Assembly: GCA_019056805.1 (NCBI GenBank) | Contig: DXJG01000004.1 | Location: 30,001 to 62,000 of the forward strand | Source: Candidatus Baldrarchaeota archaeon | GTDB taxonomy: Archaea > Asgardarchaeota > Baldrarchaeia > Baldrarchaeales > DXJG01 | Length of the DNA: 32,000 nucleotides | Direction: 5' to 3' | Shown here: in pieces, positions 1 through 32,000 of the stretch | Numbering within the stretch: position 1 is the first letter of the stretch | How the letters are laid out: each line of letters opens with the position of its first letter | Made by a program: the position numbers and the translations under genes | Notes under the pieces: model-generated | The model's database searches: none | The model's input: the letters and a program-made list of their open reading frames with translations, nothing else | What the model was told of the DNA's origin: nothing

Positions 1-79
1 GACCTCGTCTAATATCATCTAACCATGAGATCGCTTGAGTTAGATAAAATAACCTATTCCTGACACTCTTCTCAGACAC
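1..79 (-). CDS. 5' end of a gene running off the window edge (MSEKSVRNRLFYLTQAISWLDDIRRG...), product unknown
   Basis: GTG at 79-77 preceded by GGGTGA RBS on the minus strand; open frame to position 1. Confidence 0.45.
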   Translation of the reverse strand, partial: MSEKSVRNRLFYLTQAISWLDDIRRG

Positions 80-248
80 GTGTATCTCACCCAATTTAAA
101 ACATGTAATATTTAATCTGTCAAATAAAGATTGTGACATCTATATTATAGACAATAACGATAGACGATAAAACTTATATGCAACCAAATATACATAAATA
201 ATTTAAAAAATAAAGTTGAAAGTTAACATTTGGAAAGGGTGGAGAATC

Positions 249-1850
249 ATGGGCGAAGAGGGAGTTGTTTTTGTTAGAAGAGCTTCTGGTCTAGTCAGAG
301 AAATAGGATGGTTCTCAGCTCTCACTATGGTTCTTGGACACGTTATCGGCGGTGGAATCAACTGGCACTCAACAATGAGTGCAGTAAAGTACCCTGGATG
401 TGATGTACCCATGGCATTCGTCATAGCAGGAGTTCCAAGTGTTCTTCTCGCATTATGTTTCGCACTAATGGCAGTAATGATGCCAAGAGCTGGAGGAGAC
501 TACATTTACATCACAAGAGCCATGGATCCACTAATAGGCTTCATGGCATCATGGGCCTTCTGGTTCACAGAAGCCATTTCATTCGGAATCATCGGAGCCT
601 TTGACAGCGTATTCTACGGAATGAGCCTCTGGATGTACGGTCTAATGGTCGACAATCCAGGAATAATGAAAGCAGGAGCGTGGATGACAGGTACGGTAGG
701 ACAAATAATTGTAGGATCGTTCTTAGTCATTATATTCTGTATCATAGCCTTATTCGGAACACGAGCATTAGCCTACGTAATGAACATTATCGTTATAATT
801 CCAGTGATAACCGGTTTCCTAACAATAGGATACTTCGCATGGGGAGCAATGAATGCACCGACCATAGCTAAACAAAAGTTCGAGGCAATTTTCGGAGCAG
901 GAACATGGGACAAAGTATGGGATCTTGCAATTGCTGAAGGAATGGATCCAGAAAAATACCGCAGAGGGGCAAGCTGGGCTGCCACAATGGGAATGGCTAC
1001 CCCAGCAACATGGGCCTACATAGGATTCACATGCTCTTCGTTCTTTGGAAGCGAGGTTAAAGACCCAAGCAGAAGCTTAATGATATCCATGTTTATCGGA
1101 GCAGTTCTCATAATGGTCTATTATGTTGTTATCAGCGCAACTTGCTGGGGAGCTTATGGAGACTTTATAACAGCCTACAACTATGCATATGGAGCCAACC
1201 CCGAGGCACTCGCTGGCATACTGGGAGTTCAAGAGGCTCCCGAGGGTATACTTCCATTCTTCGCAGCTATGCTAGCTTATCCGAATACCCCGATTATGGT
1301 TCTCCTGATATTAACCGGTGCTATTTGGCTTATGAACGACATTCCAGCATTCCTCATGGTTACTAGCAGAGCAATATTCGCTTGGAGCTTCGACAGATTC
1401 TTCCCAGAGTTTATAGCTGCAGTTAATGAGAGATGGCACTCCCCACACTGGGCAATCTTCATCACATGTGTAGTAGGACTAATAGGAGTCTTTGCAAACG
1501 CTTATGCTTGGTTCCTTGCAATGGTAGGAACAACAGTTCTCTGCATTTGGAGATATCTGTTTGATGCATTGGCTGCAACAATACTTCCATACAAGAGACC
1601 TGACATATGGGAGAAGGGTCTCAAACTTACCGTGGCAGGTATACCTCTAATCACGGTACTTGGATTCATTGCCTTCACCTGGTGGAGCTACATCTTCTGG
1701 TTCGCCTGCTTAGCTTTAGATCCAATAACAATATTGACATACATGGTTTGGCTGGGCCTTGGTCTCTTCATATTCGTAGGGTACTGGGTCTACAACCAGA
1801 AAAGAGGAATCGATCCAAGAACCATCTACCAAGAGATACCTCCCGCATAA
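249..1850 (+). CDS. APC-superfamily amino acid permease
   Basis: N-terminal FVRRASGLVREI, MPRAGGDYIYITR and SRAIFAWSFDRFFP motifs; about 12 hydrophobic segments; start moved to ATG 249 after a GGTGGAG RBS. Confidence 0.9.
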   Translation: MGEEGVVFVRRASGLVREIGWFSALTMVLGHVIGGGINWHSTMSAVKYPGCDVPMAFVIAGVPSVLLALCFALMAVMMPRAGGDYIYITRAMDPLIGFMASWAFWFTEAISFGIIGAFDSVFYGMSLWMYGLMVDNPGIMKAGAWMTGTVGQIIVGSFLVIIFCIIALFGTRALAYVMNIIVIIPVITGFLTIGYFAWGAMNAPTIAKQKFEAIFGAGTWDKVWDLAIAEGMDPEKYRRGASWAATMGMATPATWAYIGFTCSSFFGSEVKDPSRSLMISMFIGAVLIMVYYVVISATCWGAYGDFITAYNYAYGANPEALAGILGVQEAPEGILPFFAAMLAYPNTPIMVLLILTGAIWLMNDIPAFLMVTSRAIFAWSFDRFFPEFIAAVNERWHSPHWAIFITCVVGLIGVFANAYAWFLAMVGTTVLCIWRYLFDALAATILPYKRPDIWEKGLKLTVAGIPLITVLGFIAFTWWSYIFWFACLALDPITILTYMVWLGLGLFIFVGYWVYNQKRGIDPRTIYQEIPPA

Positions 1851-2124
1851 AACCTTTAATTCAAATATTTTATTTATTTTATTTTCAAATTAATCAGGTT
1901 CAAGCGTTTTTGCTAATGTTTTTAACATGACTGAATACATTATTTTATGACTTAATTTCTTGTTTTTCAGCAAATTCTTCATAGACTTGTTAACAATAAT
2001 TTTTCAAAAGTAGTTAGTGTAGAATAAAATACTATAAACTCTAAAGTATTAAGCTTAATCTACGATGAGGAGCAACATATATAAGTGGTTTATCACTTCC
2101 CATTGCTGTATTCAGGTGACCACT

Positions 2125-2979
2125 ATGTACATTGCTTTAGAAATGGTGTTTTTGTTTTTAATGACAATAGCTGCTGGAATAATAGCTAGTTTAGTGGGTA
2201 TTGGCGGAGGTGTATTTTTTGTTCCCTTATTTAATCTCTTTTTAGGAATGCCTATTGAGGATGCTATTGGAACCTCTCTATGCACAATCATATTCACAGC
2301 TTTATCTGGTAGCCTTTATTATATGAAAGAGAAAAGAGTAGACTACAAAACTGGCCTAATAATGGAAGTTACAACGGTTCCTGGCGTGATAATTGGTGCC
2401 ACTATTACAGAACTATTACCTGAAATTATTCTAAAAACATTATTCTTTTCCTTTCTTTTCTTCTCAGGTTTCAAACTGATTAAGGGAAAAAACGTAAGAA
2501 AGAAGTCGGACGTTACTTTCAACAAACTAGGCTTAAAATTTCTAAACATCGGCTGGAAAAGAACATTTATTGATGCACAAGGCAAAGAATGGTCATATTT
2601 TGTTAATGTACCTGTAATGTTGATAAGCGGGTTCTTTGCTGGTTTTATTTCAGGTCTACTTGGAATAGGGGGAGGAACACTAAAAGTACCTATACTTACA
2701 GTCATATTGGGAATGCCAGTACATATTGCAACAGCAACATCCACTTTTATGATTTTAATCACAAGCGTGAGCGGTGGAGCAACACACCTCTACCTAGGTC
2801 ATGTTTACCTTGAAATAGTTCTGGTAGCTGGTCTTGGAGCAGTCTTAGGTGCACAAATTGGACCTAGATTAAACACAAAAATCTCCTCAAAACATCTAAG
2901 AAAAATAGTTGGAACAGTATTAATTCTAGTTGCTGCAAACATGGCATATAACACTATTCAACTTTTGAAATCACCCTAA
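2125..2979 (+). CDS. Sulfite exporter TauE/SafE (TSUP) family membrane protein
   Basis: Duplicated GIGGG motifs (SLVGIGGGVFFVP; GLLGIGGGTLKVP) and A-x-GTS / ATATS motifs; start ATG 2125 after AGGTGA. Confidence 0.88.
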   Translation: MYIALEMVFLFLMTIAAGIIASLVGIGGGVFFVPLFNLFLGMPIEDAIGTSLCTIIFTALSGSLYYMKEKRVDYKTGLIMEVTTVPGVIIGATITELLPEIILKTLFFSFLFFSGFKLIKGKNVRKKSDVTFNKLGLKFLNIGWKRTFIDAQGKEWSYFVNVPVMLISGFFAGFISGLLGIGGGTLKVPILTVILGMPVHIATATSTFMILITSVSGGATHLYLGHVYLEIVLVAGLGAVLGAQIGPRLNTKISSKHLRKIVGTVLILVAANMAYNTIQLLKSP

Positions 2980-3072
2980 ATTTCTATTTAAAGTCATACA
3001 AAAGAGGATAGACACTTCTGAAAACCCGCACGATATCTATTTTCTGGTTTCATACAACTGAATATCATCATA

Positions 3073-4020
3073 TCACTTTTTTTCCTCTATTACGAGTCTC
3101 GTACTAAGATATCTTGCTCCATAATCTGGAAGAATGGTCACAACTCTTTGTCCATCGCTAAGTCCTAGTTTTTGCCCCAGTCTAATAGCTGCTAATACAT
3201 TAGCTCCCGAAGATATTCCTAAAAAAAGTCCTTCCTCTCTTGCTAAGCGCCTAGCCATTTGGATAGCCTCATCACTACTAATTAACACCCATTCATCAAC
3301 AAGATGTTTATAACGTTTAACGATCTCTGGTACAAAACCGTCACCAATGCCTTCAATTTCATGTCTACCCCATTTACCAAGAGAAATCGTTGGACACTCG
3401 GCGGGCTCCATACCAGCAACATAAACATTTGGATTATGTTCCTTCAATCTCTTAGCAATTCCCATTAAGGTTCCTCCAGTACCAACTCCCGCAACAAAAG
3501 CATCAACCTTGCCTCCAGTTTGCTCAAGAATCTCTTTCCCAGTAGTTTCATAATGTGCTCTAACATTCTCTTTATCATCCCATTGATCAAAGAAATAATA
3601 CTTGTCAGGATGTTCTTCAGCAAGTTTCCGAGAATATTCTAAGGATTGAAAGACGTCGCTTTCACCGCCGGGAGTATGTACAATCTCTGCACCATAAGCT
3701 TTTAAAATAAGCATTCTCTCCTTACTCATCTCCTCAGGTATTACAATCATTACTTTGTACCCAAGATAAGCGCCGACAGCAGCAAAGGCAATTCCTGTGT
3801 TACCAGTAGTTGGAACGACAAGAGTCATTCCAGGCCTAAGTTTCCCACTTTTCTCAGCAGCACGAATCATATAAAGTGCTATACGATCTTTAACACTACC
3901 ACTAGGATTCAAAAACTCGGCTTTAGCCCAAATCTCAAACGGTAAGTCCTTAGTAACCTTTGTTAACTTCAATAAAGGTGTATTACCAATCATTTCAATC
4001 ATATTATTTAAAGACCTCAT
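3073..4020 (-). CDS. cysK: PLP-dependent cysteine synthase family protein (CysK/CysM-like)
   Basis: IGNTPL, KAEFLNPSGSVKDRIA (PLP lysine), TTGNTG, GVGTGGT, IEGIG, GISSGAN motifs; exact substrate not determinable. Confidence 0.85.
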   Translation of the reverse strand: MRSLNNMIEMIGNTPLLKLTKVTKDLPFEIWAKAEFLNPSGSVKDRIALYMIRAAEKSGKLRPGMTLVVPTTGNTGIAFAAVGAYLGYKVMIVIPEEMSKERMLILKAYGAEIVHTPGGESDVFQSLEYSRKLAEEHPDKYYFFDQWDDKENVRAHYETTGKEILEQTGGKVDAFVAGVGTGGTLMGIAKRLKEHNPNVYVAGMEPAECPTISLGKWGRHEIEGIGDGFVPEIVKRYKHLVDEWVLISSDEAIQMARRLAREEGLFLGISSGANVLAAIRLGQKLGLSDGQRVVTILPDYGARYLSTRLVIEEKK

Positions 4021-4628
4021 TTAACTCCCTCAAAACACCTTTTTACGGATTACATGATATGCTAAAATATTTTAACTAAAACATTACTTAATTTTAGCAA
4101 GTCTCAATATCAATATTTCTCTCAATAATGTTTTAATTTTATAATCTCCTTAGATTTGCTTATAATTGTATAAGAGTCTCACTTGAATCTCTTTATTGGT
4201 AAGAAATCAAACTAAAAATATGTAAAATGTAATTTACCTACTTCTCGAATAGAGTTCGAATGTGATGATTGATGTAGTACAAAGCTTCGTGCCTTGATTT
4301 TCAATTCCTCCATCTTACTTACTGCCTCGTTCCTGTTACGAGTACATGAACATATATTTTTGAAAAATTAGAGAGTAAGAGTTTTTCAGAAATATTAGTT
4401 GTCACTTATTGATACGCGACGGCTGCATGAATTATCGAGTCGAAAAACTTATAGGAGAATATGTTTCATAGCCTACTTCTTAAAATGTGGAGGTCTCGCT
4501 CAGAGGCAATTTGTATGGTAAGGAAACAAAAAATAATCTACTTGCAATCTATGGAGTATTCGAGAAAAGAATCTGATACTATCATCAAGCCTTTACAAGG
4601 ATCAAAAACTTAAAAATATTAAAGGAAG

Positions 4629-6188
4629 ATGATAAAGATGGCAACTGACAAATCAAAGAAGTTTTTGTACCTATCCAGTAAAATGCCGGGAAATTCAAGT
4701 GTTGGCCAGCTAAAATACGTTATATATGACGGTATTTTCTCTCGTGCTATGTCAACTTTAACTGGTGGTCCTCTTTTCATAGCTTTCATTCTCTCAATGG
4801 GCGTCAGCAATGCTCTTATAGGTATTATTATAGGCCTCTCTTTTCTAAGTCAACTTTCTCAAATTTCAGCTATATTCTTAGTTGAAAAAACTGGAAAAAG
4901 AAAAATCATATCATTTTTAGCTTCTACCATCAGTAGGTTCCTATGGATAGCAATCGCACTTATACCACTCATTTTCTCGGGAAGTCTGGTTTTCCTTGCA
5001 TTAATTTTCCTAATAGCATCTTCTATTGCAAACATTTCCACCTGTAGCTGGAATTCGTGGATGAGAGACTTAATTCCCATGAATACAAGGGGTAGATTTT
5101 TTGCAAAAAGACTCAAATTGAGCTTTATCCCAGGTATGATTCTAAGTATCCTTGGAGGTATTTTCATAGATTATTGGAGAAAAAATTACCCTGAAAACGA
5201 GCCCTATGGTTATTCTTTTCTTTTCATATTAGGTGCGTTCTTAGGCCTGATAAGTTTATACTTCATTTTACATATTCCTGAAGCCCCAATGGAAAAGAAT
5301 AACGGTTCTCTTAAGATTTTAACTCAACCTTTTAGAGATAAGAACTTTAGGAAACTTGTAATGGCAATAGGCTTATGGAGCTTTGCAGTAAACATGGCTT
5401 CTCCATTCTTCACCGTATACATGTTAAAAATTCTCAATCTTTCAATCTTTCAAATAATGAGTCTAACAGTCATAAGTCAAATATTCAACATATATTTCCT
5501 AGGAATTCTTGGCAAACTTTCTGACAAATTCGGAAACAAACCTGTACTCACAGTGAGCAGCAGCACATTCATAATCTGTATCCTAGCATGGACCTTTACA
5601 ACCTTACCAGAAAAACACCTACTAAGCCTACCCTTACTCATAATAATACATGTATTAATGGGGTTATCGATGGCGGGTACAAATCTAACAATAGGAAACA
5701 TAGCTGCAAAACTATCAAACCCAAAGAACGCCACAACATATCTTGCAAGCATCTCCGTAATAAACTCCATATTCTCTGGAATCGCAGCCATACTCGGAGG
5801 GCAAACAGCAGATTTCTTCATTAAAAGAGAGCTCGCCTTCACACTAGAATGGAAAGAACCGGACAAAGAACTATCAATACACATTCTCGACTTTCAAGGA
5901 TTTGACTTCCACTTTCTACTAGCATCTTTCGTCGGATTCCTTTCCTTGCACCTACTAAACAGGGTTAAAGAAGTAGGTGAAGCTCCAACAGAAAAAGTTA
6001 TGCAAGAAGTTGTAAATGAAGTAAAAAAGGACTTGAAAAACTTAGCAACAATTTGGAAGCCTTATCGTAAAATGCCCCAAATCTTTCAATCACCAACATA
6101 CCTGATGAATGGAAGAAATATAAGAAGAGGAATAAATCCTCCACAACACCCAAACTTCCCTTACACCCATTTTTCTCAGGAAAACTAA
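4629..6188 (+). CDS. MFS transporter
   Basis: About 12 TM segments; LGKLSDKFGNKP motif A-like loop; FRDKNFRK central loop; start may be ATG 4638. Confidence 0.85.
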   Translation: MIKMATDKSKKFLYLSSKMPGNSSVGQLKYVIYDGIFSRAMSTLTGGPLFIAFILSMGVSNALIGIIIGLSFLSQLSQISAIFLVEKTGKRKIISFLASTISRFLWIAIALIPLIFSGSLVFLALIFLIASSIANISTCSWNSWMRDLIPMNTRGRFFAKRLKLSFIPGMILSILGGIFIDYWRKNYPENEPYGYSFLFILGAFLGLISLYFILHIPEAPMEKNNGSLKILTQPFRDKNFRKLVMAIGLWSFAVNMASPFFTVYMLKILNLSIFQIMSLTVISQIFNIYFLGILGKLSDKFGNKPVLTVSSSTFIICILAWTFTTLPEKHLLSLPLLIIIHVLMGLSMAGTNLTIGNIAAKLSNPKNATTYLASISVINSIFSGIAAILGGQTADFFIKRELAFTLEWKEPDKELSIHILDFQGFDFHFLLASFVGFLSLHLLNRVKEVGEAPTEKVMQEVVNEVKKDLKNLATIWKPYRKMPQIFQSPTYLMNGRNIRRGINPPQHPNFPYTHFSQEN

Positions 6189-6274
6189 TCTATACTACAT
6201 TCATACACTATTTCGCTTTATCTTAATAAAAATAGTCTATACCCATATGCAGTGTCAGTTATCTTGGTACATGT

Positions 6275-7186
6275 TTATCTTAAAACTTCCGTTACAGAAA
6301 CTAAGATTACTCCTATAATTATTAATATCGTCCCTAGAAATTGTCTCTTAGAAACTTTTTCCTTTAACACTAATACAGCCAAAAAGAGGGATAAAAGAGG
6401 TGCAGAAGTTGTTAAAGCAGTAGCACGTGCAGCACCAATCTCCGCCAAGCTAATATACAAAAACCAGTCACCTACACCAATCCCTAAAATCCCTCCAAGT
6501 GAAAGAACAAAAAAGGTCTTCCTATCAACATTAGCCTTAATATCATTAAACTTAACAACGAGAAGAGGAAGAAAAACAATTAAAAGAAACAGTATTTTTA
6601 AAGCATCAACTGCAAGGGGATCAGCAGTCCTCACAGATATCCTAAAAATAACTATTGCAATAGCCCAACAACTACTAGCACCCATGGCCGAAATAACACC
6701 TACAACCAGTTTTCTTTTCCCAAGAGGAGTTTTTTGTTCAGGAGCCTTATAAGAAACAAGCCAAACCCCAATAGATGCCAAAAACAAACTTACAATAAGT
6801 GTAAAAGTTATCACCTCTTCAAGAATAAAAGATGCTAAAAAAGCTACAAAAACAGGATACATAAAAGATATGGGGTAACCAATAGAAACACCTACGTTTC
6901 TTAAAGCAATCATATAAAGCGTATCACCCACAACTATCGCTACAATAGTCGCCACAAAAATAATAGTCAAATCATGAATATTCGTCAGAGAAAAATAGAA
7001 ATCATCAATTTTCCCAATAACAACAGCCAGTAAAAGAAGGAAAAGAAGTGTAGGAGCAGCTCTCAAACCATTAGTAATCCAAGGATCAGAAAAACCTGTC
7101 AATGCTTTCCTATAAAGAACAGCAGCCAAAGCCCATGAAAAAGACGCGAGAAACGCAGCTAAAACACCAACCACGTGTCCATTCAA
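6275..7186 (-). CDS. DMT/EamA family transporter
   Basis: Two EamA repeats (ALRNVGVSIG...LEEVIT; SLAEIGAARA...VLKEKVS), about 10 TM; TTG start after GGTGA. Confidence 0.9.
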   Translation of the reverse strand: MNGHVVGVLAAFLASFSWALAAVLYRKALTGFSDPWITNGLRAAPTLLFLLLLAVVIGKIDDFYFSLTNIHDLTIIFVATIVAIVVGDTLYMIALRNVGVSIGYPISFMYPVFVAFLASFILEEVITFTLIVSLFLASIGVWLVSYKAPEQKTPLGKRKLVVGVISAMGASSCWAIAIVIFRISVRTADPLAVDALKILFLLIVFLPLLVVKFNDIKANVDRKTFFVLSLGGILGIGVGDWFLYISLAEIGAARATALTTSAPLLSLFLAVLVLKEKVSKRQFLGTILIIIGVILVSVTEVLR

Positions 7187-7462
7187 AGTCTATTCACCAA
7201 TTCTAGATTCTTAACGAGAGTATAAACACTCAAGAACACTCCAAATATAAATTTTTCACAAACAAGTAATAAACTCCATTTTAAGATATCTTTCTTTTAC
7301 AAGAAGACTTTCTAACTCGTATTCAAGTGGGTGAGATAAAAAGGCGCTACAAAGTAACAAGGGTGTCGAATGATATTTAAATAAAAGATGCGATACGATT
7401 ACAAATCTATAAATATTAAAAGAAAAGTTCTAAGATTAATAAAAAATAATTGGGTGAATATT

Positions 7463-8206
7463 GTGAGCGGAGTTGCTATAGAACATACAGTTGGAGACGT
7501 TTTCTTGGTTAGAAGTGGTACAAAAAGAGAGTTACTGCTGAATTCGCCAAAAAACTGGTCAAATTGAAAAGTGGAGATAAAGTAATCACTGGTAACAATG
7601 GCTACATTACACGTATCTTTGATGAGCCAGGTCCACGAGCTAAGTACGGTTCAATAATTGGTATTTGCCCGAATTCCGAATTGATTTTGAAAATACGTGG
7701 AAAAAGAATTATAGAAATCCAATTGATAAAGGGTATTTTTAAACTTAGTACAGGTTGCCCAATAAGTATGCCTTTCGCAGAGGTGCATTACACTCTTGGT
7801 GCCGCCCATTTTTGGGTAAATGTTGAGAGAGAAGGTAGCAATCGCTGTGGAGGCTGGTCCGATAGAAGTAAAACGCAAGAAACTTGGGAAGAAAATTCAC
7901 TTATATCGAATGTATAAGTCACAGTAACGAGCAACAGTATTTCTGAGAGACCTGAACCAGTTAGTCAGAAATTCAAGGACGCATACAAAAAGAACGATCT
8001 TCATATTTCCATTTGAGGAAATAAGACTAAAGACAAGTTCTGGCGAGATCATAGAAGTTGAAGATGACATATTAGAACACGAGATTCCAGCAAACGAAGA
8101 AGTAAGTGGACAGATCGCATTTATTGTTCCTCCAAACGAAAAAGATTTCATAGTGCTATTCGGGAAAAAGTCCGCCAAGAAAGAGGAAGTAGAAGTAAAA
8201 TTGTAA
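7463..8206 (+). pseudogene. Frameshifted gene: FecR-like N-terminal domain plus Ig-like/DUF4352-like C-terminal segment
   Basis: GTG 7463 after GGGTGA gives MSGVAIEHTVGDVFLVRSG; a -1 frame continues LKSGDKVITGNNG...CPNSEL...IQLIKG (FecR-like); a third segment 7928-8206 encodes EIPANEEVSGQIAFIVPP; stops separate the segments. Confidence 0.55.
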
Positions 8207-8422
8207 CAATCTTCCTAAATTTTTATTAAATCTTATAACCTTTTATTTTTACAGCGTATCATAAATCTCTTAGCTCCATTCATTGGGTAATGGTTGTTAG
8301 CTTCAATTACCTTAATTTGCATTCTAAGTAAAAGTGTCGTGAAAGGATGATTTTACGAAATGTCTTGTTAACTTGGTAACAAGATTACAAAAACGTGTCT
8401 TAAAATGCTTGGGGTGAGCATT

Positions 8423-9109
8423 ATGTACCTTGATGAGAAGGTCAAATCGTTATATGACAAGTATGCTAAGATCCCTTTGTTGTTATATTTAGATGCATTG
8501 TTTGGTAGAGCCACGGAGAATTCTATTTATCGAAAAAAGGCTATTGCTTCCTTAAAATTAACCGCAAACTCTATTGTTCTTGACGTTGCTTGTGGCATAG
8601 GGTTCAATTTCAAGATTATAGAGAGTTATTTGAAAAATAGCGGAAAGATTGTTGGAATCGATATTTCCCCCGAATCTTTGAGGGTGGCAAAGAAGAGAAT
8701 TGCAAAACATAAGTGGACAAACATTGAACTTGTGAATATGAGTATTACAGATTATGAACCTAGAATACGCTTTGATGCAATACTTTGCACATTTGCTATG
8801 GAGATAATACCAGATTACAAGGCAGCAATTGAAAAGATATTCAATCTACTTAAACCACAAGGAAGATTCGCTATGATAGGAATGAAACTTAGTACTAAAA
8901 TATCATACAAGCTTTTAAATCCTCTTTTTGAATGGTTTGCAAGAGAAGGAGGAATTGACCTACATAGAAACATCGTTGCGCTCATTAAATCAAAATTTAA
9001 CAAAATTGATTACTACGAAGAATCTTTTTCGGTTTCTATTACATTCTGGGTACATCTAAACCCTACTAACCTGAATATAACCGTGATGAATGTACCTTTT
9101 GGTGATTAA
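8423..9109 (+). CDS. Class I SAM-dependent methyltransferase (UbiE/Methyltransf-like)
   Basis: VLDVACGIG motif I, GIDIS motif II, FDAILCTF, LKPQGRF; start ATG 8423 after GGGGTGA; C-terminus possibly frameshifted. Confidence 0.85.
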   Translation: MYLDEKVKSLYDKYAKIPLLLYLDALFGRATENSIYRKKAIASLKLTANSIVLDVACGIGFNFKIIESYLKNSGKIVGIDISPESLRVAKKRIAKHKWTNIELVNMSITDYEPRIRFDAILCTFAMEIIPDYKAAIEKIFNLLKPQGRFAMIGMKLSTKISYKLLNPLFEWFAREGGIDLHRNIVALIKSKFNKIDYYEESFSVSITFWVHLNPTNLNITVMNVPFGD

Positions 9110-9180
9110 AATTCTATAAATTAATAAACTCCAATTTTTCATATTAATGAGTATGTTGAATCAAAGTGGAGGCTAAATTT

Positions 9181-9504
9181 ATGTTGAAGGAATCTTTCAG
9201 GATCGTGCTAATTACATGTGGCAGTAGGGAAGAAGCTGAAAAAATATCTAAAATTTTGGTTGAGAAAAAACTTGCAGCATGTGTTAATATTTTATCGAAT
9301 GTTAAATCATATTTCTGGTGGGAAGGAAAAATCGACGAAGCAGATGAACATTTATTAATAATTAAAACTAAAGCTGAGAAAATAAAAGAATTAATTGAAA
9401 GAGTTAAGAAAATTCATAGCTATAGTGTCCCAGAAATAATTTCTCTGCCAATTTTAGAGGGAAATAAAGAATATCTTAAGTGGATTGGTGACTCGTTGAA
9501 ATAA
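9181..9504 (+). CDS. cutA: Divalent-cation tolerance protein CutA
   Basis: VLITCGSREEAEKI, LVEKKLAACVN, SYFWWEGKI, IHSYSVPEII motifs; GGAGG RBS before ATG 9181. Confidence 0.95.
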   Translation: MLKESFRIVLITCGSREEAEKISKILVEKKLAACVNILSNVKSYFWWEGKIDEADEHLLIIKTKAEKIKELIERVKKIHSYSVPEIISLPILEGNKEYLKWIGDSLK

Positions 9505-9522
9505 AAGTGCGTTGAGATTTGT

Positions 9523-9882
9523 TTAAGCAGTACCAAGTAGGTCTATTATAGCAGCTAAAAGTATTAAAATGGCTCCTAGTCCACCACCGAAAATCAGAGA
9601 AACGAATCCGAGTACGAGTAGAACTGGCCAATTCATTTCGGTTTTCAAGGAGATTTTTATAACGTCATAACTTGCAAAGATAATTAGTCCAATTAAAATG
9701 AGTATTATACCATCGATTATTCGTCCTAAGCCGAACAATATCATTTTCCCATGAAACATCCATGAAATAGTTAAACTTATCCCAATGATGTAAGCAAATC
9801 CATATATCAATAGTAAAGTCGCGCCAATTAACGCTAACACTTCTGCGAGAATTCTAAACCCACTTTTACTCTTTTTCGGCAT
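9523..9882 (-). CDS. Small hypothetical membrane protein (about 4 TM)
   Basis: 119 aa, hydrophobic helices, GGGLGAILIL C-terminal helix, GGTGA RBS. Confidence 0.7.
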   Translation of the reverse strand: MPKKSKSGFRILAEVLALIGATLLLIYGFAYIIGISLTISWMFHGKMILFGLGRIIDGIILILIGLIIFASYDVIKISLKTEMNWPVLLVLGFVSLIFGGGLGAILILLAAIIDLLGTA

Positions 9883-10009
9883 AAAATCACCTATAAACTT
9901 TTAATGGTCTCATATTAACGACTTTACAATGTTCTTTTATCTGCCTTATTAATATAACTGGGTAAAAACTTATGTAAAATATTACGGTTAAAAGAAAAAT
10001 AAATTCGTA

Positions 10010-11272
10010 TTATGGAGTGAATTTTGGGAGTACCTTTGCTGCTTCTGGCATTACAAGTATTTTTGCATCTCTACCTTTCTTTGCAAAGGCCATTTCTAAG
10101 GCTTCATCTAAGTTTTTTGCTGGTTCCAGTCTGAAAGTGTTTTTTACTTCTTTTGGGTTCATTTTTGAAATCAAAATTATGTCTGCTTTTTCTTTTGCTT
10201 TTAAGAGGTAGTATGCTTTATGGCCGCCTAATCTGAAGTTGTTTTTTATTTCTTTTTCCATTTCTTCTGCGGTCTGGTATTTTTTCATCCATTCGTAGAA
10301 GACTTTGTGTCCATGTCCATCTCTACATTCAGCAGCAACCACTAATACTCCCCCAGGTTTCACTACTCTTAGGGCTGAATCTATTGCTTTGTAGGCTTGG
10401 TAGAGGTCTATGTCGGTGGGATATCCTCCTGCACTTACCAAAACTATATCTGCTAGTTTATCTACTTTCACTTTGTATATTTGGTCTACAAGTTTTACTC
10501 CTTGCATAAATGCCTCCTCTAAGTCTCCTGCAAAAGCTTTTACAATTTCTTTTTTGTGATTCATTACTATATTTACTATAAATTGGGGGTTTGCCATTTT
10601 TGCTGCTTCTGTCATGTCGAGATGTACAGGGTTTCCATCTAGGTTTCCTGTGGTTGCTTTTGGATGTGTTAGCATGGCATGATTATGTCTTATTGTTTCC
10701 ATACCGCTAATTGCTGGTAATACGCTTTTTCTTCCTCCTCCATATCCTGCATAGTAATGTAAACATACGTCTCCTGTCAATATTCTTACATTTGAATCAT
10801 GGAAGACTTTGTTGATGTAGACTTTTGTTTTATAGCTTGTTTCCCCGATATATACAAGGTCTTCGCTATTTGCATCATGTGGTAGCCAATTAACTCTTTC
10901 CAAAATTTCTTTCCCAAGTAGGTTTTCTGCTTCATCTTCTCTAATTTTTCTATGTGAGCCATGGCCAATAATTAATGTTATATTTTCATCGGGTATTCCA
11001 ATTTTATTTAGGTGGTCTAAGAGAGGTTTTATAATAATTTTACTTTTTATAGGTCTTGTATGATCATCAACAACAATAGAAACCGTATCACCCGGTTTTG
11101 CAATCTTATCTAATGTAGGGGTTCTTATAGGGTTTAAAATAGCTCTTAAAACTTCATCTTCTGGGTTTTCAACACCCTTAACAAAATTTGGATTAATAAT
11201 TCCAATAAGATTTTTATCAGGGATATCGATGTTCAAAGATGTTTCTCCATACTTCAATGCTATTTCAGTCAT
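10010..11272 (-). CDS. larA: Nickel-pincer-dependent lactate racemase family protein
   Basis: VDDHTRP, GHGSHR, HYYAGYGGGRKSVLPAI, NHAML, SAGGYPTDIDLYQAYKA, ECRDGHG motifs; substrate may not be lactate. Confidence 0.9.
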   Translation of the reverse strand: MTEIALKYGETSLNIDIPDKNLIGIINPNFVKGVENPEDEVLRAILNPIRTPTLDKIAKPGDTVSIVVDDHTRPIKSKIIIKPLLDHLNKIGIPDENITLIIGHGSHRKIREDEAENLLGKEILERVNWLPHDANSEDLVYIGETSYKTKVYINKVFHDSNVRILTGDVCLHYYAGYGGGRKSVLPAISGMETIRHNHAMLTHPKATTGNLDGNPVHLDMTEAAKMANPQFIVNIVMNHKKEIVKAFAGDLEEAFMQGVKLVDQIYKVKVDKLADIVLVSAGGYPTDIDLYQAYKAIDSALRVVKPGGVLVVAAECRDGHGHKVFYEWMKKYQTAEEMEKEIKNNFRLGGHKAYYLLKAKEKADIILISKMNPKEVKNTFRLEPAKNLDEALEMAFAKKGRDAKILVMPEAAKVLPKFTP

Positions 11273-11463
11273 CTTTACATCCTCCTACATGAAAATTCAA
11301 ATCACAAAAACCATTAAACTTCAAGTACAATGGTTACCAACAAAAAGAAAGGTATATTATTAAAACTTACCTCTACCTACTATTTTTTCCCTCTAAAAAG
11401 ATAGGAAGGTAAATTTTGCCACAAATTCCTCAACATTTTATCATAGTCTCAATGGTAAGTTGC

Positions 11464-12537
11464 TTAATTTTTAGACTTCATCAAATTCTTTATATGATAT
11501 AAACTTAGACGAGTATCCCTTAGCATTGCTCTTTTCACAATTAATTCTTTTTGCAACAATATTTTTAACGCGTTTCGAACAGTTCTTCTAGGTAACAACG
11601 TTTTTTCCGCAATTTCCTTTTGGGTCATAGGACCTTCGTATTCAAGTACCTTTAAAACAAGTTTTGCACTTGGAGGAAGGCTTTCCTTCTCTTCCCATTG
11701 TCTTACCTTCATATACAATTTTTCTTTTAATGGAGTAAAAACTCCTTCACTTAACTTAACAAATAATGCACTATATTTGGATTTCTTTATTCTAACAGTT
11801 TCTTCTTCAATATTTCTTCTAATTCTTCCATCTAAAATTATTTCACATGTAACTGGACTCTCAATTTCATCTATAATAATCTCTCTATTATCAGATACGA
11901 CAAGAGGTCTTCTAGCTTGATTTAAACTGTTTACTGGAACCACTACTAATACTGGTGTATCATATGTAACTACGGGACCTCCTGCACTAAGTGCGTAAGC
12001 TGTGGAACCTGAAGGTGTTGAAACTATTACACCGTCAGCACTATCTCTCCACATAAACTCCTCATTTATTTTAAGGGTGTAGTGAATTAGTGTTGCGCTT
12101 CTTTTAGCGAAAATTGCAATTTCATTTAATACTGGCGGTGATTTTTCACCATCTACTTCAGCTTCTATTCTAGACCTTTCCTCAACCTTCCATTTTCCCT
12201 CTAAAATATTATCAATATAAGTGTCAAAATTTGTAGTGCTTGTTTCAGCGAGAAAACCTAGGTTTCCAGGCGTTCTAACGCCTAATAAGGGTATTTGTTT
12301 ATCTTTAAGTTCTAATAGTGTTTTTAATATAACTCCGTCATCTCCAACGCAAATTAACATATCTGCATCAATATCTTTAATAGGTCTTCCTTTTAAACCG
12401 ATTTTTTTAGCTAATTTTTCTTCTACAACAATTTCTGTGCCCTTAGATTTCAAAGTACTTACTATTTTCTTTGCATAACTGGTAAATTGACGCTTTTTAA
12501 CGTCAGTTGTAACACCGAAAAGCATCTTATAATCCAC
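11464..12537 (-). CDS. nadK: NAD(+) kinase-family domain fused to a C-terminal winged-helix DNA-binding domain
   Basis: GNLGFL, LNEIAI, DGVIVSTPSGSTAYALSAGGP (NAD kinase); GGDG motif reads GDDG; C-terminal LPPSAKLVLKVLEYEGPMTQKEIAEKTLLPRRTVRNAL wHTH. Confidence 0.85.
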   Translation of the reverse strand: MDYKMLFGVTTDVKKRQFTSYAKKIVSTLKSKGTEIVVEEKLAKKIGLKGRPIKDIDADMLICVGDDGVILKTLLELKDKQIPLLGVRTPGNLGFLAETSTTNFDTYIDNILEGKWKVEERSRIEAEVDGEKSPPVLNEIAIFAKRSATLIHYTLKINEEFMWRDSADGVIVSTPSGSTAYALSAGGPVVTYDTPVLVVVPVNSLNQARRPLVVSDNREIIIDEIESPVTCEIILDGRIRRNIEEETVRIKKSKYSALFVKLSEGVFTPLKEKLYMKVRQWEEKESLPPSAKLVLKVLEYEGPMTQKEIAEKTLLPRRTVRNALKILLQKELIVKRAMLRDTRLSLYHIKNLMKSKN

Positions 12538-12702
12538 CTATAGTTGAGTTGCTATTTCATTATCCAAGTTATAGGAAATTTTTGCCCATAAATGTTTTCA
12601 GAGTTGAAATTTTGCCTTCTCCCAAAAATTTATTGACCCAAGCAATATAGTAGAGAGAAAAACGCCAAATTTTATAACCTAGATTTTAAGAGGGATTTAA
12701 CA

Positions 12703-13629
12703 ATGCGAGAACAGCATATCAGAAAGCTTCAAAGAGAAATTGAGAAATTGAAAGAAGAAAAGAACGCAGTACTACTTGTTCATAACTATCAAAGACCAGA
12801 AATACAGGAGGTAGCTGACTATCTCGGAGATAGCCTTGGACTCGCAAAAAAGGCTAAAGAAACCAAAGCTGATATCATAGTTTTCTGTGGCGTTGATTTC
12901 ATGGCAGAAACAGCCTGCATACTAAATCCTGATAAAAAAGTTATAATACCCACCCTCGAAGCTCGCTGCCCCATGGCTGCTCAGCTACCCGCAGAATTAG
13001 TGAAAAAGGCGAAGGAAGTTAATCCAGAAGCACCATTCATAACCTATGTTAACACTCTCGCAGAAGCCAAGGCGGAAGCAGATGTTTGCTGTACTTCAGC
13101 AAATGCTCCTCAAATAGCTTCAGCCCTAAAAAGAAATCCCGTGCTAATGGGTCCAGATAGAAACCTAGCATGGTTTACAGAAAAAGAGACCGGTGTAAAA
13201 GTGATACCAATACCTCAAAACGGATACTGTTATGTTCATAAAAAATTTGATGCCGCTGATATCATATTCTTAAAGGAAGAGCACCCTGATGCTGTTGTAG
13301 TCGTACATCCTGAATGTGACCCTGAAGTTCAACGTTTAGCAGACTTCGTTGGTTCAACAAGCCAAATGGTAAAATTCGCGCATGAAACTGATGCAGAGAA
13401 GATCATAATAGGTACTGAAATAGGCTTAATTGATAGACTTAAACGCGAACTTCCAGACAAAACATTCATACCAGCGAACAAGGAAGCCATTTGCATCCAA
13501 ATGAAAAAGAATACGCTACAAAAAGTGAGAGATGCTCTACTCTACGAAAAACCTGTTGTTAAACTTCCCGAAGAGATTGCCAAAAAAGCCGAACGATCAA
13601 TTATACGTATGTTTGAACTAATGAAATAA
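12703..13629 (+). CDS. nadA: Quinolinate synthase
   Basis: [51 protein letters not shown] motifs including the Fe-S cysteines. Confidence 0.97.
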
Positions 13630-13673
13630 CTATAATACACGGCTAAACTAATTTTCATAAGAGGATTTGTGTG

Positions 13674-14251
13674 TTATAGTTTTCTAGACATAAATATTTC
13701 ATGTATATATCCATTTTGAAGCCAACCTGGGATTTTTCCATGCTCAGTAAAGCCAAATTTTTTGTATAATTTGATTCCCGCAGGATTTGTCTCAAATACA
13801 GATAGATAAAGTAACCTTAGATGCAATCTTTTCGCCAGTAATATAGCATTTTCCATTAGAAGAGACCCAGCACCCAAACCATGATATCTTTCATCAACAA
13901 ACATGCCAATGCCGCCCACACCTTTTAAAACATCTTGATTATATGGTTCTACAGATAAGAACCCTATCGGCAACCCCTTTTTCTCATCTATACATGTCAA
14001 TGTATAGACTTCTCTTTTCGTTAAACTCTCCCAAATCCATTTTTTATCCACATAAACGAGACCTTCAAACACTCCCCGTCCCATAGTTCTAAACACATTA
14101 AACTCGTTAAATATTTCCTCAAACACGCTTAAATCTTCGTATCTTAGCCCACGAACTTTAAACGAGTACTCTTTTACCTTCTCCACTTTTCTTAACGGAT
14201 ATAACTCCTCTGACACGTAATTTCTAGCAACATTAAATTTATACTTGTCAC
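13674..14251 (-). pseudogene. 3' part (C-terminal GNAT domain) of a tandem GNAT acetyltransferase gene interrupted by the IS
   Basis: GMFVDERYHGLGAGSLL acetyl-CoA motif, NPAGIKLYKKFGF; frame stays open from 14216 up to the IS left junction at 14251. Confidence 0.8.
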
Positions 14252-14267
14252 AGTTTCTACCGCCAAG

Positions 14268-14291
14268 GAAGCCCAGAACTTTAGTTCTGGG
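14268..14291 (+). repeat. IS left-end guide (GAAG) and hairpin CCCAGAACT-TT-AGTTCTGGG
   Basis: Perfect 9-bp inverted repeat 14272-14291, enclosed by an outer CCGCCAA/TTGGCGG pair (14260-14266 / 14297-14303). Confidence 0.85.
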
Positions 14292-14344
14292 AGGAATTGG
14301 CGGAAGTTATTTATATCTTTAACTACCACACTAATACGGTGCAG

Positions 14345-15571
14345 ATGGTTGAGAGAGAAGTTGTTAAAGCTCTGAAACTCAATCTACTTCCCCCATCAAA
14401 GAATAAGGAACGCTTGTTATCTGAGTTATTTAGCTCTGTTGCTGCTTGCTGTAACGAGATTCTTTCAATTGCCAAATCCAAATCTCCTAAAAACTTTGCC
14501 ATTCTACACAACACCTCCTATCCTATTATTAGACAAAAATACAGTTTGCACTCCCAAATCCTCATTGATTGCATCCATCAAGTTTGGGAGAACTTGAAGA
14601 CATGCAAGAAGTTTAACCAAGTTCCAATTAGATTCAACATTCCTCGTAGTGGAAAATTCAGCAAAACAAAGCGTGGTAACCCTGTCGTTGTCTTTGCATC
14701 GTTTAACGGCAATGGTAGAATTGCATTGCCCATCAAGCAGGATGGAGCTTATAATCGCTTTATCGAGCACATCAACAATGGCTGGAAGTGCACTCAGTTC
14801 AGATTGCATAAACAGAATGGGCATTACGTTGTCATTGCCAATCTGAGAAAGAAGTTTGAAGTTAAGCAGAATTATCAAGCTGTTGTGGGTGTTGATGTTA
14901 ACAGCGGTAGCTTCGCTTTGACGGCTCTGAGAGCCGATGGTAAAATTCTCAAACAACTTTATCTTGGTAGAGATATATGGCACAAGCAGTGGAAGTTTAT
15001 GAAGAGAAGGAGCAAGCTTAGGAGTTATGCAGACAAGGGAAGTAAAAGGGCACGGCGTGCCCTTAAAAGGATAAAGTGTGATGAAAGGAACTTTGTAACA
15101 ACGAGGATATGGCAAATTAGTCATGAAATTGTTGAGATAGCAATTAGATACGATGCAGTTATAGCCATCGAGAAACTCAAGAACCTCAGAAAGAGGAATG
15201 GTAAGGGGAGAAAACCTAAGAGAGCTAACAGGAAGATACATAGAATTCCATTCGCCAAGTTCAGGATTACCATTCAATCTGTGGCATGGCAGAATGGGAT
15301 TGATGTTGTTGAAGTGCCAGCAGTGAGAACATCGCAGAAGTGTCCGAGGTGTGGCTACACGAGCAGGAAAAATTGGGTTTTCTTCGACAACAAGAGAAAG
15401 CTGTTTAGGTGTTGTAGATGTGGGTTTGAGTGCAATCCAGATAGAACTGCCTCCCTTAACATAGCAACTCTGGCTCTGGAGCGGGGCATAGGCTTTTCTA
15501 AAGCCATCTGCACCCCAGCCCCAGTGTTCCAGAGCTGGCGGGGAAGTCAGCCCCCGTGTCCGGCTCGATGA
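14345..15571 (+). CDS. tnpB: RNA-guided endonuclease TnpB
   Basis: RuvC I VVGVDVN, RuvC II IAIEKL, Zn finger CPRCG/CCRCG, RuvC III NPDRTASLNI; catalytic D-E-D present; ATG 14345 preferred over TTG 14297, which lies in the left-end stem. Confidence 0.95.
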   Translation: MVEREVVKALKLNLLPPSKNKERLLSELFSSVAACCNEILSIAKSKSPKNFAILHNTSYPIIRQKYSLHSQILIDCIHQVWENLKTCKKFNQVPIRFNIPRSGKFSKTKRGNPVVVFASFNGNGRIALPIKQDGAYNRFIEHINNGWKCTQFRLHKQNGHYVVIANLRKKFEVKQNYQAVVGVDVNSGSFALTALRADGKILKQLYLGRDIWHKQWKFMKRRSKLRSYADKGSKRARRALKRIKCDERNFVTTRIWQISHEIVEIAIRYDAVIAIEKLKNLRKRNGKGRKPKRANRKIHRIPFAKFRITIQSVAWQNGIDVVEVPAVRTSQKCPRCGYTSRKNWVFFDNKRKLFRCCRCGFECNPDRTASLNIATLALERGIGFSKAICTPAPVFQSWRGSQPPCPAR

Positions 15572-15650
15572 GGTTAGATGGCATCGCTAAAACTGAGAGC
15601 AAGCTCCCGTCTTTAGACGGGAGAAGCTGACGTAAATCCAGATACAATAT
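15473..15650 (+). ncRNA. Predicted TnpB omega/reRNA: scaffold overlapping tnpB 3' end and right end, guide from the flank starting 15632
   Basis: Visible complementary segments: GCTCTGGA/TCCAGAGC (15473-80/15528-35), GGCTTT/AAAGCC (15491-15505), GCCATCT/AGATGGC (15503-09/15576-82), right-end hairpin; exact RNA ends unknown. Confidence 0.6.
15600..15631 (+). repeat. IS right-end guide (CAAG), hairpin CTCCCGTCT-TT-AGACGGGAG and terminal TGAC
   Basis: Perfect 9-bp inverted repeat 15604-15623 with the same loop as the left end. Confidence 0.88.
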
Positions 15651-16079
15651 AACCATAGGATAGAGCTGTCTATCATAAGAAACCATGTCCGGAATTTCTG
15701 CAGCAACTTTAAACCCCAAATTTTTGAGACAATTAATTATTTTCTGCTCATATCCGTAAATTGTCGTTCTAATGAACAATTTCTCATTAACAATTGCCTT
15801 TCTCATCACAAATTTTAAGAGATCTTCAAGATACTCTGTGCTTTCAATGATAAATCGTAGAAACCCTGTAGGAGCTGTTTTTTCAGTCCCAGAAATATAA
15901 GAGAAAACTCCCACAATATCATTATCTGAAAGGAGCAAGTAGGAGGAAGAAGGCCTAAAATAACGTTCAACTATACCTTTAGTAACGGGTAAAACAAACC
16001 CAAGCTGCTCTGGATGCAAGTTTACAAAATCCACAGCATCATCAACCAACTTTTCCATACTTACAACTTTAATAACCAT
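15632..16079 (-). pseudogene. 5' part (degenerate N-terminal GNAT-like domain) of the IS-interrupted tandem GNAT gene
   Basis: LKNLGFKVAAEIPDMV...YPMVILYLDL GNAT-type ending; joins 14251-13674 in frame; ATG 16079 after GGAGATGA; the last 44 codons of track ORF 15498-16100 are IS sequence. Confidence 0.7.
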
Positions 16080-16427
16080 CTTAATCATCTCCCAATTCAC
16101 TTTGATTAAATTATATTCATAACAACGTAAATTACCCTTATTATGATGTTAAGTGTAGAGACATGCACAAACCTAAATATAAGTTTGGACAAAAAAAGTA
16201 GACTAAAAATTTACTACGTTACCGAGAGTGTTGAGTTTGAATTATCCAATCCACCAACCATATAGAATTAATAAAGAAATACGAACCATCACTCACTAAA
16301 AAACTCTCACCTAATGTGCATGGAATGCCAAAAAACATGTAAATACGGAAAAGAAAAACGTTAAAATTAAGTTTAAAAATTGAAGAGCAGGACTTTGAAA
16401 TAAAGCTATTTTTGAAAAATTATAAAA

Positions 16428-17846
16428 TTAGAGGTTGTTTGGTCTGAACATTGTTTTTACAGGTGGTGGATTTGCTATTATTGATTCAAATTCCTGTTTG
16501 ATTTCTTCTGGTATACGTGATGGAAGTGTGAATCCATGTTCCCTATCAAGGGCATATTCATAGAGCAATGTTTTGTATGCTACTTGTAATGGGCGAATCA
16601 TCATGTAAGCTGGTATAAACCCGAATATTAAGAAGCCGATAGCAGTCAATATACCCGCTACAACCACCAAGTCTCCCGAGATTCCCATTATCGGAACTAA
16701 CAAAAATACTCCAATGAGGTAGCCAGTGACGCCATATAGTAACACCATAATTAATACGAAGAACGCATAAACGCCACCTACAGCACTCATGTAAATAATA
16801 ACGTCAATGAAATGCTTAGTTATCAAGTTCCAAGATCTTTTAACAGCTTCTTTAAACTTTTTACCCTCTATAATCATTGCTGGCAAAGCAAAAAATGTTA
16901 CAAACTGAGCAAGCCCATATGCCATTGCAGATGCTATTTTAAAGAAGATTATACCAATAATCATCAAGGGATTCCTTCTGGCTCTTTCCATTCTGATGCT
17001 TCGAGCGTACCTTGCTACGGTATCCAGGAGCGCCATTATGAAACCAAGCTTGATTATAGGGTTTACAACTTTTAATACACGTTTCGTTCCCTTTGAAAGC
17101 CACGCTCGATCCTCAGATGGACTCCTAAACCAATCGTCAACAATCGCCACAATTATTCCATTTGAAAAATACATTGCTGCGTAAATAACCCATGCATAGA
17201 TTAAAACATAAAGAAATGTTAGAACACCGCCAATCGTTTCGGAATCAAAGTAAGAAGTAGATACAGAATATATCCACATTGTCCCCGCAACTCCGATTAT
17301 AGCCGATATGAAAGCAAATATTGAAAAGACCAATGATACACCAATTGTCTCAGGTTCGTCGCTGACAGCTTTTGCTGAAAGTTCTATTAAACTGCCAGCA
17401 AGATAAATTCGTTTTCGCCAATGAATAACTAAAGCTAAAAATAGTATTCCGAGAACTATGAAGATTGCTGCAAGCACTAAAATTCGAAGAAAAATTGTCA
17501 ATGCCCCTATGAAGAGAAGAACTATGGGACCTGAGAAGAAGAGAAATACCGTGATTTCTCGTCCGATCTTCGCTATTAACTTTAGTATGAGAATCATTAA
17601 AATGATTGTAACTGAGAGTAGAGAAAGTATAAGTATAGCTATTAATCTTGAATTCGCCATAATAACATTCCAAAACGCGCCTAAAAACTGTATTAAAATG
17701 GCAACTGCTAAAGGGTTCTGCATTATTACGCTAATAATCGCGTAGATTCCAACACCATATAAGATAACCATTGCAAGGATAAGAAGCACAGTAGGAACAT
17801 TTGACACTTCCTCCTCAGTATTTGGAGAATATTCTTGACGATTCAT
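16428..17846 (-). CDS. Multi-pass membrane protein resembling the choline transporter-like (CTL/SLC44/PNS1) family
   Basis: About 10 TM; WRKRIYLAGSLIELSAKAV, VAIVDDWF and FALPAMIIEGKKFKEAVKRSWNLI segments recall CTL motifs; family call from memory only. Confidence 0.55.
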   Translation of the reverse strand: MNRQEYSPNTEEEVSNVPTVLLILAMVILYGVGIYAIISVIMQNPLAVAILIQFLGAFWNVIMANSRLIAILILSLLSVTIILMILILKLIAKIGREITVFLFFSGPIVLLFIGALTIFLRILVLAAIFIVLGILFLALVIHWRKRIYLAGSLIELSAKAVSDEPETIGVSLVFSIFAFISAIIGVAGTMWIYSVSTSYFDSETIGGVLTFLYVLIYAWVIYAAMYFSNGIIVAIVDDWFRSPSEDRAWLSKGTKRVLKVVNPIIKLGFIMALLDTVARYARSIRMERARRNPLMIIGIIFFKIASAMAYGLAQFVTFFALPAMIIEGKKFKEAVKRSWNLITKHFIDVIIYMSAVGGVYAFFVLIMVLLYGVTGYLIGVFLLVPIMGISGDLVVVAGILTAIGFLIFGFIPAYMMIRPLQVAYKTLLYEYALDREHGFTLPSRIPEEIKQEFESIIANPPPVKTMFRPNNL

Positions 17847-17976
17847 TTCATCACATCCAATTCACATGAAACATTTCTCCTAGGACAATAAACACTTTAT
17901 GAAAAAGTATTTTAAAGTATCTTATAATGAAATTTTGGTAATAAAGAAGTTGACCGCCTCAAAGGGGCTGTAAATC

Positions 17977-18705
17977 TTGAAACTCTTAATCAGCGTTACA
18001 AATAAAGATGAAGCTATAGAAGCAGTTCTCGGCGAAGCTGACATTATCGATGTTAAGAATCCAGCCGAAGGTTCTCTTGGAGCACATTTCCCAAGAATTA
18101 TAAGATCAATTAGAGAGGTCGTACCCAGGGAATTTGAGATTAGTGCTGCTATAGGAGATGTTCCTAATCTCCCTGGCACGGTTTCCCTAGCAGCTCTTGG
18201 AGCCGCTGTATGCGAAGTAGACTACGTGAAATTGGGAATGTATGGCCCTAAAAACTTTGATTCCGCTCTTTTCCTCGCTAAAGAAGTATGTAGAGCTGTT
18301 AAAGAAACAATGCCAAACGTTAAGGTCGTAATTGCTGGTTACGCTGACTATCAACGAGCGGGCTGCCTTGACCCCATGTTAATACCGGAAATTGTTAGAC
18401 GAGCAGAGGCGGATGTAGCAATGATAGACACCAAGATCAAGGACGGGAAAAAGATTTTTTCGTTTCTAAATGATCAGCAGCTTTTGTCATTCATAGATAA
18501 GGTTCATAATCATGGATTCATGGCAGCTATAGCTGGATCTCTAGGCAAGGAAGATGTAAAAAGAGTTTACGAGTTGGGGGCAGATGTCATAGGTTTTAGA
18601 AGTGCAGCATGTGTAGGTGATCGCGTTAAAGGAAAAGTTAAGAAAGAAAGGGTTTTAGAAATTAAGGAACAAATTAGAGCACTATCACATGCAAATTCTT
18701 TTTAG
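17977..18705 (+). CDS. mfnB: (5-formylfuran-3-yl)methyl phosphate synthase (DUF556)
   Basis: MKLLISV, ADIIDVKNPAEGSLGA, SAAIGD, MIDTKIKDGK, AGSL, GADVIGFRSAAC motifs. Confidence 0.93.
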   Translation: MKLLISVTNKDEAIEAVLGEADIIDVKNPAEGSLGAHFPRIIRSIREVVPREFEISAAIGDVPNLPGTVSLAALGAAVCEVDYVKLGMYGPKNFDSALFLAKEVCRAVKETMPNVKVVIAGYADYQRAGCLDPMLIPEIVRRAEADVAMIDTKIKDGKKIFSFLNDQQLLSFIDKVHNHGFMAAIAGSLGKEDVKRVYELGADVIGFRSAACVGDRVKGKVKKERVLEIKEQIRALSHANSF

Positions 18706-19367
18706 GCTTTAATGATAGTTGCTAATGGTTTCTCTCCTTCCAATATTTGTTTAATCCTTTCAGGATGTAATCCATTAACAACATAACAAGTTAATCCCTT
18801 TTCTAAAAGCAGAAATTTGGGCAAAAAGGTATCTATACATGTTTCTATATTCAATAGCTCTTTTGGTGTTATTTCTTTTAACATGAATGTTTCTGGATAC
18901 TTTTTAGGGTCTCTTGCAAAAATTCCATCAACATCTTTCACCAAAATCAGCCTTTTAATTTTTAACAATTTAGCTATGTACGCACTAATGGTATCTGAAG
19001 TAACGTCCCATGAAAAAGGAAGTTCATCTGAAGTAAAAAGTAAACGTGAAGGTAGAAAAATTGGCAGTCTTTTCTTTTTCCAAACCTCTCCTATCTCATC
19101 AAGCGTAAAAACAACTGTAGAGTTTGGAGTGATGTCAGCTAAAAGTAACCCATATTGATCCATGGCCAGTATAGCCATTCTATGCGAAGCTAAAGGAGAT
19201 AAACCATAAACCTTATCAACATTTCTTACCAAATCAGCAAACTTCCCTCCACCTGGCACTACAAGCATCTTATATTTTGCAGCAAGTTCCCCTAAATTAC
19301 TACATAGCTTTTCAAGCTCATTCCTATACCTTAGCAAGGATCCTCCAATTTTCACAACAAATTTCAA
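18702..19367 (-). CDS. mfnE: Amino-acid-kinase-family [5-(aminomethyl)furan-3-yl]methyl phosphate kinase
   Basis: VVKIGGSL, VPGGGKFADLVR, HRMAILAMDQYG, SWDVTSD, KDVDGI motifs; mfn context; TTG 19367 after GGTGA. Confidence 0.85.
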   Translation of the reverse strand: MKFVVKIGGSLLRYRNELEKLCSNLGELAAKYKMLVVPGGGKFADLVRNVDKVYGLSPLASHRMAILAMDQYGLLLADITPNSTVVFTLDEIGEVWKKKRLPIFLPSRLLFTSDELPFSWDVTSDTISAYIAKLLKIKRLILVKDVDGIFARDPKKYPETFMLKEITPKELLNIETCIDTFLPKFLLLEKGLTCYVVNGLHPERIKQILEGEKPLATIIKA

Positions 19368-19388
19368 ACATATCACCTTTTATTAATG

Positions 19389-20471
19389 TTAGAACTTCTG
19401 TGGTTTTATATCTTTTAGACCTACCAGTTTGTCTGCAACCATTAGAGCGACGCCTACAGCAGGTGCTATTATTGAAGCATCAGTTCCTAAAAACTCTTCT
19501 AAACTCACAATTTTTTTAAATCCTACTTTCTCAGCAGCCTTTTTTGCAAGAAATTCTCCACCTAACCCCACGGTGACAACTGGTATTTCTTCACAAGTTT
19601 TCGTTTTTAATCTACTATATACTTGTCTTAAACCTTCAGCTATTTGATCCACCTGTTTATCATAAACGTATCTTGCTATATCTTCAATTTCTTTCTCGGT
19701 TAACATTTCTATATCGGCGCACACAACTCTAGCTAATCTCGCCATCGCTTCTAACCTTGTTTTACCTCTTCCATCAGCAGTTTCAGTCGTATAATACTCT
19801 TCACGTATATTACCTAATATTAGGTGGACATCTCCAGAAAGAGCAAAAAGCTCCGAAGAAACCCTTGCATAGTTCCCCCTAATAGGTATTTTATCAACTA
19901 TAGCTGCTACATTAGTTCTTAAACTCCCAGTATAAACAAGTTCGCCACACATAAGTTTTTCTAAATCATTTTTCCCCAAAGCAACACATTTTCCCTCTAA
20001 TATTGGTATTATACTCGTCGTTGTACTGCCCACATCAACAACTATACAATTTTCCATGATTCGTGAAACCATCCAAGCTGTAGCAGCCCAATTAGCCGCA
20101 GCAACCTTCAAATATTCTTTCCTCGCCTCTTCAACCGTTACCAGTTCACTTTCACAATTCAAAACATAAATCGGTACATTTTTGAAGGTTTTTTCAACGC
20201 AGTCTAAAACGTGATTTATTCCCTCCCTCTTACACCAATAAACATCAGAAAGCTCCGCAGTAATAGTCACACCGACTGCTTCAAGCTTTACACCCCGCAT
20301 AATTTCCGTACCAATTTCATGTAAAGTATCCAGTAATTTATCCTTCCCAACCTTCCACAACGGAAGATATTTCTTTACTGTTCTTATTTCTTTAAGAACT
20401 CCCTCTTCAACCCTTATAAGAGAAGCCTTAGTATTAGCTCCGCCAATGTCAAAACCAGCCACATAAACCAT
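19389..20471 (-). CDS. mfnF: Hydantoinase/oxoprolinase-family methanofuran biosynthesis protein
   Basis: GFDIGGANTK, VTITAELSD, AAANW, DVGSTTTSIIPI, GELVYTGSLRTN, ARLARVVCAD motifs. Confidence 0.9.
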   Translation of the reverse strand: MVYVAGFDIGGANTKASLIRVEEGVLKEIRTVKKYLPLWKVGKDKLLDTLHEIGTEIMRGVKLEAVGVTITAELSDVYWCKREGINHVLDCVEKTFKNVPIYVLNCESELVTVEEARKEYLKVAAANWAATAWMVSRIMENCIVVDVGSTTTSIIPILEGKCVALGKNDLEKLMCGELVYTGSLRTNVAAIVDKIPIRGNYARVSSELFALSGDVHLILGNIREEYYTTETADGRGKTRLEAMARLARVVCADIEMLTEKEIEDIARYVYDKQVDQIAEGLRQVYSRLKTKTCEEIPVVTVGLGGEFLAKKAAEKVGFKKIVSLEEFLGTDASIIAPAVGVALMVADKLVGLKDIKPQKF

Positions 20472-20617
20472 TTCTACACACCTATATTTCTCATTTAATG
20501 AATTTTTTAATAGTTTAATTACAAGTCAAAGTTAATTAAATCAAAGGTACAACAACTTATCTTATATTTTAAGAATACTTCTGCTATACTAGAACTTGTA
20601 AACATGGAGGTCTTTAT

Positions 20618-21346
20618 GTGAGAATTATCCCTGTTATCGATGTTAAGAATGGTGTTGTTGTTCATGCAGTAGCTGGGCAAAGAGAGAAGTATAAACCTAT
20701 TAAAAGCGGGATATGTTCCTCAGCTGATCCATTAGAAGTTGCAGAAGTCTTCAAGAATATGGGGTTCAAAGAGCTTTATCTCGCAGATCTTGACTCTATA
20801 ACTGGTGGAGATCCTTGTTATTCTCTCTATCAAGAAATTAGTGAGACAACTAAATTATCCCTTATGGTAGATGCTGGTGTAAGTAGTGTTGAGAAATTTA
20901 AAGAACTTCTGAGACACGGCGTAGCAAAGGTGATAGTTGGCACTGAAACCCTACAAGATCTTCAATCTTTAAGAGAAATTGCACACTTATATCAAGAAAA
21001 TCTAGTTGTAAGTGTTGATCTTTTTGGAGAAAAACTGCTTAGCTTATGTGAAGAAGTAAAGTATCGAGATCCATTAACGGTTATGTTACGTTTTAAAAAC
21101 ATGGGAGTTAAAGAATTCATAGTTCTTGATTTGTCTCGTGTAGGCACCGGCAAAGGAATTGACATATCTTTTATAAGTAGAATCGTTAAAAATGTAGAAG
21201 CTTCCATTCTAGTTGGTGGAGGAGTAAAAGATACTCATGATTTACTTGAACTAAGGGATATAGGTGTTTCAGGTGTTCTTATAGCAACAGCTCTCCACAA
21301 TAAAAGTATCACAATTAACGATTTGAAAAGGGAAGGGTTTCTATGA
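20618..21346 (+). CDS. HisA/HisF-related TIM-barrel protein of C1-cofactor gene clusters
   Basis: RIIPVIDVKNGVVVHAVAGQREKYKP, LYLADLDSI, LDLSRVGTGKG, GGGV, ATALH; embedded in mfn cluster. Confidence 0.8.
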   Translation: MRIIPVIDVKNGVVVHAVAGQREKYKPIKSGICSSADPLEVAEVFKNMGFKELYLADLDSITGGDPCYSLYQEISETTKLSLMVDAGVSSVEKFKELLRHGVAKVIVGTETLQDLQSLREIAHLYQENLVVSVDLFGEKLLSLCEEVKYRDPLTVMLRFKNMGVKEFIVLDLSRVGTGKGIDISFISRIVKNVEASILVGGGVKDTHDLLELRDIGVSGVLIATALHNKSITINDLKREGFL

Positions 21347-22576
21347 AGTTAGTGTTTCGTAAATTTTCTGTTTGATTTCTTCAAAGTGTTGTTTTGCCTC
21401 TTCTAAACTTTTCCCTTTAGAAACAACTATTGCTACATCTTCTTTTGGATGTAGATGGGGTTTTGGAATAAGTAAATGAGATATAACTCCGTCTATTTCA
21501 CTAATCATCTTAACTTTCTCATCACTAAGTGTGAAGCTTTCATTAAAACGGATTTTTCCTATAATTGCATAACCTTTTTTCCTAACATTAGTTGGTATTT
21601 CTAAGCCATGTGAAGCTTTTACGATTTCAGCTCCAATATTTATATTAAGAATTTCTCTAAGTCCAAGATAAGAGGTCGTAAGCCTTGGATTAACCTCCAC
21701 TACAACAGGTTTTTCACCTGTAAGCACTAAATCCACTCCCACATACCCTTTTAACCCTTTAATTGTCTTTACAGCTTTTACAGCTTCATCTATAGCCAAG
21801 GATTCCAATGGATGTTCAAATGGTGTATGGCCTCCCTCATAAATCGACCCTTCATCTGGAGAACCAAGTTTAATATGCTGCGCATTTAACGATAACGCTG
21901 CAACTTTCTCACCATTGCTAAGAAGACTAACGCTAGCATGATCCCCCTCCAAGTATTCTTGAATTAAAAAATAACTTTCCCGTGTATCATTTCTAATTCT
22001 TTCTACAGCAGCTTTTAACTCTTCTTTCCTACTGACTAGTGAGAGTCCTGCACAGCCAACCCCATCTACAGGTTTCAAAACAACTGGATATCCTATTTTT
22101 AAAACCTTTTCTTCCAGAGATTTCAGATCTTCATGTAATGATCCTAGAAGAGTTTTAGGAATGGAGATCTGGGCATCTTTCAAAATGTTATATGTTGTGT
22201 ATTTGTTTGAGCAGATTTTAACAGCATTTGATGTTGATCCTAAAATTTTTATCTTTTCCTTCTCAAAGAAACATGTGATACCATATAGAGCTTCTTTAAA
22301 AGCTGGAGCTATTACTATTACGCCATCAACATGAGTTAAGCATGTTTCAAGGAGTTTAAGAGGATTTTTGCCCTTGGGCACAGCGAAAATTTCATCAGCC
22401 ACTAATTGACAACACTTTAAAACTCTGGAATCAATCGTGGTTATAACATGATATCCCGCCATTTTTAGGTCTTCTATAAGAGCTCGAAGCATAGCATAAC
22501 CTTCAAGAAGTATTTCTTCAATAAGTTCTCCTTGGCAAAAACCTCCAAGAGCATATTCTATGACTAATACTCGCAA
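21341..22576 (-). CDS. mfnD: ATP-grasp protein, tyramine-L-glutamate ligase-like
   Basis: EYALGG, EGYAMLRALIEDL, KPVDGVG, IQEYLEGDHASVS, GYVGVD, EVNPRLTTSY motifs; mfn context. Confidence 0.85.
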   Translation of the reverse strand: MRVLVIEYALGGFCQGELIEEILLEGYAMLRALIEDLKMAGYHVITTIDSRVLKCCQLVADEIFAVPKGKNPLKLLETCLTHVDGVIVIAPAFKEALYGITCFFEKEKIKILGSTSNAVKICSNKYTTYNILKDAQISIPKTLLGSLHEDLKSLEEKVLKIGYPVVLKPVDGVGCAGLSLVSRKEELKAAVERIRNDTRESYFLIQEYLEGDHASVSLLSNGEKVAALSLNAQHIKLGSPDEGSIYEGGHTPFEHPLESLAIDEAVKAVKTIKGLKGYVGVDLVLTGEKPVVVEVNPRLTTSYLGLREILNINIGAEIVKASHGLEIPTNVRKKGYAIIGKIRFNESFTLSDEKVKMISEIDGVISHLLIPKPHLHPKEDVAIVVSKGKSLEEAKQHFEEIKQKIYETLTS

Positions 22577-22610
22577 CTCTATTCACTTCCAACATCATGC
22601 TTATCCTTAT

Positions 22611-22860
22611 CTAATTGTTTTCTTTTCTAAAGATTAGTACCAAAATGTGTATAATGGTAATGACGATAATATTGTTACCCGTGAGAAATTCTAAAAGAAA
22701 TAAATGAGTGTACTTTCTAGAATCTGTACATCCATATATTCCATTTGAAGCTAGACTATCAATAAATGGTTTCTTAAGAGCTTCAAGAGGTGTCTTATAC
22801 CCTAATTCAGGGATCCTATTTGTCAGCAGTTCCATCAAAGAGCATAATTAAAGTATTCAT
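22611..22860 (-). pseudogene. apgM: Truncated, frameshifted N-terminal remnant of cofactor-independent phosphoglycerate mutase (ApgM family)
   Basis: AGGTGA RBS, then MNTLIMLFDGTADK(stop), +1 shift to RIPELGYKTPLEALKKPFIDSLASNGIYG, matching the ApgM N-terminal DG-x-x-D...LGGKTPLEAA-x-TP-x-MD-x-LA-x-x-G pattern. Confidence 0.7.
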
Positions 22861-23036
22861 TTTAATCACCTATCAAATATTTCAACATAAAAGTATGTTA
22901 TACATGAATATTCATGTATATTTTTGCAATTACAAATTAATAATATCAAGTATAGGATCACAAACTTTTCTTTTATAAAATTGCCACGATAGGTTACTTT
23001 TTGAGACAAGTTTCTGGAAAAGCTTCCTCTATCAAT

Positions 23037-23056
23037 GTTACTCAAAAATAAGTAGC
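23037..23056. promoter_or_regulatory. Imperfect palindrome GTTACTCA-AAAA-TAAGTAGC upstream of the rib operon, candidate operator
   Basis: 6 of 8 arm positions complementary; lies just before an AT-rich TATA-like tract (23063-23075) and ribB. Confidence 0.35.
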
Positions 23057-23100
23057 TACTCTTAAATATTATAACAGTATAAGAGAGGAGGGGAATCAAC

Positions 23101-23784
23101 ATGTCAGCAGTAGACGACGTAGAAAAAGCAATTAGAGATTTTAAAAAAGGCAAACCGGTGTTAATTTATGATTGGCCTACCCGAGAGGGAGAAGTTGATA
23201 TGGTTTATTATGCTGGTCTCATAGACCATAGGAAGATTTACAAATTAAGAACTAAGGCTGGAGGGTTGCTATGCTTTGCCACTAACGAGAATATTGCAAA
23301 GTCATTAGGTATATCGTTGATGAGCGATTTACTGGAACGCCTAGGATATAAAGAGTTATCAGTTAAAAAAGCTTCGTATGGTGGCAAATCTCCTTTTTCA
23401 CTATGGGTTAACAGTGTGCATGTACGCACTGGTATATCTGATATTGACAGAGCTATGACTATTTCTCAACTTCACAAAGTTACATCTCTTGTAGTTAAGG
23501 GAGATACTGAACAAGCACGAAAAATGTTTTACAGCGATTTTTACGCGCCAGGTCATGTACCCATACTAATTGCTAAGGACATAGGCGTTAGAAAAGGTCA
23601 TACAGAACTTGCCATAGCTCTCGCGATTTTATCTGGTCTTGAGCCAAGTGTAGTTTTCGCTGAAATGCTGGATTATGGTCATTCATTGAGCTTGGAGAAA
23701 GCTAAGAAATTTGCTGAAAACCACGATTTAGCCTTAATAACAGGAAAAGAGTTGCTAGAAACAATCACAAAGGTGGATAGCTAA
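23101..23784 (+). CDS. ribB: 3,4-dihydroxy-2-butanone 4-phosphate synthase (archaeal type)
   Basis: PVLIYD..REGEVDMV, GGLLC, FSLWVN, TGISDIDRA.TI, PGHVPIL, RKGHTEL, AEML motifs. Confidence 0.95.
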   Translation: MSAVDDVEKAIRDFKKGKPVLIYDWPTREGEVDMVYYAGLIDHRKIYKLRTKAGGLLCFATNENIAKSLGISLMSDLLERLGYKELSVKKASYGGKSPFSLWVNSVHVRTGISDIDRAMTISQLHKVTSLVVKGDTEQARKMFYSDFYAPGHVPILIAKDIGVRKGHTELAIALAILSGLEPSVVFAEMLDYGHSLSLEKAKKFAENHDLALITGKELLETITKVDS

Positions 23785-24267
23785 ATGTATATTGTGGGAG
23801 TTGTAGATACGACGTTTGCCAGGGTAGACATGGCCAAATTCGCTATAAATACCATAAAGCAGCACCTTCCACGCGTGAAAGTGATTAGATATACGGTACC
23901 AGGCATCAAGGACATACCTGTAGCTACTAGGAAGGTTCTTGGTAAGGCAGAGATAGCTATGACATTTGGATGGGTTGGTCCAACATTGGTGGACAAGTAC
24001 AGCTACTTAGCCGCAAGCATAGCTCTAATGATGATCCAAATAGAAACGGGCAAACATGTAGTGGATGTCACAGTTCACGAGGATGAGGCCGTTGACACAG
24101 GAGAGCTCTATAAAATAGCAATTAACAGGGCTAAAGAACACGCTCTAAATGTGGTAACACTATTGACCAAGGGCTATGAGGGATTAACACCATTTGCAGG
24201 CCAAGGACTTAGACAAGGCATTCCAGATGTAGGTCCATTATTGAATCGAGGTGAAAATATTGAATAA
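23785..24267 (+). CDS. ribC: Archaeal riboflavin synthase
   Basis: [45 protein letters not shown] motifs. Confidence 0.95.
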
Positions 24268-24727
24268 TGGTAAAAGAGTTAGACTGGCAATTGTAGTATC
24301 AGAATTTAACTACGATATTACGTATTTAATGCTACAAAGAGCTATTTCTCATGCTGAATTTTTAAACGCTGAAATTAAAGTTGTCTTTAAAGTGCCAGGA
24401 TCATATGACATGCCAATTGCTGTAACTGAGCTCTTAAGGAGGGAGGAGGTAGATGCTGTTGTTGCATTAGGTGCAGTTATCCAAGGTGAAACAGGACATG
24501 ACGAAGTAGTTGCGCATCAAACCGCACGTAAGCTAATGGATCTAAGTGTACAGTATAACAAACCGGTAGCACTGGGCATTATAGGTCCCGGAGCCACTAG
24601 AAGCCAAGCTCAAGAAAGAATAGATGAATATGCTAGAAGAGCAGTCGAAGCTGCTGTTAAGACAGCCATTAGACTGGAAAAGTTCCGCGACATGAGAGAA
24701 CTTAAGGATACGATATATGTGGAGTGA
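24251..24727 (+). CDS. ribH: 6,7-dimethyl-8-ribityllumazine synthase
   Basis: [44 protein letters not shown] motifs. Confidence 0.96.
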
Positions 24728-24733
24728 GGTTTC

Positions 24734-25432
24734 ATGATTAAAATCGGTTTCGTTCAACTAATAGATTATGAAGATTGGATAAAGTCTTTTGGGCACGATA
24801 GAGAATGGGCTGTACAAGCTGCACAAGCTGATACAAATAGATCTTTCACTTTAGAAAGTGCTCAAATTGATGCTTTCAGCATTCCACTAACTTATGATTC
24901 ATACGTAATAATACTCAACTCTGTTAGTACAAGAAAATACGAAAAAATGATTCATAAGCTGTCGCAAAAAGTACCAGTTAAACTAAAGGCATACATAGGT
25001 TTTGGGAAAACGTACGTTACTGCGTTGAATAGCATTAGAGAGTTAAAGTCGTGTAATTCTATAGCAACTCAAGATGACATCGAATATACGGTAGCTGTAC
25101 ATGTAGATTTAAATAACTACTATGGCATAATCCGCGAAAAGAATTGGCACTATGTCTACGAGGTAATGAATAACCTCATAACAAACGTTAGAAACCTTTC
25201 TAACAAATATGGGGGTTTGACTTTTTACGCTGGCGGGGATAATGTGATTAGTTTCATGCCCTCTTCTACGGTTAAAAACTTCATAGACGAGATAGTAACA
25301 GACAGTGTGAAGATCGGAGTAGGCGTAGCTTCAACTCCCAGAGAAGCTCTAAAACTAGCTTCAACAGCCTTGGACATTATTAGAGATCACAAGTCTAAAA
25401 ACCAAATTTTAGTGCTGAGGTCAGAAAGTTGA
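24734..25432 (+). CDS. gch3: GTP cyclohydrolase IIa (GTP cyclohydrolase III)
   Basis: N-terminal Q-x-x-x-Y-x-x-W...DREW-x-x-Q-x-x-Q, HVDLNN, YAGGDN, KIGVG motifs; rib operon context. Confidence 0.85.
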   Translation: MIKIGFVQLIDYEDWIKSFGHDREWAVQAAQADTNRSFTLESAQIDAFSIPLTYDSYVIILNSVSTRKYEKMIHKLSQKVPVKLKAYIGFGKTYVTALNSIRELKSCNSIATQDDIEYTVAVHVDLNNYYGIIREKNWHYVYEVMNNLITNVRNLSNKYGGLTFYAGGDNVISFMPSSTVKNFIDEIVTDSVKIGVGVASTPREALKLASTALDIIRDHKSKNQILVLRSES

Positions 25433-26568
25433 TAGTAAACGTCGACTACGCACTAATAGGTCAAGACTTAGATATCATCGAGAAAGCTCATATAGAAATT
25501 ATTGACGGCATAATAGCTCATATTGGAAGAGGTCACGTAGTTCACGGAAATCATGTAAGTGTAAACCATGGTATTGCGATACCGTCGCTTGTTAATGCTC
25601 ATATACATATTTTTGATTATGCATTTTTAGAATACGGTATCGAATTAGATCTTTCAAAGCTTGTTAGAGAGCCTTACGGTTTAAAACATAAGTTACTGGC
25701 AATGTTAACAAGAGACGATATATTTTATGCGTGTAGAAGAGTTCTTGAAAAGTTGTTACGTTCGGGAGTGGCTACAACAATAATCTTTTCAGAATTAGCA
25801 GAGTGCGGCGAGGTGAAGAAGTTAGCACAAGAACTAGAAATTGATGCTGTAGTTCTTGGGAGGTCAAGAGCAAGTAGGGTGTTTACAAGCATTAAGGATA
25901 TTTTACGAGTTGCCGACGGTTTAGGTTTAGATTCGCCATTAAGATATAGTCGTGGTGAATTAAAATATATGAGAATGGAATGTAACAGATTTAGTAAGCT
26001 CGTATCAACGCATGTGGCAGAGACAAAAAGTGATTATGAATATGGAGATTTCAAAATAGCTTTAGATTACCTAGAACCAGAACTAATGGTTCATGGAGTT
26101 CACTTGAGTGAAGAAGATATTCAATTACTATCTGAAAAAGAAATATCGATCGTTATTTGTCCCAGATCTAACATGTGGTTTGATGTGGGAATACCGCCAG
26201 TAAGAAAATTATTGGAAAATAACGTTAATGTGTTGCTCGGTACTGACAATGCTGGAGTTATTGAGCCGAATATATGGCGTGAACTAGAAACTACATATAA
26301 TATTTTAAGAATGCAGGGAGGAATATATGTAGACCCTAAAGAGATACTTAAAATGGTTACAACAAATGTTACCAAAATTAAGAGACTTGGAAGCAAGGTT
26401 AGCAATGTAATTGATGAGGGATGCAAGGCGAACTTTACGATACTAGATTCTTATGAGTTGGGAGTGAGAAGATCACAGAACATATATGCAACAATAGTTA
26501 AAAGGGGTTCTCCGTCTGCGGTTCGCTGTCTTATAAGAGGTAATAAGAAAATTGAAATTCCAGCGTGA
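25429..26568 (+). CDS. Metal-dependent amidohydrolase (chlorohydrolase/deaminase type)
   Basis: NAHIH (HxH), THVAE (HxxE), VHGVH, CPRSN, LGTDN metal ligands; start overlaps gch3 stop. Confidence 0.88.
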   Translation: MIVNVDYALIGQDLDIIEKAHIEIIDGIIAHIGRGHVVHGNHVSVNHGIAIPSLVNAHIHIFDYAFLEYGIELDLSKLVREPYGLKHKLLAMLTRDDIFYACRRVLEKLLRSGVATTIIFSELAECGEVKKLAQELEIDAVVLGRSRASRVFTSIKDILRVADGLGLDSPLRYSRGELKYMRMECNRFSKLVSTHVAETKSDYEYGDFKIALDYLEPELMVHGVHLSEEDIQLLSEKEISIVICPRSNMWFDVGIPPVRKLLENNVNVLLGTDNAGVIEPNIWRELETTYNILRMQGGIYVDPKEILKMVTTNVTKIKRLGSKVSNVIDEGCKANFTILDSYELGVRRSQNIYATIVKRGSPSAVRCLIRGNKKIEIPA

Positions 26569-26641
26569 AACAACATAAAGTTCACTCCAATTATATGCTA
26601 CTTTGCTTGTTAAGGTTATTAGGGCATCCTTGGTGAAAAGT

Positions 26642-27331
26642 ATGGGTAAATGCTTTGTTATTGTCTATTCCACAATGACAATAGATGGTAAAATAGCTAG
26701 TAAGATTCGTTATAGCCAGCTAAGTTGTCCATACGATTTAAAAAGACTTCACAAGCTTAGGGCCGAGAGTGACGGTATAATGGTTGGAGCAAATACGGTT
26801 ATTGTGGATGATCCATCGCTTAGAGTTAAATACGTTAATGGTAAGAATCTGGTTAGGAATCCGGTTAGAATCGTGGTCGATGGATTATTAAGAACTCCTC
26901 CGTCAGCGAGAGTTTACAGGCTAAAGACGGCTAAAACCATTGTTCTAACAACATCTCTGGCACCAAAAAGCAAAATTAAAGCGTTAAAATCTCTTGGTAT
27001 CGAAGTCATAATATTTCCAGAAGGGCCGATAATTAATATGAAAGATGCGATGAATGAGCTTTGTAGCAGAGGTTTAGAAAAGATAATGGTTGAAGGTGGG
27101 GGAGAGTTATTATGGCATCTTTTTAAGGAAAATGTAGTTAATGAACTTCATGTAACAATAGCACCGTACATATTTGGGGGAAGAGAGGCTGTAAGCCTAG
27201 TTATGGGAGAGGGTTTTAAAACAATAGATGACGCTAGAAAACTAGAGCCGTTAAGCGTAAATGTCTGTGAGTGTGGAAAAGAAATACACATCAAATATAA
27301 GATTGTAGACGGACTAACAAAAAGTGGTTGA
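26642..27331 (+). CDS. arfC: 2,5-diamino-6-(ribosylamino)-4(3H)-pyrimidinone 5'-phosphate reductase (RibD C-terminal/Rib7 type)
   Basis: MTIDGKIA, LHKLRAESDGIMVGANTVIVDDPSL, PVRIVVD, IMVEGGG, APYIFGG motifs; no deaminase domain; ATG 26642 after GGTGA. Confidence 0.9.
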   Translation: MGKCFVIVYSTMTIDGKIASKIRYSQLSCPYDLKRLHKLRAESDGIMVGANTVIVDDPSLRVKYVNGKNLVRNPVRIVVDGLLRTPPSARVYRLKTAKTIVLTTSLAPKSKIKALKSLGIEVIIFPEGPIINMKDAMNELCSRGLEKIMVEGGGELLWHLFKENVVNELHVTIAPYIFGGREAVSLVMGEGFKTIDDARKLEPLSVNVCECGKEIHIKYKIVDGLTKSG

Positions 27332-27467
27332 TCCTTCCATCTTATTAAATGTTTGTTGTTAAAATATTTGGTCATTCTCTGATTTTATGTGTTTTTAACA
27401 AGAGGGCTGAGACAAATATAACTTTATTGAAGGAAGGTCATGAATATTGAAAGTCGTTTTCAATAAT

Positions 27468-28028
27468 CTAAAGGGTTTCAGGAGAGAGATCTAAGGTCTT
27501 TTTTACTTTAATCCAATCAACATCTGTTTCGACACAACCATCTCTGAGTAAAACTACTCCTTGAGCAGGTATTCCTACTTTTTCACAAGCAATACATCCA
27601 AGAACTAGTTCTTTCTGACAAGCAACCCCTAATATTGCCTTGGGTTTGAAAGTTCTAATTATCTTCTCGATAATTGATCCTCCAGGAATGATGAATACCT
27701 TGTATCCCATTTTTTCGGCATATTTCTTTATTTCTGGGATCTTACATTTGTTGCATTCCTTACATTCATATCCAAATTCTGTTAACTCTGCTTCGCATGT
27801 TCTGCTTCTTAAACACTGGGGTAAAAGTAAAATTCTATTGGAAAAATCAGTTTCAGCGAATTTATTTTTATGAAGTTTATTTTTCATTTCAATATATAAT
27901 TTCATTAATTCTTTTTCATCTATACCTAGTTTAATTGCAAGTTGTTCGATTTTTTCAAGTATTATAGGGGAAGGTTCAGATAAAGCAACCTTTTTTAAAA
28001 TCTTCATTAAGATCTTATTGTCCGTCAT
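27468..28028 (-). CDS. DUF116 family Cys-rich protein
   Basis: ILLLPQCLR..C, CKECNKC, IPGGS, GVAC..EL, GCVETDVD motifs. Confidence 0.85.
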   Translation of the reverse strand: MTDNKILMKILKKVALSEPSPIILEKIEQLAIKLGIDEKELMKLYIEMKNKLHKNKFAETDFSNRILLLPQCLRSRTCEAELTEFGYECKECNKCKIPEIKKYAEKMGYKVFIIPGGSIIEKIIRTFKPKAILGVACQKELVLGCIACEKVGIPAQGVVLLRDGCVETDVDWIKVKKTLDLSPETL

Positions 28029-28372
28029 TCTTCAAACCAGATCTCCAATTTTATTTTTTCTTATGTCGAATATTTGTATCCCATCCCACAAGTATTAACT
28101 ATAATTTATGTTTTTCGTTACCATTCTATACATTCTTCGGAGCATACAACACGCATACATTTCCCAAATAGAATTATACGCTTGAAATTAAGGACGTTGA
28201 CGCTTAAAAAATAAAATCATTTTGTTCTATAAAATTTCAACACTTTGTATCAAGTTTAAGATATTCCACCCTTAGTGACTATTCTATTTACTTTTTTTAG
28301 GGTTTACAGTGAATAGGTTCTTATTCAAATTCCCGTAAATATGTATGTGAAAACACGGGGGTGTGTAATGAT

Positions 28373-29239
28373 ATGTCTTTACCCAATCTAGTGCTAAGGG
28401 AAAAACTTAGAAAAATGCTGGAAGAGGATTTAGGATTTGGAGATATTACCACAGAAATTGTTGTTCCCGAAAATCTTATGGCTAAAGCGCAAATAATTGT
28501 AAAAGAATCAGGTTTCATAGCTGGTATAGAAGAAGCTTCTATACTTCTCAAAGAACTTGACATTAATGTTAAAAGCAAGGTTAAAGATGGAAGCAAGGTG
28601 AATGCTGGAACAGTCATTATGGAGATAGAAGGTCCAGCAAGGTCAATTTTAATGTGTGAGAGAACAATTCTAAATTTACTTATGAGGATGAGTGGAATAG
28701 CAACTCTAACAAACCTAATGGTTGAAAGAGCAAGAGAGGTAAATCCAAAAATTACAGTGGCTGGCACAAGAAAAACTGTTCCTGGGCTCAGATATTTTGA
28801 CAAAAAGGCAATAAAGATTGGTGGGGGAGATACTCATAGGTTAAGATTAGATGACTGTGCTTTGATCAAGGATAATCATATCGTAGTTGCTGGAGGAGTT
28901 AAAGAGGCTATAAAAAGAGTTAAAGAGGCAGTAAGCTTTACTAAGAAGATAGAAGTAGAAGTGCAAAGCATCGAAGGCGCTTTAATAGCAGCTAAAGAAG
29001 GTGTAGATATAATAATGTTAGACAATATGAAACTCGAAGAAATTAAAGAAGTGATTAAGAAATTGGAGGAGGAAGGGTTACGAGATAAGGTTTTAATCGA
29101 AGTTTCAGGTGGAATAACCCCCGAAAATATAAAAGAATATGCAGAAACGGGAGTTGACATAATATCATTAGGCTACTTAACACACTCCGTAAAAGCACTT
29201 GATATGAGCCTCAAGATAACAGAAATAATTAAAGAATAA
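28373..29239 (+). CDS. nadC: Nicotinate-nucleotide pyrophosphorylase (carboxylating), quinolinate phosphoribosyltransferase
   Basis: EDLGFGDITT, ERTILN, SGIAT, TRKTVPG, HRLRLDD, LIKDNH, IEVEV, IMLDNM, EVSGGI motifs. Confidence 0.97.
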   Translation: MSLPNLVLREKLRKMLEEDLGFGDITTEIVVPENLMAKAQIIVKESGFIAGIEEASILLKELDINVKSKVKDGSKVNAGTVIMEIEGPARSILMCERTILNLLMRMSGIATLTNLMVERAREVNPKITVAGTRKTVPGLRYFDKKAIKIGGGDTHRLRLDDCALIKDNHIVVAGGVKEAIKRVKEAVSFTKKIEVEVQSIEGALIAAKEGVDIIMLDNMKLEEIKEVIKKLEEEGLRDKVLIEVSGGITPENIKEYAETGVDIISLGYLTHSVKALDMSLKITEIIKE

Positions 29240-29317
29240 AAAATTAAAATAAACTTTACCTGTATGCCCTTCGTATAAAAAAGAAATTAATATTTATTAT
29301 GTAACAGACCTACTTAA

Positions 29318-29365
29318 TCATCCACTAGGTTTCTTTTCCTTCTTTTCTTTCTTCCTCTTTGACAT
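29318..29365 (-). CDS. Putative 15-aa basic micropeptide MSKRKKEKKEKKPSG
   Basis: AGGAGGTGA RBS (29379-29371) 5 nt before ATG; TGA stop; T-rich tract downstream; resembles second sORF at 30794. Confidence 0.55.
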   Translation of the reverse strand: MSKRKKEKKEKKPSG

Positions 29366-29741
29366 GTTTTTCACCTCCTACGTGGGAGCTCGGTTTCCAA
29401 TATGTATATTCCTTTCTCCGTTAAAAAAATCGTAATTAAGAGTCGCAAAAAATCTTAGAAGCGATTTTAACGACTTTTTGGTAAATGTAGAATTCTATAT
29501 TTAATGGTTTGTAATTTCCGGTGAAAATCGTTTTGATATTTTACCATGAAACTTTGCAAAAATTATTCATAGTTGTCACAAAAATGTATCAAAAAATACG
29601 TATATATGTTCTTATGGTTTTAAGCTATTTAACATCTTAATTCTCTTCATGCATCTAGGAGAATGCTATTATGGAAAGAAAACATTAAAAAATATTACTT
29701 TCAGCATCATTAGTTTTGTAGTTAATGGAACGGTGGAGTTA

Positions 29742-30476
29742 ATGTATATCGTCATTTCTCTTTCTAAAGGCGAAATAAGTAGAGATTTGTCTGAAAAGCT
29801 AAAAGTTAGTGGTTTTAATAAAATTAAGGAAGGTGTTTGGATAGGGTTGAGTGAAAAATTTAATTTTGAAAATATTACGAAAAATGGTTTTTCAGAGGTC
29901 CTTGTTTTAAAAAAGAGTCGGAAAATATATACACCTCATATAGGGTCAGAAGAAATAAACGTTGGTTCACTTACATTTTTATCCTACAAAATACCATTAA
30001 ATCCCCCTAAAATTAGAAAAAATATCGAAAGAGTACTATGGAGAATCCCCTGTATCAGAATACGTAAAACTACTTATATTTTTCCTTTTTTTAAAGATTC
30101 TGCCAAAATAGGAAATATGGTCTCAGTTAGTGAAATGAAACGGTTGATAGAGTCGGTTGGGGGCTATTGCTTTAAAATTTCTAAGCTTGTACCTATCAAG
30201 GACTGGATGCATCAAGAAATTTTCCATTTATTTAAAACAAATATTGAGGAGAAAGTTAACAAGTTAAATTTACTTTTAGATAATCTGACAAAAAAACTAA
30301 AAAGAGGGGAGATTGATAGGAAAGTAGCTCTTAAAAACCTCTATGAAATAAAGTTTCGTTTTCAGGGACTATTTTCATGCGCAATATTTCTGAAAAAATG
30401 GTTAAAAATAGATGAAACAACCAACCTACAAAAAATTAAGAATAAGATAAGTAAAGTAAAGCAGATATTACAATGA
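29742..30476 (+). CDS. Hypothetical protein with ChrB-N-terminal / PaaX-Cas2-like ferredoxin module(s) and helical C-terminus
   Basis: FLSYKIPLNPPKIRKNIERVLWRIPCIRIRKTTYIFP...LIESVGG...EIFHLF...KWLKID resembles ChrB-N; N-terminal GFNKIKEGVWIG resembles a second such module; ATG 29742 after GGTGGAG. Confidence 0.5.
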   Translation: MYIVISLSKGEISRDLSEKLKVSGFNKIKEGVWIGLSEKFNFENITKNGFSEVLVLKKSRKIYTPHIGSEEINVGSLTFLSYKIPLNPPKIRKNIERVLWRIPCIRIRKTTYIFPFFKDSAKIGNMVSVSEMKRLIESVGGYCFKISKLVPIKDWMHQEIFHLFKTNIEEKVNKLNLLLDNLTKKLKRGEIDRKVALKNLYEIKFRFQGLFSCAIFLKKWLKIDETTNLQKIKNKISKVKQILQ

Positions 30477-30793
30477 ATTTTAATTTAGAGACAGTTTATT
30501 CAATATGGAATAAATGGTCGTGGAAGTTTAATATCTCAACTATCAAATGCAGCATGTTCTTACACCCTAGTTAGATAAATTTAGTGACAGATACAAATTC
30601 TCCTTTTAAAAGTCTAAAAGAAATTATTTCAATAGTTTTCCTTCTAATTCAAAAACTACTGGAGCAATTTTACGCTTTTTTACAAGTTTTAATAAAGGTG
30701 TCAATGATAACAAATTTACCATATTTCCGAATTGTCATTCGAGTTAAATAAAGTATAAATATATGTGTCATGCTTTTTCTTGTGGTGATGAAA

Positions 30794-30853
30794 ATGGCAA
30801 AGAGAAAGGGGAGGAGGAAAAGAAGGAAGAAGAAAAAGGAACCCGGTGAATAA
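30794..30853 (+). CDS. Putative 19-aa basic micropeptide MAKRKGRRKRRKKKKEPGE
   Basis: TATAAATA box at 30754-30761, GGTGA RBS 5 nt before ATG, TAA stop; resembles sORF at 29318. Confidence 0.55.
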   Translation: MAKRKGRRKRRKKKKEPGE

Positions 30854-31036
30854 AAGTCCTAAAAAATGAAAACACAACTTTTGTCGTATTTTTAGTTTAG
30901 GTTTTATGAAAAACTATATAAAACGACATTTTAAATTTCTCTGCTATACTGGTAGAAATTTGAGTATCAAAAGATATTATTGATCTTTATATGCTGTATA
31001 TTGTTTTAACAATTCCTATTGGCTAGGTGAAATATT

Positions 31037-31951
31037 ATGGAAGATAACACAGTTTTGTTCTTTGAAGTTTTAAAGCTTTACACCGAACTTGTTGAACTTG
31101 AAAAAAGATTATCCACGGAGAAAAATATGCAACATGAATTAATACAAAATATCATGAGAAGAATTAAACGACTTAATAAGCTAAATAAAGATAATTGGAT
31201 TTTCTTCATCAAAAGTTTACCTTTGGAATTTTTCCTTTCCAGTTCTACAGATTTTACATCAAAAGATAATTTTATGAGATTTGTGAGAATATTTCGTAAA
31301 CATCTAGAGAAAAATATTGCTTACTCTCGATATTCATCAAAACTACATTTAAAAGATGCTATTTTTAAAGAAAACAAACTTCAACTACTTTTCCCCATGG
31401 AAGAGTTCAATCCAGGCTATTTATACAAAGAAGGATGGAAACCTGTTTTAATTACAGTTCCTCACGCAACTCCACCGTTCTCAGATAAAAATGTGGATAA
31501 AATAGCTTTACAAACAGCCAAATTATCTGGAGCACATGTCCTTATTTCAACAATTTCAAGAATATATGTGGACCCCAATAGACCTGAAGCTAGAATTACA
31601 CCGTTTAGAAGGATAATAGAGCGTCTAACATTACGAGAAGGAAAAATAAAAGTTATTTTGGATTTGCATGGCACTTTAAGAAGCGATGAAGAAATTGATG
31701 TTGAGATAGGGGTCTTTAGAAAACTTACTGCCGATGAGGAAATTATAGAGAAGTTGCTTACTCATTTTCAAAAAAGAGGGTTGAAATGTGAACTTGAAGT
31801 GAACAATTTTATTGGTGGCGATATTATTTTGCATCATTCCTTAGTTCCAGATATTCAGGCAATTCAAATTGAATTATATCCTAAAGCAAGAAATATACTA
31901 CGTAGAAATGTGATCGAAGCACTAACTGAATTTATAAAAGATTTTAAATAG
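31037..31951 (+). CDS. N-terminal helical domain fused to an N-formylglutamate amidohydrolase-like (Zn exopeptidase fold) domain
   Basis: VLITVPHA, SD, SRIYVDPNR, ILDLHG, IQIEL motifs; AGGTGA RBS. Confidence 0.65.
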   Translation: MEDNTVLFFEVLKLYTELVELEKRLSTEKNMQHELIQNIMRRIKRLNKLNKDNWIFFIKSLPLEFFLSSSTDFTSKDNFMRFVRIFRKHLEKNIAYSRYSSKLHLKDAIFKENKLQLLFPMEEFNPGYLYKEGWKPVLITVPHATPPFSDKNVDKIALQTAKLSGAHVLISTISRIYVDPNRPEARITPFRRIIERLTLREGKIKVILDLHGTLRSDEEIDVEIGVFRKLTADEEIIEKLLTHFQKRGLKCELEVNNFIGGDIILHHSLVPDIQAIQIELYPKARNILRRNVIEALTEFIKDFK

Positions 31952-31967
31952 GTGAAAGGTGAGAAAT

Positions 31968-32000
31968 TTGTCAAGAGCGGAAGATTTTGTTTCTAAATAT
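31968..32000 (+). CDS. 5' end of a downstream gene truncated by the window (MSRAEDFVSKY...)
   Basis: TTG 16 nt after previous stop, preceded by tandem GGTGA. Confidence 0.5.
   Translation, partial: MSRAEDFVSKY

Follow-up and report, generated by a model that had tools for sequence, protein, structure and literature searches.

To our knowledge, of the steps by which archaea build riboflavin and the F420 chromophore, pyrimidine deamination is, the phosphatase aside, the last without a proven enzyme. The window analyzed here, a stretch of 32,000 nucleotides to which the coordinates below refer unless a contig is named, carries a riboflavin operon in which an amidohydrolase gene is embedded (25429-26568), which raises the question of whether this gene supplies the deaminase. 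In our assessment its 379-aa product, P0001, is quite probably the archaeal riboflavin/FO pyrimidine deaminase. Profile matches to all six genes, each on the + strand, bore out the order ribB-ribC-ribH-gch3-amidohydrolase-reductase that the first-pass annotation had read from this DNA. The ribB gene (23101-23784) matched NF004437 at 278 bits (cut-off 262) and PF00926 at 160 bits, ribC (23785-24267), for the archaeal pentameric riboflavin synthase, matched TIGR01506 ribC_arch at 184 bits (cut-off 100.55), and ribH (24251-24727), for 6,7-dimethyl-8-ribityllumazine synthase, overlapped ribC by 17 nt and matched TIGR00114 at 143 bits (cut-off 84.6). The gch3 gene, arfA (24734-25432), encodes a divergent GTP cyclohydrolase III of the crenarchaeal type, which reached 90.7 bits against PF05165 (cut-off 21.3) and only 63 bits against NF002587, and which the arfA genes of Sulfolobales rib operons matched at 76-124 bits. 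The amidohydrolase, a predicted C2 deaminase of DArPP ('PyrD'/HVO_2483/MJ0699 family), scored 248 bits against NF005552 and 114 bits against PF01979, and it is followed by arfC (26603-27331), encoding 2,5-diamino-6-ribosylamino-pyrimidinone 5'-phosphate reductase (TIGR01508, 238 bits, cut-off 186). The match to TIGR01508 begins at residue 18, and the real start of arfC may lie a few codons 3' of the annotated TTG. As had also been noted, the amidohydrolase start overlaps the arfA stop: the junction reads TTGA (25429-25432), with the TTG start at 25429-25431, the TGA stop at 25430-25432, and a GAGG motif about 8 nt 5' of the start. The six genes would form one ribB-ribC-ribH-arfA-amidohydrolase-arfC transcript, with translation of the amidohydrolase coupled to that of arfA through the TTGA overlap. 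Directly 5' of ribB lie an AT-rich, TATA-like stretch and the motif GAGGAGGGG. A 22-nt perfect palindrome 5' of ribB was considered as an RbkR operator and rejected, as it fits no consensus motif quoted in PMC5397151; it has just one relative genome-wide, with 2 mismatches.

By its modeled fold and its motifs, P0001 is a COG0402-type metal-dependent deaminase. The HxH, HxxE (THVAE), His, and Asp ligands described earlier correspond to H58, H60, H195, E198, H222, and D273, which are invariant in the family and stand in register with the catalytic residues of Tm0936 in a profile alignment, Tm0936 being the best sequence-profile match to P0001 among solved structures (118 bits). This arrangement follows the pattern of the mononuclear COG0402 group, with HxH on strand 1, HxxE on strand 5, His on strand 6, and Asp on strand 8 of the (beta/alpha)8 barrel, and the conserved ligands point to a single divalent metal, Zn or Fe. 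The AlphaFold (AF2) model of P0001 (pLDDT 94) found its top PDB matches (TMq 0.78-0.86) among MTA/SAH deaminases, the isocytosine deaminase Vcz, guanine deaminases, and triazine hydrolases; no formamidase appeared among these top-matching solved relatives. Pfam and NCBIfam scans gave P0001 no match to PF02633 or NF033501, and the Pfam scan gave none to PF00383. Beyond the catalytic residues, P0001 carries a signature of its family, consisting of D63, G84-L85-K86, F120/E122, C244/R246, and N274. The corresponding motifs (HxHxxD, PxGLKH, FxE, CPRSN, and GTDN) are all present and, in a sequence comparison of 16 members from Thermoproteota, Halobacteria, methanogens, Thermoplasmata, Altiarchaeota, and Thorarchaeota, were invariant or had single exceptions. 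The genome itself encodes three longer paralogues of nucleoside/nucleobase deaminase type (open frames of 445-459 aa), and the family-specific residues are missing from all three.

The family to which P0001 belongs has been named before in connection with this step. It was given a SEED role as archaeal pyrimidine deaminase candidate by Osterman, Overbeek & Rodionov in 2010 (as cited in PMC5397151), was called 'PyrD' and presented as a candidate for the archaeal pyrimidine deaminase by Rodionova in 2017 (PMC5397151), and was represented by HVO_2483 and MJ0699, again as candidate archaeal pyrimidine deaminase, in Pfeiffer 2021 (PMC8305020). The original prediction drew on the clustering of these genes with riboflavin genes on the chromosome and on their shared occurrence. 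The best model for P0001 was NF005552 (PRK07213 'chlorohydrolase'), which covered residues 8-365 and was followed by a runner-up at 93 bits; its curated cut-off is 294 bits, above both P0001 (248 bits) and HVO_2483 (284.5 bits). The same model was the best family match for the Haloferax volcanii protein P0238, which scored 116 bits against the window gene and at most 32 bits against the three paralogues, and which aligned with P0001 by BLASTP at 31% identity (E 8e-42). P0238 sits four genes after cofD (HVO_2479 in PMC8305020) and is therefore HVO_2483 by tag counting, so that P0001 and HVO_2483 are reciprocal best hits. The link between P0001 and MJ0699 goes through HVO_2483, by way of the 34% identity between MJ0699 and HVO_2483 in Pfeiffer's table (PMC8305020) and of an NF005552 match that is also found in M. 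jannaschii. The role proposed for this amidohydrolase is well supported but predates the first-pass annotation, which was unaware of the 2010 and 2017 proposals and so rediscovered an idea that was not new. In the literature searched, we found no enzyme assay or genetics for any member of the family.

The distribution of the gene was then compared with that of its presumed pathway partners, arfC included, in extension of the phyletic check against arfB and ribD that the first-pass annotation had suggested. An orthologue (at least 158 bits) was found in 25 of 61 genomes of the same phylum and arfC (at least 160 bits) in exactly the same 25, while neither was found in the remaining 36. These genomes are related and the 25 cases are not independent: they represent seven families with the pair, against 11 families fully without it (12 if the window's own family, in which the same-genus genome G018 lacks the pair, is counted). 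The amidohydrolase gene lies directly 5' of arfC on the same strand in 25/25 genomes. Such an order could also suit a deaminase that precedes the reductase and uses the ribosyl compound DARoPP, as bacterial RibD does, with ArfC then reducing the deaminated product, and the sequence offers no means of telling a ribosyl from a ribityl substrate. Gene order is, however, a weak guide to reaction order, and in M. jannaschii the diamino ribosyl compound is the substrate of the reductase, as in the eukaryotic order of steps (Graupner 2002, as cited in PMC5397151 and PMC13028884); we therefore regard the reversed sequence of steps as unlikely. In 24 of the 25 genomes, the RibD model matched only the reductase half and no RibD-type deaminase was found. 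The RibD deaminase domain, reported earlier as absent from the operon, is absent from the whole genome as well, where the sole gene of cytidine deaminase (CDA) fold (G000 C9:300002-300358) scored 117 bits against the ComEB model and 31 bits against the RibD model and looks, from its sequence, like a dCMP deaminase.

Among 47 named Thermoproteota loci, the orthologue has rib genes as neighbors in 27, with four or more distinct arrangements. Some 15 of these 47 loci, with adequate flanks, had no rib gene within 8 kb, and the H. volcanii orthologue lies near cofD and HD-domain genes instead of rib genes. These unlinked loci, together with the many nucleobases and nucleosides used by solved relatives, would be compatible with a housekeeping or repair enzyme that travels with rib genes and deaminates some other heterocycle of the 2-amino-4-oxo type (for example, a pterin, guanine, 8-oxoguanine, or a damaged pathway intermediate). 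Against this stand the strict tie to the presence or absence of arfC with immediate adjacency throughout, the three paralogues of nucleoside/nucleobase deaminase type that the genome already holds, and the invariant residues peculiar to the family, two of them basic, which suit a phosphorylated substrate. We consider such a role highly improbable. The deaminase of 2,5-diamino-6-ribitylamino-pyrimidinone 5'-phosphate, which was the preferred reading from the outset, is supported by the fold, the motifs, the orthology with HVO_2483, the co-occurrence and adjacency with arfC, and the missing RibD-type deaminase.

The same operon raises the question of how the formyl group is removed, since it contains arfA and no creatininase-type gene. 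The earlier statement that the operon lacks ArfB held; the genome has a single creatininase-family gene outside the operon (C11:121625-122335, PF02633, 237 bits), which lies on the same contig some 66 kb further downstream. This gene is flanked by genes unrelated to the pathway (MazG, PIN, and alpha/beta hydrolase), its nearest relatives (351-526 bits) belong to genomes without rib genes, and its scores against rib-linked creatininases reach only 90-137 bits. All this would favor the amidohydrolase as a non-orthologous replacement of ArfB, converting AFRPP, which GTP cyclohydrolase III makes, to DARoPP by deformylation, a reading that the first-pass annotation had already ranked second. No formyl intermediate is made in the GTP cyclohydrolase II route. 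Nevertheless, five genomes that lack ArfA and have GTP cyclohydrolase II instead (G003, G026, G041, G051, and G056) keep the orthologue beside arfC. Moreover, the orthologue coexists with creatininase genes: at least one such gene was found in 13/13 ArfA-containing genomes, lying beside arfA in G019 and G029, beside the cluster in G002, and, in family f16, within the operon itself (ribB-ribC-ribH-arfA-amidohydrolase-arfC-creatininase), where both enzymes occur together. Because the orthologue persists with GTP cyclohydrolase II and coexists with creatininase genes, the ArfB-substitute reading is disfavored on phyletic pattern and operon content too. On this reading no enzyme would remain for deamination either, and the active site has the HxxE form of mononuclear deaminases. 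We judge the ArfB-substitute reading extremely improbable. A member of the creatininase family, BrbF, is a proven bacterial AFRPP formamidase (PMC9478397). The NCBIfam equivalog model for ArfB, NF033501 (cut-off 180), gave just 33-42 bits even for the rib-linked creatininases of related genomes. An FGase-like ORF in the window (31037-31951; PF05013, 39 bits, partial) was considered as an alternative formamidase and was dropped rather than disproved; it had no NCBIfam match and was not found around any of 65 rib loci or among five related genomes. That no rib-linked ArfB-type creatininase occurs here and that ArfA is unusually divergent suggests one further arrangement, which we rate as very doubtful, in which the amidohydrolase would remove both the 5-formyl and the 2-amino group, or the divergent GTP cyclohydrolase III would itself release formate. 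If either were true, the six-gene operon would suffice by itself for the route from GTP, with no need of ArfB.

Under the favored deaminase reading, a mononuclear-metal TIM-barrel amidohydrolase would hydrolytically exchange the C2 amino group of the ArfC product, 2,5-diamino-6-ribitylamino-4(3H)-pyrimidinone 5'-phosphate, for oxygen, yielding 5-amino-6-ribitylamino-uracil 5'-phosphate and ammonia. By analogy with Tm0936 and the guanine and isocytosine deaminases, H58, H60, H195, and D273 would hold the metal and water, E198 of the HxxE motif would shuttle a proton to ring N3, and H222 would assist catalysis. Among the residues specific to the family, the basic K86 and R246 may bind the ribityl 5'-phosphate and D63 may read the extra amino substituents. 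Deamination of isocytosine or guanine is the same conversion of a C2 amino to an oxo group on a 2-amino-4-oxopyrimidine ring. Vcz (7WW2/8IS4), the guanine deaminases (2UZ9, 6OHB, and 2I9U), and 8-oxoguanine deaminase share the COG0402 fold (TMq 0.78-0.86) and the HxH/HxxE/H/D site with P0001, and the hydrolytic loss of the C2 amino group that they catalyze is of the type predicted here. P0001 is nonetheless only 14-21% identical to these enzymes and 40-100 residues shorter, its presumed substrate bears a ribityl phosphate chain, it has a PxGLKH loop of its own, and CPRSN replaces the NP(M/V/I/A)xN of Tm0936 and the paralogues in the same genome. The Tm0936/MTA-SAH deaminases (1P1M and 4F0R) and the DadD-type 5'-deoxyadenosine deaminases, the group with the best sequence-profile match, act on adenine C6 of nucleosides, unlike the reaction predicted for P0001. 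The RibD N-terminal domain and fungal Rib2 (PF00383) catalyze the reaction predicted for P0001, or its neighbor in the pathway, with a cytidine-deaminase fold and a Cys/His-bound zinc (H/CxE...PCxxC motif), both unrelated to the fold and active site of P0001. ArfB/BrbF (PF02633), a hydrolase of the same pathway that other archaea often encode in the same operon, has an unrelated fold and carries out deformylation. The nearest likeness is to the HVO_2483/MJ0699 'PyrD' family, which shares the best NCBIfam model, the catalytic and family residues, and the clustering with arfC and rib genes; P0001 differs from HVO_2483 in being 40 residues longer and in lying within a full six-gene rib operon.

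The window thus contributes one more tightly coupled operon, and no new idea, to a proposal already in print. What the comparison adds are arguments that separate a deaminase from a formamidase, namely, the strict partnership with arfC, the persistence of the gene with GTP cyclohydrolase II, and its coexistence with creatininase genes. If the family is indeed the deaminase, archaeal riboflavin synthesis would offer a clean case of non-orthologous displacement, with a TIM-barrel amidohydrolase doing the work of the cytidine-deaminase fold found in RibD/Rib2, and thousands of annotations as 'chlorohydrolase' or 'amidohydrolase family protein' would be corrected.

Six closely packed genes lie on the plus strand of the window (23101-27331), and Pfam and NCBIfam scans name them ribB (23101-23784; NF004437, 278 bits), ribC for the archaeal riboflavin synthase (23785-24267; TIGR01506, 184 bits), ribH (24251-24727; TIGR00114, 143 bits), arfA for a divergent GTP cyclohydrolase III (24734-25432; PF05165, 91 bits), an amidohydrolase of 379 aa, here called P0001 (25429-26568; PF01979, 114 bits), and arfC for the archaeal pyrimidine reductase (26603-27331; TIGR01508, 238 bits). 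The best NCBIfam match of P0001 was NF005552/PRK07213, a "chlorohydrolase" family (248 bits). Its gene overlaps arfA in a TTGA tetranucleotide, TTG being the amidohydrolase start and TGA the arfA stop, with a GAGG motif about 8 nt 5′ of the TTG; this start call is sound, since homologues start at the same residue. A perfect 22-nt palindrome (TATACATGAATATTCATGTATA, 22899-22920) is found about 180 bp 5′ of ribB, within a 524-bp intergenic region. It has one relative with two mismatches elsewhere in the genome (C17:306664) and does not fit any RbkR consensus given in PMC5397151.

The rib operon is embedded in a methanofuran/H4MPT-type cofactor gene cluster (17977-22576 and 27468-28028), made up of mfnB for 4-HFC-P synthase (17977-18705), an mfnE-like kinase gene (18702-19376, minus) and genes for an MfnF-like/TIGR03123 protein (19389-20471, minus), a HisA/HisF-related protein (20618-21346), an MfnD-like ATP-grasp ligase (21341-22576, minus) and a DUF116 protein (27468-28028, minus). 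The window also holds nadC (28361-29239) and nadA (12703-13629, plus), the latter divergent from a gene for a 357-aa NAD kinase with a C-terminal MarR-type winged helix (11464-12537, minus), which may, by analogy with RbkR, join an enzyme and a regulator of NAD synthesis in one protein. A TnpB/Cas12f1-like ORF of 424 aa with a PF07282 TNB domain (14297-15571) is probably a transposon-associated nuclease gene. Finally, a 304-aa ORF lies 3.7 kb downstream of arfC (31037-31951). Its resemblance to the N-formylglutamate amidohydrolase family is weak and partial (PF05013, 39 bits), NCBIfam gave no match, and no counterpart turned up in five related genomes or in the neighbourhood of other rib loci.

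In P0001, the motifs H58-x-H60, H195-x-x-E198, H222 and D273 are invariant across a 20-member alignment. The gene order, the overlap and the ligands described in the first-pass annotation all proved correct. These four metal and catalytic motifs are those found in mononuclear deaminases, one branch of the amidohydrolase superfamily. Among solved structures, Tm0936 was the best match for the 20-member profile (118 bits), and all metal and catalytic residues of P0001 are in register with its NTHTH, HLYET, AHCVH and GTDG motifs. An AlphaFold2 model built on the same alignment was confident (mean pLDDT 94, pTM 0.93), and its top PDB matches in Foldseek were all COG0402 enzymes (TMq 0.78-0.86, identity 14-21%), namely MTA/SAH and adenosine deaminases, the isocytosine deaminase Vcz, guanine deaminases and atrazine/triazine hydrolases; Foldseek returned no closer structure from the PDB. 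Isocytosine and guanine deamination are hydrolytic replacements of the 2-amino group on a 2-amino-4-oxopyrimidine, the same chemistry that riboflavin synthesis needs.

The distribution of the gene was followed in 61 genomes sampled evenly from the phylum, each at least 85% complete. Amidohydrolase orthologues (at least 158 bits) occurred in 25 genomes and arfC (at least 160 bits) in those 25 and no others, both being absent from the remaining 36. In every case (25/25) arfC directly follows the amidohydrolase gene on the same strand. These counts are not independent because of kinship: seven families have the pair and 11 are fully without it, or 12 if the window's own family is counted, where G018 lacks the pair. 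This genome, the sole one of the same genus in the sample (3.2 Mb, 91% complete, 9% contamination), yielded none of arfA, arfC, ribA or an amidohydrolase orthologue, and may represent a riboflavin auxotroph or an assembly gap. Within the 25 genomes, the bacterial RibD model matched the reductase half only, save for one weak extra match of 42 bits, and the sole CDA-fold gene of the window's own genome is dCMP deaminase-like. Six pair-bearing genomes of one family (G008, G037, G044, G049, G054 and G059; 91-100% complete) gave no GTP cyclohydrolase III or II with the models used. The arfC match of G048 (C109:44408-45040) is interrupted by two in-frame stop codons, a TGA and a TAG, which may mark a pseudogene or reflect a sequencing error.

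The first-pass annotation had also raised, as the less likely option, that the amidohydrolase replaces ArfB, which deformylates the ArfA product AFRPP. Such a formamidase role is most improbable. ArfA is present in only 13 of the 25 pair-bearing genomes, and G003, G026, G041, G051 and G056 retain the pair with GTP cyclohydrolase II instead of ArfA (in one of them as a RibBA-length open frame); cyclohydrolase II gives the deformylated product directly. Moreover, G028, G036, G043, G048 and G053, all of one family, have the operon ribB-ribC-ribH-arfA-X-arfC-creatininase, where X is the amidohydrolase; it matches the window's operon with a creatininase-family gene added, and such a gene also stands beside the cluster in G002 and beside arfA in G019 and G029. 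The proven AFRPP formamidases, ArfB of M. jannaschii and BrbF of S. meliloti, belong to the creatininase family (PMC9478397). Since X and a creatininase-family hydrolase coexist, the deaminase role is the only one that remains for X, and the active site of P0001 is likewise of the HxxE deaminase type; the ArfB-replacement reading is therefore disfavoured.

All 13 ArfA-containing genomes carry at least one creatininase-family gene. The window's own genome, 91% complete, has only one (C11:121625-122335), located 66 kb from the operon among MazG, PIN and alpha/beta hydrolase genes. The relatives that match it best (351-526 bits) come from G018, G010, G021 and G030, none of which has arfA, arfC, ribA or the amidohydrolase, and it scored only 90-137 bits against rib-linked creatininases; the NCBIfam ArfB model does not discriminate, as rib-linked creatininases score equally poorly. 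Elimination makes this gene the leading ArfB candidate, though not a secure one. Its insecurity leaves room for a bifunctional amidohydrolase, or for a divergent ArfA that releases formate itself, either of which we consider very unlikely.

A pattern scan of named genomes gave 47 orthologue loci, all in Thermoproteota and spanning Sulfolobales, Desulfurococcales, Nitrososphaeria and Nezhaarchaeales. Rib genes are adjacent at 27 of them in several arrangements: ribB-ribC-ribH-arfA-X in Sulfolobales, X divergent from ribB-ribC-ribH-arfA in Desulfurococcales, arfA-X-arfC in Nitrososphaeria, and X beside arfC alone, either co-directional (X-arfC) or convergent. Linkage is thus frequent and not universal, as about 15 of the 47 loci have good flanks and no rib neighbour.

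Archaea lack RibD-type deaminase domains, and a candidate, "PyrD," was proposed in 2010 by Osterman, Overbeek and Rodionov from clustering and co-occurrence, and was described as untested (Rodionova et al. 2017, PMC5397151). HVO_2483 and MJ0699 have been named as that candidate, with experimental confirmation still needed (Pfeiffer and Dyall-Smith 2021, PMC8305020). Starting from a euryarchaeal-type member, a search recovered Haloferax proteins. The H. volcanii DS2 counterpart, P0238 (ADE04419.1), is encoded four genes after cofD, which is HVO_2479 (PMC8305020), and from tag counting we infer that it is HVO_2483. Against the window's own genome, P0238 scored 116 bits with the operon amidohydrolase and at most 32 bits with three longer paralogues; P0001 and P0238 share 31% identity across 320 residues (E 8e-42), and NF005552 is the only strong family for both. 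P0001 appears linked to MJ0699 indirectly, through the 34% identity given by Pfeiffer (PMC8305020) and an NF005552 match in the M. jannaschii control genome. An archaeal deaminase goes unmentioned in two 2026 reviews of riboflavin biosynthesis, and the literature searched contained no enzyme assay of any family member. The deaminase reading of P0001 is a repeat of this published candidate prediction, not a new one.

When 16 family members representing six archaeal lineages were aligned with the three own-genome paralogues, the catalytic residues proved common to all, and the rib-linked family is set apart by D63 (giving HxHxxD), F120, E122, N274 and C244-P-R246-S-N, together with an inserted P-x-G-L-K86-H loop. 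We suggest K86 and R246 as putative binders of the 5′-phosphate and D63 as a putative reader of the extra amino substituents. Taken together, the window feature is real, and the fold and HxxE site, the orthology to HVO_2483, and the co-occurrence and adjacency with arfC lend good support to the reading preferred in the first-pass annotation, with P0001 predicted, and in our view likely, to be the 2,5-diamino-6-ribitylamino-pyrimidinone 5′-phosphate deaminase.

Follow-up and report, generated by a model that had tools for sequence, protein, structure and literature searches.

Tiny polybasic proteins of the ribosome act by neutralising the phosphate charge of RNA. The protein eL41/eS32 has about 25 residues and the motif M-R-x-K-W-[RK]-K-K-R, and it occurs as a single copy in almost every archaeon and eukaryote. 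To our knowledge, genes of 15-30 codons are too short for the cut-offs of all standard gene callers. In the window, which is the whole stretch of 32,000 nucleotides analysed here, two such short frames (sORF1 and sORF2) flank the gene of a basic protein of 244 residues. They recall eL41/eS32, Thx, bS22 and bL37, which are proteins of 20-35 residues, more than half Lys/Arg, unfolded and often unannotated. On balance, sORF1 and sORF2 are likely to be real, separately transcribed and translated micro-genes, paralogous to each other and belonging to an undescribed Asgard family of polycationic micro-proteins that forms a module with the basic neighbour. The micro-proteins probably act on nucleic acids.

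Results

Organization of sORF1 and sORF2

sORF1 occupies positions 29318 to 29365 of the minus strand (start ATG 29365-29363, stop 29320-29318) and encodes in 15 codons plus stop the peptide MSKRKKEKKEKKPSG, which starts with MSKRK and consists of 53% K/R. The Shine-Dalgarno (SD) site AGGAGGTGA (29371-29379, minus) is a 9-nt match to the archaeal anti-SD and is separated from the ATG by a spacer of 5 nt. This site occurs nine times in the genome, and a start codon follows within 2-10 nt in all nine cases. A TATA-like box ATATACATAT (29400-29409, minus) was located 35-44 nt 5' of the ATG; it aligns with the TATA region of sORF2 and may serve as a promoter element. The T-run TTTCTTTTTT (29277-29286, minus), about 30-40 nt past the stop, is a putative archaeal terminator. 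The frame is divergent from the 244-aa gene and 376 nt upstream of it, a position like that of the divergent sORFs of genera g27, g38, g47 and g54, and it is oriented toward the end of nadC, so that the next gene is convergent.

sORF2 is located on the plus strand at positions 30794 to 30853, 315 nt downstream of the 244-aa gene and on the same strand, which is comparable to the arrangement in genus g12 (+208 to +259). The peptide MAKRKGRRKRRKKKKEPGE, encoded in 19 codons plus stop, starts with MAKRK and consists of 63% K/R. Its SD site GGTGAT (30784-30789, plus) has a 4-nt spacer to the ATG, and the same hexamer and spacing recur in L081, a metagenome relative, and in the g12 sORFs. The TATA-like box GTATAAATATAT (30753-30764, plus) is placed inside a 15-nt block, AAATAAAGTATAAAT, which is identical in L081. 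The T-runs at 30879-30899 (plus) may form a terminator between sORF2 and a hydrolase-ligase operon that starts at 31037. Both frames, their SD sites, TATA-like boxes and T-rich ends were thus found where the original prediction had placed them.

Only 18 polypurine tracts of at least 25 nt were counted in the 1.9 Mb genome, and those of sORF1 and sORF2 were the only long ones outside larger coding frames, except for a poly-A at a contig end. The intergenic space was then scanned for ATG frames of 8-60 codons, using cut-offs of at least 50% K/R and an SD match of at least 6 nt. Among 2949 frames, 12 were K/R-rich and 39 had the SD match, and three frames combined both properties compared with 0.16 expected; sORF1 and sORF2 were among the three. 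Next to the third sORF, on C9, a gene was considered as a possible paralogue of the 244-aa gene, but it proved unrelated (hhalign probability 0.2%). Between sORF1 and sORF2, 20 of 25 nt were identical over the SD, spacer, ATG and first codons, and transitions were the sole differences in the last four codons. The likeness extends outside the purine runs, which bears out the proposal that the two genes are related.

Other origins of the frames were also considered. The sORFs were rejected as cut-off 5' ends of longer genes, there being no space for such genes and no continuation of the frame. A small mobile element with the 244-aa gene as cargo and the purine tracts as its terminal inverted repeats was also dismissed: the arms are units of promoter, SD and ORF, homologues elsewhere have only one arm, and neither target duplications nor transposase features were seen at the locus of the 244-aa gene. 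Where Logan contigs from four DNA runs covered the window, they did not differ from it, and therefore provided no population variation to use.

The neighbouring basic protein

The gene between the two frames (29742-30476, plus) encodes a 244-aa protein with a pI of about 10 and a net charge of +25, and the proteins of its family are basic as well (pI 9.5-11.2, net charge +12 to +36). This family, which is uncharacterised and unnamed, was detected in 88 of 399 other Asgard genomes and is common in Bathyarchaeia and Thorarchaeia too, and a word-based protein search with the 244-aa protein returned the query itself as the sole match. The AF2 model (pLDDT 93) displayed two ferredoxin-like modules and a three-helix bundle, with residues 1-60 modelled as a beta-alpha-beta-beta module and no winged helix or helix-turn-helix at the N-terminus. 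In the model, the C-terminal two thirds resemble ChrB_N/PaaX, with moderate fold matches. For residues 65-244, the atlas TM by query was 0.50 against an archaeal ChrB_N cluster and 0.35-0.44 against bacterial ChrB_N/PaaX clusters; the top PDB row for the protein was PaaX 8a39 (E 0.004, TM 0.26), and the Pfam PaaX_M match (E 0.17) was below threshold.

Recurrence of the short frames in Asgard genera

Forty-nine loci were picked by the 244-aa family gene alone, and polycationic ATG frames of 12-45 codons were sought beside it. Such a frame was present at 20 of the 49 loci, in genera g12, g17, g27, g38, g47 and g54, and with this genus included the pairing occurs in at least seven Asgard genera. 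The recurring frames have 17-30 codons and follow the gene at a distance of about 210-320 nt, as sORF2 does, or precede it by about 380-600 nt in divergent orientation, as sORF1 does (-413 to -600 in g27, g38, g47 and g54). They start with M-[ASGP]-K-K/R-K, as does the whole family, whose members have 15-30 residues, about 50-60% Lys/Arg and no hydrophobic core. For membership, at least 45% Lys/Arg, few hydrophobic residues and a place about 200-320 nt past the family gene in the same orientation, or about 380-750 nt before it and divergent, were required. A further requirement, an SD motif of GGTGAT type or GGAGG type 4-6 nt 5' of the ATG, applies to sORF1 and sORF2 and also to g12 and g38. 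Two copies of the family gene are present in each of G043 and G113, and every copy has its own downstream sORF. As controls, 96.5 kb of unrelated Asgard loci contained no such frame and the entire 1.92 Mb genome contained 13 distinct ones; these densities predict about 1.2 frames in the 49 loci. Given the recurrence of the pairing in at least seven genera, the sORFs look like real, conserved and undescribed micro-proteins.

A pattern search with GTGAT-spacer-ATG-x-K-K/R-K...KK in 400 genomes matched 67 of them, compared with about 6 for the control pattern. The short frames among these matches (g12, g38 and this genome) were all within 520 nt of a family member, and where a lineage lacked the family, the match was the N-terminus of a long protein. 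This search also picked up Asgard histones whose tails are of the MAKKK... type. The pattern ATG-[AS]-K-R/x-K followed by 12 purines gave 16 matches against 8 for its control in the 400 genomes; these were mostly N-termini of long proteins, so the exact motif defines no family. With a bare 28-purine pattern, the matches overlapped and were uninformative.

The distribution of the module is patchy. No sORF was found within 1.5 kb in sixteen genera that have the protein family, and two g12 species are without the sORF. In three genomes of the same genus, from which the module is absent, the sORFs were not found either; synteny there stops at the nadC stop, with no sORF beyond it, and a DNA similarity search with both intergenic regions against 40 relatives returned nothing. 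A type II toxin-antitoxin pair, with a Cas2/VapD-like toxin and a small partner, is not supported, as the genes are not kept and lost together: the protein gene is broken and the sORF intact in L081, the sORF start is lost and the protein gene intact in G072 and G059, and many genera have the protein alone.

This distribution also bears on a ribosomal role. The sORF products could be additional ribosome-associated micro-proteins, embedded in rRNA in the manner of eL41/eS32, Thx or mycobacterial bS22/bL37, with the neighbour as a ribosome-associated or assembly factor. Their size and charge match those of the ribosomal proteins, small eS30 and RpoP were recovered by the same SD-anchored scan, in G014 the sORF and an eL41-like frame are 1 kb apart, and the family gene of L189 adjoins ABCE1. 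We nevertheless regard this role as quite unlikely, because the sORFs are accessory, being absent from the three same-genus genomes and most Asgard families and lost in the two g12 species, and because their sequences turn over fast and hold no conserved Trp/Arg motif. Furthermore, the genome has its own eL41-like frame, MRRKWLKKRRRRMKRKQRRRKK, at C9:394208-394276, and this separate frame tells against the eL41-like option that had been offered for the two peptides.

Sequence evolution of the short frames

The closest comparison was provided by L081, a metagenome contig that is syntenic with the locus (nadC, the 244-aa gene homologue and a NiFe hydrogenase, in this order). The positional orthologue of sORF2, MSKKERKRKKKEKEPG, is located at 4078-4128 of L081, which retains the TATA block, GGTGAT, the spacing, the ATG and a 16-codon K/R/E frame with a KEPG end. 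However, the entire intergenic region is 79% identical between L081 and this genome, with the ORF no better conserved than its flanks, and the survival of the SD, ATG and open frame is therefore weak proof of selection.

Coding-type evolution was seen in the other genera. Differences between sORF orthologues by codon position numbered 183/243/454 in g12 and 38/20/68 in g38, and 259 of 553 differing codon pairs were synonymous. Serine is encoded as TCA, TCT or AGC at one aligned position, length differences are always whole codons, and neither the SD, its spacing, the ATG nor the place of the stop varies among the compared orthologues of g12 and g38. The claim of the original prediction, a family of tiny polycationic peptides outside any named family is likewise strengthened by the L081 orthologue, the six further genera and the substitutions. 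None of the eight family peptides of at least 20 residues that were checked occurs in a collection of about 15 billion predicted proteins (the look-up does not extend to peptides as short as sORF1 and sORF2), and the family peptides had no Pfam or PDB relative. The peptides of G000 and L081 contain only K/R/E, encoded by polypurine DNA, while those of other genera contain K/S/T/G/A/P; since composition differs between genera, the case for homology between them is built on position, the start motif and the signals and not on sequences that can be aligned.

These data can be set against a non-coding origin, in which the tracts are polypurine or K-codon-rich elements of DNA or RNA, such as an operator or promoter element of the neighbour, or a small RNA. 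Purine runs cannot hold stop codons, and the open frames would thus be incidental. The frames of G000, L081 and L082 are indeed nearly pure polypurine, the L081 ORF does not exceed its flanks in conservation as noted above, and at the sORF position of L189 a purine-rich frame encodes a polyacidic peptide instead. Such an origin is quite improbable, however, as the frames in g12, g38, g47 and g54 are not polypurine and yet keep start, stop and frame, third-position changes dominate, serine codon families are swapped, and the SD and its spacing do not vary. In addition, all other long purine tracts in this genome are coding, and the RNA of the sORFs folds no better than shuffled sequence (fold z +0.2 to +0.7). 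An Rfam search yielded no match at the gathering thresholds; when E values up to 1 were allowed, only two rows of chance level appeared.

Genes downstream of sORF1 and sORF2

An operon of hydrolase, GCS2 and ATP-grasp genes begins 183 nt after sORF2 on the same strand, and an MFS gene (G148, g38) or a CitMHS gene (G044, g27) lies 150-200 nt past the sORF. The frames might accordingly be leader or regulatory uORFs, whose Lys/Arg-rich translation would sense charged tRNA, polyamines or stalling and would control the downstream gene, namely the operon for sORF2 and the transporter for g38 and g27. A pyrimidine run 5' of the SD, which in G000 and L081 is able to base-pair with the initial purine codons, also favours this role. 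It is nonetheless very unlikely. sORF1 faces the end of nadC, convergent genes follow not only sORF1 and the L081 orthologue but also the sORFs of g12, most of those of f7, and those of G169, G166, G086 and G139, and the downstream gene varies inside one genus. Moreover, eight other loci with the ligase module have no such frame, and no alternative hairpin stands out. The convergent genes behind most members and the RNA folding results thus agree with the earlier argument against a pure leader role.

The same operon raises the question of whether sORF2 is a substrate or carrier of the adjacent ATP-dependent ligases, its C-terminal Glu being extended or loaded as in LysW/LysX or RimK/S6. The peptide ends in -EPGE, and the next genes encode an FGase-like hydrolase, a GCS2 ligase and a YheC/D-type ATP-grasp protein. 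As with LysW and the RimK substrate S6, a Glu end lies near an ATP-grasp ligase, but this holds for sORF2 only: in L081 the orthologue is away from the module and its last residue is Gly, and sORF1 and all other members end in Gly or Lys. A carrier of the LysW type has an acidic zinc-ribbon body, a C-terminal Glu of EDWGE type and a conserved ATP-grasp neighbour. sORF2 has no Cys pairs or zinc ribbon and no acidic carrier body, its charge being opposite, and its ligase link is not conserved: in eight genomes of two other genera, the homologous modules differ in gene order and no polycationic frame lies near them. A role as ligase substrate is extremely improbable. Hence, where the peptides had been proposed as substrates or partners of the neighbouring proteins, the proposal gained support for the 244-aa gene only and found none for the downstream ligases, given the eight loci without a frame.

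Discussion

Our work points to a family of micro-proteins that is paired with a basic protein family in several Asgard genera. The peptide would be disordered and polycationic, with a polyanion as its ligand, most likely RNA or DNA. From its charge, its fold and the gene order, the basic neighbour may have the same nucleic acid target as the peptide; the proteins and peptides of the family are both basic and therefore both suited to a polyanion. Alternatively, the neighbour could control, as a PaaX/ChrB-type sensor, the promoter that is shared or adjacent, and the micro-protein would then be the output that it regulates. In either case the module would be accessory, since it is absent from the three same-genus genomes and each gene can be lost alone. 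A more specific form of this model, possible if unlikely, is a widespread archaeal two-gene module in which a PaaX/ChrB_N-like sensor without a classical DNA-binding domain controls or cooperates with a ribosomally made, polylysine-like micro-protein that coats or condenses RNA or DNA. If this were true, the module would have been invisible to all current annotation.

Returning to the reading of sORF1 and sORF2 as micro-genes of an undescribed family, comparative genomics alone would thereby have yielded a concrete and testable small-protein family in Asgard archaea, together with the first functional handle on an uncharacterised family of basic proteins.

The comparison with known systems shows likeness and difference in each case. 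Attenuator leaders such as hisL, mgtL and speFL share the extreme shortness of the frame, the strong ribosome-binding site and the biased composition; unlike them, most members of the present family have neither a co-oriented downstream gene nor alternative RNA structures. Residues 73-244 of the neighbour resemble ChrB_N/PaaX, and the divergent small target recalls a regulator-target arrangement. However, the 244-aa protein has a second ferredoxin-like module instead of the winged-helix domain of PaaX, and neither a transporter nor a catabolic operon accompanies the family gene with any consistency, unlike in PaaX/ChrB systems. Different from eL41/eS32, the sORFs have no KW..KR-type motif, are patchy in distribution and are tied to a specific non-ribosomal neighbour. 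Protamines, the tails of histone H1 and archaeal histones, and adenovirus Mu are, like the sORF products, low-complexity K/R polycations (with S/T/P/A), and from such a composition nucleic acid binding is expected. No link of the sORFs to chromatin genes was seen, and unlike histone tails their products are free-standing, with 15-30 residues that are not attached to a folded domain. Should the peptides prove to bind nucleic acids or ribosomes, a new class would stand beside eL41, Thx, bS22/bL37 and protamines, and if the sensor-controlled condensing module exists, it would represent a free-standing, inducible counterpart of the lysine-rich eukaryotic histone/H1 tails in the archaeal lineage nearest to eukaryotes.

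Two short polycationic frames beside a 244-codon gene

Both Lys/Arg-rich frames of the original prediction were found as described, in an archaeal metagenome-assembled genome of 1.92 Mb with 35% G+C (G000), in which the window corresponds to 30001-62000 of contig C11. On the minus strand, sORF1 (29365 to 29318) reads as MSKRKKEKKEKKPSG; the Shine-Dalgarno (SD) sequence AGGAGGTGA, which matches the archaeal anti-Shine-Dalgarno over nine bases, stands five bases 5' of the ATG, the box ATATACATAT is 35-44 nt upstream, and the stop is followed by a T-run. On the plus strand, sORF2 (30794 to 30853) reads as MAKRKGRRKRRKKKKEPGE, with the SD GGTGAT four bases before the ATG, the upstream box GTATAAATATAT at 30753-30764 and T-runs on its 3' side. 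A 244-codon gene on the plus strand (29742-30476) separates the two frames; sORF1 diverges from it across a gap of 376 nt, and sORF2 follows it after 315 nt. The nadC gene ends at 29239, convergent with sORF1, and genes for an FGase-like hydrolase, a GCS2 ligase and a YheC/D-type ATP-grasp protein start from 31037.

The frames in the genome of the window

Purine-only tracts of at least 25 nt numbered 18 in the whole genome; the two in the window were the third and seventh longest, and all others were inside larger protein-coding frames, the sole exception being a poly-A run at the end of a contig. Intergenic ATG frames of 8-60 codons totalled 2949, of which 12 contained at least half Lys/Arg and 39 had an SD match of at least six bases. 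Three frames combined both features against 0.16 expected (about 5e-4, hypergeometric approximation), namely sORF1, sORF2 and one more on contig C9. The SD-anchored list also picked up the known small proteins eS30, RpoP, rubredoxin and ferredoxin, and therefore enriches for real genes. The genome contained nine copies of AGGAGGTGA, each with a start codon after it. As judged from their sequences, the sORF1 and sORF2 loci are related beyond low complexity; 20 of 25 bases were identical over SD, spacer, ATG and first codons, the TATA regions were alignable, and the last four codons (CCT AGT GGA TGA versus CCC GGT GAA TAA) differed by transitions only.

Identity with the ribosomal protein eL41 was not supported, since the sORFs were without the eL41 motif and the genome has a separate eL41-like frame (MRRKWLKKRRRRMKRKQRRRKK, contig C9:394208-394276, minus strand), which has no SD upstream and may be unannotated. 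A third polycationic short frame, MPRKCGRKSKGKKTTKSKKSK, was located outside the window (C9:423259-423324; 2260-2325 of locus L032), with GGTGATC 4 nt upstream and SHMT-like and SerK-like genes on its flanks; in G001, a genome of the same genus, MPRRCGRRSKKKKKKTKEIKKSG stands in synteny upstream of SerK. Separately, the first and last ~190 bases of contig C8 (28,139 bp) were inverted repeats with 92-98% identity over about 150 nt, weaker out to about 190 nt, and each end carried a K/T-rich 19-codon frame, MKKKTHNSKKT[TA]KTRKETT; these ends could belong to a linear element or stem from the assembly.

Recurrence beside the 244-aa family

The family of the 244-aa protein, detected with the profile of its alignment A2, was present in 88 of 399 other Asgard genomes. 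Forty-nine loci picked solely by the family gene were scanned under one fixed set of criteria, for frames of 12-45 codons that start with ATG, contain 38% K/R or more and have no more than 15% hydrophobic residues. A polycationic frame of this kind was found in 20 of them, from four families and six further genera, which supported the predicted family of polycationic micropeptide genes. The same scan gave no match in 96.5 kb of unrelated Asgard loci, and 13 distinct matches across the whole 1.92 Mb genome, from which about 1.2 were predicted for 49 loci. Frames of genus g12 were 208-259 nt downstream of the family gene on the same strand (e.g. MAKKKSGKKSKGKTTTSKEKKAKK), those of g27, g38, g47 and g54 were 410-600 nt upstream and divergent (e.g. 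MAKKKPAKKAKPATTSKKKK), and that of g17 was about 1 kb downstream. The downstream same-strand and upstream divergent positions of these genera are precisely those that the two frames of the window occupy. Further cases came from two metagenome loci not among the 49, L082 and L187, and in the genomes G043 and G113 each of the two paralogous family genes had its own sORF. These results supported the view that the polycationic micro-protein genes and their neighbour would form a conserved two-gene module.

The pattern GTGAT-spacer-ATG-x-K-K/R-K...KK matched in 67 of 400 genomes, versus about six matches with the reversed control. Short frames among the matches occurred only in g12, g38 and G000, all at most 520 nt from a family member, and matches in lineages without the family fell at the N-termini of long proteins, tailed histones among them. 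The histone-fold proteins that the pattern matched came from other Asgard families (L130-L133, L151) and had Lys/Ala/Pro-rich N-terminal tails starting MAKKK/MPKKK. On a JGI contig (3300025144; L189 3022-3111), a called 29-codon frame, MAEDWEEEGWSNEEWGEEEGEEGWEEEEW, polyacidic and Trp-rich, lay downstream of P0022, another family member, at a distance of 230 nt, in the place held elsewhere by polycationic sORFs, with an ABCE1-like gene next.

A leader peptide controlling the downstream gene would suit the ligase operon 3' of sORF2 and the transporter gene 3' of the sORF in G148 and G044, but this reading was not supported, as convergent genes follow sORF1, the sORF2 orthologue on the syntenic contig L081, the g12 sORFs and several sORFs of family f7, and the transcripts folded no better than shuffles. 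Nor was a substrate of the adjacent ligases supported, because eight homologous ATP-grasp/FGase/GCS2 loci (L023-L030) in two other Asgard genera were without such a frame and differed in gene order. That order was ATP-grasp-hydrolase-GCS2 in the eight loci and hydrolase-GCS2-ATP-grasp in the window (31037-32000 and beyond; L012 2037-5692), and in L081 a RimK-type ATP-grasp gene was on the other side of nadC. A toxin-antitoxin pair was likewise not supported, given that the sORF or the protein gene can each be lost alone.

Coding-type evolution and close relatives

Pairwise differences at codon positions 1/2/3 were 183/243/454 among ten g12 orthologues and 38/20/68 among six g38 orthologues, and 259 of 553 differing codon pairs were synonymous; a single aligned serine was encoded as TCA, TCT or AGC. 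Length differences were whole codons in every case. In both genera the SD, spacer, ATG and stop position were invariant and the flanks less conserved. In two g12 species a deletion has taken the start of the sORF and left its last codons, so the gene is dispensable.

DNA matches to either intergenic region were absent among 40 relatives. In three same-genus genomes the nadC protein was 80% identical, synteny stopped at the nadC stop codon, and the sORFs and the 244-aa gene were all missing, thus the region is accessory. An exhaustive HMMER search with the 244-aa protein gave a small family of 38 representatives, one being a 55-residue fragment, 61% identical to the 244-aa protein, on L081, a 123 kb JGI contig syntenic with the window (nadC, homologue of the 244-aa gene, NiFe hydrogenase). 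This homologue (3001-3730) was broken: a stop follows codon 55, the reading frame changes at least once, and tblastn continued in another frame. About 340 nt past its end, MSKKERKRKKKEKEPG was intact, with the identical block AAATAAAGTATAAAT and GGTGAT upstream at the same spacing as in sORF2; it is a positional orthologue of the latter, from which it differs in length by three codons fewer, and its two ends are in frame. Identity across the full intergenic region was 79%, so the L081 comparison alone is only modest evidence of selection. Within 30773-30808, a pyrimidine run just 5' of the sORF2 SD could base-pair with the purines of the first codons, which would enclose SD and ATG, and L081 4056-4092 allows the same pairing with different bases; transcription of the run would depend on where the start site lies.

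A non-coding purine tract is possible only for the lineage of G000 and L081 taken by itself, and the polyacidic frame at the same position in one lineage may speak for it. The g12 and g38 frames are not polypurine, and therefore constraint purely at the nucleotide level does not explain them. Taken as a member of the polycationic family, sORF2 is probably a real coding gene, and so, with less assurance, is sORF1.

The neighbour protein and comparison with known families

Eight family peptides of at least 20 residues were absent from a collection of about 15 billion proteins and had no match in Pfam or the PDB sequence set. No paper on a polycationic micro-protein family of this kind came up in full-text literature searches, and the gene caller of one NCBI assembly had put a 40-codon gene across the sORF in another frame.

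The 244-aa family was strongly basic throughout (pI 9.5-11.2, net charge +12 to +36), and direct binding between polycationic protein and polycationic peptide is unlikely. Since each is suited to a polyanion as target, the simplest interpretation is nucleic acid; peptide and protein would then both act on this polyanion. Putative binding of nucleic acid, in which the neighbour would serve as co-factor or regulator, is put forward tentatively, at somewhat less than even confidence.

A wide VIA search with the 244-aa protein returned generic helical bundles only. In its predicted fold (pLDDT 93) two ferredoxin-like modules are accompanied by a three-helix bundle, and the structures that matched over the full length (TM 0.77-0.81) were unnamed archaeal clusters of Bathyarchaeota and Thorarchaeota. 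Residues 73-244 resembled ChrB_N and PaaX models (TM 0.35-0.50 by query), and the top PDB row was PaaX (E 0.004). An sORF divergent from or in tandem with a PaaX/ChrB-like gene would fit a regulator and its regulated gene.
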